From an uncultured Bacteroidia bacterium (GTDB lineage: Bacteria > Bacteroidota > Bacteroidia > Bacteroidales > UBA932), in NCBI GenBank assembly GCA_902785825.1, contig CACZZZ010000010.1, positions 9,262-73,261 on the forward strand: a stretch of DNA of 64,000 nucleotides, given 5' to 3'. Under the pieces are notes generated by a model, which was given only the letters and a program-made list of their open reading frames with translations, did no database searches and was not told the origin of the DNA. A program made the translations under genes and the position numbers. Each line of letters opens with the position of its first letter. The first letter of the stretch is position 1. Of the stretch, positions 1-64,000 are shown piece after piece.

Positions 1-110
1 ATGGGACCACAGGGCGATGGAAGGGCGATTCGGAGGGCAAGGTCACGCACCTAAAAAGAGACCTTGCCCGCAAAGCATGCCCTTTCCTCCTTTTTTCGTA
101 TATTAGTGGC

Positions 111-1886
111 ATGAAGAGACTCGTGCCAGATATTATCGTGATTGCCTGCGCAGCGCTCATGACGGCATTCTGCGCCACATCATGCGCCAACCGACAGGCC
201 AAGACCGAAGATACTCTCCTGTCGGAACTTCCTCCTATTCCCGAAGTCCAGGCAAAGCAACCCTTAGCCAGCGTCACTATGGCTCCCCCGGACAGTTTCC
301 CTGAGGTAAAACTGGATATCCCTATAACTCCGGGACCCTTCCAGCCTACCTGGGAAAGCATCGAGGAAAACTATCCTGGCACTCCCCAGTGGCTCCGGGA
401 CGCTAAGGTGGGCATCTGGGTCCACTTCGGGCCACAGGCATCAGGGGAAAGCGGCGACTGGTATGCCCGCAGGCTTTACGAAGAGGGCAATAAGGCCTAC
501 GAGAATCACGTGAAGCGCTTCGGGCATCCTTCCGAAGTCGGTTACAAGGATGTCCTCAACGTCTGGAACCCTTCCAAACTCGATCCGGCGAAACTGACCA
601 ACCTCTATAAAAAAGCCGGAGCCCGCTTCCTGCTTATCCAAGGTGTTCACCACGACAACTACGACCTCTGGAACTCCCGCTACCAGCCCTGGAACTCGGT
701 CAACATCGGCCCCAAGAGGGATTTCCTTAAAGAATGGTCGGAGGCTTGCCGCGAGGAGGACATGCGTTTCGGCGTGACCTTCCACCACGAGTACACCTGG
801 TGGTGGTGGCAAACGGCTTTCGGCGCGGACACCACCGGAACCAAGGCCGGAATTCCATACGATGGCAACCTCACGCTCGAGGACGGAAAAGGCAAATGGT
901 GGGAAGGCTACGATCCCAGGATGCTCTATGGCATTGATCTTCGGGAATATAAGAGCGTCGGTCCGCCCAATGTGGTTCCGGACGAGGGAATATTCTTCCA
1001 TCACCAGGAATATGCCCGCTGGTACGCGACCCAATGGGCGCTGAGGATTATGGATGTGACCCACAACTACGACCCCGACTTCATCTACACTGACGGAATC
1101 ACCCAGGGACCGTTCTGCGGCGACGGCACCGGAGCCGGTTACAAGTGCGACGCCATGCCTCGGGTCATGGCTGACTTCTATAACAGGACCCTGAGGGACC
1201 GCGGAGAGGTCAACACATTCAGTGTCGTGAAGTTCCGCAGGCCGACCAACGGAACCGTCACAACAGAGGAATTCTCCTTCCCGGATGAAATCAAGACTTC
1301 CCAACCGTGGATTCGGGAAGCTCCTATCGGCGACTGGTTCTATGCCCCCGGCTTTATCTATGACGCCACTTCGGCCATCCATTTCATAATCGAGGCAGTG
1401 ACAAGGGACGGCAACTGCGCCCTCTGCGTCCCGATCAAGGCGGATGGATCGATTGACGAGGAAGGCGAGAAGATGCTCTTGGAAGTCGGGAAATGGATGG
1501 AGACCTGTGGCGAAGGAATATATGGCAGCAGCGCGTGGAAAACCCTCGGCGAGGGCACTTTGGACGAGAACGGCCACCTTATCAAACTTCCAGGCGGAGG
1601 GCTCGGGAAGGCACAGGCGGAGTTCAGCTACGCTCATGACGACATACGTTTCACCCAAGGCAAGGACGGCGCCGTGTACGCTTTCATGATGAACCCTCCG
1701 GAGCCGGGACAGACCATCAGAGTCAAATCCCTCGGTAAAGAGGCCGGACTTAAAGACACCGTAGGAAGCGTGAAACTGCTTGGCCACGACGGGATTATTG
1801 AATGGAGCCGCGACGAGAAAGCATTGGAAATCACCTGCCCAGACAAGATCCCCTTCCGGTCAGCGATAGTGTTCAGAATAGATTAA
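111..1886 (+). CDS. Glycoside hydrolase family 29 (alpha-L-fucosidase-like) lipoprotein
   Basis: 591-aa ORF. N-terminal signal with a lipobox-like FCATSC. GH29-type core segments: VGIWVHFGP, GARFLLIQGVHHDNYDLWNS, PKRDFLKEW, FGVTFHH. Confidence 0.75.
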   Translation: MKRLVPDIIVIACAALMTAFCATSCANRQAKTEDTLLSELPPIPEVQAKQPLASVTMAPPDSFPEVKLDIPITPGPFQPTWESIEENYPGTPQWLRDAKVGIWVHFGPQASGESGDWYARRLYEEGNKAYENHVKRFGHPSEVGYKDVLNVWNPSKLDPAKLTNLYKKAGARFLLIQGVHHDNYDLWNSRYQPWNSVNIGPKRDFLKEWSEACREEDMRFGVTFHHEYTWWWWQTAFGADTTGTKAGIPYDGNLTLEDGKGKWWEGYDPRMLYGIDLREYKSVGPPNVVPDEGIFFHHQEYARWYATQWALRIMDVTHNYDPDFIYTDGITQGPFCGDGTGAGYKCDAMPRVMADFYNRTLRDRGEVNTFSVVKFRRPTNGTVTTEEFSFPDEIKTSQPWIREAPIGDWFYAPGFIYDATSAIHFIIEAVTRDGNCALCVPIKADGSIDEEGEKMLLEVGKWMETCGEGIYGSSAWKTLGEGTLDENGHLIKLPGGGLGKAQAEFSYAHDDIRFTQGKDGAVYAFMMNPPEPGQTIRVKSLGKEAGLKDTVGSVKLLGHDGIIEWSRDEKALEITCPDKIPFRSAIVFRID

Positions 1887-1890
1887 TCAA

Positions 1891-3201
1891 ATGAATATGA
1901 GACGGTTAATAACAGGAGCGGCACTGCTTGCGGCCGCATTCGGTGCCTCGGCGCAAAACCCGATATTCCTTAACAAAGCTTATAATTCAGACCCGCAGGC
2001 GAGGGTCTGGACAATCGACGGAAAGCCGACGCTGTTTGTCTATGGCTCGAAGGATGAAAACACGAAGTATTACTGTTCAAGCAAGTACGACGTGTTCTCA
2101 ACGGAGGACATGATCCATTGGATAGGCGGTCCTTCCTTCTCTTCCGATGAAGTCAAGTACAACGACGAGGTCCTTTACGCCCCGGACTGCATCGAGAAGG
2201 ACGGGAAGTATTACCTGTTCTTTTCCCAGCCCGGTCCCGACCCCGAGGGAACAGCCGTCAGCGACTCCCCTTACGGCCCTTTCAAGGACGCCAGAAGGGT
2301 TGAGAATGCCGAACAGATCGACCCTTCAGTATTCATTGACGACGATGGTCAGGCTTGGATGTTCTGGGGCCAGTTCTCCGCGAAATGCGCCAAGCTCAAT
2401 CCGGACATGCGATCGATTGATCCCTCAACTATCAAGGACGGGATCCTTACCGAGGCGGAGCACCATTTCCACGAAGGAGTACAGGCTTTCAAACATAATG
2501 GGACATATTACCTGACCTTCGCCGACATCGGACGCCGGGGAATGCCGACCTGCATCGGCTACGCCACTTCCAAGAATATCACCGGTCCTTATACCTACCG
2601 CGGAGTCATCATCGACAACTTCGGCAGCGACCCGTGTGTGTGGAACAACCACGGCTCCGTCGTGAAATTCAAGAACCAGTGGTACGTCTTCTATCACCGC
2701 TCATCACAGGGCTCAAACATCATGCGCCAGACTTGCGCGGAGCCTATCGAGATCCTTCCTGACAGCTCCATCCCCGAGGTTGAGATGACCTCTACCGGAG
2801 CGGGAAAGCCGCTTGACCCTTACCTCGCGATCGGATCCGATCCCATCGCGGCGAGGGCATGCTACCTCACCGGCCACGCCAGGATCGACAAAGACCACAG
2901 GCTCAGCGAAATCCGTGACTTCGACACCGCCGCCTGGAGAGACTTTGACTTCAAAGACGGGCCTAAAAAGATGATCCTCTCTATCTGCCCGGAGGCCGGC
3001 GGGATGATCTATGTTTATTCGGAATATCTGTACGGCAACAATGTGGCCACTTTCAAAGTCCCTGAGGGCGACGGGAAAACGCTCATAACCCTCGAGGCAA
3101 AGGTGGGCACCGACCTGAAGGGAGTAAGGCCAATCCGGATGCGCTTCCATGGAGACAAGGACAAGAACCTATTCACAATCAACTCCTTCCGCTTCGAATA
3201 A
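1891..3201 (+). CDS. Glycoside hydrolase family 43 (beta-xylosidase/alpha-L-arabinofuranosidase-like), secreted
   Basis: 436-aa ORF starting 5 nt after the GH29 stop. Signal peptide ending ASAQ. GH43-like five-bladed propeller motifs: NPIF..DPQARVW, YAPDCIEKDGKYYLFFS, DPSVFIDDDGQAWMFWG, HEGVQAFKHNGTYYLTF. Confidence 0.75.
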   Translation: MNMRRLITGAALLAAAFGASAQNPIFLNKAYNSDPQARVWTIDGKPTLFVYGSKDENTKYYCSSKYDVFSTEDMIHWIGGPSFSSDEVKYNDEVLYAPDCIEKDGKYYLFFSQPGPDPEGTAVSDSPYGPFKDARRVENAEQIDPSVFIDDDGQAWMFWGQFSAKCAKLNPDMRSIDPSTIKDGILTEAEHHFHEGVQAFKHNGTYYLTFADIGRRGMPTCIGYATSKNITGPYTYRGVIIDNFGSDPCVWNNHGSVVKFKNQWYVFYHRSSQGSNIMRQTCAEPIEILPDSSIPEVEMTSTGAGKPLDPYLAIGSDPIAARACYLTGHARIDKDHRLSEIRDFDTAAWRDFDFKDGPKKMILSICPEAGGMIYVYSEYLYGNNVATFKVPEGDGKTLITLEAKVGTDLKGVRPIRMRFHGDKDKNLFTINSFRFE

Positions 3202-3226
3202 CATAGGCCCCAAGGGCATCAAAAAA

Positions 3227-3254
3227 GCACCGCCTCGGAAGCGGTGCTTTTCTG
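3227..3254 (+). terminator. Rho-independent terminator after the GH43 gene; A-run upstream and T-run downstream make it possibly bidirectional
   Basis: Stem GCACCGC (3227-3233) / GCGGTGC (3241-3247) with a 7-nt loop. Followed by TTTTCT and preceded by AAAAAA. Confidence 0.7.
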
Positions 3255-3339
3255 TGCCCAAAGCCGGGCTCGAACCGGCACGTCTTTAAAGGACATTGGA
3301 TTTTGAGTCCAACGCGTCTACCAATTCCGCCATTCGGGC
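3255..3339 (-). tRNA. tRNA-Leu (anticodon CAA), class II with long variable arm
   Basis: Reverse complement reads GCCCGAATGGCGGAATTGGTAGACGCGTTGGACTCAAAATCCAATGTCCTTTAAAGACGTGCCGGTTCGAGCCCGGCTTTGGGCA. Acceptor stem GCCCGAA/TTTGGGC. Anticodon stem TTGGA/TCCAA with loop CTCAAAA. T arm CCGG-TTCGAGC-CCGG. No encoded CCA. Confidence 0.9.
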
Positions 3340-3457
3340 AGTAAACGGATGGACTGCAAATTTATCTATTTTCCTTTAAATTCCAAAATGTAACAACAAA
3401 AGTTGACTTGTGCTCAAAAGGGATCCGAAGAGTGTTCAAACCTTCGGAAAATCTGCT

Positions 3458-3465
3458 TATATTTG
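3458..3465 (+). promoter_or_regulatory. Bacteroides-type -7 promoter box (TATATTTG) upstream of the ypfJ-like gene
   Basis: Exact match to the TAnnTTTG consensus, 30 nt upstream of the ATG at 3496. Confidence 0.45.
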
Positions 3466-3495
3466 TAAGATGATAACCCTTAAATTTTTCGCTAT

Positions 3496-4353
3496 ATGAG
3501 ACTCGAAGGAAGACGTGAGAGCACTAACGTCGAAGACCGCCGCGGAATGAGTGGCGGAGCCATAGCCGGTGGCCTCGGTGGAGGCGCCATCCTCATCGCC
3601 CTGATTGTCATGTTGCTTGGTGGTGACCCCTCCGCTGTTCTCCAGCAGGCTGGTTCCATGCAGACAACCGAGCAGACTGGAGATGTGACCTTCTCTGAGG
3701 AGGAGCAGGAGCTCGCCTCGTTCGCGAAGAAGATTCTGGCCGGAACTGAAGACATCTGGACAGCCCAATTCGCCAAATATGGCTACCAGTACCAGGCCCC
3801 CAAGATGGTTCTGTACACCGGTACGACTTCCTCAGGATGCGGCACCGCCAATTCCCAGGTGGGACCGTTCTACTGTTCAGCCGACCAGACCGTGTACCTG
3901 GACCTGAGTTTCCTTTCCACGATGAAGCAGCAGATCGGAGCTGACGGCGACCTCGCCTACGCGTATGTGATAGCCCATGAGATAGGCCACCATGTGGAAT
4001 ACCTGCTCGGTACCCTAGGAAAGGCCCACCAGAAGATGAGCCAGTCCAGCAAAGCCGTCGCCAACCAGTATAGCGTGCGCCTGGAGCTCCTCGCTGACTA
4101 CTATGCGGGAGTGTGGGCCAATAATGACAACGCCCGTTTCCGCTCCATCGAGCCCGGCGACATCGAGAGGGCTCTCGACTGCGCCTCAAAGATCGGTGAT
4201 GACTATCTCCAGAAGAAGGCCCAGGGCTATGTGGTCTCTGAGTCATTCACCCATGGTACCGCCCAGCAGCGCTACAATTGGCTCAAGAAGGGCATGACAT
4301 ATGGAGACCTGGAGCATGGCAACACCTTCGAGATTGATTACAACAGACTATAA
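3496..4353 (+). CDS. ypfJ: YpfJ-family putative neutral zinc metallopeptidase (membrane anchored)
   Basis: 285 aa. N-terminus MRLEGRRESTNVEDRRG followed by a TM segment, closely like E. coli YpfJ. HEIGHH zinc motif. Confidence 0.8.
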   Translation: MRLEGRRESTNVEDRRGMSGGAIAGGLGGGAILIALIVMLLGGDPSAVLQQAGSMQTTEQTGDVTFSEEEQELASFAKKILAGTEDIWTAQFAKYGYQYQAPKMVLYTGTTSSGCGTANSQVGPFYCSADQTVYLDLSFLSTMKQQIGADGDLAYAYVIAHEIGHHVEYLLGTLGKAHQKMSQSSKAVANQYSVRLELLADYYAGVWANNDNARFRSIEPGDIERALDCASKIGDDYLQKKAQGYVVSESFTHGTAQQRYNWLKKGMTYGDLEHGNTFEIDYNRL

Positions 4354-4356
4354 AAT

Positions 4357-6291
4357 ATGAAACATTTCTCACTGCCTAAAGACGGCGGACTGATTGAGGA
4401 GAACCTTCCTAAAGGCATTCTCCACTCCCACGAGAACATCACCGCCGAGATTTCTGACGACGCCGCTTCCGGAAGCGAAAGTGTCGCCCAAGTTATCGTA
4501 AAAGCTATCAACGACCACGAGAAAGCCGTCCTTCCAAGGGCTTTCAAGCTCGGTCTCACCACTGGTGTCACCCCTTCGATCCTCTACAGGAGGCTCGCTG
4601 AGATGAACCGCAATGGAGAGGTCTCCTTCGCCAATGTGGAAGTATATTCAATCGACGAGTATTACCCTTGCGGGAAGGAATCGGCGCAAAGCCGTAACAA
4701 CCGTCTCCACAAGGAGTTCCTCAATTTGGTGGACATCAAGCCTGAGAATATACATATTCCCGACGGGACTATCCCCCAGAATCGTGTCTCGGATTATTGC
4801 GCCGAGTTCGATAAAATCGCCCGCGACCTGGATCTCCTTGTGATCGGTGTCGGTGAAGGCGGACAGGTCGGGTTCAACGAGGCCGGAGCCTCCGAGAAGA
4901 GCCGCACCCGCGTCGTGCCCCTCTCCTACCAGTCCAGGAAGACACAGTCCCGCAATTTCAACGGTGACATATCGGCTACTCCCAAGTCAGCCATCACCAT
5001 GGGCATAGGAACCATGATGAGTTCCCGCAGGATCATACTCATGGCCTGGGGTGAGGACAAAGCCGAAGTGGTCCACAAGATCGTGGAAGGTGGGATCGAC
5101 CCCACTTGCCCGGCCTCATTCCTCCAGAAGCACGACAATATCAGCTTCTACACCGATGAGATGTCCGCATCGCTGCTGACAAGGATCGTCGCCCCTTGGA
5201 CCGTCGGCCCTTGCGACTGGACTCCTAAACTCATCCGCAAGGCCGTCGTGTGGCTCTGCGACAAGGTCCACAAGCCGATTCTGAAACTTTCCCAGAAGGA
5301 TTATCTTGAGAACTCGCTCGGAGAGCTCCTGGAACTCTACGGTCCGTTTGACAAGATCAACATAGACGTGTTCAACGAGTTGCAGCACACCATCACCGGA
5401 TGGCCCGGCGGAAAGCCAAACGCCGACGACTCGACAAGACCGGTCAAGTCCTCCCCGTTCCCTAAGAAGGTGCTCATATTCTCACCCCACCCAGACGACG
5501 ACGTGATCTCCATGGGAGGAACATTCATCCGCCTTGTCCATCAGGGACACGACGTGCATGTGGCGTATGAGACTTCAGGTGACCTGGCCGTCCATGACGA
5601 TGTGGTGCTCCAGCACATGGATGCCGCCCGTCAGCTTGGTTTCGGAGACAGGTTCGATGAGGTCAAGGCCATAATCGCCTCTAAGAGGCCCGGAGAGCCT
5701 GAGCCTAAGGAATTGCTGGCGCTTAAGGCGGCCATCAGGCGCAGCGAGGCCAGAGGTGCCGACAGGAGTTTCGGACTTAACGACAACACCAATGTCCACT
5801 TCCTCAACCTCCCGTTCTACGAATCCGGAGGAGTCACGAAACTTCCCCGCACACAGGCTGACCTTGACATCATCAAGGCCCTCATCCTCAAGCTGAAGCC
5901 GGACCAGATCTATATGGCCGGAGACCTCGCTGACCCCCACGGGACCCACAGGGTCTGCACGGAGGCCGCTCTGGAGGCTATCGAGCAGCTGAAAGAGGAA
6001 GGTAACGACTGGCTTGAGAACACCACTATCTGGCTTTACAGGGGAGCCTGGATGGAGTGGGAGCTTTGGAGGGTTGATATGGCCGTTCCGCTCAGTCCTG
6101 ACGAAGTTGTCGAGAAGCGTCACGCCATATTCCGTCACCTTTCCCAGAAGGACATCGTTCCTTTCCCGGGCGATGACCCGAGGGAGTTCTGGCAGAGGGC
6201 CGAGGAGCGCACCCAAAGCACCGCCAAGCATTATGACGAGCTCGGCATGGCTGAGTACCAGGCAATTGAAGTATTCCTTAGATTGAAATAA
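4357..6291 (+). CDS. Long NagB-like glucosamine-6-phosphate deaminase fused to an LmbE/PIG-L deacetylase-like domain
   Basis: 644 aa. N-terminal half is NagB/6-phosphogluconolactonase-like: GLTTGVTPSILY, YSIDEYYP, LLVIGVGEGGQVGFNE. C-terminal half carries the PIG-L/LmbE signature SPHPDDDVISMGG and later HRxC. Confidence 0.7.
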   Translation: MKHFSLPKDGGLIEENLPKGILHSHENITAEISDDAASGSESVAQVIVKAINDHEKAVLPRAFKLGLTTGVTPSILYRRLAEMNRNGEVSFANVEVYSIDEYYPCGKESAQSRNNRLHKEFLNLVDIKPENIHIPDGTIPQNRVSDYCAEFDKIARDLDLLVIGVGEGGQVGFNEAGASEKSRTRVVPLSYQSRKTQSRNFNGDISATPKSAITMGIGTMMSSRRIILMAWGEDKAEVVHKIVEGGIDPTCPASFLQKHDNISFYTDEMSASLLTRIVAPWTVGPCDWTPKLIRKAVVWLCDKVHKPILKLSQKDYLENSLGELLELYGPFDKINIDVFNELQHTITGWPGGKPNADDSTRPVKSSPFPKKVLIFSPHPDDDVISMGGTFIRLVHQGHDVHVAYETSGDLAVHDDVVLQHMDAARQLGFGDRFDEVKAIIASKRPGEPEPKELLALKAAIRRSEARGADRSFGLNDNTNVHFLNLPFYESGGVTKLPRTQADLDIIKALILKLKPDQIYMAGDLADPHGTHRVCTEAALEAIEQLKEEGNDWLENTTIWLYRGAWMEWELWRVDMAVPLSPDEVVEKRHAIFRHLSQKDIVPFPGDDPREFWQRAEERTQSTAKHYDELGMAEYQAIEVFLRLK

Positions 6292-6302
6292 AACCATCAG
6301 AC

Positions 6303-7097
6303 ATGAAAGTAATAATCAGAGACAGTAAGAAAGAGGCCTCCATCTGGGCGGCCCATCACATCGCTGACGCCATCAAAGCCAAAGCGGAAATCACCGACGA
6401 CCCCTTCGTGCTCGGACTTCCCACGGGATCCACTCCCCTGGACACTTATGCCGAGCTCGCCCGCATGTGCGAGGCTGGCGAGGTGTCGTTCAAGAACGTG
6501 ATCACCTTCAACATGGACGAATATGTGGGAATTCCCGAGAAACACCCGGAGAGCTACCACAGCTTCATGTACAAGAACCTGTTTGACAAGATCGACATTC
6601 CTGCCGGCAACATCCACATCCTCAACGGAAACGCTCCTGATCTTGACAAGGAGTGCGAGGACTATGAGAAAGCCATCGTCGCCGCCGGCGGTATCGACCT
6701 TTTCCTCGGAGGTGTCGGAGAAGACGGTCACCTCGCTTTCAACGAGCCCTTCTCTTCCATCAACTCCAGGACCAGGGTTGTTACCCTCACCCAGGACACG
6801 ATCGAGGTCAATTCCCGCTTCTTCGGAGGTGACACCAGCCTGGTTCCCAAGCAGGCCATGTCTGTGGGAGTCGCCACCGTCTGCTCCGCGGCCGAGGTCC
6901 TGATCCTCGCTTTCGGAAGCAAGAAGGCAAGGGTGGTCGCACAGGCCGTTGAGGGCTCTGTCAGCCACTACGTCACTCTCTCCGCCCTCCAGCTCCACGA
7001 GAACGGTATTGTCGTCCTCGACGAGCCCGCCGCCGGTGAGTTGAAGGTCAACTCCTACAAGTATTTCAAGGCTGTGGAAGCCGCTGAGAACAAATAA
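6303..7097 (+). CDS. nagB: Glucosamine-6-phosphate deaminase
   Basis: 264 aa. Canonical NagB motifs: GLPTGSTPL, FNMDEYVG, LFLGGVGEDGHLAFNEP. Confidence 0.9.
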   Translation: MKVIIRDSKKEASIWAAHHIADAIKAKAEITDDPFVLGLPTGSTPLDTYAELARMCEAGEVSFKNVITFNMDEYVGIPEKHPESYHSFMYKNLFDKIDIPAGNIHILNGNAPDLDKECEDYEKAIVAAGGIDLFLGGVGEDGHLAFNEPFSSINSRTRVVTLTQDTIEVNSRFFGGDTSLVPKQAMSVGVATVCSAAEVLILAFGSKKARVVAQAVEGSVSHYVTLSALQLHENGIVVLDEPAAGELKVNSYKYFKAVEAAENK

Positions 7098-7108
7098 ATT
7101 ATCATATT

Positions 7109-7693
7109 ATGAAAACAAGAGTTTTGCTGGCCGGCCTCCTCATGATTGTCACATTCAGCATGGCCGCCCAGGACAACGGAAATGCCAAGAAATACGGGTT
7201 CAAATCCGCTATCGTGAAGCTCTCCTCTGACGTGATGGGCCAGAAGGTGGAATCTACCGCTTACATTGATGAATATGGCGCCAAGGAGTGCCAGAAAACC
7301 AAAGTGAACGTCCCTGGCATGGGTTCCGTGGAGACAGCCACCATCTCAAAAGACGGAAAAGCCTGGTCGGTAAACTACACCATGAACCAGGTTCAGGAAA
7401 TGGATATTAATCCGGCCGACCAGCCTAATTTCCTCAATCTGACCGACGACATGAAGAAGAAGTTCAAGATAGAGGAGGCCGGCACTGAGAAAATCCTCGA
7501 CAAGGATTGCGTGATCTATACCATGGAGACTGAGGCACAAGGCATGACCGCCAAACTGAAAGTGTGGTGCTACAAAGGCTTCACATTGAAAACCGAGACA
7601 GAGGTCATGGGAATGAAGGTCGTTGCCGTCGCCACGGATTTCAAGGAGGACGCCATGGTTCTCCCCCAAGTATTCGACGTTCCTAAATTATAG
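7109..7693 (+). CDS. Secreted hypothetical protein
   Basis: 194-aa ORF with a signal peptide (LLAGLLMIVTFSMAAQ), packed tightly between nagB and purL. I recognise no catalytic motif. Confidence 0.55.
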   Translation: MKTRVLLAGLLMIVTFSMAAQDNGNAKKYGFKSAIVKLSSDVMGQKVESTAYIDEYGAKECQKTKVNVPGMGSVETATISKDGKAWSVNYTMNQVQEMDINPADQPNFLNLTDDMKKKFKIEEAGTEKILDKDCVIYTMETEAQGMTAKLKVWCYKGFTLKTETEVMGMKVVAVATDFKEDAMVLPQVFDVPKL

Positions 7694-7708
7694 AGCAATA
7701 AGTTATAA

Positions 7709-10700
7709 ATGAGCGATTTCCGTATCTTCGTAGAGAAATATCCCGAGTTCCAGGTCGAAGCTCAAAGCTTGCTTTCCGAACTCAATGAGAACCTTGGCCT
7801 CAAACTCCGGTCACTCAGGTTGATCAATGTCTATGACCTTTTCGGATTCACGCCCGAACTGCTTGAGAAAAGCAGGTACAGCGTGTTCGGTGAGATTGTC
7901 ACTGACCAAGTCATGGACGAGATCGATCTGAATGGAGCAAAGTACATCGCCGTGGAATATCTCCCTGGTCAGTTCGACCAGAGAGCCGCCTCAGCGGTGG
8001 ACTGCGTTCATCTGATTGACCCTTCCGCCAAGATAAACATCAAGAGTTCCAAGCTCATCATCGTAGATAATGATGCCACAGGAGAAGTTCTTGACAAGAT
8101 CCGTCACTATGTGATCAATCCTGTGGAATCAAGGGAGAAGGATCTGGGGAAACTGTCCGACACCGAGCATGCGGCCGTCAAGGAAGTTCCTGTCCTGGAA
8201 GGATTCCGCTCTATGGAAGGTCCTGATCTCAAGGCATATTGCAAGAAGATGGGACTCGCCATGAACGAGGACGACCTCGCCGAGGTCGTGAGGTATTTCA
8301 CTACGGAGGGAAGGGATCCCAACGAGACTGAGCTCAGGATCCTGGACACCTATTGGAGCGACCACTGCCGCCACACCACATTCACTACCGAGCTTGAGGA
8401 CATCGCCATCGAGGACTCTTTCATCAAAGAAGACATTGAGGGGACTTTGAGGCTATATCTCAAGATGCGCTCAGAGCTTGGAAGGGAAGGCAAGGGACTC
8501 AACCTGATGGACATGGCCACTATCGGAGCCAAGTATCTCAGGAAGGCCGGCAAGTTGGACGACATGGAGGTCAGCGAGGAGAACAACGCCTGCAGCATAT
8601 TCATTGATGTTGATGTGGACGGAGAAACCGAGCGCTGGCTCTTGATGTTCAAGAATGAGACTCATAATCATCCCACGGAGATCGAGCCTTTCGGAGGCGC
8701 CGCGACCTGCCTCGGAGGTGCCATAAGAGATCCCCTCTCAGGCCGTTCATACGTCTATCAGGCCATGAGGGTCACTGGTGCCGGAGACATCTATAAACCT
8801 GTGTCTGAGACGATTCCGGGCAAACTCCCCCAAAAGGTGATTACCCGTAAAGCCGCCCAGGGATATTCAAGTTACGGCAACCAGATCGGTCTGGCCACCA
8901 CCCACGTCCGCGAGATTTTCCACGAGGGCTACACCGCCAAGAGAATGGAGGTCGGTGCTGTGGTCGGTGCTGTGAAGGCTGAGAATGTCAGGCGCGAGAG
9001 TCCTGCCCCGGGAGATGTGGTGCTGATGTTGGGAGGACGTACCGGAAGAGACGGAATCGGAGGAGCCACTGGCTCATCCAAAGAGCACACAGAGGAATCC
9101 CTGGAGACTTGCGGCAGCGAGGTCCAGAAGGGTAATCCGCCGGAGGAGAGGAAACTTGAGAGGCTGTTCCGCAGACCTGAAGTCACCTCACTCATAAAGA
9201 AATCCAATGACTTCGGAGCCGGAGGTGTCAGCGTCGCCATCGGAGAGCTGACCGCTGGGCTGGACATCTACCTGGACAGGGTTCCGGTCAAATACAGTGG
9301 AATGAACTCCACCGAACTGGCTATCAGCGAATCGCAAGAGAGGATGGCAGTCGTGATTGAGGCCGCTGACGAGGAGAAATTCAAGGAATATTGCCACTCG
9401 GAGAACATTGAGGTGACCCACGTCGCCGATGTGACTGACACCGAAAGAATGAGGATGTTCAAAAAAGGCGAACTTGTCGTGGATCTCCGCAGGGACTTCA
9501 TCGACAGCGCCGGAGCGAAACACTACTCAAAGGCCGTGGTCGGACAGGTCGATGCCGCGGATCCATTCAGCAGGGATATTCCCGGAAAGAACCTCAAGGA
9601 AAGGATGTTCGCCAACTTGCAGGATCCGAATGTCACGAGCCAGAAGGGTCTGATCGAGATGTTCGACTCCACCATCGGGCGCTCAACCGTCCTCATGCCT
9701 TTCGGCGGCGAGCTTCAAACCACCGAGACCCAGGTCTCTGTCCAGAAGCTTCCTGTTGACAGTTTCACCAACACCGCCAGCATGATGGCGTTCGGTTTCA
9801 ATCCGGACATCTGCTCCTGGAGCCCGTACCACGGTGCGGCATATTCCTTTGTCGAGGCATGCTCCAAGATCGTCGCGGCCGGAGGAGACTGGAAGACAAT
9901 GAGGTTCTCCTGCCAGGAATATTTCGAAAGGATGACTTCCGACCCCCACACCTGGGGAAAACCTACCGCGGCACTTCTCGGAGCGCTGAAAATGCAGGAG
10001 GCGCTGGGGCTGCCCTCAATCGGCGGCAAGGACTCCATGAGCGGATCCTTCGAGACGGAGCACGGCCCGATTCATGTTCCCCCGACACTGATAGCATTCG
10101 GAATCACTCCCGTGAAAGTGAGCGATGTCATCTCACCCGAATTCAAGTGGGAAGGCGACAGGCTTTACCTTGTCAGACATACGCCTCTTTCCAACAAGAT
10201 GCCTGACACAGAGCAGCTTAAGAAGAACTGGGACAATATTCTCGCCAAGATTAAGGACGGCACGATTGTCGCCGCCTGGTCAGTCGGTTTCGGTGGTGTG
10301 GCTGAGGCTCTCTGCAAGATGAGTTTCGGAAACGCTTTCGGTTTCGACGTGAAACTCTCCGAAGATGATCTCTTCAACCTCGCTTACGGTTCGATCGTTA
10401 TCGAGACCGACGGGGAGGTTGATTTCGAGAACGCCGAACTGATTGGAGACGTGACTTCCGGTGAGGACGGTAACGTCCGCGTCAACGGCACCTCGATCTC
10501 CATCTTCGAGCTGATGGACTTCAACGGTTCCCTCTTCGAGAAAGTTTACCCCGCGGTCAGCGAGTCTTCCCACAAGAGGCTTCTTCCTCGTGGGATGGAG
10601 GGCGTGAAACCCTTCAAAGCCAAGAAGATGGATCTCGAGTACAAGGGGCCGGCCGTAGATAAGGTCGTGGCCTACCTGCCCGTATTCCCTGGAACGAACT

Positions 10701-11464
10701 GCGACTACGACAGCGCCAAAGCGTTCAGGAAAGCCGGAGCTGAAGTCCGTGTCAGCGTGTTCCGCAATTTGACCGACAAGGACGTCTTCGACTCCATCGA
10801 CGAAATGCGGAAGAACATTGATGAGTGCCAGATCCTGATGCTTTCCGGTGGATTCTCGGCCGGTGACGAGCCCGACGGAAGCGGTAAGTTCATCGCCAAC
10901 GTGCTGAACAACAAGATAATCGCCACCGCCATCGAGGGGCTCCTTTCCAGAGGAGGCCTTATTCTCGGAATATGCAATGGTTTCCAGGCCCTCGTGAAGT
11001 CTGGATTGCTGCCTTACGGAGAGCTGGGTAAAGTCACTAAAGACTCCCCCACCCTGTTCCGCAACGACATCAACCGTCACATCTCCCAGATGGTCACGAC
11101 AAGGGTCTCCACGACCAATTCCCCTTGGCTGAAGGGCATGTCAATTGGCGACGAATATACCATCCCCGTGAGTCACGGAGAGGGTAAGTTCGTTGTTAAT
11201 GAGGAACTTGCCAAGGAATTGTTCGCTAACGGGCAGGTGGCTTTCCAGTACGTGGATCCTCTCACCGACGAGCCCACCATGGAGTCTCCTTACAATCCAA
11301 ACGGTTCTTACTACGCCATCGAGGGAATTATCAGCCGCAATGGCCAGATTCTCGGTAAGATGGGTCACAGCGAGCGCTACGAGGACGGCCTGTTCAAGAA
11401 CATAGAGGCCGACCTTGAGCAGCCGCTATTCGACAATGCTGTTAAATATTTCAAAGCCAACTAA
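7709..11464 (+). CDS. purL: Phosphoribosylformylglycinamidine (FGAM) synthase, single-chain large form
   Basis: 1251 aa. Core motifs [25 protein letters not shown] and [14 protein letters not shown]-terminal glutaminase domain with GICNGFQAL and a HSE segment. Confidence 0.95.
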
Positions 11465-11466
11465 TC

Positions 11467-11625
11467 ATGAAGAAGTACACTTGCGATGTTTGCGGGTACG
11501 AGTATGATCCCGCAGTCGGCGATCCGGACAACGGAATCGCCCCCGGAACAGCTTTTGAGGATCTTCCCGAGGATTGGGTCTGCCCCCTCTGCGGAGTCGG
11601 CAAAGACCAGTTCTCCGAGGCCTGA
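11467..11625 (+). CDS. Rubredoxin (52 aa; below the ORF-track length cutoff)
   Basis: Hand translation: [52 protein letters not shown]. Two CxxC pairs (CDVC, CPLC) and a typical rubredoxin core. ATG lies 2 nt after the purL stop. Confidence 0.85.
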
Positions 11626-11662
11626 CAGGCTGAAAATGCCGAAGTACAAAGAGTATAACGTG

Positions 11663-13219
11663 ATGAGGAATCTGTTTCTTACAAATACACTGACAAAGAA
11701 CAAGGAACTGTTTGTTCCAGTACATGAGGGGCATGTGGGGATGTATGTCTGCGGACCGACCGTTTATGGCGACGCCCACCTTGGCCACGCCCGACCGGGT
11801 GTCACCTATGACGTGCTGTTTAAGCTTCTCCGCCATCTTGGCTATAAGGTCCGTTATGTCCGGAATATCACCGACGTGGGTCATCTTGAGCATGACGCGG
11901 ACGAAGGAGAGGACAAGATTTCAAAAAAGGCCAGGCTGGAGCAGCTGGAGCCCATGGAAGTCGTCCAGAACTACACGTTCCGCTACCATGAGGCCATGAG
12001 GCTTCTCAACGTCGCCCCGCCCTCCATCGAGCCTCGGGCTTCCGGGCATATTATCGAGCAGATTGAGACCATAAAGAAGATTCTTGAGGCCGGATATGCC
12101 TATATCTCAAATGGTTCCGTCTATTTCGACGTTCAGAAATATTCCGAAAAATACCACTATGGAATTCTTTCAGGGCGCAATTTAGACGACACGCTTGAGG
12201 GGACCAGGGCTCTTGACGGACAAAGCGACAAAAAGGCTCCGTACGATTTCGCCCTTTGGAAGAAGGCCGAGCCTGAGCACATTATGCATTGGCCGAGCCC
12301 CTGGAGCGAGGGATTCCCCGGATGGCACCTTGAGTGTTCAGTGATGGGTGAGAAATATCTCGGCGAGGAGTTCGACATCCACGGTGGCGGAATGGATCTT
12401 ATGTTCCCTCATCATGAGTGTGAGATCGCTCAGAATGTGGCCTGGAGAGGCACCAGAGGTGTTCGCTATTGGGTTCATAACAATATGATCACCATCAATG
12501 GCCAGAAGATGGGTAAGTCTCTCGGGAACTTCATAACCCTTCCTGAGCTGTTCTCGGGTAACCACCCGAAGCTCGAGAAGGCTTATTCCCCGATGACGGT
12601 CCGGTTCTTTATCCTCCAGGCTCACTACCGTGGCACTCTCGACTTCAGCAACGAAGCCCTGCAAGCTTCCGAAAAGGCCCTCAAAAGGGTCCTGCAAGCC
12701 TATAAGGACCTGGTCGCCTTGGCCAAGGCACACGGTGTCATCCTTAGCGAAGCGAAGGATCTCCCCTACGGAGAGCTGTACTCCTTCATCGCTCCTGACT
12801 CCTGTCCTGCCGACTCTCCGGAAATCAAAGCCATATTCGACGGAGTTTATGATGCCCTTTGCGACGATCTCAACACCCCGATCGCTCTTTCGCACATCTT
12901 TGAGGCGGTGAGAATCATCAATACAGCGAAGGCGGGTCCTTCAGGGGCCGGGAATCTGTCAGAAGGTGACATCAAGACCTTGCTCCAGATATTCGACGAC
13001 ATCGTGTTCGGCGTCCTCGGCTTGAAAGACGAGAGTGCCGGTGACGGCGGCAAAAGTCAGGAAGTCATTTCGGGACTGATGAATATGGTCCTTGAGGAGC
13101 GGGCCAAAGCCAAGGCAGCAAAAGACTGGGCTCAAAGCGACTCTATCCGGGATCATCTCAAAGCCCTCGGCATCACCGTCAAAGACACCAAGGACGGCGC
13201 CGAATGGACGCTTGAATAA
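11663..13219 (+). CDS. cysS: Cysteine--tRNA ligase
   Basis: Start trimmed to the ATG at 11663 ([19 protein letters not shown]...). HIGH-type motif [15 protein letters not shown] and KMSKS-type KMGKSLGN. The track ORF from 11486 reads through the rubredoxin gene in another frame. 11636 is an alternative start. Confidence 0.9.
12735..12764 (+). repeat. GNA-triloop hairpin repeat element inside cysS, translated as [10 protein letters not shown]
   Basis: GTGTCATCCTTAGCGAAGCGAAGGATCTCC. Hairpin 12740-12760 = ATCCTTAGC-GAA-GCGAAGGAT (9-position stem, one A-G mismatch, GAA loop). About 25/31 nt identical to the element at 15926-15955. Confidence 0.65.
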
Positions 13220-13224
13220 GCTTC

Positions 13225-16224
13225 CTATTTCACAATGACAATATTAGGTACGACCCGGGCTCCCTCGTGGTCGTACTTTTTATTATCATAGGGATAATTG
13301 ATTATACCTGTCTTGTCTGTCCAGAGAGTCGAGGATCCGCCACCATCGAGGTTGATGGCGTCTTTAAGCCCAAGGATACGGCAAAGAGTAGCGAGCTCAG
13401 GAATAGTCATTCCATCGGCATTACCGGGGAATCTTCCATCCACGACCGCCATGTAAACCATGCCGTCACCATCCCAGCCCATGAAGGTCCTGGGATGACG
13501 CATCGTAAAGAAAGAAGCGTCAGGGAAAGCGGGGACCTTGCCTTCTTTTATGAGAATAGGCCCGGAAGCAAGGCACTGCTTGTAGTCAAGCCTGTAATGC
13601 TCAGTCATGGTACTGTCATAAGGGAATATCTCGAGTTGATGTCCACCCTCGTCTTTAACTGCCAGGACTCCGTTGGAGCGCTGCAGTTCTGAGGGAGGAG
13701 TCTGTCCAAGCACTTCCCCATCGATACAGAAAAAAGTGTGTGGAATCAGTCGCCTCATATTGAAATAACTGCCGTTCAATCCTATACGAGCCCCCTCACG
13801 CATCGCGAGAGTGTCAGTTGTCGAAGAACTCTCACCCGGGGCATGGACAAAAGATGTGGACATCTTTGATGCGGGGTACCTGACCAAGCTGATGCTCTGG
13901 GTTGTGCCATGGAATGGGAATTGGGCATGAGTTGTCTGGGCTCCATCCCCGATGTCGTTCCACTGCCACCCGGCGGCATTCCATTCCTCTAAATCAGAAG
14001 GGCAAACAGCTCCCCATTCCTTGTTGGGCAAGCTCCCCATCTCAAGAATCAACGTGCCGCCAGCCAGGATCTGGTCATGAGTGATCCAGGGGCCATTAAG
14101 CGGTTCGCCGTTCAATGTGGCGCTCTGGATGTATTTATTATCATCTGAGGCTTCCTTCGCCACAATCTTGAAGACATTGCCATTTGACAAAGTCAAGCTT
14201 GACTCAGTGAACACCGGGCTGCCGATGGTATAGACCGGTTCACCGGGAGTGACAGGATAGAACCCCAAGGAAGAGAAGACAACGAAAGATGTAAGTCCAC
14301 CGCCATCCTCATCGCCCGGAATTCCCATAAGATCGTCCCTGAACCACGTGTCGAGCATCTGCCGGACCCGCTTCTGCGTCTTCCAAGGAGCTCCAGCGTA
14401 ATTGTAGAGATATGGGATATGGAGTGACGGCTCATTTGCCATCGAGAACTGGCCGATATTGCCGGTGTGATCAGGCATCTTGCTGTAGAAAACGTTCTTT
14501 GAGTGGCTCAAAGGGGTCGCGAACATCCTATCCAGTTCCTCACTGAAACGCACCGGGCCTCCCATTAAAGCCACCAAGTCAGGAATATTGTGCTGCACGT
14601 CCCAGCGATACACCCAGCCTGTGTTCTCATCGTAAGAATCCCTCATGCCGGGACCACCCTGGAACTCATAATCAAAGTTCGGAATAAACTGTCCGTCAGC
14701 GTCTTTCGGATGGAAGAACAAGGTCTCAGGATTGAAAAGCTTGCGGTAATTCAATGACCAATCCTTGTAGAATTCCGCGGCTTCCTTCTCCCCCGCCGCC
14801 TCGGCAAGTTTTGAAAGCGCCCAACTGTCGTATGCCGTTCCAAGACTAACCGCCACAGGCTGACGCTTCTCCCAACCGTTGACATTCGGGTCGGTCTCAC
14901 TCTCCCCTTCCCGGAGCGCCGGCATATAACCATGTTCCCAATAGAACCTGTCCAGTTCCCCCGCAGGATTGCCGCACCAAGGGACTAACGTCTTCTCCCT
15001 TAGCGCCTTCCGTCCGGCCTCGTATGCTGCCTTGACATCCACTTTCAACCCTTTGGAACATGCGTCGGCGAAAGTCGGAATCCCGTGGTTGCTGTTCATC
15101 CTGCGGGAATCTCCGCTGACCTCAGGGAACGTCGGCATCCAGCCGGTTCCCATCTGATCCGCCATCCTCAGAAAAGAAGCCAGGATATTCTCCTCAACCG
15201 GTACATCCATAAGAGTCCTCAGCGGATGGGCTGCCCTGTAAGTGTCCCAGATCCAGTCATCAGTGTAGAACGGCACTCCCCCATCCTCATGGACAGAGTT
15301 GTCGAAAGCGCTCCAATAGCGACCGTCCTCGCTCATGAGAATCGGTCTTTCAAAGGTACGGTAATATGAAGTGTAGAATACTTTCTTCCTCTTTTCGGGT
15401 CCCTTCACGGCTATCCTCCCAAGGGTCTGATTCCAGATCTTTCGTCCCTCAGCGGCAAGCGCATCCACGTCATAATCAGTGATCTCCCCGCGGAGATTCG
15501 CCTGGGCCTGCTCTTCGCTGATGAAAGAGACCCCGTAACGGAGACTCACGGATGGCTTGTCAAAGACAAGCGACACCCAGCTGTTTTCATCTTTGACAAA
15601 GGATTCCGCCAGCACAGGCTTGTTCTCCGGCTCCATATAGACATAGACCTTTGTCTCCCCCTCTACCGTCTGCCAGCCGGAAAGGGCCGTTCCGTCCCAA
15701 TCAACGGAACCATCTGAGGTTGAAAGGGTTATCTGTAAGGGAGAGTCTCCTTTAAGGGAATAAATTGCCGAATGGTGGGAAAGCGCGTACCTCGCCTTGA
15801 CGGCCCCGTCGGACAGGGTCACCTCGAATGAATATGGAGTGATCCGCTCGTTGTCATAAGAGACCGGGACAACCGGACTGTCATTCCGGTCAGCTTCCCG
15901 GCTGTCATTCTGAGCGGACTCCCGGCTGTCATTCTGAGCGGAGCGAAGAATCTCCGTCGTGACCGACAATTTGAACGCCGAGCGCTCACGGTGGTTAGTC
16001 ACTATCACAGGAAGGCCGTTAAGGTACTCCGAAGTGTAGTCCGAGCGCTCAGGATAGACCCTCAGCATAGAATTCGGCAACTGCACGGTCGGAAATGTCG
16101 GCACAAGCAAATGGCTGATATTGCCGGCGTAGGGATTGACATAATCGACAGGTTCCAGCTTTGGATCGCCACAAGCGAAAACAAAAAGGGCTGCCAGCAA
16201 TGCGGGAAAAACATGTTTTCTCAT
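13225..16224 (-). CDS. GH92 alpha-mannosidase fused to a C-terminal phosphodiester glycosidase (NAGPA/DUF2233-like) domain; lipoprotein
   Basis: Start trimmed to MRKHVFPALLAALFVFAC (lipobox). GH92 motifs: WIWDTYRAAHPL, NEPSLHIPYLYNYAGAPWKTQ, GDEDGGGLTSFVVFSSLGFYPVTPG. The last ~250 aa (13225-13985) show GLNGSYFNM ... NLDGGGSSTLW, typical of the phosphodiester glycosidase family. Confidence 0.75.
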   Translation of the reverse strand: MRKHVFPALLAALFVFACGDPKLEPVDYVNPYAGNISHLLVPTFPTVQLPNSMLRVYPERSDYTSEYLNGLPVIVTNHRERSAFKLSVTTEILRSAQNDSRESAQNDSREADRNDSPVVPVSYDNERITPYSFEVTLSDGAVKARYALSHHSAIYSLKGDSPLQITLSTSDGSVDWDGTALSGWQTVEGETKVYVYMEPENKPVLAESFVKDENSWVSLVFDKPSVSLRYGVSFISEEQAQANLRGEITDYDVDALAAEGRKIWNQTLGRIAVKGPEKRKKVFYTSYYRTFERPILMSEDGRYWSAFDNSVHEDGGVPFYTDDWIWDTYRAAHPLRTLMDVPVEENILASFLRMADQMGTGWMPTFPEVSGDSRRMNSNHGIPTFADACSKGLKVDVKAAYEAGRKALREKTLVPWCGNPAGELDRFYWEHGYMPALREGESETDPNVNGWEKRQPVAVSLGTAYDSWALSKLAEAAGEKEAAEFYKDWSLNYRKLFNPETLFFHPKDADGQFIPNFDYEFQGGPGMRDSYDENTGWVYRWDVQHNIPDLVALMGGPVRFSEELDRMFATPLSHSKNVFYSKMPDHTGNIGQFSMANEPSLHIPYLYNYAGAPWKTQKRVRQMLDTWFRDDLMGIPGDEDGGGLTSFVVFSSLGFYPVTPGEPVYTIGSPVFTESSLTLSNGNVFKIVAKEASDDNKYIQSATLNGEPLNGPWITHDQILAGGTLILEMGSLPNKEWGAVCPSDLEEWNAAGWQWNDIGDGAQTTHAQFPFHGTTQSISLVRYPASKMSTSFVHAPGESSSTTDTLAMREGARIGLNGSYFNMRRLIPHTFFCIDGEVLGQTPPSELQRSNGVLAVKDEGGHQLEIFPYDSTMTEHYRLDYKQCLASGPILIKEGKVPAFPDASFFTMRHPRTFMGWDGDGMVYMAVVDGRFPGNADGMTIPELATLCRILGLKDAINLDGGGSSTLWTDKTGIINYPYDNKKYDHEGARVVPNIVIVK
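15873..15955 (+). repeat. Three tandem 24-nt units ending in a GNA-triloop hairpin element, in frame inside the GH92 gene
   Basis: Units 15873-15896, 15897-15920 and 15921-15944. The last two match at 22/24; the first is degenerate (16/24). They encode SAQNDSRE-SAQNDSRE-ADRNDSPV on the minus strand. The terminal hairpin 15931-15951 is ATTCTGAGC-GGA-GCGAAGAAT. Confidence 0.8.
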
Positions 16225-16261
16225 CTTGAACGGGGATAAATGGTTCTCTTTGTAAAGATAC

Positions 16262-16302
16262 AAAAAAACAAGGAGAGACCGCGATTTGTCAGCCTCTCCT
16301 TG
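16262..16302 (-). terminator. Rho-independent terminator after the BACON/OB lipoprotein gene
   Basis: Perfect 9-bp stem CAAGGAGAG (16269-16277) / CTCTCCTTG (16294-16302). On the minus strand it is followed by TTTTTTTG (plus-strand A-run 16262-16268). Confidence 0.8.
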
Positions 16303-16321
16303 TATTCAGAACAGATAAAGC

Positions 16322-18661
16322 CTACTCGGTAGCTCCATTTAAGGAGTAAAGGCTGGCTTTCTTGCCGGAGGTCTCATAGATTTTGTTCTTGGCGTAGTAA
16401 GTGAGCTGCCCCTTAAGGACAACCTCATCACCAAGAGCAACCTGCTTGTCTCCCTCAGCCCAAGACTTCCCGCCGAAATACCAAAGGCTGTATGCCTCGA
16501 AATCCTGCTTGGGATCATTCTTGAACTCTCCATCATCGGAGATCCAGAAGATCGCTGTTCCGTACTCGACGGAATATTCAGACTGGATCTTGGAAACCTT
16601 ACCCTTGACAAAAACGTCAGGGAAGGTCGGAGTGGGCTGGTCAGCGGCCTTAGCCTCGGCTATCGCAGCCTGCATGGCGTCGACGAAAGCGACAGCTCCA
16701 GCGATATTGAACGGAGCCGCGGCGTTGCCGAGACCATTCTCATCAGTGATGGCTCCATTGACGCTGTAAAGCCATGCGCCCTTCTTGCTGTCAGTCTCGG
16801 CTACACCTTTGTAAAGGGTGGTCTTGCCGCAAACCACAACCTCATCACCAACCTGGACCTGGGCCTTGCCCTCAGTCCAAGCCTCGCCACCGAACCATTT
16901 CACACCATAGCACTCGAAATCGTGAGTATAATCCGTGGTAGTCTTCTTGTCCTCAGATCCATTGAAGGTGCCATCATCTGAGAGCCAGAAGGTTCCGGTT
17001 CCGTAAGAGGCGCTGAAGTCATAAAGGATAGCGGAGACTGTCCCCTTGATATAGACATCCTCATCGAAGGTTGTGCCTCCGGTAAGAAGTGTCGCTATCT
17101 CGGAAGCGGTGTAAGGGTTCGTGGCCGTTCCCTTAGGGTTATCGACATATTCATCGATCTTGGTGGCGACGATATTGATGTACTTGCCCTTGCCGGAGAG
17201 GCCGTTGAAGTAGCCGGTCACGGTGATCTTCTTACCGTTGAAACTCTTGGCGTTCAGAGCGTCGATAGGATAGACGATGCTTCCCTGCTTGGTGGCGGGA
17301 TCGATCCCGTCGAGCTCCATGTTGTAGTACTTGCCGTCGTCAGAGACCTTCAATGTACCGCTGAGTTTGATGTACTCGGCCACAGAGGCGGTGTACTCAG
17401 CCGCGTTGGCTGTGATGTCGGTAGCGGTCGGGTGCTCCACAGCATTGCCCTCGCTGTCGACAAAGACCTCGTCGTTCTCGCCAAGGGCGATCTCAGGAAC
17501 TCCATTGAAGGTCTTCTTGGTTCCGGGCACTTTCACGCCGTCTCCAACCTTGAGGGCCGCGGCCTGGGCGCCATAGGCGTAGATAGCGCTCTGCCCGTCG
17601 GAAAGGATGGCTCCGGCGGTTGTCAGGGCGACGACCACAGTTGAAGGCAGGGTCTGGACCTGGTCGTTGTCAGCGGCGGCGATGATCTCAGAGACGGAAG
17701 CGCCTGTGGAAGGAGCGCCGGCCTGGGTGATGCCGATGGTCTTGAGGGCTGTGGGGCCTTTGATCGTGACATTGGCTGTACGCTTGGCCGTGCGGGTATT
17801 CTCTGTGGCATGAACGCTGTAGCTGCCGTCCTTGTTAACATCCGTGATCTGGAGCCAGTCGGCGTCACTGCTGACAAGCAGAGGACTCTCCTTGGCTGTG
17901 ACGATCATATTGAAGGTGGTGTCAACGCAAGGCAACTCTGTGAAGCTGAAAGCCTCCACACTGATAAGGGACTTGACGTGAGAGACGACGATTGCGGTTT
18001 TCTCCTTGGTCTCGGGCGTCCCCTTGTAGTTCATCAGGGATCCTTCGATCGTGATCTCGTCACCGACGGAGAACTCGTCACCCTTGGTGATTGCGGCACC
18101 ATTGATCCAGAGACCGCGATAAACCTGAATCCAATTCTTCTCGCCAAACGACCCGTCATCGGACAGGTAGTAAGTGGCGTTGCCGTACTGGGCGCTGATC
18201 TCGTTGATCTTACAGACGATACCCTTGACACGGTAAGTTCCGCCAGCGACATCACCGTCGCCAAGAGGAGCTATTACCTCGAGAGCCTGCTTGACTGTCA
18301 TCGTGACGGGCTCTGCTTTCTGGGTAGTCTGAAGGAGATTTATATTCTGGGTCTTGCCACCACACTCGATAGTGGCGACAGCGTCACGGGTTTCTTCGGC
18401 CGCGGGGGCGGTGAAAGTGACGGTAACCTGTCCGGCACCACCGGTAGCAGGGCTAACGGTAACCCATTCAGGAAGGTTCGTGACAGACCATGAACCTGTG
18501 GCGTTGAGTTCTACGGGAACAGAACCGCCGCCAGCTGAAAAGGTAACATAAGAGGAAGAAACCTTGACCTCATCAAGGTAATGATCAGCCTCTTCCACGC
18601 AACCGGTAAAAAGAAGACCGAGAGCGGCAATCAGGGAAACAATGATATATTTCGTTTTCAT
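16322..18661 (-). CDS. Surface lipoprotein with BACON domains and several OB-fold-like repeats
   Basis: 779 aa. Lipoprotein signal LLFTGC. BACON-like segments: YVTFSAGGGSVPVELNATGSWSVTNLPEWVTVSP, and SSDADWLQITD...ANVTIKG. At least four repeats follow the pattern YxLSDDG...VY/Y...W..G...GDEV.V.G.L..YKG..E, resembling the OB fold at the N-terminus of ExeM/NucH-type extracellular nucleases. Confidence 0.65.
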   Translation of the reverse strand: MKTKYIIVSLIAALGLLFTGCVEEADHYLDEVKVSSSYVTFSAGGGSVPVELNATGSWSVTNLPEWVTVSPATGGAGQVTVTFTAPAAEETRDAVATIECGGKTQNINLLQTTQKAEPVTMTVKQALEVIAPLGDGDVAGGTYRVKGIVCKINEISAQYGNATYYLSDDGSFGEKNWIQVYRGLWINGAAITKGDEFSVGDEITIEGSLMNYKGTPETKEKTAIVVSHVKSLISVEAFSFTELPCVDTTFNMIVTAKESPLLVSSDADWLQITDVNKDGSYSVHATENTRTAKRTANVTIKGPTALKTIGITQAGAPSTGASVSEIIAAADNDQVQTLPSTVVVALTTAGAILSDGQSAIYAYGAQAAALKVGDGVKVPGTKKTFNGVPEIALGENDEVFVDSEGNAVEHPTATDITANAAEYTASVAEYIKLSGTLKVSDDGKYYNMELDGIDPATKQGSIVYPIDALNAKSFNGKKITVTGYFNGLSGKGKYINIVATKIDEYVDNPKGTATNPYTASEIATLLTGGTTFDEDVYIKGTVSAILYDFSASYGTGTFWLSDDGTFNGSEDKKTTTDYTHDFECYGVKWFGGEAWTEGKAQVQVGDEVVVCGKTTLYKGVAETDSKKGAWLYSVNGAITDENGLGNAAAPFNIAGAVAFVDAMQAAIAEAKAADQPTPTFPDVFVKGKVSKIQSEYSVEYGTAIFWISDDGEFKNDPKQDFEAYSLWYFGGKSWAEGDKQVALGDEVVLKGQLTYYAKNKIYETSGKKASLYSLNGATE

Positions 18662-18678
18662 AAGATTCTCCCTATTAA

Positions 18679-21600
18679 TTAGTTAAAAATATACTTGATA
18701 CCGATGGAAGCGTACCAGCACTGGCCGAGGTCATGGAAAGGAACAAAGGTCTTGGTGCTGCCGCTGATGGCGGATGGAGTTGAGAATGTGGCGAAACCGT
18801 CAGCATCGACTCCCTCATACTTGAGGATGCGGGCCTCTGAGCCAATCGCGGGATTGAGATACTTGCTCACGCCCCAGCTGGAGTTGAAGAGGTTAAGGAC
18901 ATTCATGAGGTCGAATCCGAGCTGAAGGGTGTTCTTGGTGTTACCAGCCTTGACAGTGAAGTCGTGCTTGTAGCCGAAGTCAACCCTGTGAACCCAAGGA
19001 GAGTAAACGGTGTAGGGCTCAGCGTAGCCACCCTGATGCTTGCTCATGTACTTGTCCTTGTGGACATAATCCATGAAGCGGTCGCGGCTGTCGGTGTTGA
19101 CGAAACGGAACTCGTTCTTGCTGACCTGCTCATCTGTAGGAATATAGATGGCATCGTAAGCGTAGCCGTCACCATTCATGTCGTTGGTGAGCATGTAGGA
19201 CTCTTTGTAGCCACCTCTCCAGGTCTCATAGATGAAATTGAAGTGGTTGCCACTCTTGTCGCTGAGGTCAAGAGCCGCCACGACACGGTCAGGAGTCACG
19301 TACTGTGAGTTGTGAAGCTTGATGTAGTTCGGACCCTCGGAAGTAGGGACGTATGTGAAAGCGGACTCAGCGGCAGAACCAGGCATACCGGTAATCTCCT
19401 TGGAGACGGTATGGGTGTAGGCGGCCATAAAGCTGACACCCTCGACAGGACGGACGTTGAAGGTCACGTTACCGGTCCAGCCATAACCCTTGCTGGTGTT
19501 CTCAAGGACAAAAGCCTTGGTGGCGTTACGGAAACCGGAAGGATAGATCGGACGGTTGTCAGCTCCGTTGAACCTGGCGTAACCGCCGACGTTGGTCATG
19601 CTCCAGTCAGAGATGGACACGCCGTTGATGGTCTTGTTGAATATACCCTCAGCGGTGAGGCTCATCGGGAACGCGGTCGGGAATGAGTAGTCAACAGCGA
19701 GGGAAGTCTTCCAGATCTGAGGCATCTTGAAGTCAGGATCGACAGCGCTGATGGAAGAAGGCACTGTGCCGGACTCAGGAGAGACAGTAGTAGGATAGCC
19801 CATGGAGACGAGTTTGTTGTACAGGGCGTTGACTGTGGCCTTGCCATTCTCGGTGACGAGACCACCGGCGAACTGTTTCATATCGATGAACCTGTTACCG
19901 TCCTTGTCTGTCGTGTAAGCGCCTGTATAGTTCTTATAAGCGTCGATGACACCCTTCTTGGCATCGTAAATCTTTGTCTTGCCGTTAAGCTGGGCCTGAT
20001 ACTGGACAAGACCACCGTTGGTAGGCATATTGGTGAAGAACACGAGAGGCAGACGTCCTGAGAAGAAACCGGTACCGCCGCGAACCTTCAGGCTCTTGTC
20101 ACCGCGGACATCCCATGAGAAGCCGAGACGAGGGGAAATCGTGATAGCACCAGAAGGCCACTGGCCTGTGTCGATGTGGGTCTCCTCGTAGTTGTGAGCC
20201 TTAGGATAGTATGTCAAAGCCTTGATGGCGGCATTGGTCATAAGGTCACCATCGTCGAAGAACAGGCCGTCAACACGGGCACCGTAAGTAAGCTTGAACT
20301 TGTCAGTGGCGTTCCACTCGTCCTGGACATAGATTCCGAGCTTGTGGAAACGGACACGGGCAGCGGGCTTGAGCTCACCGTCGTAGCCGTAGGTAAGGTT
20401 GACGATCTCAGGAGCGGCACCTGACAGGAAGTCATTGAGACTGCTGTAACGGTAGTAACCGGAACCATTACGCATGTACTGGTTGTCAGCCATCTGGTAC
20501 TCGTAGTTGACACCACCCATGATCTTGTGGTTGCCTTTGTACCAGGTCAGGTCGTCCTTGATGTTGTAGTTGATCTCATTGACGGCGTTGTTCCAGGTGA
20601 AGAGCTCATAACCGAGAGCCATGTAGTTGTTCTCCTGGGTGTCGTCAAGGATGTCGATGAAGGGGAACTCCTCGGATGTACTGCTACGAATAGGGTTCTG
20701 AACCTTGGAATATGTGGCGAGGAACTGGTTGGAAAGATTGTCGGACAGACGGCTGTTAAGGTCGAATGACCAGGTGCTGACCATGTTCCTGTTGGCATAC
20801 ATTGAGTTAGCGAAGGACATCGAGTACTGGGACATACGGGCTCCGGACATACGGGTACCACCGTCCATCGAAGTGGCGTTGGGGGTGTTCCAGGAGTTGT
20901 TCAGAGTGTAGTTGTACCTGATCGCGAGGTGATGGTTGTTGGAGATGTTCCAGTCGATACGGGCAAGGAGCTTGGTGTTGTCCTCATCGGCGGGGAAATC
21001 TGTCCAAGAACCTGTGTCGTAACCGTATTTGCTCTTTACGAAATCAGAGGCTGTCTTAAGGTCAGAGAGTTTCGTACGGGAAATCTTATTGTCAGCATCC
21101 ATCTTGCCATCCTCGGATCCTCTCCAGCGATTGACAATCGTAGGGATCTTGGACTGCTCGGCGTTGACGAAGAAGAAGAGCTTGTTCTTGATGATAGGAC
21201 CTCCGAAAGTCATACCGTAAGTGGTGCTGCGGTCCTTGTCGCGGGCGCCACTGATCTGCTCGCCCTCGATGGCGTCACCGCGAAGGTTCTCATTGCGGTG
21301 ATAGACATAAGCGGATCCCTTGAAGGTGTTGGTACCGGACTTTGTGATAGCGTTGATACCACCACCGATGAAGTTGGTCTGGCGCACGTCGTAAGGGGAA
21401 ATCACGACCTGAAGTTCCTCAATGGCGTCAATCGAGATAGGATTGCCACCACCGGGAAGTCCGGCGCTAAGGCCGAAGTTGTTATTGAAGTTCGCTCCGT
21501 CAACAGTGAAGTTGGAGGAACGTCCGTCCATACCGGCGAAGGTAGTACCATTACCACCGTAAGGAGAAAGCCTGGTGACATCGGTAATGCTTCTTGAGAC

Positions 21601-22053
21601 AGTCGGCAAATTGGAGATCTGCTGGCTGTTGATGTTCGTGGCCGCACCAGTCTTCTCGACAGCGAGTTTGGAGGCGGGAGAAGCGATGACAACGGAAGAC
21701 TCCAGCATCTCATTGTCAGCCTTAAGCTGTGCGTTGAGGTTGAAAGTCTCAGCGAGCTGGAGAGTCACGTCCGTGTACTCGATGGTCTGGTAGCCCAGGA
21801 AGGAGATCGTCACCTTGTAGGGACCACCGACACGCATACCGTTGATCGTGTAGTTACCGTCGATGTTGGCCACGGCGGCATACTGGGTGCCTGAAGGAGT
21901 GTGGACTGCTACCACAGCGGCTCCAGTCAAGGGCTCCCCGGTCTCATCCTTGATGTTTCCGGCGAGGCTGGAAGTCGTGACCTGAGCAAAGGCGGCGACT
22001 CCCGCAAAGATCGCCACCAAAGCGGCAAATCCTCTTTTAATTGATTGAACCAT
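18679..22053 (-). CDS. Oar-like TonB-dependent outer-membrane transporter (no SusD partner)
   Basis: Start trimmed to MVQSIKRGFAALVAIFAGVAAFAQ (ATG at 22053). N-terminal carboxypeptidase-regulatory-like domain (GNIKDETGEPLTGAAVVAV...DGNYTINGM). Plug segment and a long beta-barrel ending in the aromatic terminus IKYIFN. Confidence 0.85.
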   Translation of the reverse strand: MVQSIKRGFAALVAIFAGVAAFAQVTTSSLAGNIKDETGEPLTGAAVVAVHTPSGTQYAAVANIDGNYTINGMRVGGPYKVTISFLGYQTIEYTDVTLQLAETFNLNAQLKADNEMLESSVVIASPASKLAVEKTGAATNINSQQISNLPTVSRSITDVTRLSPYGGNGTTFAGMDGRSSNFTVDGANFNNNFGLSAGLPGGGNPISIDAIEELQVVISPYDVRQTNFIGGGINAITKSGTNTFKGSAYVYHRNENLRGDAIEGEQISGARDKDRSTTYGMTFGGPIIKNKLFFFVNAEQSKIPTIVNRWRGSEDGKMDADNKISRTKLSDLKTASDFVKSKYGYDTGSWTDFPADEDNTKLLARIDWNISNNHHLAIRYNYTLNNSWNTPNATSMDGGTRMSGARMSQYSMSFANSMYANRNMVSTWSFDLNSRLSDNLSNQFLATYSKVQNPIRSSTSEEFPFIDILDDTQENNYMALGYELFTWNNAVNEINYNIKDDLTWYKGNHKIMGGVNYEYQMADNQYMRNGSGYYRYSSLNDFLSGAAPEIVNLTYGYDGELKPAARVRFHKLGIYVQDEWNATDKFKLTYGARVDGLFFDDGDLMTNAAIKALTYYPKAHNYEETHIDTGQWPSGAITISPRLGFSWDVRGDKSLKVRGGTGFFSGRLPLVFFTNMPTNGGLVQYQAQLNGKTKIYDAKKGVIDAYKNYTGAYTTDKDGNRFIDMKQFAGGLVTENGKATVNALYNKLVSMGYPTTVSPESGTVPSSISAVDPDFKMPQIWKTSLAVDYSFPTAFPMSLTAEGIFNKTINGVSISDWSMTNVGGYARFNGADNRPIYPSGFRNATKAFVLENTSKGYGWTGNVTFNVRPVEGVSFMAAYTHTVSKEITGMPGSAAESAFTYVPTSEGPNYIKLHNSQYVTPDRVVAALDLSDKSGNHFNFIYETWRGGYKESYMLTNDMNGDGYAYDAIYIPTDEQVSKNEFRFVNTDSRDRFMDYVHKDKYMSKHQGGYAEPYTVYSPWVHRVDFGYKHDFTVKAGNTKNTLQLGFDLMNVLNLFNSSWGVSKYLNPAIGSEARILKYEGVDADGFATFSTPSAISGSTKTFVPFHDLGQCWYASIGIKYIFN

Positions 22054-22169
22054 AATGGATTGAAGTAATATAAAAGTTGTTATATTTTTCCTCTTTTCTA
22101 AATAACCTGCGAAATTAATATAAATAATCGGGTTGCTAAAATTTATTTCATTCATACAGAGAATTATCT

Positions 22170-22177
22170 TATCTTTG
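22170..22177 (+). promoter_or_regulatory. Bacteroides-type -7 promoter box (TATCTTTG) for metK
   Basis: Matches TAnnTTTG. It places the transcription start just upstream of the candidate riboswitch. Confidence 0.4.
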
Positions 22178-22183
22178 CGGACG

Positions 22184-22243
22184 AAAACTTCCGGGGAAGG
22201 ATTTGCACCGCTTGCAACCCCGGTCAAAAAAATGCTAAAGAAT
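22184..22243 (+). promoter_or_regulatory. Candidate SAM-II (SAM_alpha/metA-type) riboswitch in the metK leader
   Basis: CCGGGG (22191-22196) / CCCCGG (22217-22222) stem enclosing GAUUUG....GCUUGCA. Followed by an A-run and GCUAAAG immediately before the ATG. This order of blocks matches my recollection of the SAM-II consensus. No covariance model was run. Confidence 0.45.
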
Positions 22244-23491
22244 ATGAACTATCTTTTCACTTCGGAGTCAGTCTCCGAGGGCCATCCTGATAAGGTGGCC
22301 GACCAGATTTCAGACGCTATTCTCGATGAGTTCCTCCGCCAGGACCCTGAGTCCAAGGTGGCTTGCGAGACTTTCTGCTCGACAGGACTTGTGATAGTTG
22401 GAGGTGAGGTCACCTCCGAGGCCTATGTCGATATTCAGGGAACCGTTAGGGACGTTATCAAGAATATAGGCTACACGAAGGCCGAGTACATGTTCGACAG
22501 TGGTTCCTGCGGAGTTCTCTCCCAGATCCACAGCCAGAGCCCGGACATTCACCGGGGTGTCTCGAGGGAAGATCCTGAGGACCAGGGAGCAGGAGACCAG
22601 GGCATGATGTTCGGCTACGCCTGCAAGGCGACGGAGGACTACATGCCTCTGGCGCTTTACCTCTCGCATCTGACACTCAAGGAGCTTGCGGACATCCGCC
22701 ACAACGAGCTTCACCTTATGCCTTACCTGAGGCCGGACTCAAAGGCCCAGTTCACAATCGAGTTCGACTCTGCCGACAAGCCTGTCAGGATCCACACTAT
22801 AGTTCTCTCAACCCAGCACGACGAGTTCGACTCGGATGAGGCTATGCGCTCAAAGATCGAGGCTGATGTGCGGAACATCCTTCTACCCAGGGTTATAGCG
22901 AAGCTTAAGCCTGAGACAGCAGCCCTTTTTAAAGGGGATTTCATCCTCCATGTGAACCCTACCGGCAAATTCGTGATCGGCGGCCCCGCTGGAGACACCG
23001 GCCTTACCGGCAGGAAGATCATCGTGGACACCTATGGAGGCCGCGCTCCCCATGGCGGCGGAGCTTTCTCAGGCAAGGACCCGTCCAAGGTGGACCGCAG
23101 CGCCGCATACGCCGCGAGATATATTGCCAAGAATATGGTCGCTGCAGGCGTGGCCGACGAGATGGTGATCCAAATCGCCTATGCGATCGGAGTGGCCAAA
23201 CCTGTCAGCATTTATGTCAACACAAAAGGCACGGGAATAATCCCCGACGCCGAGATCGCTGACAAGATCGGGAATATCTTCGACCTCCGTCCCGCGGCGA
23301 TTATCCGCAAGTTCGGTCTGAAGAATCCGATCTATGGTCCCACAGCGGCTTATGGCCATTTCGGCCGCGAGCCTTACACCAAAGTCCTGGAGCTCATGCG
23401 AGGCGGAAAGACCGTCAAAGAGGAAGTCCAGTTCTTCGGCTGGGAAAAACTGGACTCCGTCGATCTCATTCGTTCCGAATTCGGACTCTAA
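22244..23491 (+). CDS. metK: S-adenosylmethionine synthetase
   Basis: Start trimmed to [28 protein letters not shown]. Also [10 protein letters not shown] and [19 protein letters not shown]. Confidence 0.95.
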
Positions 23492-23691
23492 GATATTGGC
23501 ATTCCCCGCATAGCTACTGCTCAATCGTCATTCGGAAAGTACGCAGTCCTTCCACAATCTGGTCAGGCGAGGTTACCTTCTTGGCCATGATCCAATGCGT
23601 AGAGACAGCGCCCGAGTCAATGTCCTGGATAACAAATGTCCTCACCATTCTCGTCAACGAGCCGGCTGTCTTTGTACCTGAAGGATCGCTT

Positions 23692-25026
23692 CTAAATCGG
23701 GAAACTGACTCCGAAGGTCATGCTGATGTTGGACTTGTCAACAGGAATCATCTGTGGAGTCACCCTGAACGAGTAAGAGTCTATTCCCCAGAATATGTTG
23801 AATCCCGGAGCGTGGACATCGAACGCTCCTCCAAACGACCATCCGAAATTGTGTCTCGCGCCGCTCAGGTTCAGGCTCAGCCAAGAGAGAGGTGTCCAGC
23901 ATCCGAAGAGACGAACCTCATTGTAGCCATAGAACTCGTACGGCTTATAGGTGTACAGGATCGCCGCTGAAATGTCCTCATTGAAAGGCATTTTGTACTT
24001 CGCCCCGACATTGAGACTAATCGGAAGGAATTCGAAAGAATTCGCTTTTTTGTCCTGAATATTGAAATCGAATGAATCCCGGATGTCTTCAAGAGGCTGT
24101 AATTTCGAGTCGGAATCAATGTCCTCATTCGGATCGTACCGGTAATTGGCATCGGATTTCGCGTAAACTTTGTCCAACCACTTGATTCCACCGGCATCAA
24201 GGACTGAAGCGGAGATGGTAAAGTTCTCAGTCAGGGGATATTCCAGCCCCAAGTCAAGTGCGAGACCAAGGCCGCCGAATCCGAGTTTGTACCGATTGAG
24301 CCCGAGACTGCCGATATTGATCCGAGTCTTGTCGTTCTCATAGTCGCTCCATGTGACAAGCCCCCCCGCGATCTCTATGTCGGCATGCACGTCTTGTACC
24401 CATCCCTTGCCGGACGCGTCAAGTGTGACATCTCTGCCGCGGAACCTTCCGTGTCCAAGCCCGATGAGAGGCTTTACCCTTATGCCGTACTTGAGCTTTC
24501 CCCACTGGCGGCTCTGCCCGTAGGCTAACTCCAGATAATTATCGACACCGGCATCTATTCCGGTCAGGTTGAAGAAATTCTTATTCGCGATGCCCTCCTT
24601 AAGAAGGCTGATGTAGTCATACGGGACACGTATCTGACCGGCATATTTAAGTGTGACATCGACAGTGTGATACACATCTCCCCTTTTAAAACCGGTCGCG
24701 AAAACCCCGAAATCAAGGTTCATGTTGATTCTCACACCATTCGCAGGGATATTATCCATGACGGTTTTCGCCGGAATGTGCTTGTTCAACGCCGTGACAA
24801 GACGGTCTTCATAGGGATAGAATATGTCGGAGAGACCGATATTGCTTCTACTGGTAGCGCCGGCCAGGCTCAGGATCCCAGTCCTGAAAGCGGTCGAATC
24901 GGTGAATGCCGGATTCTGGCGGTACGCGAGGTGATAGCCTTCGAGGAAATAACCGGACTGGAAATTTTGCGCGGAAAGTCCGGCGGAGAGCAACACAAGG
25001 GCGCAGGATATGATAATCTTTCTCAT
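23692..25026 (-). CDS. Outer-membrane beta-barrel protein of unknown function (DUF5723-like / PorP-SprF-like N-terminus)
   Basis: 444 aa. Signal peptide ending SAQ. N-terminal QSGYFLEGY..AYRQNPAF. Alternating beta-strand pattern throughout; C-terminus ends FGVSFPI. Confidence 0.55.
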   Translation of the reverse strand: MRKIIISCALVLLSAGLSAQNFQSGYFLEGYHLAYRQNPAFTDSTAFRTGILSLAGATSRSNIGLSDIFYPYEDRLVTALNKHIPAKTVMDNIPANGVRINMNLDFGVFATGFKRGDVYHTVDVTLKYAGQIRVPYDYISLLKEGIANKNFFNLTGIDAGVDNYLELAYGQSRQWGKLKYGIRVKPLIGLGHGRFRGRDVTLDASGKGWVQDVHADIEIAGGLVTWSDYENDKTRINIGSLGLNRYKLGFGGLGLALDLGLEYPLTENFTISASVLDAGGIKWLDKVYAKSDANYRYDPNEDIDSDSKLQPLEDIRDSFDFNIQDKKANSFEFLPISLNVGAKYKMPFNEDISAAILYTYKPYEFYGYNEVRLFGCWTPLSWLSLNLSGARHNFGWSFGGAFDVHAPGFNIFWGIDSYSFRVTPQMIPVDKSNISMTFGVSFPI

Positions 25027-25029
25027 AGT

Positions 25030-26829
25030 CTAGTTCTTATCAATCAAACGTTCAACATCCTGCCTGATCTTGTTCAAATACGTGATGTATCTGACCAGTT
25101 TAGGATCCACCGTAACGCCCTCAGGAACCTCAAGGGCTATGTTCTTCAACCGGATGGCCTGCTTCTCATTCAACGGGGTGTTCGTCATCACTCCTCCACC
25201 GATGCTGAACTCAATACGGAGTCCGTCAAAGGGGACGATAGTGTCAGTGTTGAGTCCGATCTCGACCCTGGAAGATGACGGGGCGTCAAGTGTTCCTGCC
25301 TTTATGTCGCTCTTCACCACTGGAGAATATTCACTGACCACATTCCCGTCCTTGTCAATAAACTCTATATGGAGGTTCAGATCCACGGGGATGGTGTTGA
25401 CAGCATCCATCGTGATCCTCATCGGGCTGATGAAATCAAGGGTCATCGTCGTGTCAACCCCGAAGCCGTGGATGTCCTTATCCGCGGAAAAAGACGCATC
25501 CTTTCCCAGCCGCAGGGGCATGAACGCCCGGTTGGTTACCTTGAAACCGTAGTCCACACCAGGACGGACCTTAGCCCAGACCTCATCCTGACTCACCTCG
25601 ACACTGCCGAAGGTGACCGCCATGACAGATTCCTTGTTCTGGAGAACGTCGGTAAGCCCGTCAATCTTGTAGGACATGCTTCCCTCAGGGACATTCCTTC
25701 CAGTTCCGGAGAAGTAAAGGCTGGTGTTCATCTCCGCGGGGAAATGAATGGGAGTCTTGCCATAAAAGCTGCCGAGGGGGAACTCTCCCAGCGCGTCGAA
25801 CTCTTCGTTGTAGATTCTCAGTATAGTGCTGTATTCCACACCGGCGGGATATCTGCTTTCCACCTGGAACTCACACTCAAGATCGTATGGTTCCAAATCA
25901 GCATAGGAGGTAAGAAGATTCAGTGTGATCGGAAAAGAGAACAGGTTCAGGACAACTGGAGTCTCGCCCAAAATCACCTCCGCCTCGTCGAACTTACCTT
26001 CAGGGATAATGACGGAAGCCTCTCCGCCAAGAGTCACATCTCCACTGAGTTCAGAGGTCACGTCTGCCGAGGAAAGACGCAATGTTCCATCCAGCGAGAT
26101 AGTCCCTTCAAGATTCATCTCGGCCTCGTCCGGGACCTGAATACCATTCTCAACAAACAGTTTGTTCACGGTAAACGGTACAGCCAGGCCGTCCTCTGAA
26201 GAGACGGTCAGGTCTTTTTCAAGCGTGAGGACGTGGTCTGAAGTGAGGGAGAACGGCCCCGAAGTTTCAGAGGCGAACGCCCATTCAGGGAGCTCGATAG
26301 TCGTTCCCTTCATGAGTGTGAACCCTTTCAAAGGAGCCAGAGAGAAGTAAATAACCCACTCCATTGGCTCAAGGTCAACTTCCCTGACGGCCGAAACTCT
26401 GTTTCCAAGACCTTTAGTCCCCAGAGTGAACCCCATCGGAATCTTTACAGGGATCTCCTTGGACTTCCATCCGGAAGGGAAATTGGCGGGAATTTCCACC
26501 TTGTCAATTTTCTGGGAGGGCTGAATGGCGACAGAGTCGATCAGGTATTCCACTTCCCTTTTACTCGAGTCGATCAGGACGCACAGGTTTCCACCCTCGT
26601 CGAAATCAAAAAGATCAGTTTTCTTCAGAACTTGTTTCTGAACTTTTACAATCCCCCTGACAAGTGGGCCGATGGAAACGGATTCCAAAGAGCCGATCGG
26701 AAGTGTGGCTCCGGGAACCACTGTGACCCTGAGATCCACTTCCTTGTTCAAATCATAATCCTTGTCAATGGTGCATGCTGAAAGGGCCAGCATTACGAAT
26801 ACTGAAGCCCAAAAGCGGATTTTTTTCAT
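25030..26829 (-). CDS. Hypothetical lipoprotein (599 aa)
   Basis: Lipoprotein signal VMLALSAC. Beta-rich sequence with no motif I recognise. Its stop lies 3 nt before the start of the downstream barrel gene. Confidence 0.55.
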   Translation of the reverse strand: MKKIRFWASVFVMLALSACTIDKDYDLNKEVDLRVTVVPGATLPIGSLESVSIGPLVRGIVKVQKQVLKKTDLFDFDEGGNLCVLIDSSKREVEYLIDSVAIQPSQKIDKVEIPANFPSGWKSKEIPVKIPMGFTLGTKGLGNRVSAVREVDLEPMEWVIYFSLAPLKGFTLMKGTTIELPEWAFASETSGPFSLTSDHVLTLEKDLTVSSEDGLAVPFTVNKLFVENGIQVPDEAEMNLEGTISLDGTLRLSSADVTSELSGDVTLGGEASVIIPEGKFDEAEVILGETPVVLNLFSFPITLNLLTSYADLEPYDLECEFQVESRYPAGVEYSTILRIYNEEFDALGEFPLGSFYGKTPIHFPAEMNTSLYFSGTGRNVPEGSMSYKIDGLTDVLQNKESVMAVTFGSVEVSQDEVWAKVRPGVDYGFKVTNRAFMPLRLGKDASFSADKDIHGFGVDTTMTLDFISPMRITMDAVNTIPVDLNLHIEFIDKDGNVVSEYSPVVKSDIKAGTLDAPSSSRVEIGLNTDTIVPFDGLRIEFSIGGGVMTNTPLNEKQAIRLKNIALEVPEGVTVDPKLVRYITYLNKIRQDVERLIDKN

Positions 26830-26867
26830 TGAAGCTATAATCGTGAAGATGTTTTTTACCCATCCAC

Positions 26868-26875
26868 AAATATAG
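26868..26875 (-). promoter_or_regulatory. Bacteroides-type -7 box (TATATTTG on the minus strand) for the lipoprotein/barrel operon
   Basis: Plus strand reads CAAATATA, about 40 nt upstream of the start at 26829. Coordinates +/-1. Confidence 0.4.
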
Positions 26876-26911
26876 CGGTTTTAAAGTAATATGCCAATAA
26901 ACATGGAGCCG

Positions 26912-29818
26912 CTAGTACCCGAAGATATCTTCGAGGGTAAGGTGCTTTACAGGGCCGAGGGTTGAGATGAATTCGGTGTCAAAATCGCTCTCCCGGCCAA
27001 GGAAGCCGTAGATATATTCACGACCTTTGATCCACTTCTCCTGGAAAGCCTTGACGTCCGCGAGCGTCATGTTCTGGACCGCCTCGAAAACGGCCTTGTC
27101 ACGGCTCTCGGAAAGGCCGAGTTCCCTTAAAGACAAGTACTCGTTCAGTACTCCCATTCCGGTGACCCTTCTGGTACGGATTTGCGAGAGGATAGAGGCC
27201 TTGGCCACCTCGAAAGCATTCTCCGACTCCGGCATATTATTGATAATCTGGTCGAAAGCCAGGACGGCATCCTTCAGCTTATCGTTCTGGGAGGCGATGT
27301 AAGCATAGAAGTAATAATCGTCATCCGGATAAGACGGATTGATCAAGGAAGCCCTGGCGGAATATGCCAAACCCCTTGCCTCCCTCATCTCCTGGAAGAC
27401 GATGGCGTTCATCCCGCTTCCGAAATAATTGTTGTACATCGTGACACCAGGATAGTTCGCCACATCGAACTTCTCACCCCTGTCCGAATACTGGACATAG
27501 TAGAACTGGTTGGCGTCATAAGGAACCAGAAGCACCTCATTGCCAGTGACTTTACGATGTAGAGGATGCTCTTTGACAAGTGGCTCGGGATTAGCGGCGA
27601 TCTTATGGTGATCCATGATTGTCTTCCTTGCGGCCACCTCTTCGGCAGGGCCGTAATAGAGCACGACATGTTTCTTGGAATACAGGTCCTTGACCAAAGC
27701 GAGCAACTCGTCGGAAGTTATGGAAAGGATCTGGTCGTCGGTGAGCGTCGATTTGGTGACGAACTCGGGACCATAATAGATGTAATCCTGGAGGGCGGCG
27801 AAACATGCGCTTTGGCTGAGTTTGCTGTCAGCCCTGTCCTTCATGACATCAGCCTTAAGAGCGGACAGGATGGTGGTGTCAGGTACAGCGTTGAACACAA
27901 GGTCCTCGACGATGTCCATAGCGACACCAATGTTCTCCTCAAGTCCCCTTACCGTGGCGACTGTCCTGGTCGAAGCGGGGGCCAGCCCGTATGAACATGC
28001 GAGGGAATACATGTCTTTCTTGATCTGGGCGGCGCTCCTGGTCGGGGTACCGAGATAGCTCAGATAATTGAGCGCCAGCGATATACGGGGATCATTCTGG
28101 AGGCCTTTATCGAATATCGCGGTGTAAGTGGTGATGTCGTTGATCTCATTTTTCTTGTAGAGGAACTCAATTCCTCCGGAAAGCTCATCCCTGGCCATAT
28201 CCTTGGTGAAATCAGGGAACACAGGCTCGATCGGAGCAACCTCGGAGTTCTGGATAGAGGTCAGGAAGTCGCTCTGCATGTGACGGTTGGTCTCGATTGG
28301 AGTTATGGCCGGAGCGGCGATCTTGTCGATATTCGGATCTTCTCCAATCTTTTTGTAAGCGAGCACATAGCTGTCAGCCCCAAGATATTCATTAGCCCAA
28401 TCGGTGACCTGACGCTTGGTGACCTTCTCAAGACGCCTCATCTGGAGGGCATCATCCTTCCAATTATGTCCGCTGATGAAAGAATTGACAAAGGACATCG
28501 CCCTGCGCCCGTTGTTCTCCAACTGCGACATATTACGGAGCTTGATATTATTGATGGTGGACTTGATTATCTCCTCATCAAAGTCACCGGTACGGAGTCT
28601 TCCGACCTGCTCGAGCATGAGGTCACGGACTTCCTCAAGGGACTGACCCTCACGAGGATAACCTACGAGAAGGAACTCACCGTAATCCGGACGGGAATAG
28701 TTCATGGAGTAGAATCCGCCCACTTTCTGAGCCTGTACCAGGTCAAGGTCCGCAAGACCCGCGGCACCGTTGTAAAGGACAGAGTTGACGATTCCTCCAA
28801 CCTCACTCCTGAGAATATCCTTGTCGCCGGGAGTCCTCCAGCCGATCATGACAAACTCAGCGTCAAGGCCATAGACAGTCTTTTCGACAGGCTTGGTGAT
28901 CTGAGGCTCGGGCTCGTATTGAAGGGTCTTGATGTCCGGATTGGGTTCCCACTCACCAAAATACTTCTCGATCGTGGCCACGAAGGTGTCGGGGTCGAAA
29001 TCGCCGGAAACACAGATAGCCACATTATTGGGAACATAGAAATTGCTCCTGTGGTTCTCGATGTTGATGATCGAAGGATTCTTGAGGTGCTCCTGGGTGC
29101 CGATAGTGGTCTGGATGCCGTAAGGATGACGGGAAAACAGCACAGAATCAATGGCTTCCATAGCCTTGGAGTCATCCTCCGTCAGGCTCATGTTCTTCTC
29201 CTCATAGACCGCTTCCAACTCGGTGTGGAAGCCGCGGATCACGGGATGGATGAACCTGTCAGCCTGGATCTTGGCCCAATTCTCAATCTGGTTCGAGGGG
29301 ATATCCTCCTGATAGACGGTCATATCAGTGGATGTGAAGGCATTGGAACCCGTCGATCCGATAATCGACATCAGTTTGTCATATTCATTTGGGATGGCAA
29401 TCTTGGAGGCCTGATAGCTGATAGAGTCTATGACATGATACAAAGCCACCCTCTCCTGGGGATCGGTCTTGGTCCTATATTCCTCGAAAAGGCTCCTGAT
29501 CTGCTCAAGCATAGGCTTCTCGGCCTCATAATCCGAGGTTCCGAAACTCTCGGTTCCCTTGAACATCAAGTGCTCAAGGTAATGGGACAAACCTGTGGTC
29601 TCATGCGGGTCGTCCTTGCTTCCGACTCGGACGGCGATGTAAGTCTGCAGGCGAGGAGTCTCTTTATTCACAGTCATATATACCTTGAGCCCATTGTCCA
29701 AGGTATAAATTTTCGTGTTCATCGGATCGCCTTTGACGGTCTCATACTTGTACTTCGCGCATGAACCGGTCAGGAGCAGCGCCGCGGCGAAAGCAGCCGC
29801 TAAAACAATCTTTCTCAT
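26912..29818 (-). CDS. M16-family (insulinase/pitrilysin-like) zinc peptidase, two tandem M16 units; lipoprotein
   Basis: 968 aa. Signal LLLTGSC. Inverted zinc motif HYLEHLMFKGT (HxxEH). Confidence 0.85.
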   Translation of the reverse strand: MRKIVLAAAFAAALLLTGSCAKYKYETVKGDPMNTKIYTLDNGLKVYMTVNKETPRLQTYIAVRVGSKDDPHETTGLSHYLEHLMFKGTESFGTSDYEAEKPMLEQIRSLFEEYRTKTDPQERVALYHVIDSISYQASKIAIPNEYDKLMSIIGSTGSNAFTSTDMTVYQEDIPSNQIENWAKIQADRFIHPVIRGFHTELEAVYEEKNMSLTEDDSKAMEAIDSVLFSRHPYGIQTTIGTQEHLKNPSIINIENHRSNFYVPNNVAICVSGDFDPDTFVATIEKYFGEWEPNPDIKTLQYEPEPQITKPVEKTVYGLDAEFVMIGWRTPGDKDILRSEVGGIVNSVLYNGAAGLADLDLVQAQKVGGFYSMNYSRPDYGEFLLVGYPREGQSLEEVRDLMLEQVGRLRTGDFDEEIIKSTINNIKLRNMSQLENNGRRAMSFVNSFISGHNWKDDALQMRRLEKVTKRQVTDWANEYLGADSYVLAYKKIGEDPNIDKIAAPAITPIETNRHMQSDFLTSIQNSEVAPIEPVFPDFTKDMARDELSGGIEFLYKKNEINDITTYTAIFDKGLQNDPRISLALNYLSYLGTPTRSAAQIKKDMYSLACSYGLAPASTRTVATVRGLEENIGVAMDIVEDLVFNAVPDTTILSALKADVMKDRADSKLSQSACFAALQDYIYYGPEFVTKSTLTDDQILSITSDELLALVKDLYSKKHVVLYYGPAEEVAARKTIMDHHKIAANPEPLVKEHPLHRKVTGNEVLLVPYDANQFYYVQYSDRGEKFDVANYPGVTMYNNYFGSGMNAIVFQEMREARGLAYSARASLINPSYPDDDYYFYAYIASQNDKLKDAVLAFDQIINNMPESENAFEVAKASILSQIRTRRVTGMGVLNEYLSLRELGLSESRDKAVFEAVQNMTLADVKAFQEKWIKGREYIYGFLGRESDFDTEFISTLGPVKHLTLEDIFGY

Positions 29819-29842
29819 CTGTTTTAGATTTGTATCGAATCA

Positions 29843-29850
29843 CAAACATA
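29843..29850 (-). promoter_or_regulatory. Bacteroides-type -7 box (TATGTTTG on the minus strand) for the M16 peptidase gene
   Basis: Plus strand reads CAAACATA, 25 nt upstream of the ATG at 29818. Confidence 0.4.
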
Positions 29851-29880
29851 ATCATTTTTCAGCGCTTCACAAAAAAGTGG

Positions 29881-29888
29881 TATATTTG
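29881..29888 (+). promoter_or_regulatory. Bacteroides-type -7 box (TATATTTG) for smpB-miaA-purE
   Basis: Exact TAnnTTTG match, 19 nt upstream of the smpB ATG. Divergent from the M16 promoter. Confidence 0.45.
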
Positions 29889-29907
29889 TAATTCATGCGG
29901 TTAAGAG

Positions 29908-30363
29908 ATGGCGGCAAAGAAAGAACATAGAATAGAGATAAGGAACAAGAAGGCCTCATTCGACTATGAGTTCCTTGAGACTTATGAGGCGGGGATCGTG
30001 CTGGTCGGGACGGAGATCAAATCCATCCGGATGGGCAAGGTCTCCCTGGTGGACTCGTTCTGCTATTTTGTTGGGAACGAGCTCTTTGTCAAGGGAATGA
30101 ATGTCGCCCAGTATTTTTGGGGATCATGGGGCCAGCATGAGCCGATGAGAGATCGTAAACTCCTGCTGACAAAGCGGGAGCTCCGCCACCTCCACCAAGC
30201 CGTCAAGGAGAAAGGTCTTACTATCGTGTCTGTGAAGCTGTTCATCAATGATGAGGGTTATGCCAAACTGGTCATAGCGCTCGCAAAGGGTAAGAAGTCT
30301 TTCGACAAGAGGGCCTCAATCAAGGAAAAGGATATCCGACGGGAGATGGAGAGGGGCGATTAA
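29908..30363 (+). CDS. smpB: SsrA-binding protein
   Basis: 151 aa. [29 protein letters not shown], and a C-terminal basic tail. Confidence 0.9.
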
Positions 30364-30364
30364 T

Positions 30365-31519
30365 ATGGCAAGGAACCGTCAGAACAAGCTTCGGGAGGCG
30401 ATTCCCATCCCTCCCCCGGCTCCGCTTCCGGATCCGGAAGTCATTGACGTGCAGTCCATTCTTGACGAATATCTCTCAGGCAATATCGACCTCATCGTCG
30501 TTCTCGGCCCCACCGCCTCGGGAAAAACCCGCTACGCCGTTCGCCTTGCTCACAGCTTCGCGCGTTTGTATCACCCCCCCTATCCCCCCGGCTTGTCACT
30601 TGATTCTACGGCATACACGGCCGGTGGAAGTGTCCCCTCCGCAACCGTGGCCACCCTCGGCCACGTAAGAGGGGGGACCGCCGACGAAGTCGGTGGTGGG
30701 GCCGAGCGAAGCGAGGCGTTGTCGGAGGGGACAGCTTCCACGGCCGTAGTTGCAGAGATTATTTCTGCGGACAGCAGACAGATATATCGCGACATGACGA
30801 TCGGGACGGGGAAGGATCTGGAGGAGTACGGTGATGTGCCATATCACCTGATCGACATCGTGCCGGCGGGGACCAGATTTGACCTATACCAGTGGCAGGA
30901 AGCCTTTGAGAAGGCTTACAAAGACATCAGGGAAAGAGGCCGGATCCCGATCCTGTGCGGAGGCACCGGTCTTTACATAGAGGCCGCGACTTGCGGATAT
31001 TCCTTGCCCCAAGTTCCACCGGACGAGGAACTTCGGGCCGAATTGGAACAGTACCCTATCGAAGAACTGATAAAGAGACTCGCCGACCTCGGACCTCTTC
31101 CCCCTGAAGGAGTCCTCCAAAGCAAGAGGAGGGTGATCAGGGCGCTGGAAGTAGCTCTGTATGAGAAAGATCACCCGGTACGGAAAAGCGGATATCTTCC
31201 CAAAAAACCATATTACATCGGCACCCTCGTGGACCGTGAGGAAAGGAACGCCCGCATAGATTCCCGTCTTGACGCGAGGCTTCAAAACGGCCTTGTTGAA
31301 GAGGTAAAGGGCCTGCTGGACAGCGGCATACGAGCGGAAGACCTGATGTACTACGGTCTTGAATATAAATTCGTGACCCAGTATGTGCTGGGAATCCTGA
31401 GTTACGAGGAGATGAGGCTCCTTCTGGGAAATGCCATCCACCAGTTTGCCAAAAGGCAGATGACCTGGTTCCGGGGCATGGAAAAAGACGGGGTAAAAAT
31501 CCATTGGACAAACGTTTAA
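30365..31519 (+). CDS. miaA: tRNA dimethylallyltransferase carrying a 64-codon in-frame insertion
   Basis: P-loop GPTASGKT. EIISADSRQIYRDMTIGTGK, PYHLIDI, GGTGLY, and C-terminal QFAKRQMTWFR. About 35 extra N-terminal residues make the true start uncertain (a GTG at V29 is possible). Confidence 0.85.
   Translation: MARNRQNKLREAIPIPPPAPLPDPEVIDVQSILDEYLSGNIDLIVVLGPTASGKTRYAVRLAHSFARLYHPPYPPGLSLDSTAYTAGGSVPSATVATLGHVRGGTADEVGGGAERSEALSEGTASTAVVAEIISADSRQIYRDMTIGTGKDLEEYGDVPYHLIDIVPAGTRFDLYQWQEAFEKAYKDIRERGRIPILCGGTGLYIEAATCGYSLPQVPPDEELRAELEQYPIEELIKRLADLGPLPPEGVLQSKRRVIRALEVALYEKDHPVRKSGYLPKKPYYIGTLVDREERNARIDSRLDARLQNGLVEEVKGLLDSGIRAEDLMYYGLEYKFVTQYVLGILSYEEMRLLLGNAIHQFAKRQMTWFRGMEKDGVKIHWTNV
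30560..30751 (+). repeat. GC-rich structured palindromic insertion inside miaA (RPE/MITE-like)
   Basis: 192 nt between LAHSF and AEIISADSRQ. Outer inverted repeat 30617-30645 / 30718-30747 (28 pairs, three 1-nt bulges). It encloses hairpins 30646-30665, 30677-30697 (GAA loop) and 30701-30717 (GCCGAGC-GAA-GCGAGGC). Also contains C7, C6 and G6 runs. Confidence 0.7.
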
Positions 31520-31531
31520 TCACTGAATATC

Positions 31532-31999
31532 ATGAAAGTAGCGATCATCATGGGGTCCACAAGCGACCTCGAGGTCATGTCCGGAGCCTTCGGGATCCTG
31601 GATGATTTCGGAATTGAATATGAGAAAAGGGTCATCAGCGCCCACAGGACACCCGAACTGATGTTCGAATATACCAAAGCCCTGAAAGGCAGGGGCTTCG
31701 GAGTGGTGATCGCCGGAGCTGGAGGAGCCGCCCATCTGGCTGGAGTCGCCGCCGGACTCACCACCCTGCCCGTCATCGCCGTTCCCATGGCCACCAAGAA
31801 CCTCGGAGGACTTGACTCCCTCCTATCAATGGTCCAGATGCCCACAGGAATCCCCGTGGCTACGGTCGCGATCGGAGGAGCTAAGAACGCTGCGATCCTC
31901 GCTGCCGAGATCCTCGCTCTTGGCGACAAGGCCATCTCCGACAAACTGGACTCCTATAGGGAGGCCCAGGCAGAGAAAATCCGTAACACAACAATCTAA
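31532..31999 (+). CDS. purE: N5-carboxyaminoimidazole ribonucleotide mutase
   Basis: 155 aa. [39 protein letters not shown]. Confidence 0.9.
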
Positions 32000-32998
32000 A
32001 TGAATACCAAGTTGTTAGCGGCGTTGCTGGCAATCTTTCCGCTGGCGGCGCAAGCCCAGAGTGTAGTCACCCTGCAACCTGCCGGGGAAGATGGCCGTTA
32101 CACCATCGAGACATCCGTCAACGGAGTCGGAGTCCTCACCTACTACACTGAGGAAAACTGGTTCGTGAGCATGTCCACGACCACCTACTTGTTCCTATAC
32201 GAGAACGGGTACATCGATGACGAGGATGTCAAAGGGATCACCACGTTGAAGCTTCCGGACGGATCAAGCTCAAAAGGAGCGGCTTTCGTGATCAGAAACC
32301 TAAAGGTCGGAGACCATATTCTCGTGACGGACATCCCCGCTTTCGTTGTCAGTAAGCAAACAGTTCCGCTAATCATCGGAAGCTCCGCTTTCGAGAGCCT
32401 CGGCGATGTCACCAGGGAGGGTGACAAGATAGTGATCGGTGATCTGGATGACATTGAATCAATAGCGGAAGTCGTTGATCCTGTGGACAGTCTCCGTATA
32501 GCCGCACAAGCCCATCTGGACGCAGAGGAATATGAAGAGGCGGTCTCATGCTTCTCTGCTCTCAAAGAGAAAGACGCTCTCAACATGCTGACCCAGTACC
32601 AGTACTCCTTGCTTCTGGGTATTCTTGAAAGGGATGAGGAGAACATTTCTATCTCGAGGGACTGGCTTTCTTCCAATGAGGGTAAATCCCTGACGATGGA
32701 TTATTGGATCCACAATGGTATGGGCGCTTCTTTCGCCCGCCTCGGGGACAACGCCAATGCGATTTCCAGCCTGGAGAAGGCAATTGGCACATATTACAAA
32801 TTGTTCAACACCTCCGAGAAAGGCATCAAGTCAGGCAACTTCCACGACAACAACCTCGGCTCAACCCTCTACCGTCTCGGCAGAGTCTATGCCGCCGAAG
32901 GCAAAGTCAGGCTGACTGAGACTTACTGCTCCCTCGCCGCCAAATGCGGCTACCAACCCGCCATCGACTTCTGCAACCAGTACAAGATCAAGTACTAA
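32000..32998 (+). CDS. Secreted protein with a degenerate retropepsin-like N-domain and a TPR/Sel1-like C-domain (tentative)
   Basis: 332 aa. Signal peptide ending AQAQ; ATG directly abuts the purE stop. N-terminal layout resembles bacterial Asp_protease_2 domains, but no DTG/DSG is present. The C-terminal half is helical-repeat-like. Confidence 0.45.
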   Translation: MNTKLLAALLAIFPLAAQAQSVVTLQPAGEDGRYTIETSVNGVGVLTYYTEENWFVSMSTTTYLFLYENGYIDDEDVKGITTLKLPDGSSSKGAAFVIRNLKVGDHILVTDIPAFVVSKQTVPLIIGSSAFESLGDVTREGDKIVIGDLDDIESIAEVVDPVDSLRIAAQAHLDAEEYEEAVSCFSALKEKDALNMLTQYQYSLLLGILERDEENISISRDWLSSNEGKSLTMDYWIHNGMGASFARLGDNANAISSLEKAIGTYYKLFNTSEKGIKSGNFHDNNLGSTLYRLGRVYAAEGKVRLTETYCSLAAKCGYQPAIDFCNQYKIKY

Positions 32999-33020
32999 AC
33001 GCAGGCTCAATGACACAAAC

Positions 33021-33056
33021 AGTCCGCATTCTCAAAACGAGTGCGGACTTTTTGTT
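33021..33056 (+). terminator. Rho-independent terminator ending the smpB-to-32998 transcription unit
   Basis: Stem AGTCCGCA (33021-33028) / TGCGGACT (33042-33049), followed by TTTTTGTTTT. Confidence 0.75.
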
Positions 33057-33343
33057 TTGAAATGACTGATAATCAACCATATAAGTTAGCAAGTTGCGAA
33101 AACATACGACTTTTATCCTAAATGTTTTCTCAGACGTATTAGTTAACTTATTAATAATAAATAATTTAGGGTCACTGAGCCGTCTTTAGCTTTGAAAAAA
33201 TAGCCGCGAATCATCAAAGCAACATTGCAAAATGATAATCACGAAGATTCAGGCGACCTCAATAAGAGTCGTTTTCAGAATTATCAGTACAGATTAATCT
33301 TTAAAAACAGCCGCTGAATACCGCATAAGGGACAATTATGTTT

Positions 33344-33374
33344 TTATCCGTTGAATTATTTGTTCAACGGATAA
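33344..33374. repeat. Perfect 12-bp inverted repeat with a 7-nt spacer, upstream of the Y1-transposase-like gene
   Basis: TTATCCGTTGAA-TTATTTG-TTCAACGGATAA, ending 39 nt before the ATG at 33413. Confidence 0.8.
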
Positions 33375-33412
33375 TGTTTCCGAACTTTGAATCCGTATAG
33401 AATAAACAAACT

Positions 33413-34351
33413 ATGGAATACTTCTCTGATTTTGACAATCCCCAAACACAAGGAAGGGGCGTTACTCCGGTAAATGATTGCTCCCATGTATATTCAGACG
33501 GGACCAATGTCACAGCCATATTCACAGAAAAAGAAGACAAATACAGGATTTTGGATATGCTCGCCATAACCGCTCTGGAGACCGGCGTCAGGATCTTGGT
33601 CGCTGAAGTTATGACAACTCACTTTCATTCAATCGTGTCAGGTCGCGATCAGAACCGCGAGCGATTCAAGGACTCCACTAAAAGATAATTGCTGAACTGG
33701 ATCTCCCGGAAAGGACTTCAAACATGTGTGAAAGGAGAACTTCGGTTAAGCAATGATCCTATAAAGGATGAAGATGAGTTGAAAGGGAAGATAATGTATG
33801 TTTACCGCAACTCCCTCTGTGCTGGAATCATGCTTGTCCCATGGAAATATGAAGGCGGACCTGGTGACATCTATTTCATAGACCATGCTGAAGAATCGCT
33901 GAAGGGGAAACCAGTCAGCGGACTGTCGGTCAATAAAAGAAGGCAACTATTTCACACTCTGAAGGAACTGCCTGTTGGTTGGAGGTACGACGAGAAAGAA
34001 CATCGCCTTCTTCCACACAGTTACATGGATTGGCAGAGGGTGGAACGGTTATTCAGGACATTGAGAGCATTCGTCGCGTTTATGGCCCAAAAGAAAGATC
34101 TTGAAGTCAAGTACGACATGGAGTGCGCGGCCGGTGCGATTGAGAAAGCAAGTGAGAAGGACTTGCGAAAAGAAGTTCGTCTTCTTTGCCGTCAAATGTA
34201 TGGCTTTGACAGAGTCGCTAAAGCCAGCCTTGAGCAAAAGACCTTTTTAGCTAAAAAGCTCTGGTCTGGCAGACGCACTTATTCCATCTCGGTTCTGAGC
34301 CGGATCTGCCTGCTTCCAAAAGAATATTTGCAAGGACTGTTTGGGCGCTAA
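33413..34351 (+). pseudogene. HUH-Y1 (IS200/IS605 TnpA / RAYT-like) transposase homologue interrupted by one in-frame TAA
   Basis: ORFs 33413-33688 and 33689-34351 share a frame, separated only by TAA at 33686-33688. The N-part has HVYSDG....IF....D.....LD.L......V.ILVAEVMTTHFHSIV (HUH = HFH). The C-part has the Tyr helix YVYRNSLCAGI. Confidence 0.6.
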
Positions 34352-34632
34352 TGGGAGATATACTCCTTGAGGGCGTCGATGTACTTGCGGAAGGCTTCGA
34401 GGCCGGCGGGAGTGAGGGTGCAGGTGGTGCGGGGCATCTTGCCTTTGAAACCCTTCTCGACAGTGATGTAACCGGCCGCGGAAAGCTTGTCCAGCTGGAC
34501 GCTGAGATTGCCGGCGGTGGCTCCGGTCTGCTGCTTAATGTACGTGAAATCAGCTGATTCCACGCCAGCGAGAAGGGAAATCACCGCCAGTCTCAACTCA
34601 GAATGAAGGATGGGATCCAGTTTCGGGAACAT
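34348..34632 (-). CDS. Winged-helix (HTH_34-like) transcriptional regulator
   Basis: Start trimmed to MFPKLDPILHSELRLAVISLL... (ATG at 34632, 4 nt after the upstream gene). Also TAGNLSVQLDKLSAAGYITVEK. Its stop codon overlaps the stop of the convergent transposase-like gene. Confidence 0.7.
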   Translation of the reverse strand: MFPKLDPILHSELRLAVISLLAGVESADFTYIKQQTGATAGNLSVQLDKLSAAGYITVEKGFKGKMPRTTCTLTPAGLEAFRKYIDALKEYISH

Positions 34633-34636
34633 CTCT

Positions 34637-35254
34637 CTATTTATTCTGACGTTTGACGATAAAACCCGTAGCCGCAAGGACGATTCCAGCCAAAGTGAAG
34701 ATGAACATCTGCTCCTCGTTAGCTCCTGTGATATAATATATGGCCAAACTGCCGATGCCGGTGACGAATCCCGCGATTTTGATCGCCCAATTCTTCAAGG
34801 CGACACCACTGATAGTCTCTGCAAGGCCGAAGAGAAGAACTATACTTGCTGTCAAGCCGGCTCCAACAGCAATCTTTCCAAGAGGACTATTCCCCAAAAA
34901 GGAATAAAGCACTGAAAACGCCGCTACCGAGCAGGCGAACACACCGAAAGATGTCCATATTCCGGAAACTATCCGGCTGACCGCATTGGTCGCCATCGCC
35001 GGTTCCTCTTTGGAGCGGATCATCCTGGCGAGCGGATATCCCACAAGGGGCATCGCAAACCAGAGGTTATTCCAGTAAGCGTGGCCGGTGGACTTCCAAA
35101 GCGCATAGACAAGCAACGAGAAACAAGTCAGGAGAATTCCCCAAAGAATGAAGTATTTCCCTCCCCGGCGGATAATCTCCTTGCTGTTGTTATTCATTGT
35201 CTCGGTGATGAGAGCGAGGCTCTCACTAGCCGTCATTTCTTTGTTTTGTTCCAT
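34637..35254 (-). CDS. Multi-pass membrane protein of unknown function, co-operonic with the wHTH regulator
   Basis: 205 aa with about 5-6 hydrophobic segments. Confidence 0.55.
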   Translation of the reverse strand: MEQNKEMTASESLALITETMNNNSKEIIRRGGKYFILWGILLTCFSLLVYALWKSTGHAYWNNLWFAMPLVGYPLARMIRSKEEPAMATNAVSRIVSGIWTSFGVFACSVAAFSVLYSFLGNSPLGKIAVGAGLTASIVLLFGLAETISGVALKNWAIKIAGFVTGIGSLAIYYITGANEEQMFIFTLAGIVLAATGFIVKRQNK

Positions 35255-35319
35255 AATATCAATTGTTTACATTGTTTTCAGAGCCAAGCGAGGCTGCGCA
35301 TACCACCTTAACTCTGTCG

Positions 35320-35341
35320 CAAATATAAACAAGTTTATATT
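35320..35341 (-). promoter_or_regulatory. Minus-strand -7 box (TATATTTG) overlapping a 9-2-9 perfect palindrome; candidate promoter/operator of the membrane-protein/wHTH operon
   Basis: Plus-strand CAAATATA at 35320-35327. Palindrome AATATAAAC-AA-GTTTATATT at 35322-35341. A further TTATAAAC half-site follows at 35340-35347. Confidence 0.45.
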
Positions 35342-35373
35342 ATAAACCAAATTATTTTGTAAATATTCTTGCG

Positions 35374-38112
35374 TCAAATTCCGGAAGACAACCGATACGT
35401 CCCTGAGACAAGTTCCACTGCGCCCTTGGCTTTGATGCCGCTGCCGCTGAAAACAACGCCTTCAACAGGCCACTTCAGAGTGGCGACACAGCCCTCTGGA
35501 ATTGTAATATCCATAGACAGGCGGCCACCAGATTTCTTCCATGCGACACGAATAGGCCCATAGACAGTGTCAAGCGTATAATCAACACTGTCAAGACCAT
35601 CCGCAAGGAAAGGACTGATTATAGAATGTTTATAAGCCGGGTTCTCGGGATCTATCTTAAGACCAGCCAGATAGCGGTAGAACCAAACCAGAGAGCCGCC
35701 GAACATGGGATGGTCATGGCTGTACTTCGCGTCAAACTGCTCCCACATTGTGGTGGCGCCTTCTTTTATCATCTTCCCGAAACTTGGGAAGTCATCTTTG
35801 TGAAGAATCTCCCAGGCAAGATCAGAAAGTCCGCAATCGGAAAGGACCTCAAAGAACACCCGACTTGCCATCAAGCCCGTCACGATATGGTTGCCACGCT
35901 CCCCTATTCTCTTTTTGAGATCACCAATCACCCTCTCCCGCTCGGGCTCAGGAACACCAATGCGAAGAGCCATCACATCGCACTCGTCAGGACCGTAGGA
36001 GCCTTCTTTCGCATCGTAGAACTTGGCATGGAATGCTGCCGCGATCTTGTCGGCAAGTGCCTTATACGCCTCAACATCAACGGTTTCTCCGAGAGCGGCG
36101 GCAATGCGGGAAGTATAGTCGGCGCAAGTCCAAGCGACATAAGTGTGGACCATCTCCTGGGAGGGCGTTGTAAAAGGAGCCGCATGCTCACCAAGGTTCA
36201 TCAGGAAACTGTCGTCACAGACTTCAGTCCTTATGGTTCCCTCAGGAGTGGCGAACAAGGCGAGGAAATCCGTCTCCATCTTTATCGCCTCATAGTGCTC
36301 CGCCAGGAGCTGACGGTCTCCGTAAGCCAGGTAATACTCCCAAGGAATAATGGTCATCGCAGCCCCCCAACCGGGACCACCGGCGCATCCGGGCTCCCAT
36401 GGAGCGCTGTTGGGGACATAGCCGCTGACTGTATCCTGCGCGTTTGAGATATCCTTGATCCACTTGTTGTAGAAAGAGCGGGCGTCGAAGTTATGCATCA
36501 CCATGGCGCTGGTTATTTGCCCGTCTCCGGTATAGGGTCCCCTCTCGCGGTGAGGGCAATCCGAAGTGATCCCGCCATGCAGATTGTTTTTCTGGGTACG
36601 AATCCAGATATTCGAGATGGCATTAATCAGGGTATCGGATGTCTGGAAAGAGGAGTTCACAGGGACATCACTGCTGACCGCTTCAGCGACAATGTCTTCC
36701 AATGCCATGTCACCTTCCCAATTCTCGACTATGGCGCTGTGGAAGACATACCAATCAAAGACAGGGGCGTAAGACTCACTCCCTTTGCCTGAGCAGACAT
36801 ATTCACTGACGCCGTTATAATTGTAGTCCTGACCGAACGCGCAGATATACTGGATCTTGAGGGTGTCCCCGGCAGAGCCTTGGATATTGCTGAGCCTCAT
36901 GCGGCCGGATATCTCCTCAGGGAAAGTAATCTTGTATGTCTTGTCCGCTATCTTCTCAATCCCGACAGGCTTGAAAGTCTCGATGACCTTATCGTGAGGG
37001 CCCATCTGGGCGTGCAGGGCACCGCCTGGGGCATTCCGCTGGACAGCGGAGGGCCAAAGAGAGTCGTCGACATCCGGACTGCTCCATCCTGGAGTCTCGA
37101 AACGGGCGTCATATACCTCACCACCGAAAACATCGTTGGACCGGATCGCGCTTTCCCTCACCTTCCAGGTCTCATCGGTAGATATTGTCTCACGCGAGCC
37201 GTCCTTGTAGCTTATCTCCAATTGAGCCTTGACTCTCGGGGATCCGTATCCCGCCGTCCAGATATGGGCGGAATTGAAGAAGCCGTTCCCGAGGACGCAA
37301 CCAACGACATTCTCACCCTGGCGTATGCTGGAGGTGAGGTCATAACCAAGATAGAAAACGCTGTGAGCCCTGGAGTTGAGGATCAGAGGCAAACGTCTGC
37401 GATCCATGTCCCGGCGTGTCCCATAATCAGTCTGGTTGGGACTGAAGAGGTCGTCCCCGACCTTGGATCCATTAAAGTAAGGTTCGCAATAACCAAGGCC
37501 GGATATGAACAGATGAGCGTCCCGGACTTCCTTGTTGACCGTGAATGTCTTCCTGAGAAGCGGGGCCGGTGTTGAAGGCGACGCCGCCTGGACCACGCCA
37601 ACCCTGCAATCATTTCCGATCAAATCGTAGATGGGATGGCCATCGCGCCAGTCCCGGGGATTCTCGATGTCCCAAGGGGCGCCGATCCACTCCGCCGTCC
37701 AATCCGAAGGATCGAGATAGCCGCTCATCCACTGGGCGACCGGGCTCCATCTCGAGACCTTATCCTTTGAATCCCAAACCCTTACACGCCACCAATAGCG
37801 TGTGGCTGACTTGAGAGGATCCCCAGCGTAATTCACGAAAGGAGACGACGGTCCCTCAACCTTGCCGCTGTCCCACACGTAAGGTCCGGATTCCAAACCT
37901 TCCCGCGACGAGGCGACCTGGATCTGCCATGCGGTCTGGTCATTGCCATGAGCCTTCCCGGCCTGGATATTCACCCAGGAAAGGCGGGGAGAAGTCTCGT
38001 CAACCGCCTGGGGATCTCTCTGGTACTCGCACAAAAGGTCTTGAGGACGCAACGGTGACGAGCAGCCCGCCATCATCAACGCCGCGGCAATAATTATCAA
38101 AGGCTTACGCAT
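35374..38112 (-). CDS. Glycoside hydrolase family 78 alpha-L-rhamnosidase (lipoprotein)
   Basis: 912 aa. Signal MMAGC. N-terminal LLCEYQRDPQAVDETSPRLSWVN and WQIQVASS are typical of GH78 N-domains. Six-hairpin catalytic region follows. Confidence 0.75.
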   Translation of the reverse strand: MRKPLIIIAAALMMAGCSSPLRPQDLLCEYQRDPQAVDETSPRLSWVNIQAGKAHGNDQTAWQIQVASSREGLESGPYVWDSGKVEGPSSPFVNYAGDPLKSATRYWWRVRVWDSKDKVSRWSPVAQWMSGYLDPSDWTAEWIGAPWDIENPRDWRDGHPIYDLIGNDCRVGVVQAASPSTPAPLLRKTFTVNKEVRDAHLFISGLGYCEPYFNGSKVGDDLFSPNQTDYGTRRDMDRRRLPLILNSRAHSVFYLGYDLTSSIRQGENVVGCVLGNGFFNSAHIWTAGYGSPRVKAQLEISYKDGSRETISTDETWKVRESAIRSNDVFGGEVYDARFETPGWSSPDVDDSLWPSAVQRNAPGGALHAQMGPHDKVIETFKPVGIEKIADKTYKITFPEEISGRMRLSNIQGSAGDTLKIQYICAFGQDYNYNGVSEYVCSGKGSESYAPVFDWYVFHSAIVENWEGDMALEDIVAEAVSSDVPVNSSFQTSDTLINAISNIWIRTQKNNLHGGITSDCPHRERGPYTGDGQITSAMVMHNFDARSFYNKWIKDISNAQDTVSGYVPNSAPWEPGCAGGPGWGAAMTIIPWEYYLAYGDRQLLAEHYEAIKMETDFLALFATPEGTIRTEVCDDSFLMNLGEHAAPFTTPSQEMVHTYVAWTCADYTSRIAAALGETVDVEAYKALADKIAAAFHAKFYDAKEGSYGPDECDVMALRIGVPEPERERVIGDLKKRIGERGNHIVTGLMASRVFFEVLSDCGLSDLAWEILHKDDFPSFGKMIKEGATTMWEQFDAKYSHDHPMFGGSLVWFYRYLAGLKIDPENPAYKHSIISPFLADGLDSVDYTLDTVYGPIRVAWKKSGGRLSMDITIPEGCVATLKWPVEGVVFSGSGIKAKGAVELVSGTYRLSSGI

Positions 38113-38121
38113 AATGGTCTA

Positions 38122-40587
38122 TTATCTCAAAACAATCTCCTTGGACAAGAGTATATGGCGGGAATCGGATCCGATCTCGATAAGGTACCTGCCGGGATCC
38201 ACTTTCCAGTCACCGGATTGGACGTCATAGTAGGAGAAAGCGTCCGGACCCAAGGTGAATTCAACCTCGGCCTTGCCGCCTGAGGGTATAGCCACCTTGC
38301 GGAATGCCTTGAGTTCATGGACCGGCCTGTTGACAGACGGGGTCAAGGGGCGGACATAGACTTGCACGACCTCCTTACCATCCCTTGAGCCAGTATTGGA
38401 AACTGTCACAACTCCCTTGAAACCAACGCCTTCCCTCGAGACCGACAGGCCATCATATCCGAAATCAGTGTAGCTCAGGCCGTAACCGAACGGGAACTGT
38501 GGCTCCGCGCCGACGGTGTCGTAGTAGCGGTAACCGACCATAAGGCTGTCGGAATAAATGATATAGTCCTTGTTCTCCCAGCCCAGCTTGGCTTTTGGGG
38601 TATCTGAATAGCTCTTTGGCCAGCTGAAAGTCAGGCGGCCGCTGGGATTGACTTTCCCGGTGAGGATATTCGCCAGGGCCGTGCCGCCCTCGACGCCTCC
38701 GTACCAGCTCTCCACAACGGCGGGGATCTTGTCCAGCCAATCCCCTATCTCAAGCGGGGAACCGTTCACAAGAGAGACAACCGTGTTTTTGTTGGCTTTG
38801 GCGAGTCTGAGGATAGCCTCCTTCTGAAGCTCGGGGAAAAGGAGGGTCCTCCTGTCAGAGCCCTCTGTGTCAATGTTCAAGTCAAGGCCTCCGACAAACA
38901 GGACAACATCGGCCTTCCTGGCCTCGTTCTCCATAACCTTCCAGCTTTTCTCATCAGCCTGGGAGTCCGGGGTCGACCACTCGACATGGAGGAAGGCGTC
39001 ACCGTGGCCCCTTGTGTAACGGACACCCAAAACACAGCGGGTCCCCTTAGCCAAATCGATTATGGCTGAGGTGGTTCCACGCTCAGCCTCAGCCGCTTTC
39101 AGCACGGCCATCGGGGCATATTCCTTCCAACTGTCGGAAAGGATGACATCGCCTCCCCCGGCTGAGATCCTGAAAGAATACTTGCCGTCAACTGGAGCGA
39201 TGAAAGAGATCTCATACCGGGCCTCCCTCCAGTTGCCCACGGGTATGGAGGGATCCGGGGAGCGCATCTCCCACATGAAATTGATCTTGTCCTCTTTCCG
39301 TGTCAGAACCGGACTGTCGGAGCCTTTTACCGAATACATAGCCTTGATGTCCATGGACTCCGGAAGCTCACGGAAACCGCCGAGCGGAGCCCAGTCGAAG
39401 AAACGTATCTTCTTGTCTCCGAACGCCTTGCGCAACCCTTCGAGGATTGTGACCTCGTCCGGGCTGTTGACCCAGCAGCTCCCGCCCATAAGGTACTCGC
39501 AATTGCGGAGCGTCGCGTTCGGACCGGTGACAAGGACCCTGCGGACTTTCTTCGGGTCAAGAGGGAGAAGGCCCCCTTCGTTCTTCAATAGGACAATTCC
39601 CTCCTCTGCGACTTGCCTGGCCACGGCAATATGCTCAGGTGTGTGACGCTGATATCCTCTCGCTATGTCCGGATTCTGATCCAGCAACCCGACCCAGTCA
39701 TAGGCCCTTAGCATACGCAGAACCTTCTCATCTATAAGGCTTTGAGGAACAGCCCCTTTACGGACAGCCTCGAGCAAGGGGGTGCCGAAAAGGCAGCCGT
39801 CGCCTCCCGGCATGGATTTGTCAAGGCCGGCGAAAGCGCTCTTCTCCACGGAACGGGCATTCAACCAGTCGGTTATGACGAACCCGTTAAAACCCCATCT
39901 GTCCCTGAGCAGTTCGGTAAGCAGCCTCCGGCTGTCGCTCACGAACTCGAAATTAACCCCGTTGGCGGAAGTCATAATAGACTGGACATCAGCTTTTTCC
40001 ACCGCAGCCTTGAAGGCCGGGAAATATATCTCATGCAGGGTGCGCTCGTCAACTATTGAATAATAGTCATTGCGGTTATTCTCCCGGTTGTTGCAGGCGA
40101 AATGCTTGAGGCAGGAGATCACATTCCGGCTCTGGATTCCTTTGACTGTGGGGACGACAAGCTCGGCGGTAAGGTAGGGATCCTCGCTGTAATACTCGAA
40201 GAAACGCCCTCCCAGCGGGTCACGGAGGATGTTGCAGGCCGGGCCGAGAAGCATGGTCCTGCCCAAGGCTCTGGCTTCCTCTCCCCAGACGGTGCCGACC
40301 TTGTACATCAGGTCAGTGTTCCAAGTGGAGGCCGTTCCCAATCCGGCCGGAAAGCCGGTGACAATCTCCCCATCTCCATGAGGTCCTCTTCCTCCATCTG
40401 TCATCTCAAGGGATGGAATTCCGAAACGAGGCACACCGGGATCGCCATGACAAAGGTCAATCTTCTCCTCAAGGGTCAGGCTGTTGAATATCTCCATGAC
40501 CCTTTTCTCGTTCGTGGAGACCTGAGCGCTCAAAAGGACTGGGAAAAGAGCCGCCAGACAGACGGCAAATATCTTTCTATCAATCAT
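38122..40587 (-). CDS. Glycoside hydrolase family 3 beta-glucosidase-like enzyme with a PA14-like insert
   Basis: Start trimmed to MIDRKIFAV.. (ATG at 40587). GH3 motifs: GPACNILRDPLGGRFFEYYSEDPYL, KHFACNN, GFVITDW. PA14-like segment around KYSFRISAGGGDVILS. Confidence 0.8.
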   Translation of the reverse strand: MIDRKIFAVCLAALFPVLLSAQVSTNEKRVMEIFNSLTLEEKIDLCHGDPGVPRFGIPSLEMTDGGRGPHGDGEIVTGFPAGLGTASTWNTDLMYKVGTVWGEEARALGRTMLLGPACNILRDPLGGRFFEYYSEDPYLTAELVVPTVKGIQSRNVISCLKHFACNNRENNRNDYYSIVDERTLHEIYFPAFKAAVEKADVQSIMTSANGVNFEFVSDSRRLLTELLRDRWGFNGFVITDWLNARSVEKSAFAGLDKSMPGGDGCLFGTPLLEAVRKGAVPQSLIDEKVLRMLRAYDWVGLLDQNPDIARGYQRHTPEHIAVARQVAEEGIVLLKNEGGLLPLDPKKVRRVLVTGPNATLRNCEYLMGGSCWVNSPDEVTILEGLRKAFGDKKIRFFDWAPLGGFRELPESMDIKAMYSVKGSDSPVLTRKEDKINFMWEMRSPDPSIPVGNWREARYEISFIAPVDGKYSFRISAGGGDVILSDSWKEYAPMAVLKAAEAERGTTSAIIDLAKGTRCVLGVRYTRGHGDAFLHVEWSTPDSQADEKSWKVMENEARKADVVLFVGGLDLNIDTEGSDRRTLLFPELQKEAILRLAKANKNTVVSLVNGSPLEIGDWLDKIPAVVESWYGGVEGGTALANILTGKVNPSGRLTFSWPKSYSDTPKAKLGWENKDYIIYSDSLMVGYRYYDTVGAEPQFPFGYGLSYTDFGYDGLSVSREGVGFKGVVTVSNTGSRDGKEVVQVYVRPLTPSVNRPVHELKAFRKVAIPSGGKAEVEFTLGPDAFSYYDVQSGDWKVDPGRYLIEIGSDSRHILLSKEIVLR

Positions 40588-40597
40588 ATAGAATCGC

Positions 40598-42859
40598 TTA
40601 CAAAACATTGTTGACCTCCCAGGTCCGCACCTTCTTCACAGTGAAGGAACCCGAGGCTCGGATATCCTCAACCGAGGCTCCGAAATGGACCTGGTAATTA
40701 CCGGCGGCGGTTTCCCAGGCGGAGGCGGCTTCGTTGAAAGATGCCAGGTCATAGGCGGGAACGCTGAACGACAGGGTCTGCGACTCTCCGGGAGCAAGGG
40801 ACTTGGTCTTGCCGAAAGCCTTAAGCTCACGGGATGGTTTCTCCAAACCTCCGGAAGGAGCTGACACATAGACCTCAACAACCTCCTTACCAGCCACGGC
40901 ACCGGTGTTGGTCACGGTCACGCTGGCGGTGAAGCCGTCCGAGGTCGCCTTCACGACAGGTTTTGAATATTGGAAGGTGGTGTAACTCAGCCCGTAACCG
41001 AAAGGATAGGATACCTTCACCCCACGGGTAGCGAAGTGGCGGTAGCCCACCCATATTCCCTCGGCATATTCAGTGTAATCGACATTCTTTCTCAGGCCTT
41101 CCTCCGACTCTCCCCTCTGGGGGAAAGCGGGGAAATTGGCGCTTGAGGGATGGTCGAGGGCGTCGATCGGGAAAGTCATAGTGAGCTTTCCGGAAGGGTT
41201 GACCTTGCCGGTCAGCACATCCGCGACCCCATAAGCTCCCTCCTGCCCCGGCTGCCAAGGCAACAGGATGGCATCAGCGAGATTAATCCAAGAGGCGGTC
41301 TCGATGACTCCGCCAATATTCAGAATCACGACAACCTTCTTGCCTTTGGCGTGGAACTCATCAGAGACACGGCGGATCAGCTTGCGATCTCTCGCGGTAA
41401 GCTCGAAGTCATCAACCATGGTGCGGTCGTTCCCTTCGCCAGCGTCCCGGCTTATCACAATGATAGCCGCATCAGACTCAGCAGCCTGCTGAGGCAACTG
41501 GTTTAGAGGCACATCCGGCTCAGACACTTTCTTCCCGTACCCCCATGATTCATACATCAGCCAATCCATCGCCCCGGCCACGCGCTTAGTGGCGTGATCC
41601 AACTCGACATAAGCCTTGTAATAACCAGCCAAGTCCTGGTTCAACTCGAAGCCTGCCGCAGTGAGACTCTCCCTCATATTCGCCACATGCTTAGCGACCA
41701 CATGACCGGAACCGATTCCTACGGCAACGAAATCCTCCGAGCCGACTCCATAGACCGCCAGTTTCGCCCCCGCTTTCAAAGGCAGGGTTCCTCCTTCATT
41801 CTTGAGCATCACGATTGATTCTCCCGCCACTTTCCTGGCGAGCTCCGCATGAGCCTTAAGATCAGGATCATTGGAGAATTTATATCCCTGAAAACGAGGC
41901 GTCGAGACAATGTAGTGAAGGACATGGCGAGCATTCCTCTCAAGCTCATCTCTAGTGATGGTGCCTTTCTTTACAGCGTCGAGCATACGCTCAAGCTCTT
42001 CCTCATTGCCGGGTTGCATCAGATCGCACCCGGCCTTCGCCGCCTTGACGGTGCCTTCCTTGGCGCCATGGTCGGTCAGGACGACTCCTTCGTAGCCCCA
42101 TTCGTCACGCAGGATGGTGGTCAGCAGGTCATATGACTGCTGGACGTACTCACCGTTAAGCTTGTTGTATGATGCCATCAGGGCACCGGGGCGCCCCTCC
42201 TTGACGGCTATCTCGAAATTCTTGAGGTATATCTCCCGAAGCGCTCTCTTGGAGACGCGGGCGTCATTCTCCGTACGGTTGGTCTCCTGGTTGTTGGCGG
42301 CATAATGCTTCACAGTGGCGGTCACCCCATTGCCTTGGATGCCCCGGACATAGGCGGCCGCCATCTTCCCGGAGAGGAAAGGATCTTCCGAGAAATACTC
42401 GAAGTTCCTGCCACAGAGAGGATTACGATGAATATTCATTCCTGGGCCAAGGAACATGTCGACGCCATATTCGTGGACCTCATTCCCGAGGGCCGCCGCC
42501 ATCTTCTCCATCATTTCCGTATCCCAGGAGCTGGCCGTCAGTGTGCCGACCGGGAAGGCGGTGCAGTAGAAGGTCTTGTCGGTATTCTCCCTGAAAGGGT
42601 AGAAATGGAGCCCGGCGGGGCCGTCACAGGAGATGGTGGCGGGAATACCAAGACGAGGAATGCTTCTTACCCCGGCAGCGGTACCCTCAAAGAACTCGAA
42701 CTCCGACTCCTTCGCCCCCACAAGCAGGGAGGCGAGTTCCTCATCGGTCATGGCCTTTATAATCTCCTCGATGTTGTCCGGACGCAGTTTCGGCTGCCCG
42801 AAAGACAAGACCACCGCCAAAGAAAAGACAATAACCAGAAAGACTCTCTTAATCATCAC
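40598..42859 (-). CDS. Glycoside hydrolase family 3 beta-glucosidase/xylosidase-like enzyme
   Basis: 753 aa. Signal peptide. GPGMNIHRNPLCGRNFEYFSEDPFL, KHYAANNQE, GVVLTDH. C-terminal Fn3-like domain. Confidence 0.8.
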   Translation of the reverse strand: MMIKRVFLVIVFSLAVVLSFGQPKLRPDNIEEIIKAMTDEELASLLVGAKESEFEFFEGTAAGVRSIPRLGIPATISCDGPAGLHFYPFRENTDKTFYCTAFPVGTLTASSWDTEMMEKMAAALGNEVHEYGVDMFLGPGMNIHRNPLCGRNFEYFSEDPFLSGKMAAAYVRGIQGNGVTATVKHYAANNQETNRTENDARVSKRALREIYLKNFEIAVKEGRPGALMASYNKLNGEYVQQSYDLLTTILRDEWGYEGVVLTDHGAKEGTVKAAKAGCDLMQPGNEEELERMLDAVKKGTITRDELERNARHVLHYIVSTPRFQGYKFSNDPDLKAHAELARKVAGESIVMLKNEGGTLPLKAGAKLAVYGVGSEDFVAVGIGSGHVVAKHVANMRESLTAAGFELNQDLAGYYKAYVELDHATKRVAGAMDWLMYESWGYGKKVSEPDVPLNQLPQQAAESDAAIIVISRDAGEGNDRTMVDDFELTARDRKLIRRVSDEFHAKGKKVVVILNIGGVIETASWINLADAILLPWQPGQEGAYGVADVLTGKVNPSGKLTMTFPIDALDHPSSANFPAFPQRGESEEGLRKNVDYTEYAEGIWVGYRHFATRGVKVSYPFGYGLSYTTFQYSKPVVKATSDGFTASVTVTNTGAVAGKEVVEVYVSAPSGGLEKPSRELKAFGKTKSLAPGESQTLSFSVPAYDLASFNEAASAWETAAGNYQVHFGASVEDIRASGSFTVKKVRTWEVNNVL

Positions 42860-42871
42860 AAATTAATAATT

Positions 42872-44587
42872 TCATTCCGATACCATTAAGACCCAGTCCT
42901 CCGTGTCTGGCCTTTCCGGAAGAATCAGCCTCCCTTCTTCGCTGACGGTTATCTTGATTGGATCGCTCTTCTCCCCTGAACGAGGATTAAACCACGTCAG
43001 TTGAAGGGATTTACCTTCTTGAATATCAGTTATTTCCCCGGTAGCGGTCTCTTTGGAGAAGAAATATAGGACATTGGTCTCAGGTGTCCTGGCATAGACA
43101 TAGGCTTTGGCATCGGCCCTGAATGCCTTGTCCCCGGGAAGAACCGGGACGAGGTTCCACCAGTCGAAAGACTCCATGAAGGAGCGCAGATAACCCATCT
43201 GGATCGCGCTGGGATATTCAATGGACTCGGACCAAGGCCTAAGTTTGTCCTCAGGAGTCACATGCTCGACCCCGTCGAACGTCTCTTTCTCGATATCATA
43301 CCGGCCCTGGTAAAGCCAAATGTCGATCGCCCCGTAACCATATCCGAAGAAACCGGAGAGGAAGGATATCCACCCCTGCGCCCTCGAGCCGAAATCCTTC
43401 GTCCACAGCCCGCAATAGCGTCCCTCATAATTGATCGCCGGACGGGAAGTTCCCCAATAGTCCAGGACAATATCCGGGGACACCGGGCCGGTCAGGGAAG
43501 GGCTCCATTGCGCGGCCCACCAGTTATGCCCGGTCCTGGCGGCGACCTCCTCGGAGGCGAACACGGAAGCTCCTCCAGCGTCACGCTTCTCGTCTCCCGT
43601 ACCACTGCCGGTCACGGAAGTGTGCCAGGCGTTTTCCTGGTGGCCGGAAAGAGGATGAGAGTAGGCGTCATATTCATGGATATACTCCGCCACCTTGACC
43701 CAAGGGTTGTCGGCGGCGTCAAAGATACCATAGAAGGTGTTGTCCATCTCTTGGGCGAGAGTCCATAGGACAGGGAAAGCGCCGAAACGAGCCACCCAGT
43801 AACGGGACAGATTCCTCAATGCGGTGTCATCATGCCACAACTCCCGACGCATCGAGCTGACGAAGAAGAACTCGGCGTTGGCGTGGACCAGACCGGCGTC
43901 AGCGATGTACTGGTAATATTTGTCCGCAATCCGGAAGCCTTCAATATCCTCGGCGTCAACCTTTCCGTCCGTCAATGTGAAAGAGGCGCTAATCGGCTCA
44001 CTCTGATAGACTGTGAAACCCTGCTCGACACGCCTGTCGATAATATACTTGAAATGAGATTCGGCTCCGGTGGTTCCGGCATGAGGGCCGGGGACGTCAA
44101 ACTCTTCAGTGTACATTCCCCAATGGGTGTCTCCGAGATAAAAGAAAGGAGTCCCATCCGCATAGGTCATGTATTTCTTTCCGGGCTCCACACGGACAAA
44201 GCCATGCTTATAGACAGCCAAGTCCCCATCGTATTTCACGCAGGTCAGGCGGCCTTTCAACCCGCCCAGGGACTCATCCTGCGGACAGGAGGATTCCCAT
44301 TTCCACTTTCCTTCCCTGGTCGGAGCGAAACGAACGAGAAAAATATTCTCCCCGTCCCAAAAAGCCGGTCGTAGGAGAGTCTCTCCCGTCTTGGAGTGAG
44401 TGAAGGTAACATCCAGCACCACAGCCTCGGAACCGCCTGTGGTGTAATCGTTTGACGACTCGAACCGAAGTTCGGTCATCCGCCATGTCTGAATACTCTC
44501 GCCGTCTTGACTGTTACTAAAGCGGCAACCCGAGAAAAGACTTAAAACTAAAGTTCCGACTACACAAAAATCCTTGAGCCTCATCAA
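42872..44587 (-). CDS. DUF5060 + DUF4038 (GH140-like, apiosidase family) glycoside hydrolase, lipoprotein
   Basis: 571 aa. Signal LFSGC. LRPAFWDGENIFLVRFAPTREGKWKWES is DUF5060-like. YMTYADGTPFFYLGDTHW is DUF4038/GH140-like. Confidence 0.55.
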   Translation of the reverse strand: MMRLKDFCVVGTLVLSLFSGCRFSNSQDGESIQTWRMTELRFESSNDYTTGGSEAVVLDVTFTHSKTGETLLRPAFWDGENIFLVRFAPTREGKWKWESSCPQDESLGGLKGRLTCVKYDGDLAVYKHGFVRVEPGKKYMTYADGTPFFYLGDTHWGMYTEEFDVPGPHAGTTGAESHFKYIIDRRVEQGFTVYQSEPISASFTLTDGKVDAEDIEGFRIADKYYQYIADAGLVHANAEFFFVSSMRRELWHDDTALRNLSRYWVARFGAFPVLWTLAQEMDNTFYGIFDAADNPWVKVAEYIHEYDAYSHPLSGHQENAWHTSVTGSGTGDEKRDAGGASVFASEEVAARTGHNWWAAQWSPSLTGPVSPDIVLDYWGTSRPAINYEGRYCGLWTKDFGSRAQGWISFLSGFFGYGYGAIDIWLYQGRYDIEKETFDGVEHVTPEDKLRPWSESIEYPSAIQMGYLRSFMESFDWWNLVPVLPGDKAFRADAKAYVYARTPETNVLYFFSKETATGEITDIQEGKSLQLTWFNPRSGEKSDPIKITVSEEGRLILPERPDTEDWVLMVSE

Positions 44588-44595
44588 TTAAATAA

Positions 44596-45648
44596 TCAGA
44601 AAGTGGCCTCAGTGGGCTGGACGCCGAAACGGCCGCCTAAAACAAGTTTCGCTTTGAGAGTCACAGTCTTCTCATCCTCCGGGACCTCACCGTTAACCAT
44701 CCTCTGGAGAAGATTGAATGATTTTTCCGCGATCTCGGCGAGCGGCTGGACCACATGCGGGATGACAGGCTTCTTCAGGTCATAGATGTCACTCTCGTCG
44801 AAACAGACGAACGAGAAATCATTGGGTAGATTGAGTCCCAGCACATTGAGAGCGTTGAAACTGTACATCGCCAATTTCTTTGTGGGGAGGATGAATGCCT
44901 CGGTCCCTCGTTTCACGGCGTCACGGAAAACCTCGATGACCCCTCTCTTGGCGGCATCGGCATCGTAGTCAATCCTGTGGAGCCTCGTCTCATTCTTGAG
45001 ACCAGCGTCTTCCATGGCCTTGGTGTAACCGAACTCCCTGTCAGTCAGACTGGTGACTCCCAACTTGTAGGACAGCATCTCAATCTTTCCGAAACCTTGA
45101 TGGAAAAGATACTTGGTGGCCATGACTCCGGCATCAACATTATCCACCAGCACCCTTCCGAACCCATCGCCGGGTACATCCCTATCGATCAAAACAGTCG
45201 GGATGCCTATGTTGGTAGCCCTCTCAAGAGCTTTCTCGCCTCCAAGGCAAGGTGCCACGATCAAACCCTCGACATTGTAGCCCACCATTGTCTCGACAAG
45301 ATGAGCGAGCTTTTCAGGATTCTCCTCCGAAGAGGCGAAAATCACGGTGTAGCCATCTTTGTAGGCGATATTCTCGATATTCCTGCATATCTCGGCGAAA
45401 AAGGGATTCGCCAAGTCAGAGACTATCACAGCCACAGAGTGTGACTTGCCGCTTCTAAGGGAAGCGGCGGCGTTGTTACGCCTGTAACCTAACCTTTTAG
45501 CTACCTCAAGAACCCTGGCTGCCGTGTTGGGGTTCACAGGGCAGTCCAGACGTCCATCCTTGCCCATCTTGGCGTTCATCACGAACGACACGAGGGTCAC
45601 TGATACACCCGCTTCACGGGCGACATCCCTGATTGTAACTTTTTTCAT
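44596..45648 (-). CDS. LacI-family transcriptional regulator
   Basis: 350 aa. N-terminal HTH MKKVTIRDVAREAGVSVTLVSFVMN and a periplasmic-binding-protein-like core. Confidence 0.85.
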   Translation of the reverse strand: MKKVTIRDVAREAGVSVTLVSFVMNAKMGKDGRLDCPVNPNTAARVLEVAKRLGYRRNNAAASLRSGKSHSVAVIVSDLANPFFAEICRNIENIAYKDGYTVIFASSEENPEKLAHLVETMVGYNVEGLIVAPCLGGEKALERATNIGIPTVLIDRDVPGDGFGRVLVDNVDAGVMATKYLFHQGFGKIEMLSYKLGVTSLTDREFGYTKAMEDAGLKNETRLHRIDYDADAAKRGVIEVFRDAVKRGTEAFILPTKKLAMYSFNALNVLGLNLPNDFSFVCFDESDIYDLKKPVIPHVVQPLAEIAEKSFNLLQRMVNGEVPEDEKTVTLKAKLVLGGRFGVQPTEATF

Positions 45649-45684
45649 CTTGTTATCTATTTGTTAGTTCGTTCTCCGTTAATA

Positions 45685-47877
45685 TTATCCGTGGATCATC
45701 ACGATGAGTCCCGCCATCACGATTGAGACCATGCTCATCAGTTTGATCAGGATGTTGAGTGAAGGTCCGGAAGTGTCCTTGAAAGGATCACCGACAGTGT
45801 CACCGACGACAGTGGCGTGGTGGTTGACCGAGTTCTTGCCACCGAAATGGCCGTCCTCGACAAATTTCTTGGCGTTGTCCCAGGCTCCTCCCGAGTTGGC
45901 CAGGAATATAGCCAGGATAAAGCCAGCCCCGAGTCCACCGATCAAAAGTCCCATGACACCGGCCTCACCGAGAACGACTCCGACCACAATAGGGACTATA
46001 ATGGCTGTGAGAGCGGGAGTGATCATCTCATGCTGCGCGGCCTTGGTCGAGATTTCGACGCAACGCTTATAATCGGGGCGCTGTTTACCTTCAAGAATCC
46101 CCGCGATCTCCTTGAACTGGCGACGCACCTCGACAACCATCTTCTCAGCGGCTCGTCCGACAGCGTTCATGGTCATCCCGCAGAACAGGAAAGCCATCAT
46201 GGCACCGATGAAGACTCCTGAAAGCACACGGGGGTTCATCAGGTTCACCTGATAGTATTGCACAAGATCCGGAATCGTGGCTTGGGCTACCTGTACTACC
46301 CTGTCACCAATGGTCAGGGCGGTGGTACCGACATGCTGAAGACCGATCTTGATCTCTTCGATGTATGAAGCCAGCAGGGCGAGAGCCGTAAGGGCCGCCG
46401 ATCCGATGGCGAAGCCCTTTCCGGTGGCGGCGGTAGTGTTGCCAAGGGCGTCGAGGGTGTCAGTGCGATGACGCACTTCAGGATCGAGCTCGCTCATCTG
46501 GGCGTTACCTCCGGCATTGTCGGCGATAGGACCGTAAGCGTCTGTGGCCAAAGTGATTCCAAGTGTGGAAAGCATACCGACAGCGGCGATGCTGATCCCA
46601 TAAAGTCCGAAACTGATCTTGGAAGGATCGAATGTGAAGCCGGTGGCGAAAAGATAGGAAAGCAATATGGCCACCACTATGGTCACGACAGGAATGCAAG
46701 TGGAGATCATTCCGAGGCCTATACCTTGGATGATAACCGTGGCAGGTCCTGTCTGGGAACTCTCCGCCAACTTCTGGGTCGGCTTATAGGAATGGGATGT
46801 GTAATATTCAGTAGCTTTCCCGATGATGACTCCGGCCAACAGTCCAGAGATCACAGAAAGGCTGAGCTGCCACCAATTAGTAAAACCGAGGAGGTAAAAC
46901 ACCCCGAAAGTGACTACTGCGATGAGCGCCGCGGAAAGATTCGTACCGACACTCAAGGATTTCAGAAGTTGCTGAAGACCAGCGCCTTCTTTAGCGCGGA
47001 CAGCATATATTCCTATAATTGAGAGCACCACTCCGATCGCGGCGATCATCATCGGGGCCAGGATGGCCTTCATCTGGCTCTCGACTCCTGAGCTGAAAAA
47101 CGCGGAGGCTCCAAGAGCCATGGTAGCCAGGATGGATCCGCAATATGACTCGTACAAGTCTGCGCCCATGCCGGCCACATCGCCCACGTTGTCACCGACA
47201 TTGTCCGCTATCGTGGCTGGATTGCGGGGATCGTCCTCAGGGATATCCTGCTCCACCTTACCGACAATGTCAGCTCCCACATCAGCCGCTTTTGTGTATA
47301 TTCCTCCGCCGACCCTGGCGAAAAGAGCCTGGGTGGAGGCGCCCATGCCGAAGGTCAGCATGGTGGTCGTGATCACGACAAGTTTCTGGGAAGCGTCCGG
47401 ATTGTCAATGAAGGCGTTCAGGAGCAACCACCAGATCGAGATGTCCAGAAGACCCAGGCCGACCACGGTAAGTCCCATCACAGCGCCGGAGCGGAACGCC
47501 AGTTTAAGGCCGGAGTTCAATGAGCGGCTCACAGCGTTGGCAGTCCTCGCGGAGGCGTAAGTCGCGGTCCGCATGCCAATGTAACCAGCCAGGGCGGAGA
47601 AGAAACCACCGGTGAGAAAGGCGAACGGAACCCAGCCATTCTGGACATGGAGGACATAGGCCATGAAAGAGAACAGCAGGGCGAGTATTATGAACACTAT
47701 AAGCACCACCTTATACTGCTGTTTGAGATACGCCATAGCACCTTCGCGCACATATTGGGCGATCTCTCTCATCGTGGGGGTCCCTTCACTCTCTTTTTTC
47801 ATCTGGTTATAGAAGAACCATGCGAAAAACAATGCCAGCAACGAGGCGGCGGGAACCAGATAAAACAGGCTGTCCAT
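45685..47877 (-). CDS. hppA: Membrane-bound proton/sodium-translocating pyrophosphatase
   Basis: 730 aa, about 16 TM segments. Signature motifs [58 protein letters not shown]. Confidence 0.9.
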
Positions 47878-47911
47878 AATCCCGAAATTAAAATTTTACC
47901 CTCAACTCAAT

Positions 47912-47944
47912 AATAAAAGTCCTCTGAACAAGAGGTCAGAGGAC
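47912..47944 (-). terminator. Rho-independent terminator between the GH63/37-like gene and hppA
   Basis: Perfect 9-bp stem GTCCTCTGA (47919-47927) / TCAGAGGAC (47936-47944). On the minus strand it is followed by TTTTATTATT. Confidence 0.7.
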
Positions 47945-47980
47945 AAATATAATAAAAAACTATTAAAATATTTTAAATAA

Positions 47981-49567
47981 TCAAATAACTGTTTTAACAG
48001 CGTAGGAATCAGCCTGGAAGGCTTTCTTGCCGTCAACGAACACGAAGTAACCTTTACCTTTGCCGTAATGGCTTCCGTCCTTGTCATAAATCACGGAGAT
48101 TTCTTTGCCGGCGACATAGACCTTCGAGAGGGAGAACCAATCCCACTCACCCTCAGGGAGAAGGGGCTCGATCACGATTGAGCCGTCCAGCTGGGGCTGG
48201 ATTCCCACAAGTCCGCTGATGATAAGGTCGCAGAAGGTGGAATGGTTGTAGTCCTTGCCTCTTTCCTTGTAGGTATTCTTCCCTTCGAGCAAAAGCTTCC
48301 TGGCGAGCCACTCACCTGTGAAAGGATCCTGGTTCTCGTCGATCCAGCAGACTTTAGTGCCATCCGGTTTGGTCATGCGATGGTTATTACTGTAGGTCTG
48401 GAGCGTCTCGAAATAATCCTTCTTTGTGACCGGGCCTTCTCCTTGACGGTGAAGGTGGCGCTCAAGGGCGGTCAGGGTCTGGGCCGTGGCGAAAGGCCAC
48501 CCCGGGCCGTTCCACTGGCACTCGTGCCCGCCGTAGAAGACCTTGAAGCCCTCGGCTCTCTGTTCCGCGGTAGTAGGGCCATAAGGGGCTTTAAAGCCCT
48601 CTGGATCCGTCAATTGCTTCCAGGCGTCAGCCCACTCAGGCTTGGGGATATCATAGAGCCAGGGAGTATATCCATGCTCTTCCCTGGCGGGAGAGAAGGA
48701 ACCGTCCCCGTGACGAGGGATGACTTTATAGAACCGGGCGGACTCGTCCCACAACTTGGTGTTTATCAACTCCTTGATCTGCTGAGCCTTCTTTGAGTAG
48801 ACCTCTGCCTCATCGTTTTTCCCGAGCATGGTGGCCATGGTTGAGAGCGCCACGGCGTCGGCGTACATGTAGCTGTTGATCGTGGCCCGGTAGCCCGTAG
48901 CGTCAGGAGACATGCCTCCTGAGATCGAGACCTCCATCCCGTCATGGCCGTCCCCTTGCCAGAAGAGACCGTCCGGTTCGTCCCGATGGTCGCCTTCCCA
49001 GGCGGAATATATCAGCTTGAGATCCTCATAGGAATCTTTGATCAGATTCATATTGGGATGGACCTTGTAGAACTGGAGGAACGCGTGAGCGGCGGGAAAA
49101 CTGTAACGGCGGGCGTCTTTCTTCTCCCTGCACCAATAGGCGGCGTAATCCGTCAGGTAGGCCGGATCCTTGATCCAGCGACCCTCGTTGAAGTGATGCG
49201 CGGCCGGGCAGCAGATGGCGTTGTACTTACCGGCCCATGGGACTTCGGGGAGGAACTCGGTGATGACATACCCCTCCGGAGTGGTCTTTATATGCTTTCT
49301 GAAAGTCCACCAGCGGAAATACCAGGTCTTCTCCAGCTCCTTGTCGGGGCAATCGAAAACAGGAATATTCGCTTTCATGAACTCCTCGGCTGAGGAGTTC
49401 GGAAACTTCTGGATATAGAGTTCCTCATCGGTGGAGTTGAACTCTGAGACATAGCTTGAGATCAATGAGTCGCCGCTCTCGTCCATTTTGACGACTATCC
49501 CTTTGCCACAGCCTGCCAACAGAAGGGCTCCCAAACATAAAACAAACGCTGACTTTCTCATATTCAA
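47981..49567 (-). CDS. (alpha/alpha)6-barrel glycoside hydrolase, GH63/GH37 (MGH1/trehalase)-like; lipoprotein
   Basis: 528 aa. Signal LLLAGC. WYFRWWTFRKH... and WNGPGWPFATAQTL resemble the six-hairpin glycosidase clan. Family assignment is tentative. Confidence 0.5.
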   Translation of the reverse strand: MNMRKSAFVLCLGALLLAGCGKGIVVKMDESGDSLISSYVSEFNSTDEELYIQKFPNSSAEEFMKANIPVFDCPDKELEKTWYFRWWTFRKHIKTTPEGYVITEFLPEVPWAGKYNAICCPAAHHFNEGRWIKDPAYLTDYAAYWCREKKDARRYSFPAAHAFLQFYKVHPNMNLIKDSYEDLKLIYSAWEGDHRDEPDGLFWQGDGHDGMEVSISGGMSPDATGYRATINSYMYADAVALSTMATMLGKNDEAEVYSKKAQQIKELINTKLWDESARFYKVIPRHGDGSFSPAREEHGYTPWLYDIPKPEWADAWKQLTDPEGFKAPYGPTTAEQRAEGFKVFYGGHECQWNGPGWPFATAQTLTALERHLHRQGEGPVTKKDYFETLQTYSNNHRMTKPDGTKVCWIDENQDPFTGEWLARKLLLEGKNTYKERGKDYNHSTFCDLIISGLVGIQPQLDGSIVIEPLLPEGEWDWFSLSKVYVAGKEISVIYDKDGSHYGKGKGYFVFVDGKKAFQADSYAVKTVI

Positions 49568-49576
49568 ATAGTTCTA

Positions 49577-51439
49577 TTATTCACCAACCATAGGGACCCA
49601 AACCTTCATCTTCCCGGCTTCACGATTGTCCCATGAGTAATAAGGAATGTAATTGAGAGTCTGATCGCCTACAGAGGCAGTGATCCCCACAATGCCGCCG
49701 AGCTTTCCGGCATCGAATGAGATGTCAAACTTGGCGTCTTCCGCGATTCTCAAATCATCGAAGCCTTCCTTATTGTCGGCCTCCTCGACACAATACACGA
49801 GCGGACCTCTCTGGACAGCCCTTTTGCCGACATCTTCCTTGACCCTCGGATCAGCGGCGACAACCTTGACCGGCATGTCCAGATCCAGGGTAATGATATC
49901 GCCATCCTTCCACTTGCGGCCGATCACGAGATAACCCTTCTCAACTTCAGGATTCAAAGACTCACCGTTAACAGCCACCTTGTAGCTCTCACACCACCCG
50001 GGAACGCGCATGCGGATCTGGGTATTGAGTGAGCCCTTGACTCCGACCTTGAGGGCGACAGCCCCCTTCCATGGATATTCAGTCTCCTGAGTGAGTGTGA
50101 CTTCCTTCTTTCCCACCTTGAGGTCCGCGGTGTTACCCATGTAGAGGTTCACCCAGATGGCATCTTCTGAGACTCCATAAATATAGTTCCCGATGGAGGG
50201 GAGGAAACGGCAGATCTGACTCGGGCAGCAGGCGGTGCCGTACCAAGGCTTGCGATGGTGGGTTCCCAAAGACTCCAACGGATTGACATAGAAGAACACG
50301 CTGCCGTCCAATGAGATACCAGCCAAAGCCCCATTGTACATCGAACGCTCCATAACGTCAGCGAACTTGCTGTCCCCGGTAAACTGATTCATCCTCCAGT
50401 TCCAATAGACCATACCCACTGAGGCGCAGGTCTCGCAATAGGCGCTCAGGTTCGGAAGATCATAGTCCTCGGTGAAACCCTCGTTGCTGCGGCTCTGGCC
50501 GATTCCACCGGTCAAATACATGTTCCTCAAAACGACATCGTCCCACAGGCGGTTCAAGGCATCGATATAGCCCTGGTCATGAGTGTAGGCGGCCACATCG
50601 GCCATACCGCAATAGAGATACATGGCACGTACGGCGTGGCCGGCGATCTCGCTCATCTCGCGGACAGGCTTGTCATCCTGGTGATACGCATCGTCCCACC
50701 TCTTGAGAGGAACTCCGTTACCACCAAGGCCCCGCCCCCTCTCGTTGAGGAGCCACTCGGAGAAATCGAGATACTTCTTCTCGCCTGTCGCCTGGTAAAG
50801 CTTTACAAGAGCGAGCTCTATCTCCTCATGGCCAGGCACCCAGTCACGTTTGCCGGGGCCAAAGACGGTCATCATGTGGTCAGCCATCTTGACGCAGACA
50901 TCCAGTAACTTGCGTTTACCCGTCACATTGAAATAGGCGACTCCAGCCTCGATCATGTGGCCGGCGCAATACATCTCGTGGGCATCCATCCTCGTCCAGC
51001 GATCATCATTCTCAGCAAGGGTGAACGCGGTGTTGAGATAGCCATTCTCCTCCTGGGCTGCGGCGAATTTGTCTATCCATTCGTCGCACTTAGCCTCCAG
51101 GACAGGATCAGGGTTGTTCTGGAGGGAATAGGCCATTCCCTCAAGTGCCTTGTACACATCAGAGTCGTCATATACCTTACCTTCATGCTGTCCGACAAGT
51201 TTTTGGGCTGCTTTCTCGAAATTACGAATACGGCCTGTCTGGTTCTCTATCTGGTCTATGCAAACCTTGAGAGTGACATCCTTGTGGCTCTTGAGCCTCG
51301 GGGTCCAAAAGCCATCATTGATCTTCACGTCAGAGAAATTGACAGGCGTGATCAACTTGGTGGTGGAGGTCTCCTCACGCTTCCCACAGGAAGGAAGGAT
51401 GAGAGCCATCAACACAATAGATAGGATATATTTTTTCAT
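49577..51439 (-). CDS. GH127 (DUF1680) beta-L-arabinofuranosidase-family enzyme, paralogue A; lipoprotein
   Basis: Start trimmed to MKKYILSIVLMALILPSC. Contains YCETCASVGM and GTACCPSQICR, the Glu/Cys zinc and nucleophile motifs of GH127. Confidence 0.8.
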   Translation of the reverse strand: MKKYILSIVLMALILPSCGKREETSTTKLITPVNFSDVKINDGFWTPRLKSHKDVTLKVCIDQIENQTGRIRNFEKAAQKLVGQHEGKVYDDSDVYKALEGMAYSLQNNPDPVLEAKCDEWIDKFAAAQEENGYLNTAFTLAENDDRWTRMDAHEMYCAGHMIEAGVAYFNVTGKRKLLDVCVKMADHMMTVFGPGKRDWVPGHEEIELALVKLYQATGEKKYLDFSEWLLNERGRGLGGNGVPLKRWDDAYHQDDKPVREMSEIAGHAVRAMYLYCGMADVAAYTHDQGYIDALNRLWDDVVLRNMYLTGGIGQSRSNEGFTEDYDLPNLSAYCETCASVGMVYWNWRMNQFTGDSKFADVMERSMYNGALAGISLDGSVFFYVNPLESLGTHHRKPWYGTACCPSQICRFLPSIGNYIYGVSEDAIWVNLYMGNTADLKVGKKEVTLTQETEYPWKGAVALKVGVKGSLNTQIRMRVPGWCESYKVAVNGESLNPEVEKGYLVIGRKWKDGDIITLDLDMPVKVVAADPRVKEDVGKRAVQRGPLVYCVEEADNKEGFDDLRIAEDAKFDISFDAGKLGGIVGITASVGDQTLNYIPYYSWDNREAGKMKVWVPMVGE

Positions 51440-51454
51440 ATTGTTGATTATCAA

Positions 51455-52627
51455 TTATTTAAGCCAATGCTTCTTAAGCCAGCCACGGACAGGCTCGTCG
51501 TAAAGCTTCAGAGCTCCGTAGGCCAGCAATATAGAGACCAGGTAAACAGCGATGAACATCCCGATGTGCATCCAGAGAGGGGCGTCCGGGTTGCGCCGCA
51601 CCCAGGGAAACTGCATCATCGCTATCGGGTAATGGACGATGTACAGGGGATATGAGATATCCCCGAGGAACTTGCAGAGTTTCTTTGTCTTACGGCCTTT
51701 GAGAGTACTTCCGGCCCCGACTATGACAATAAGGGGGAACAGAATCCAGACTACCCCGCACTGGTAGAGGCCGTCGGCAACTCCTACCTTCCCGCCAACG
51801 CAGGGCATCGCGAGGAGGGCGATAATGGCCAGGGAACACCACCAGAAACCGTTTTTAAGGTGAAGCGGACTACCGGACGGATTGCTTTCCGTGGCCCTTC
51901 CCGGAAGGATCCGGGCGATCAGCAGACCGCAAAGGTAAGGATATAGCAGGCGCACAAAGCCGGTGTACATGTGAGGGCCGTTGAGGATCCAACCTCCGAC
52001 AAGGTTGTACTTCTCATCCGGGAATATTCCGAAAACATCCCAGCCAAGCGCCAGATCCATCGTGAAGAACATGGAGCAGACGCAAAGGGCGGCGAGAATG
52101 GCTTTAGGCAGCCTGCGGAACAGGAAGGCGTAAAGGATATTGCCCCAGTACTCGAACATAAGCGACCAGCTGGGGCCGTTGAAGCTGGTGATCTCGCCCC
52201 ATCCCCGGACGTCGATCCCTTTTCCGGTCGGGATCATCAGCAAGTCGGTGACCACGCAAAGAAGGAAGAAGATCCAGCCGTTCTCCTGCCTAGCTAACGG
52301 GGATGAATAGCCCTGGAAAAAATAAAACGCCGCCCCGATTATAACCGAGAAGACGACCATCGGATGAAGCCTTGTCAAACGCCTCTTGAAGAACTCCCAG
52401 GTGCTCATCCTGCCCCAACGGTCGTCATACGCGTAACCCGTGACGAATCCGCTGAGAACGAAGAAGAAATCCACGGCCAGGTAACCGTGGTTGATCGCCT
52501 GGGTGGCGTAACTCGTCCTGTAGGTCTCCATCAAATGGTAACCAACCACCATCAAAGCCGCCACGCCACGAAGACCGTCAAGGATCTCGTAGCGTGGCTT
52601 TGCCTTGAAGATGGACTGTTCCGCCAT
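51455..52627 (-). CDS. Acyltransferase family 3 (membrane O-acyltransferase)
   Basis: 390 aa, about 10 TM segments. N-terminal RYEILDGLRGVAALMVVGYH is typical of Acyl_transf_3. Confidence 0.75.
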   Translation of the reverse strand: MAEQSIFKAKPRYEILDGLRGVAALMVVGYHLMETYRTSYATQAINHGYLAVDFFFVLSGFVTGYAYDDRWGRMSTWEFFKRRLTRLHPMVVFSVIIGAAFYFFQGYSSPLARQENGWIFFLLCVVTDLLMIPTGKGIDVRGWGEITSFNGPSWSLMFEYWGNILYAFLFRRLPKAILAALCVCSMFFTMDLALGWDVFGIFPDEKYNLVGGWILNGPHMYTGFVRLLYPYLCGLLIARILPGRATESNPSGSPLHLKNGFWWCSLAIIALLAMPCVGGKVGVADGLYQCGVVWILFPLIVIVGAGSTLKGRKTKKLCKFLGDISYPLYIVHYPIAMMQFPWVRRNPDAPLWMHIGMFIAVYLVSILLAYGALKLYDEPVRGWLKKHWLK

Positions 52628-52633
52628 AAGACG

Positions 52634-54655
52634 CTATCTTACAGGGAACTCAGTGATTCTCAACGTAGTGCAGCCGTAAGGAATAAGCTCGATCTCCTCT
52701 TCCTCACCAACTCCGATCTTCCCTTGCTGGATAAAAAACGGTATCTGGCCAGCGGAACCCCTATAGGCCTTCCAGTCAAGAAGTTCACGTCCGTGGCATT
52801 TAATCGCCAGAGGGGCATTCTCGACATTCCAAGGATAGAGACTTCTATCCGTGTCCTTACGTACAAGGGTAAAGCGGTCCTTGAAGTTATCTTTGGACAG
52901 ATCCATGCGGGAAAGGCAGTAGTTCCACTTGTCCGGAGTGGTAACCTCAAAGTACCAATCGCCATAACGCACTCTCTCCTCGGGCTTGAACTCCTTGCGG
53001 GTCCATTTTTCCTGGAGTTTGAGCGCATAGACGAGCGGTCCTCTCTCGATCACCGTGGCGCGGTCAAACCACTGGCCGGAGGTGATCTCCATCGGGAGCT
53101 CGACAGTCACGACATCGCCTTTGGTCCAATTTCTTCTGAGTGAGACGATTCCGCCGGCAGCGACGGCCTGGTCGACCTTCTGGCCGTTGACCTTCACCAC
53201 AGGCTCGTCACACCACCCAGGAATACGGAACTTGATCGGGAACCAGGCTCCTTTGACCTTCTTGTCCGGGAAACTTACAGTCAGCTTGACCGTCTCGTCG
53301 AAAGGATAGAAGGTCTCCTCCTTGACATTCACCTTAACTCCGTCCGCCACAACGGCTTCCACGGTAGAAGGAGCGAAAACGAGAGCCGCGAGACCACCGT
53401 CATCGGTGGCGTACCACAAGTTCTGCGTGAACTTAGGCCAACCCTGGTGCATGTTGGTCGTGCAGCAAGGATACCCGTTCAGGACTCCGAACACCTGGTC
53501 AGTGTCATCATGTGGAGTTGAGAAATTACGCATTGTGTTGCGGGAACACTCGATCTGGTTGGTCTGCTGGAAATACTGCCGCGCGGTGTAATCGTCGTTG
53601 GCCTGGGTCGGAAGGGCGTTGTAGGCTACCCTCTCGAGATAATCAGCCCAATGGGGATCGCCGGTGATCCGGAGCATCTCCTCCAGGGAGAACATCATTT
53701 CCACGGCGGTGCAAAGCTCGGAACCGCGGATAGGATCACCGTAATTGATCAGCTCGTCCCCGGCCCAAAGGCCGGTGGGGAGCCCGAGATAGTCGTGAAT
53801 GGTCTTCTCACCCCTGCGCATCGCCTCCAGGAGCTTGGGATCCTTGCTCTGCTGGTAGAAAACCACGGGCTCCTTGAAGCCTTGTCCCAGATTGACGCAG
53901 TGCATGCTGTTCTGGGTGCGGAGCATTGTCCCGTCATAGAATATCTCACTCCACTTGGTGCTCTGGTTGTGGATCAGCTCTCCAAGCTCGAGAAGGTACT
54001 TTTCACCGGTAAGGTTGTACAGCCAGAGGACAACCTCAAGGTTATCCCCGCCTCTCTGGGCACCCCAGAAAGTCCAGTTGTCGAGAGGATACTTCGGCAA
54101 CATCTTCAGCTGGTAACGGAAGTACTTGTCCAAGAAAGGGATAACCCTTTCGTCACGGGTGGCCATGTAGTATTGCTTGATAATCTTCAAAGCAACCATC
54201 TTCGGCCACCAGTCATGAGAGTTGTTCCTCTGGAGACCCGGCTCCGGATCCCGGTCGATGTCCGGCCCGAAATAGCCGTTCTCTTTCTGGGATCCGAGGA
54301 TGGCCTCGACCCAGACCTGGGCCTTGTCTTTCAGGGTCTGGTCATCAAGGATATATGCCAACGGCAAGAGTCCGTCAATCCAATAAGGCCCTCTCTCCCA
54401 GGCGTCCCCGTCTCCACCCAGCCAGGCGTTACGTTTGCCGACGACGTTGGGATAAACCTCATCCAGATGGCCGGTCAGACCGGACACCTGGGCCTGCAGC
54501 TGCATCTTGAGCCACCCCTCGGGCTTGATAGCTCCGAGGGGAAGCTCCAGATACCTGCTCTCCAGCAGCGGCGCGCGGTTGGAGATATAATCCTGTGCGG
54601 AAGAGGAGAATGTGGTCAACATCAGAACTCCCAATACGAGGATAATTCTTTTCAT
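52634..54655 (-). CDS. GH127/GH146-clan beta-L-arabinofuranosidase-like enzyme (divergent)
   Basis: 673 aa. Signal peptide. GSELCTAVEM and GYPCCTTNMHQGW are equivalent to the GH127 Glu-x-Cys and Cys-Cys motifs. Confidence 0.6.
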   Translation of the reverse strand: MKRIILVLGVLMLTTFSSSAQDYISNRAPLLESRYLELPLGAIKPEGWLKMQLQAQVSGLTGHLDEVYPNVVGKRNAWLGGDGDAWERGPYWIDGLLPLAYILDDQTLKDKAQVWVEAILGSQKENGYFGPDIDRDPEPGLQRNNSHDWWPKMVALKIIKQYYMATRDERVIPFLDKYFRYQLKMLPKYPLDNWTFWGAQRGGDNLEVVLWLYNLTGEKYLLELGELIHNQSTKWSEIFYDGTMLRTQNSMHCVNLGQGFKEPVVFYQQSKDPKLLEAMRRGEKTIHDYLGLPTGLWAGDELINYGDPIRGSELCTAVEMMFSLEEMLRITGDPHWADYLERVAYNALPTQANDDYTARQYFQQTNQIECSRNTMRNFSTPHDDTDQVFGVLNGYPCCTTNMHQGWPKFTQNLWYATDDGGLAALVFAPSTVEAVVADGVKVNVKEETFYPFDETVKLTVSFPDKKVKGAWFPIKFRIPGWCDEPVVKVNGQKVDQAVAAGGIVSLRRNWTKGDVVTVELPMEITSGQWFDRATVIERGPLVYALKLQEKWTRKEFKPEERVRYGDWYFEVTTPDKWNYCLSRMDLSKDNFKDRFTLVRKDTDRSLYPWNVENAPLAIKCHGRELLDWKAYRGSAGQIPFFIQQGKIGVGEEEEIELIPYGCTTLRITEFPVR

Positions 54656-54674
54656 GTTCTTGTCGGTCTATAGG

Positions 54675-56531
54675 TTAATCGGCAAGAGGGACCCAAACCT
54701 TCATCTTCCCGGCCTCACGGTTATCCCAGGAATAGTAAGGAATGTAATTGAGAGTCTGATCGCCGACATGGGCTGTGATCTCCATTATTCCACGGAGCTT
54801 GTCAGCCTTGAAAGTGGTGTCGAACTTGGCGTTCTCAGCGATCCTGAGAGCATCAAAATCGACACTATTGTCAGCCTCTTCGATACAGTACACGAGCGGG
54901 CCTCTCTGGACAGCCCTCATTCCTTCGTCTTCCTTGACCCTGGGGTCAGCGGCGACGACCTTGACAGGCATATCCATCTGGAGGTCGACAAAGTCCCCAT
55001 CCTTCCACTTGCGGTCTATGACGGCATAACCTTTCTCGATCACAGGTTCGATCACTTCGTCGTTCACAGAGATAGTGTAGTTCTCGCACCAACCTGGGAT
55101 GCGGAGACGGATCTGGGTTTTGACAGAGCCCTTAGTCCCAACCTCGAGTCTCATGTAGTCTTTCCAAGGATATTCCGTCTTCTGGGTGAGGGTGACAGTC
55201 TTTTTACCGACTTTGACCTCAGCGGTGTTACCCATGTAAAGGTTGACCCAGATGGCGTTGTCAGACACTCCATAGATGTAGTTTCCGATCGAAGGAAGGA
55301 AGCGGCAAATCTGGCTCGGGCAGCAGGCACAGCCGTACCAAGCCTGGCGATGGTGATTGCCGACAGACTCCAAAGGATTGACATAGAAGAACTTGTCTCC
55401 CTTGAGAGATATTCCCGCAAGAGCGCCGTTGTACATGGAGCGCTCCATGACATCAGCGTACTTGCTATCCCCGGTGAACTGGTTCATTCTCCAGTTCCAC
55501 AGGACCATACCCACGGAGGCGCAAGTCTCGCAATAGGCGGTGAGGTTCGGGAGGGAATAGTCATTGGTAAAACCTTCGTTGCTGGCACTCTGGCCAATGC
55601 CTCCGGTGATGTACATGTTCCTCAACACGACATCATCCCAAAGACGGTTCAACGCGTCGATATACCCTTGGTCACCGGTGTAGGCGGCGACATCGGCCAT
55701 TCCGCAATACAGATACATGGAGCGCACGGCATGGCCGGATATGTCTGACATCTCCCGCACGGGGACCTCGTCCTGATAATACTTGACCGGCCAAGGCCTG
55801 TCGATGAGCTTGCCGTAAGTGCCGTGGCCATGGCCTCTCTCGTCGAGAAGCCACTGGGCGAAGTCAAGGTACTTCTTCTCTCCGGTGACCTGGTAGAGTT
55901 TCACGAGTGCGAGCTCGATCTCCTCATGGCCGGGAACCCAATCGCGCTTACCTGGGCCGAAGACGGTCATCATGTGGTCCGCCATCCTGATGCAGACATC
56001 CAGCAGCTTGCGTTTGCCGGTCACATTGTAGTACGCCACTCCGGCCTCGATCATATGGCCGGCGCAGTACATCTCATGCTTGTCCATGTTGTCCCAACGC
56101 TTGTCCAGGCCAGTCAGAGTGTAGAACGTGTTGATATAACCATCCTCCTGCTGCGCCGCGGCGAACTTGTCAATCCACTCGTCGCACTTGGCCTCAAGCA
56201 CTGGATCGGGATTATTCTGGAGCGAATAAGCCATGCCCTCGAGCGCCTTGTACACATCGGAGTCATCGAAAAATATTCCGGAATGCTCACCCTCACCTTT
56301 CGCCGCATTCTCGAAATTGCGGATACGGCCGGTCTGGTTCTCAATCTGGTCAATGCACACATTGAGAGTCACATCCTTATGGCTCTGAAGCCTGGGGGTC
56401 CAGAATCCGTCATCGATCTTGACCTCTGAGAACTTAACCGGGGTGATCATCTTCATCACAGCCTCTTTCTTCTCCCCGCAAGAGGAAAGGATAAGGGCCG
56501 CGACGGAAAGAAAAATGATTGATCTTCTCAT
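54675..56531 (-). CDS. GH127 (DUF1680) beta-L-arabinofuranosidase-family enzyme, paralogue B; lipoprotein
   Basis: 618 aa. Signal ALILSSC. YCETCASVGM and GCACCPSQICR. Very similar to 49577-51439. Confidence 0.8.
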   Translation of the reverse strand: MRRSIIFLSVAALILSSCGEKKEAVMKMITPVKFSEVKIDDGFWTPRLQSHKDVTLNVCIDQIENQTGRIRNFENAAKGEGEHSGIFFDDSDVYKALEGMAYSLQNNPDPVLEAKCDEWIDKFAAAQQEDGYINTFYTLTGLDKRWDNMDKHEMYCAGHMIEAGVAYYNVTGKRKLLDVCIRMADHMMTVFGPGKRDWVPGHEEIELALVKLYQVTGEKKYLDFAQWLLDERGHGHGTYGKLIDRPWPVKYYQDEVPVREMSDISGHAVRSMYLYCGMADVAAYTGDQGYIDALNRLWDDVVLRNMYITGGIGQSASNEGFTNDYSLPNLTAYCETCASVGMVLWNWRMNQFTGDSKYADVMERSMYNGALAGISLKGDKFFYVNPLESVGNHHRQAWYGCACCPSQICRFLPSIGNYIYGVSDNAIWVNLYMGNTAEVKVGKKTVTLTQKTEYPWKDYMRLEVGTKGSVKTQIRLRIPGWCENYTISVNDEVIEPVIEKGYAVIDRKWKDGDFVDLQMDMPVKVVAADPRVKEDEGMRAVQRGPLVYCIEEADNSVDFDALRIAENAKFDTTFKADKLRGIMEITAHVGDQTLNYIPYYSWDNREAGKMKVWVPLAD

Positions 56532-56547
56532 ATTATGAATTGGTTAA

Positions 56548-56572
56548 AGGGCGCCGGACAATCCGGCACCCT
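56548..56572 (-). other. Intergenic hairpin between susD-like and GH127 genes (possible attenuator or processing site)
   Basis: AGGGCGCCGG-ACAAT-CCGGCACCCT, 9/10 pairs. Only a weak T-run (TTTAA) follows on the minus strand. Confidence 0.35.
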
Positions 56573-56600
56573 TAGGAAGCCTGTTCAAAGGCTGTTCATG

Positions 56601-58229
56601 CTATTTGTAATTGGGATTCTGCTCGAGGTTCGGGTTAGGAGTCAGGGCGCTCTCAGGAATAGGATAGACGGCGACACCCTCGCCCTTGGCCTCATGTGAG
56701 AGCCAGTTCTTCTTGGTGAACACGCCGAAGCGTATGCAACGGGTCCTGTTTCCGAACTCCCAGACGAACTCCCACTTGTACTCGTCGTACAAACGTCCGA
56801 ACTGGATAGGAGAGGTGTCACCTTCCTTGAGGCTCTTGCCATAATCCTCGAGATAGTAGCCGTACTTGTAAGAGGAGTTCTCCTTAAGCTGGTCATCCGT
56901 GACAACGGCCTTCTCGGGATTGTTCTTGAAGTCACGCTGACGGACCTGGGTCACGAGCGCACCGGCTCCGGACTGACCTGAACGAAGGAGGCTCTCGGCC
57001 TTCATCAACAGGATCTCAGCGTAACGGAAGATCGGCTGGTCATTGTCCAAGCTACCAGGGGTGTTGGGCAGGACCTCGAACTTGTTCATACGATAGCCTT
57101 CCCACTCCATGTTGAAGTTACCGCTCTGGATCTCCTTGGTGTAGGCAAGGTCAGGATACACACCGTCGATAGCGTCATAGATACACTTGATAGGCTTGGT
57201 GGTGCCGTACTGGTACTGCACGCCATGGAGGAAGCTGTCGTCAAGACGGCTGTCGTCAGGATCGAAGGTGTCGATGAACTGAGGGATAGCCATCGCTGAT
57301 CCGGAACCCCAAGGGGTAGCGGAGATATTGAACTTCTGCCTGATGGGAGCGCCCCAGGAGAACAGGTGGAGGCTGAATCCGGTGGCGAAACTCTGGCTGA
57401 AAGGAATCGCGAAGATGATCTCCTTGTTGGAGGCGCAGGCGGCCTGGTCAGCAAGGAAGTTGTCGCGGAAGTTCTCGCTGAGCTGGAACTTGCCGCTGTT
57501 GATGATGGCGTCGCAAGCGCTGATGCAGTCCTGCCAGTGGGCGGTGCCGGTGTAAACCTCGGCGTTGATGTAAGTCCTGGCGAGGAGGGCATAGGCGGCC
57601 CACTTGTTCATCAGGCCGTACTGAGCGCCACCTTGGACATCGGAAAGGGCAGGAATAGCCTCGTTGAGTTCCTTGACCACGAAATTGTATATCTCGGTCC
57701 TGGAAGTCTTGGCGGGAAGCTCCTGGGTAGGTTCTGTCACGAGAGGCGCGTCTCCCCAGTTGTCCATCACGATGTAGTAATAGAAGGCGCGGAGGGCCCT
57801 GAGCTCGGCGATGGCGGCGGCCTGAGTGCTGCTGTCAAGGTTAAGCTGGTTGTCTTCCATCTGCTTCAACGCATTGTTGCAGAGACCGATACCTCTCCAG
57901 GTAGCGTTCCATGCCGAGGCGATTTCTCCCTGCTCGGAGTTCCAGGTATGGTAGTGCATACGACGGTAACGTCCACCGTCATCCCAACCTGTTGAGTTCG
58001 GCGGCATGACCAGGACATCGGTGGTGGTGTTGTCCATGGCCCAGAGGCCTGTGTGGCTCTGGTAGCTCCTCATGGGAGTATAGCAAGCGCTGATAACCGG
58101 CCTGAGATCAGTCTGGGAGTATTGATATGAACTCTGCGTCAGGGAGCTGTAAACCTGCTCCGTAAGGTCGGTACAAGCCGTGAAGGCGAAAGCGCAGGCG
58201 ATCGAGATAGCTAAAAATATCTTTTTCAT
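56601..58229 (-). CDS. susD: SusD/RagB-family nutrient-binding outer-membrane lipoprotein
   Basis: 542 aa. Lipobox FAFTAC. Immediately downstream of the SusC-like gene. TPR-like helical core with the typical RAFYYY and AEILLM segments. Confidence 0.85.
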   Translation of the reverse strand: MKKIFLAISIACAFAFTACTDLTEQVYSSLTQSSYQYSQTDLRPVISACYTPMRSYQSHTGLWAMDNTTTDVLVMPPNSTGWDDGGRYRRMHYHTWNSEQGEIASAWNATWRGIGLCNNALKQMEDNQLNLDSSTQAAAIAELRALRAFYYYIVMDNWGDAPLVTEPTQELPAKTSRTEIYNFVVKELNEAIPALSDVQGGAQYGLMNKWAAYALLARTYINAEVYTGTAHWQDCISACDAIINSGKFQLSENFRDNFLADQAACASNKEIIFAIPFSQSFATGFSLHLFSWGAPIRQKFNISATPWGSGSAMAIPQFIDTFDPDDSRLDDSFLHGVQYQYGTTKPIKCIYDAIDGVYPDLAYTKEIQSGNFNMEWEGYRMNKFEVLPNTPGSLDNDQPIFRYAEILLMKAESLLRSGQSGAGALVTQVRQRDFKNNPEKAVVTDDQLKENSSYKYGYYLEDYGKSLKEGDTSPIQFGRLYDEYKWEFVWEFGNRTRCIRFGVFTKKNWLSHEAKGEGVAVYPIPESALTPNPNLEQNPNYK

Positions 58230-58241
58230 AACGCGGTCCGA

Positions 58242-61241
58242 TTAAAATTTGAATGATACACCGAATGTATAGGACCTTGTGGCCGGGTAGCGGTAGTAGC
58301 TGTCGGCACCAGGAGTAAGACCGGTCACGGAGACTTCAGGGTCGATTCCTGTGTAACCGGTGATGGTAGCCACATTGCGGAGGGTGGTGAAGAGACGGAT
58401 CGAACGGATATTCTTGCTCTTGAAGTTGAAAGTGTATCCGAGGGTCACGTTGTCAATCTTCCAATAGTCACCATCCTCGACATAGTAGCTGACATACTGG
58501 CAAGGCTGGTCGTCAGCAAGGACGGCTTTGCCGTAAACCTTGTCGAAAGCGGACTTGAGCACATTGCCTCGGGTCATCATCGTAGGGGTAGCCCACTTCA
58601 TGGCGGTGAGGTTCAGGATCTGGAAACCGAAGGCTCCGCGCATATTGAGGGAGAAGTCGAGGTTCTTCCAGCGGAGAGTGTTGTTCCAGTTGAGATAGTG
58701 TGAAGGAATACCGTTTCCGAGGACCTGCTTGTCAGTAGGCTGCTGGTCGTTGATGGACTTGGGCTGACCGTCCTCACCCTCGATGATCCAGTGGCCGGTG
58801 TCGTCGATGTCCACACTCTTGAAGCCCCAGAAATTACCCAGTGGCTGGCCGACCTGGAGACGGTGGGTGGACTGCTGCATAGGCTCGCCTGTAGATCCCT
58901 GGTCTGAATAGTCAGAAGCCTGGAACTGGTCGTTCGAGAGGCTGAGGAGCTCATTGCGGTTGTGCGAGTAGTTCATCGAGGAATTCCAGGTGAAGTTCTT
59001 CTCGCGGATCACATCCACGCTCACGCCAACTTCGATACCGGTATTGAGGATAGATCCGGCATTGGCGGTCATGGAGTTGTAGATGTAAGGAGGAGTCGCG
59101 ACAGTGTAGTCCCAGAGGAGGTCGAGGGTCTTACGGTTGTACCAGTCGATCGTACCGGTGACACGGTCATCGACAAGTCCGAAGTCCAAACCGACGTTCC
59201 ACTCATGCTTGCGCTCCCAACGGAGGGAAGGGTTGGCGTTCTTGTTCGGCATCAGAGTCTGGTTGAAGCCGCCGTTGAAATAGGCGTTGGTTCCGAACGA
59301 GAGGGTGTTCAGGGACATGTAGCGGGATGAAGGCTCGGTACCTGTCTCTCCATAACCGACCCTGAGTTTGAGGGCGCTGATAACGTCGCTGTCCTTCAGG
59401 AAGGCTTCCTCCTTGACATTCCAAGCGGCTGAGGCTGACCAGAAGTTACCCCATTTGTAGTTCTCACCGAACTTGGTGGAACCCTCACGGCGGAAGGAGC
59501 CGGACAGCATGTAACGACCTTTGTAGTTGTAGTTGACACGGCCGAAGAAACCGATCAAGCTGTCCTCACCCTTGTCGGAAGACATATTCATGTAGCCGCT
59601 CTTGTAACCGGAGTTGATCTGTGTACCGGCGCCGATATTGTTGTATTCATAAGAATCCACGGCGAAGCCGGAGTTCTGCATCCAGTAGTTCTGGGACTCG
59701 TTGCGCAGGTAGGAGTAACCGGCCAAGACGGTGTAGTGGTGATCCTGGGCGAAGGTACTCTGCCACTGGGCCGTGAGCTCCATCAGGTCCTGCTGGCCAC
59801 GATAGGTTCCCCTGGAGGCGAAACCGTTCTTAGGGGTACGGGCGTTGTAGGAGTGGGCGTGGGTCTCGTAGTGGCCCTGAATCCGGTTAAAGACGTTGGA
59901 TGAGAGCAAAGCCTTGAAATCCAGGCCTACAATGGGAGTGAAGGTGACAGCGCCCATCATCCTTAGCATGGTGGCCTCAGTGTTACCCTTGGTCTCGTTC
60001 AGGAGGGAGACGGGGTTGTAGTAATCCGTGATACCAGTATTCTCGGAATATGACCCGTCGGGCTGGTAGATCGGAGTCGTCGGGTTGTAGTTGATGTTGT
60101 TCCAGACAGCAGTGTCGAAAGGACCGCCATCATTACCGTTGTGGTACTTCATGCGGAATCCGTTGACAGAGGCGTTGATCTTGACCTTGTTGTCAAGCAT
60201 CCTGTGGGTGACCTCGATACGGGGGAACATCATGTTGTTGTTGGACATCTTCATGATACCCTGCATGCCCCTGTACTCGAAGGAGGCGACATAGTTGGTC
60301 TGCTTGGTGCCTCCCTTGAGGTTGATGTTGTAGATCTGGGAGATAGGGGTACGGGTTACCTCGTCCAGCCAGTTGACGGAAGCGCCGTCATCATGGAAGC
60401 CGACATGGCCCTGCCCAAGCTGGCGGTACTCGGCGGCCGTCATGTACTGGGGAGCCCTGGTGATCTGCTGGGTGGAAGCATAGGCGTTGACATCAACAGT
60501 CGTAGGCAGCTCGCCCTGGACATTCTTGGTGGTGATGATGATAACGCCGTTTGTGCCGCGGGTACCGTAGATAGCCGCCGCGGAACCATCCTTAAGCACG
60601 TCTATGGACTGGATATCGTCCGGGGAGACCTGGTCAAGGCTTCCTGGGATACCGTCGATCAGCACGAGCGGAGCGGTGCTGGCCTTGAGGGTCGTGGCTC
60701 CACGAAGAGAGATCTGGGTGCTGGAGACAGGGTTGCCGTCAGGATTGTTGACGACCAGGCCGGGAACCTTACCCTTGATAAGGTCGGCGGCGTTGGCGCC
60801 AGGGGTCTTGACAAAGTTCTCTTCCTTGACGGAGGAGATGGCACTGGCCACCTCTGTCTTCTTCATGGTACCGTAACCGATAGCGACGGATTCCTGAAGA
60901 AGGGTTGAATCCTCCTCAAGGGAGACATTGTAAACACTTGCTGAACCAAGAGTGACCTGGACAGTAGCGTAACCCAGGCTACCCACCTCAAGGACCCGCG
61001 TTCCCGCAGGTACATCAAGAGCATAACGTCCATCAGCGCCCGTTACGGTGCCGGTGGTGGTACCAGGAATCATCACAGACGCTCCCGGCACGGGTGCGCC
61101 GGATTTGTCCGTAACGATTCCAGAAACATGTTTTTTGTCGTTCTGCTGGAGTCCAGCGGAACCACTTGTCGCTGAGACAGCCGCCCCAGCCCACGATGTG
61201 GAGAGAAGGGCGACGAGCAACATAGTCAGGACTCGTTTCAT
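58242..61241 (-). CDS. susC: SusC/RagA-family TonB-linked outer-membrane transporter
   Basis: 999 aa. Signal peptide. Carboxypeptidase-regulatory-like domain (VSGIVTDKSGAPVPGASV). SusC signature AIGYGTMKKTEVASAISSV. Plug (IDGIPG) plus a 22-strand barrel ending TFGVSFKF. Confidence 0.9.
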   Translation of the reverse strand: MKRVLTMLLVALLSTSWAGAAVSATSGSAGLQQNDKKHVSGIVTDKSGAPVPGASVMIPGTTTGTVTGADGRYALDVPAGTRVLEVGSLGYATVQVTLGSASVYNVSLEEDSTLLQESVAIGYGTMKKTEVASAISSVKEENFVKTPGANAADLIKGKVPGLVVNNPDGNPVSSTQISLRGATTLKASTAPLVLIDGIPGSLDQVSPDDIQSIDVLKDGSAAAIYGTRGTNGVIIITTKNVQGELPTTVDVNAYASTQQITRAPQYMTAAEYRQLGQGHVGFHDDGASVNWLDEVTRTPISQIYNINLKGGTKQTNYVASFEYRGMQGIMKMSNNNMMFPRIEVTHRMLDNKVKINASVNGFRMKYHNGNDGGPFDTAVWNNINYNPTTPIYQPDGSYSENTGITDYYNPVSLLNETKGNTEATMLRMMGAVTFTPIVGLDFKALLSSNVFNRIQGHYETHAHSYNARTPKNGFASRGTYRGQQDLMELTAQWQSTFAQDHHYTVLAGYSYLRNESQNYWMQNSGFAVDSYEYNNIGAGTQINSGYKSGYMNMSSDKGEDSLIGFFGRVNYNYKGRYMLSGSFRREGSTKFGENYKWGNFWSASAAWNVKEEAFLKDSDVISALKLRVGYGETGTEPSSRYMSLNTLSFGTNAYFNGGFNQTLMPNKNANPSLRWERKHEWNVGLDFGLVDDRVTGTIDWYNRKTLDLLWDYTVATPPYIYNSMTANAGSILNTGIEVGVSVDVIREKNFTWNSSMNYSHNRNELLSLSNDQFQASDYSDQGSTGEPMQQSTHRLQVGQPLGNFWGFKSVDIDDTGHWIIEGEDGQPKSINDQQPTDKQVLGNGIPSHYLNWNNTLRWKNLDFSLNMRGAFGFQILNLTAMKWATPTMMTRGNVLKSAFDKVYGKAVLADDQPCQYVSYYVEDGDYWKIDNVTLGYTFNFKSKNIRSIRLFTTLRNVATITGYTGIDPEVSVTGLTPGADSYYRYPATRSYTFGVSFKF

Positions 61242-61289
61242 ACTAATGATAGATAATTAGTGAGTATTAATTATTTATATATGGTTGGT

Positions 61290-61324
61290 CTTTCGCATTT
61301 TAGCCAAAACCTTCGCAATTTAGC
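61290..61324 (-). promoter_or_regulatory. Two 15-nt direct repeats spaced 20 nt, upstream of susC (candidate regulator binding site)
   Basis: Plus strand CTTTCGCATTTTAGC (61290-61304) and CCTTCGCAATTTAGC (61310-61324), 13/15 identical, 49-83 nt upstream of the susC ATG. Confidence 0.4.
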
Positions 61325-61340
61325 AATTAAATTGGTTAAA

Positions 61341-61379
61341 AACAAAAAAATTGCCCCTCCACTAACGTGGAAGGGCAAT
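61341..61379 (-). terminator. Rho-independent terminator after rplQ
   Basis: Stem TTGCCCCTCCAC (61351-61362) / GTGGAAGGGCAA (61367-61378), 11/12 pairs. On the minus strand it is followed by a T-run (plus-strand A-run 61341-61350). Confidence 0.8.
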
Positions 61380-61408
61380 TAATTGATTATGAATAATTCC
61401 TTATGAAA

Positions 61409-61897
61409 CTATTCGGCCTTCGGCTCCTCAGCGGGTGCCTCAGCGGCGGGAGCGGCCTCAGCCTTGGGCTCGGCCTTCTTGGCGCGGCTGCGGCGAGTGG
61501 ACTTCTTAGCCTCTTTCTTCGCGGAAGCGAGAGCGGCCTCGTTGAAGTCAACGAGCTCGATCAGGGCCATGTCGGCACCGTCACCAAGACGGAAACCGGT
61601 GTGAAGGACGCGGGTGTATCCGCCCGGACGATCAGCGATCTTCGGGGCGATGACACCGAACAACTCCTTGACAGCCTCTTTGTTCTTGAGGTAGCTGAAC
61701 ACAGTACGGCGGGAGTGAGTGGTATCCTCCTTGGACTTGGTGATAAGCGGCTCCACGTATGTCTTCAGGGCCTTAGCCTTGGCGACGGTGGTCTTGATCC
61801 TCTTGTGCTCGATAAGGGAGCAAGCCATGTTCGCCAGCATTGCCTTGCGGTGGCCGCTCTTGCGACCAAGGTGATTGATTGCTTTATTGTGCCTCAT
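61409..61897 (-). CDS. rplQ: 50S ribosomal protein L17
   Basis: [25 protein letters not shown]..., with an Ala/Lys/Glu-rich C-terminal tail. Confidence 0.95.
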
Positions 61898-61899
61898 TT

Positions 61900-62910
61900 C
61901 TAAACAACAGTCTTTTTCTTGGGTTCGATATTATATTTTCTGACATCCATGCCGAACTGGAGCTTCATCCTCTCGACCAGGAGGTCAATCTCGTTGAGAG
62001 ACTTCTTGCCGAAGTTCCTGAACTTCATCAGCTCGTTCCTGGAGTAGGAGACGAGGTCGGCGAATGTGTCGATCTCAGCGGCTTTCAGGCAGTTGTACGC
62101 CCTCACAGAGAGACCCATGTCAGAAAGCTTGGTGAGAAGCAGATGCCTCATCCTGAGGCTCTCCTCGTCAAGCTCCTTGGAGTCTGACTCCACTGTGCTC
62201 TCAAGGGAGATCTTCTTGTCGTCCGTGAAGAGCTTAAAGTGGTAGATGAGAATATTGGCGGCCTCCTGAAGGGCCTGGTTGGGAGAGATCGATCCATCCG
62301 TGATGATCTCAAGATTGAGCTTCTCGTAATCGGTCTTCTGCTCGACACGCCAGTTCTCGACTGTCCAATTGACCTTCCTGATGGGGGTATAGACAGCATC
62401 CACGGGAATGGTCCCGATAGGAGTGTTCTCATCCCTCATCTCCTCGGCGGGCACAAAGCCGCGACCCTTGGTGATGGTCAAAGAGATCTCGAGAGTGACA
62501 GACGGTTCGAGCGAGCAGATATGCTGCTCAGGATTCAACACCTTGAAAGAAGACAATCCTTTTGAGATATCCTCGGCCGTGAACTCATTCTTGCCGCTGA
62601 CGACAATATTCGCGACCTCGGTGTCAACGGACTCAACCATCCTTTTGAAACGAACCTGCTTGAGGTTAAGGATGATGTCCTGCATCCCCTCGATCACACC
62701 GGGGATCGTCGCGAACTCCTGGTCAACGCCGGAGATCTTGATCTGACTGATAGCAAACCCTTCCAGTGAAGCGAGGAGGATACGCCTCAAGGCGTTTCCG
62801 ATGGTCTGGCCGTAGCCAGGCTCCAAAGGCCTGAACTCGAAACGGCCGACGGTGTCGGTTCCCTCAAGCATTATCACCTTATCAGGTTTCTGAAATGCCA
62901 AGATTGCCAT
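61900..62910 (-). CDS. rpoA: DNA-directed RNA polymerase subunit alpha
   Basis: 336 aa. [24 protein letters not shown]-terminal domain [21 protein letters not shown]. Confidence 0.95.
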
Positions 62911-62936
62911 GTTAGTTCTTTTTGGGTGTTAATACG

Positions 62937-63539
62937 TTACTTGGAGTACAGGTCAACTATGAGCTGCTCATTGATGGACTCAGGGATGTCAGTTCTGGCG
63001 GGCACATTCAGGAACTTGCCGGAAAGGGCCTTGGAGTCGAACTCGATCCATGAATATTTAGTGGCGGAAGCAACGCTCTTCTGGATGACCTCCAGGCTCT
63101 TGGAGCGCTCCCTGACAGCGATGACGTCACCAGGCTTGACCTGGACGGAAGGGATGTTGCACACCTCACCGTTGAGGGTGATGTGGGCATGGTTCACGAG
63201 CTGCCTGGCGGCGGCCCTTGAAGGGGCGATTCCCATCCTGTAAACAACGTTGTCAATTCTGGACTCAAGGAGGAAGAGGAGGTTCTCACCTCTCTGGCCG
63301 CTCATGCGGGTAGCCTTGAGATAAGTGTTGTGGAACTGACGCTCGAGAAGACCATACATGTAGCGGACCTTCTGCTTCTCCTTCAGCTGCTGACCATACT
63401 CCTTCTGCTTTTTGCGCTTGGAGGCGAGGCCATGCTGTCCCGGAGGATAGTTCCTCTTCTCAAAATCCTTGTCGCTTCCGAATATAGGCTCGCCGAACTT
63501 ACGGGCGATCTTGGTGGTAGGACCAGTATATCTTGCCAT
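62937..63539 (-). CDS. rpsD: 30S ribosomal protein S4
   Basis: [21 protein letters not shown]..., with an S4 RNA-binding domain. Confidence 0.95.
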
Positions 63540-63559
63540 AATTGAATCTGATTAAAAAA

Positions 63560-63946
63560 TTAAACTTTACGGCGGCCCTTCGGTCTGCAACCATTGTGGG
63601 GCATAGGAGTCACATCGATGATCTCGGTGACGACGATCCCGGCGTTATTGATGGTCCTGATAGCGGACTCACGGCCGGCTCCAGGGCCCTTGACATAGAC
63701 TTTGACCTTGCGGAGACCAGCGTCGTAAGCGGTCTTGGAAGCGTCCTCAGCAGCCATCTGGGCGGCGTAAGGAGTGTTCTTCTTGGATCCGCGGAAACCG
63801 CACTTACCAGCTGATGACCAGCTGATGACCTGTCCCTGGTTGTTGGTCAGGGAGACGATCACGTTGTTGAAGGTTGATGAAATATGGGCCTGGCCCGTAG
63901 CCTCAACCTTGACAACTCTCTTTGATGCTGTAGTTTTCTTTGCCAT
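63560..63946 (-). CDS. rpsK: 30S ribosomal protein S11
   Basis: [16 protein letters not shown]..., [30 protein letters not shown]. Confidence 0.95.
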
Positions 63947-63959
63947 AATTCATCAATTT

Positions 63960-64000
63960 TTACTTGGTCGCCTTCTTCTTGTTAGCGACAGTCTTCTTCT
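63960..64000 (-). CDS. rpsM: 30S ribosomal protein S13, 3' end only (truncated by the window edge)
   Basis: Minus-strand reading ends ...KKTVANKKKATK-stop (TAA at 63960-63962). Position upstream of rpsK fits the conserved order. Only about 13 codons are visible. Confidence 0.5.
   Translation of the reverse strand, partial: KKTVANKKKATK

Follow-up and report, generated by a model that had tools for sequence, protein, structure and literature searches.

The window, by which we mean the whole 64-kb stretch of DNA analysed here, carries miaA, the gene for tRNA dimethylallyltransferase, between smpB (upstream) and purE (downstream), a neighbourhood that is the same on related contigs. Its product matches MiaA chains in the PDB (E = 1e-38) and has the P-loop GxTxxGK[ST] (GPTASGKT, residues 48-55), followed by the IPP-transferase domain (IPPT, PF01715, residues 139-371, E = 1e-56 in Pfam). 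An in-frame insert of 192 nt, proposed in an earlier note on this DNA, is confirmed by structure alignment, motif spacing and base composition. The alignment with the solved MiaA structures 2qgn and 3d3q covers residues 43-65 and restarts at residue 130, and residues 66-129 are therefore inserted; homologues have one to three residues at this position, between the P-loop helix and the next strand. The spacing from GKT to SADSRQ is 78 residues in the window's MiaA, against the usual 15 in 80 metagenomic MiaA loci, and the GC content of the insert (0.66-0.71) stands above that of its surroundings (about 0.5-0.58).

Table 1. Features of miaA and its insert, in window coordinates
Feature	Position	Strand	Description and basis
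miaA ORF (tRNA dimethylallyltransferase)	30365..31519	+	384 aa; hosts the insert; ORF list, Pfam, PDB homologues
Whole insert	30560..30751	+	192 nt, 64 codons, stop-free, aa 66-129; gap against solved MiaA structures and empty-site orthologues P0020/L001 and P0014/L206
Remnant of second inserted element	30563..30616	+	30563-30591, C-rich left part; 30592-30616, linker to the junction
Outer inverted repeat, 5' arm	30617..30645	.	Locus-specific outer stem; RNA and DNA folds, inverted repeat I2
Family-core profile match	30641..30720	+	nhmmer E = 1.1e-15; sole match in the window
Hairpin 1 (CGTGGCC-ACCCTC-GGCCACG)	30646..30665	.	Most conserved module of the family; inside the search pattern matching at least 119 genome stretches
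GAGGG	30669..30673	.	Complement of the hairpin-1 loop CCCTC (30654-30658); candidate pseudoknot or alternative helix
Hairpin 2 (ACCGCCGAC-GAA-GTCGGTGGT)	30677..30697	.	RNA fold and family alignment
Hairpin 3 (GCC-GA-GCGAAGC-GA-GGC)	30701..30717	.	GCGAAGC mini-hairpin type; RNA fold and family alignment
Outer inverted repeat, 3' arm	30718..30747	.	RNA and DNA folds, inverted repeat I2

An AlphaFold model is confident in the MiaA fold outside the insert and assigns pLDDT below 50 to residues 72-126. It places the insert at the surface, between helix 54-68 and strand 130-134, and predicts that the translated segment would be a disordered loop of about 64 residues. We infer that the insert is translated. 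The peptide SVPSATVATLGHVR spans the insert in the predicted translation.

As RNA, the 192 nt have a minimum-free-energy fold of -94.1 kcal/mol (z = -3.2), equalled by none of 200 shuffles. Over the 3' 131 nt of the insert this fold is a four-way junction made of the outer stem and the three hairpins of Table 1, and it reproduces the drawing of the earlier note, position for position. Folded as DNA, the segment 30610-30751 has z = -6.5, with hairpins 1 and 3 drawn differently in that minimum-energy structure. The first 57 nt (30560-30616) lie outside the junction and hold the remnant of a second element, B. Comparison with L002 and L003 (states X+B+A) shows that relatives hold 93 extra bases between 30591 and 30592, after CCGG, and L004 and L005 carry the complete composite as its reverse complement (83% identity over 264 nt). 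We did not find B as a dispersed repeat: within 1.9 Mb of fetched loci, its copies occur only in MiaA loci.

The MiaA site is polymorphic at the exact position of the insert. Alignment of orthologues reveals an empty site in a 95%-identical MiaA (P0020/L001) and in P0014/L206. Most metagenomic MiaA genes are without the insert, and about 40% of the 120 closest MiaA clusters have 35-95 extra residues there. The states seen at the site are empty, the element (A), A reverse-complemented, B, B reversed, tandem combinations and partial deletions, all of them in frame. The peptide encoded by reverse-complemented A equals that of the window's minus-strand ORF 30580..30795. When empty and filled sites are compared (L206 with L205, L001 with L002), there is no clean direct duplication; a short GGCCG, itself palindromic, stands at both ends.

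The earlier note had proposed a search for further copies, and related genomes contain them. A pattern built on the hairpin-1 core matches at least 119 stretches in GTDB genomes, nearly all of them Bacteroidales MAGs, with several copies per genome and, among the matches listed, up to at least four in one MAG. An nhmmer profile of the family core, built from 40 copies, gives 124 matches in the 1.92 Mb of fetched loci. It is these other genomes that show the dispersal. The window's genome, sampled over 64 kb, has one copy: the profile has no other match there at E ≤ 10, and blastn and the profile together yielded no second copy in the window or in the 20-kb flanks of orthologous loci.

Copies lie both within and between genes. 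Sixty-eight of the 119 listed copies are inside open frames that reach at least 150 nt on both sides, and the others, such as the copy in L048, lie between genes. Counting the MiaA-directed loci as well, there are 74 intragenic copies, of which 33 have the same orientation as the gene and 41 the opposite one, and together they occupy all six phases. Pfam recognises at least 24 host gene families, among them TrmB, SpoU/TrmH, TruA, TruB, RibF, UvrA, RNase R, RsmG and MnmA, as well as a MiaB-like enzyme, YggS, shikimate kinase, transporters and others; about one-third of 36 representative host open frames have no Pfam match and may not be genes. A second hot spot is the linker between the FAD_syn and Flavokinase domains of RibF, which may be empty, may hold the element in either orientation or may hold other palindromes. 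In both hosts examined, MiaA and RibF, the insertion sites are compatible with the fold of the host protein. At five loci a 190-nt relative lies at the 3' end of IS1182-like transposase ORFs, and this looks more like a further insertion than like a parent element.

The earlier note had also pointed out that hairpin 3 shares the core GAGCGAAGCGA with the cysS and GH92 elements. Both sites do match with one mismatch, which is statistically weak as evidence of a family: at one mismatch or fewer the window has five occurrences of the core where 1.7 are expected, a number reached in 3 of 100 shuffles. We reject these sites as members; they belong to a different small palindrome, GTCATYCTNAGCGRAGCGAAGRATC. 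That palindrome is also inserted in RibF and in one MiaA.

The family is previously undescribed and is carried by uncultured gut and rumen Bacteroidales; neither Rfam nor the literature searched holds a description of it. An Rfam search gave no match at E ≤ 1 in 30000-31500 of the window and, in eight loci that contain intergenic copies, none that fell on the element. No covariance model of riboswitches or of the twister, pistol, hatchet and hammerhead ribozymes matched. We rejected hammerhead, twister, pistol and HDV-like ribozymes and tRNA-like folds because of their architectures and the Rfam result. We also rejected a phage origin, given that none of 2.9 million viral contigs matches the element.

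Throughout the family, a conserved core of about 75 nt, with three hairpins and a covarying pseudoknot-like pairing, is clamped by a long inverted repeat of 20-34 bp that is different at each locus. Because of this clamp, a four-way junction can form from each DNA strand as well as from the transcript. Covariation, counted by script, is clearest in hairpin 1, where one stem pair is C..G in 86 copies and T..A in 32; there, too, the two strands gain or lose a G-C pair jointly (65 / 60 / 2). The base in the hairpin-1 loop is always complementary to its downstream partner (T/A in 73 and G/C in 54 of 127 unique copies), and the search pattern had permitted all four combinations. RNAalifold, run on a MAFFT alignment of the cores, selects this loop-to-downstream helix and recovers nothing else; hairpins 2 and 3 are missing from its result because their lengths vary. 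The family alignment indicates that both hold their pairing across many differing sequences. Hairpin 2 keeps its structure while its sequence varies, with many different complementary stems at that position, and in other copies it often bears nested extra hairpins. One subfamily has a conserved tandem G-A mismatch in a stem. This mismatch and the covarying pseudoknot-like pairing look like features of a functional structured nucleic acid.

Each locus has its own outer arms, and in orthologous copies these change in pairs. The hypothesis that one arm is host sequence and the other its inverted copy is partly supported. In L107, L004 and L108 the palindrome extends into the host codons CAGCTC or ATC, and L207 retains a single arm; in the comparison of L205 with L206, both arms lie within the insertion.

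In 19 of 22 orthologous pairs the element is better conserved than the flanking coding DNA. The window and L205, for example, are identical over 129 nt of the element and 86-90% identical over the rest of miaA. Neutral junk should diverge faster than this, which points to constraint at the nucleotide level, recent spread or concerted evolution. In 9 of about 22 orthologous pairs the element is flipped. At L136/L146 the flanks are 88% identical and the element is 100% identical yet inverted, and 101 nt are identical between the window and L004 once one of them is inverted. Across lineages, MiaA, UvrA, TrmB, MPI, L136/L146 and other loci each have the element in both orientations at one site. 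Flips were found only between lineages whose flanks differ by 5-20%.

Looking across these results, we consider it probable (roughly 0.7) that the insert is a copy of a selfish palindromic repeat, similar in kind to the Rickettsia palindromic elements (RPEs), which is tolerated in a permissive loop beside the remnant of a second such element. The likeness to RPEs, as palindromic elements in frame in housekeeping genes, had been suggested before and gains support from the many other genes and the intergenic positions that hold copies in related genomes, and from orthologues that have or lack the insert at precisely this site, a 95%-identical empty allele among them.

Under the RPE-like explanation, new copies would arise in and between genes. 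Those that keep the frame in permissive surface loops would be tolerated and would persist, since the GC-rich sequence is open in five of six frames. In MiaA the permissive loop would be that between the P-loop helix and strand beta-2, where the element would be translated. After insertion, the arms may interact via recombination or via template switching during replication. Such interaction could flip the element in place, keep the arms complementary and extend the palindrome into the flank, and it could also delete the element in whole or in part. It would thereby generate the mosaic of empty, filled, inverted and compound alleles. We infer the manner of movement, and also that copies are tolerated rather than useful. 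The copies examined showed neither a transposase nor conserved terminal inverted repeats nor a clean duplication of the target site, so their distribution is the sole basis for proposing movement. The mobiliser might be an HUH enzyme or another enzyme of single strands; none was found.

A bolder proposal, which we put forward tentatively and think unlikely to hold, is that the core is no junk but does the work in a bacterial element of a new class. It would be a conserved pseudoknotted four-way junction, made of RNA or of single-stranded DNA. Fold-back or template-switch synthesis on the target's own flank would create the locus-specific arms and keep them complementary. By flipping in place, such elements would reversibly recode loops in dozens of housekeeping and RNA-modification enzymes. 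Their strong nucleotide conservation, with one element 100% identical where its host gene differs by 10-14%, would then reflect either selection on structure or active homing of each variant to its own site.

Alternatively, the insert could be a functional structured nucleic acid, whether mRNA or folded single-stranded DNA, that is under selection and whose coding location is secondary. It might hold back mRNA decay, make ribosomes pause, be targeted by an RNase or bind a host protein. An RNA-structure role is for us a sub-question; it is compatible with both orientations, because the palindrome folds much alike either way. Conservation of the core above flanking coding DNA argues for selection of this kind, as do the hairpin-1 covariation, the exceptionless pairing of loop and downstream base in the 127 unique copies, and the persistence of hairpins 2 and 3 through many different sequences. 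Template switching in quasi-palindromes can, however, yield paired stem changes without selection, and the changes seen here may stem from that process instead. Most MiaA genes, and one orthologue that is 95% identical, are moreover without the element, its copies in unrelated genes, all six phases and intergenic DNA have no common context, and Rfam is without a matching family. We therefore regard this explanation as quite improbable.

We think it less probable still that the segment is a programmed intragenic inverton, flipped within a population by a site-specific recombinase so as to give two recoded versions of MiaA and of other proteins. The segment is flanked by inverted repeats and has an open reading frame in both orientations, related lineages carry opposite orientations at the same sites, and intragenic invertons, recoding ones included, are documented in Bacteroides (PMC10028968). 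Against this, the flips separate lineages and were not seen inside one population, and in the loci examined no copy has a linked recombinase gene. With arms that are different at each locus, one recombinase would find no shared target in them. Many alleles are empty or partly deleted, and both encoded peptides are of low complexity, with the window's version predicted to be disordered.

A lineage-specific functional domain or loop of MiaA, selected for its amino-acid sequence, would account for an insertion that is always in frame, stop-free and at the surface. This possibility is close to refuted. The earlier note had reasoned that a unique segment conserved at the protein level would speak against a palindromic element; instead, the reverse-complemented DNA at the same site encodes an unrelated peptide. 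In other genes the same core is read in all six phases, the loop is predicted to be disordered, and near-identical orthologues are without it. Palindromes are able to cause misassembly, but an assembly chimera or sequencing artefact has next to no credibility here, as the insert recurs with identical junctions in many independent assemblies (ENA, NCBI, JGI, Logan; cluster P0003 on 13 contigs) and the frame is always preserved.

In-frame 'protein-coding palindromes' have so far been regarded as a peculiarity of Rickettsia. The element described here would add a second case on a large scale, from free-living bacteria that are abundant in gut and rumen, and would imply that selfish hairpin DNA can colonise the permissive loops of core enzymes far more widely. 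It would account for length-variable, low-complexity inserts in MAG proteins, which calls for caution among annotators and structure predictors. The insertions would mark enzyme sites that tolerate large additions and could provide natural strain-level markers. Its unusual traits may expose a novel way of moving or maintaining DNA: the centre is conserved between arms particular to each locus, the element inverts in place, and it is better conserved than the host gene. Bacteroidetes go unmentioned in a 2024 review of prokaryotic MITEs.

Several known systems share features with the family. In integrons, the R''/R' boxes of attC sites (RYYYAAC ... GTTRRRY) lie at the outer base of an imperfect hairpin, beside a cassette ORF. 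Many copies of the Bacteroidales element have AAC...GTT, but at the inner end of the 20-34-bp stem and with no cassette context, and we rejected attC as an identification. Coding palindromes are also found in organelles: GC clusters of yeast mitochondria are GC-rich examples. In mitochondrial genes of Nematomorpha, perfect inverted repeats are embedded in coding genes and translated (PMC6649704). These differ from the element in residing in organelle genomes, in their unrelated sequences and in having no conserved multi-hairpin core reported.

REPs are single hairpins of 20-40 bp that carry a GTAG or CGTC tag and are associated with RAYT transposases (Di Nocera et al. 2013, PMC3733652). Like REP, BIME and REPIN sequences, the Bacteroidales copies are small, GC-rich, multi-copy palindromes, some of them intragenic (notably in repair and RNA-related genes) and often adjacent or nested. 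Their unit, in contrast, is a four-way junction of about 100-135 nt, and no constant terminal tetranucleotide tag was seen among the copies compared. MITEs (Correia/NEMIS, ERIC, Coxiella QMITE1 and others) are recognised by their conserved terminal inverted repeats and target-site duplications, which go back to a parent IS (review PMC10969869). With them the element has in common short non-coding repeats, strong folds, occasional in-frame gene fusions and presence that varies among strains. It departs from them in that the terminal arms vary and the centre is conserved; nor was a clear duplication or parent IS found in the loci compared. A simple cut-and-paste MITE leaves the locus-unique outer arms unexplained.

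The intragenic invertons of Bacteroides switch within populations at single loci, presumably through invertases (Chanin et al., PMC10028968). There, as here, a stretch between inverted repeats is contained entirely in one gene, occurs in both orientations and recodes the protein. The Bacteroidales element differs in flipping between lineages only, and in that what inverts belongs to a multi-copy repeat family whose members are gained and lost as well.

The closest comparison is with RPEs. Accounts of them (Ogata et al. 2000, 2002, as summarised in PMC10969869 and PMC3733652) describe hairpin-forming repeats of about 100-150 bp that are dispersed, both intergenic and in frame in many unrelated housekeeping genes, are tolerated where the protein fold allows and have no known transposase. 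Their hosts are obligate intracellular Alphaproteobacteria, whereas those of the element are free-living gut and rumen Bacteroidales. The Bacteroidales family is moreover GC-rich, has a multi-hairpin core with pseudoknot-like pairing and locus-specific arms, occurs in either orientation and in every one of the six phases, and inverts in place. Sequence homology to RPE-1 to RPE-10 is unlikely, judging from the differences in base composition and host, and the likeness is one of kind: both are multi-copy, hairpin-forming sequences that insert in frame and stop-free into unrelated genes, at sites compatible with the fold of the protein.

The window's miaA gene stands consecutively with smpB and purE, and its product aligns with solved MiaA structures over the P-loop segment (aa 43-65) and then again from aa 130. 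Because those structures skip the region of aa 66-129, with one to three residues where the window protein has 64, and because the spacing from GKT to SADSRQ is 78 residues rather than the usual 15 (80 metagenomic MiaA loci), the insert takes the bounds claimed for it in the earlier note. Its GC content is 0.66-0.71, and as RNA it folds at -94.1 kcal/mol (z = -3.2; 0 shuffles equal). Folding also reproduced the four-way junction that the same note had drawn in the 3' part of the insert, the palindromic repeat we call element A. The DNA of 30610-30751 folds with z = -6.5, again with 0 shuffles equal, and its minimum-energy fold pairs hairpins 1 and 3 differently from the drawn junction.

Coordinates of the features discussed (positions in the window unless a locus is named)
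Feature	Position	Strand	Description
miaA ORF	30365..31519	+	384 aa; Pfam IPPT over aa 139-371, E = 1e-56
Insert in miaA	30560-30751
Element A	30617-30747		3' 131 nt of insert
Outer stem of element A	30617-30645 / 30718-30747		encloses three hairpins; from fold
Hairpin 1	30646-30665		from fold
Hairpin 2	30677-30697		from fold
Hairpin 3	30701-30717		from fold
Element B and C-rich left part (CACCCCCCCTATCCCCCCGG...)	L002 10199-10348; window 30563-30616
Reverse-strand ORF across insert	30580..30795	-	translation SDNASLRSAPPPTSSAVPPLTWPRVATVAEGT
Small in-frame palindrome GTCATCCTTAGCGAAGCGAAGGATCTCC	12738-12770		read VILSEAKDL; within cysS-like ORF 11486..13219, +, 577 aa
CCCGGCTGTCATTCTGAGCGGA repeats	15880-15950		2-3 tandem copies ending GAGCGAAGAATCTCC; within ORF 13225..16263, -, 1012 aa
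Direct repeats D1-D4	49592-51358 and 54687-56453		~1.8 kb each, 77-83% identical, 5,095 nt apart

Searching with the protein gave MiaA sequences by the thousand, of which the 120 nearest (321-419 aa long) were considered and 40 of these aligned. The aligned proteins are nearly identical except at the insertion site, where their states form a mosaic that confirms presence and absence of the insert at this exact point. The site is empty in the MiaA protein clusters P0020 (95% identical), P0014 and P0022 and in the common 325-aa form. Other relatives carry element A in the window's orientation or reverse-complemented, the latter yielding the peptide that the window's minus-strand ORF would encode. 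Further states are element B (a second inserted element) in either direction, combinations in tandem and alleles with partial deletions; every state is in frame. The contig DNA encoding these proteins bears this out: among the fetched loci, the site is empty in L001 and L206, L002 holds X+B+A, and in L004 the whole composite is reverse-complemented (83% identity over 264 nt). The window insert opens with 57 nt left over from the surroundings of B's position; 93 nt are absent after 30591. Within the 1.9 Mb of fetched DNA searched, MiaA loci alone had element B with its C-rich left part. Other inserts occupy this point in more distant MiaA genes of Bacteroidales, several of these inserts being long-stem palindromes (z between -5 and -8); the site is thus a general hot spot.

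Neither the window nor the flanks of the orthologous loci hold a second copy of element A. Its core is 78-80% identical to that of the MiaA insert found in L010/L011, a distant lineage, and equally similar to an element between two genes in L048, and the outer stems of the three differ despite the similar cores. When one genome per GTDB species was scanned with a degenerate 23-24-nt pattern (hairpin 1 and the bases after it), the search for further copies returned at least 119 stretches in other genomes; 0 of 2.9 million viral contigs matched. The matches listed come nearly all from uncultured Bacteroidales of rumen, horse and human gut, and the richest MAGs have at least four copies; 68 of these 119 lie inside open frames extending at least 150 nt on both sides, and miaA hosts just five. 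Across 74 intragenic copies, MiaA-directed loci included, orientation relative to the frame is the same in 33 and opposite in 41, and all six phases are used. Directly downstream of the full element, L127 (~1880-1910) and L153 (~920-950) have a second, partial hairpin-1 module (..CCACCCTCGGCACGTAAGAGGGA.. / ..GCCACCTGCGGCACGGAAGC..), which suggests tandem or nested arrangements.

Pfam recognised the hosts of at least 53 copies, in 24 families: TrmB (8 copies), SpoU/TrmH (5), TruB (4), RibF (4), TruA, UvrA, mannose-6-phosphate isomerase, an RlmI-like methyltransferase, YggS, an aminotransferase, a GltD-like oxidoreductase, RNase R, RsmG, MnmA, a MiaB-like radical-SAM enzyme, shikimate kinase, transporters and others. 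Pfam matched nothing in about one-third of the 36 representative open frames scanned, and these may not be genes. RibF repeats the picture at the MiaA site, its inter-domain linker being empty, occupied by the element in either orientation, or occupied by a different small palindrome. Enzymes of tRNA and rRNA modification or processing are strikingly frequent among hosts (L086-L204): MiaA, TrmB, TrmH/SpoU, TruA, TruB, RlmI-like, RsmG, MnmA, MiaB-like and RNase R. Tolerance in genes of low expression, or targeting, may underlie this. MnmA is expected to have roughly 360 aa; the open frame in L137 (3590-5413, minus strand) has 608 aa with its Pfam domains split far apart, suggesting several separate inserts in one gene.

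Across the family, the outer stem is 20-34 bp long, nearly perfect and different from locus to locus; the innermost 8-12 bp alone follow the subfamily. Hairpin 1 and the bases after it are almost invariant, and where changes are found they come in pairs: 86 copies have C..G as the closing pair and 32 have T..A, and one G-C pair is either present or missing on the two strands at once (65 / 60 / 2). K in the loop and M downstream are complementary without exception (T/A in 73 copies, G/C in 54) in a search that admitted all four combinations. Because of this, the loop CCCKC is able to pair with GMGGG, three or four bases 3' of hairpin 1, a layout that could form an H-type pseudoknot or alternative helix. 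Hairpins 2 and 3 preserve pairing across many different sequences; hairpin 2 frequently contains nested extra hairpins. A tandem G-A mismatch in the stem is retained in one subfamily.

We compared about 22 orthologous pairs of copies (flank identity at least 0.77). Nine were flipped in place, including UvrA L099/L161, TrmB L119/L163, MiaA L107/L108 and L136/L146; the MiaA inversion carries arm asymmetries along. Arms of orthologous copies diverge through paired changes, at least six between RibF L098 and L185, and likewise in the MiaA arm pairs ATAGTCCCCTCC/GGAGGGGACTAT vs ATGGTACCCTCC/GGAGGGTACCAT. In some loci the palindrome extends into host codons (CAGCTC...GAGCTG in L107 and L004, ATC...GAT in L108), and a common allele, L207, retains one arm. 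The element is better conserved than the surrounding coding DNA in 19 of the 22 pairs: the window and L205 agree in all of 129 nt (100% identity), the remaining miaA being 86-90% identical, and between the window and L004 101 nt are 100% identical but inverted, with flanks 95% identical.

AlphaFold, run with the orthologue alignment, confidently predicts the MiaA fold outside the insert and models residues 72-126 (pLDDT 21-35) as unstructured, looping out between helix 54-68 and strand 130-134. Since the two orientations of the same DNA encode unrelated peptides, and copies elsewhere are read in six phases, amino-acid sequence is not what is conserved in the element.

Other repeats occur in these genomes. 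A unit like the palindrome of the cysS-like gene is the insert PLSFRAEPKAESRNL of some RibF orthologues and of the L033 MiaA, and together these appear to belong to a second coding-palindrome family, a smaller one; the CCCGGCTGTCATTCTGAGCGGA repeats contain the same motif, in frame on the minus strand. A larger relative of ~190 nt starts ~40 nt upstream of the pattern match in L100, L115, L162, L190 and L196 and is also present in L096, L097, L114, L154, L177, L187 and L197. It shares hairpin 1 and the pseudoknot-like module, but its hairpins 2 and 3 are long and different, and five loci have it at the 3' terminus of an IS1182-like transposase ORF (...AIAHNIKKMI...). Some of the contigs that carry it are assigned to Firmicutes or an archaeon, perhaps by mis-binning. 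The long direct repeats of the window are probably a paralogous gene pair.

The element is dispersed, in frame, polymorphic, inverted in place and conserved in structure, and the likeness to the Rickettsia palindromic element (RPE) drawn in the earlier note is the best-supported reading: a selfish palindromic repeat that survives in genes if the frame is kept and the loop is permissive. We infer that it moves; at the loci examined, neither an enzyme nor a conserved terminal repeat nor a clean target duplication turned up. Arm-to-arm recombination or template switching could produce the flipping, matched arms, palindrome growth and deletion, and the insert may be translated and merely tolerated. 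Recombination between the arms of A alone does not account for L004, where elements B and A are inverted together as a single block. High nucleotide conservation, pseudoknot-like covariation and locus-specific arms do not fit simple junk and leave room for an element that is functional or mechanistically new, which we consider rather unlikely beside the selfish repeat. A programmed intragenic inverton is possible; the flips, however, were observed solely from one lineage to another. Two further readings, a functional protein domain and an assembly artefact, can in effect be dismissed.

The full-text literature searched, whose coverage is incomplete, yielded no description of such elements in Bacteroidales, and an earlier one may exist; no Rfam family matched the insert. 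RPEs are the closest known kind (Ogata 2000 and 2002, via PMC10969869 and PMC3733652), followed by intragenic REPs, MITEs and intragenic invertons (PMC10028968). MITEs are defined by conserved ends, whereas the ends here are variable; REPs are defined by a tagged single hairpin, whereas the element described here is a four-way junction.
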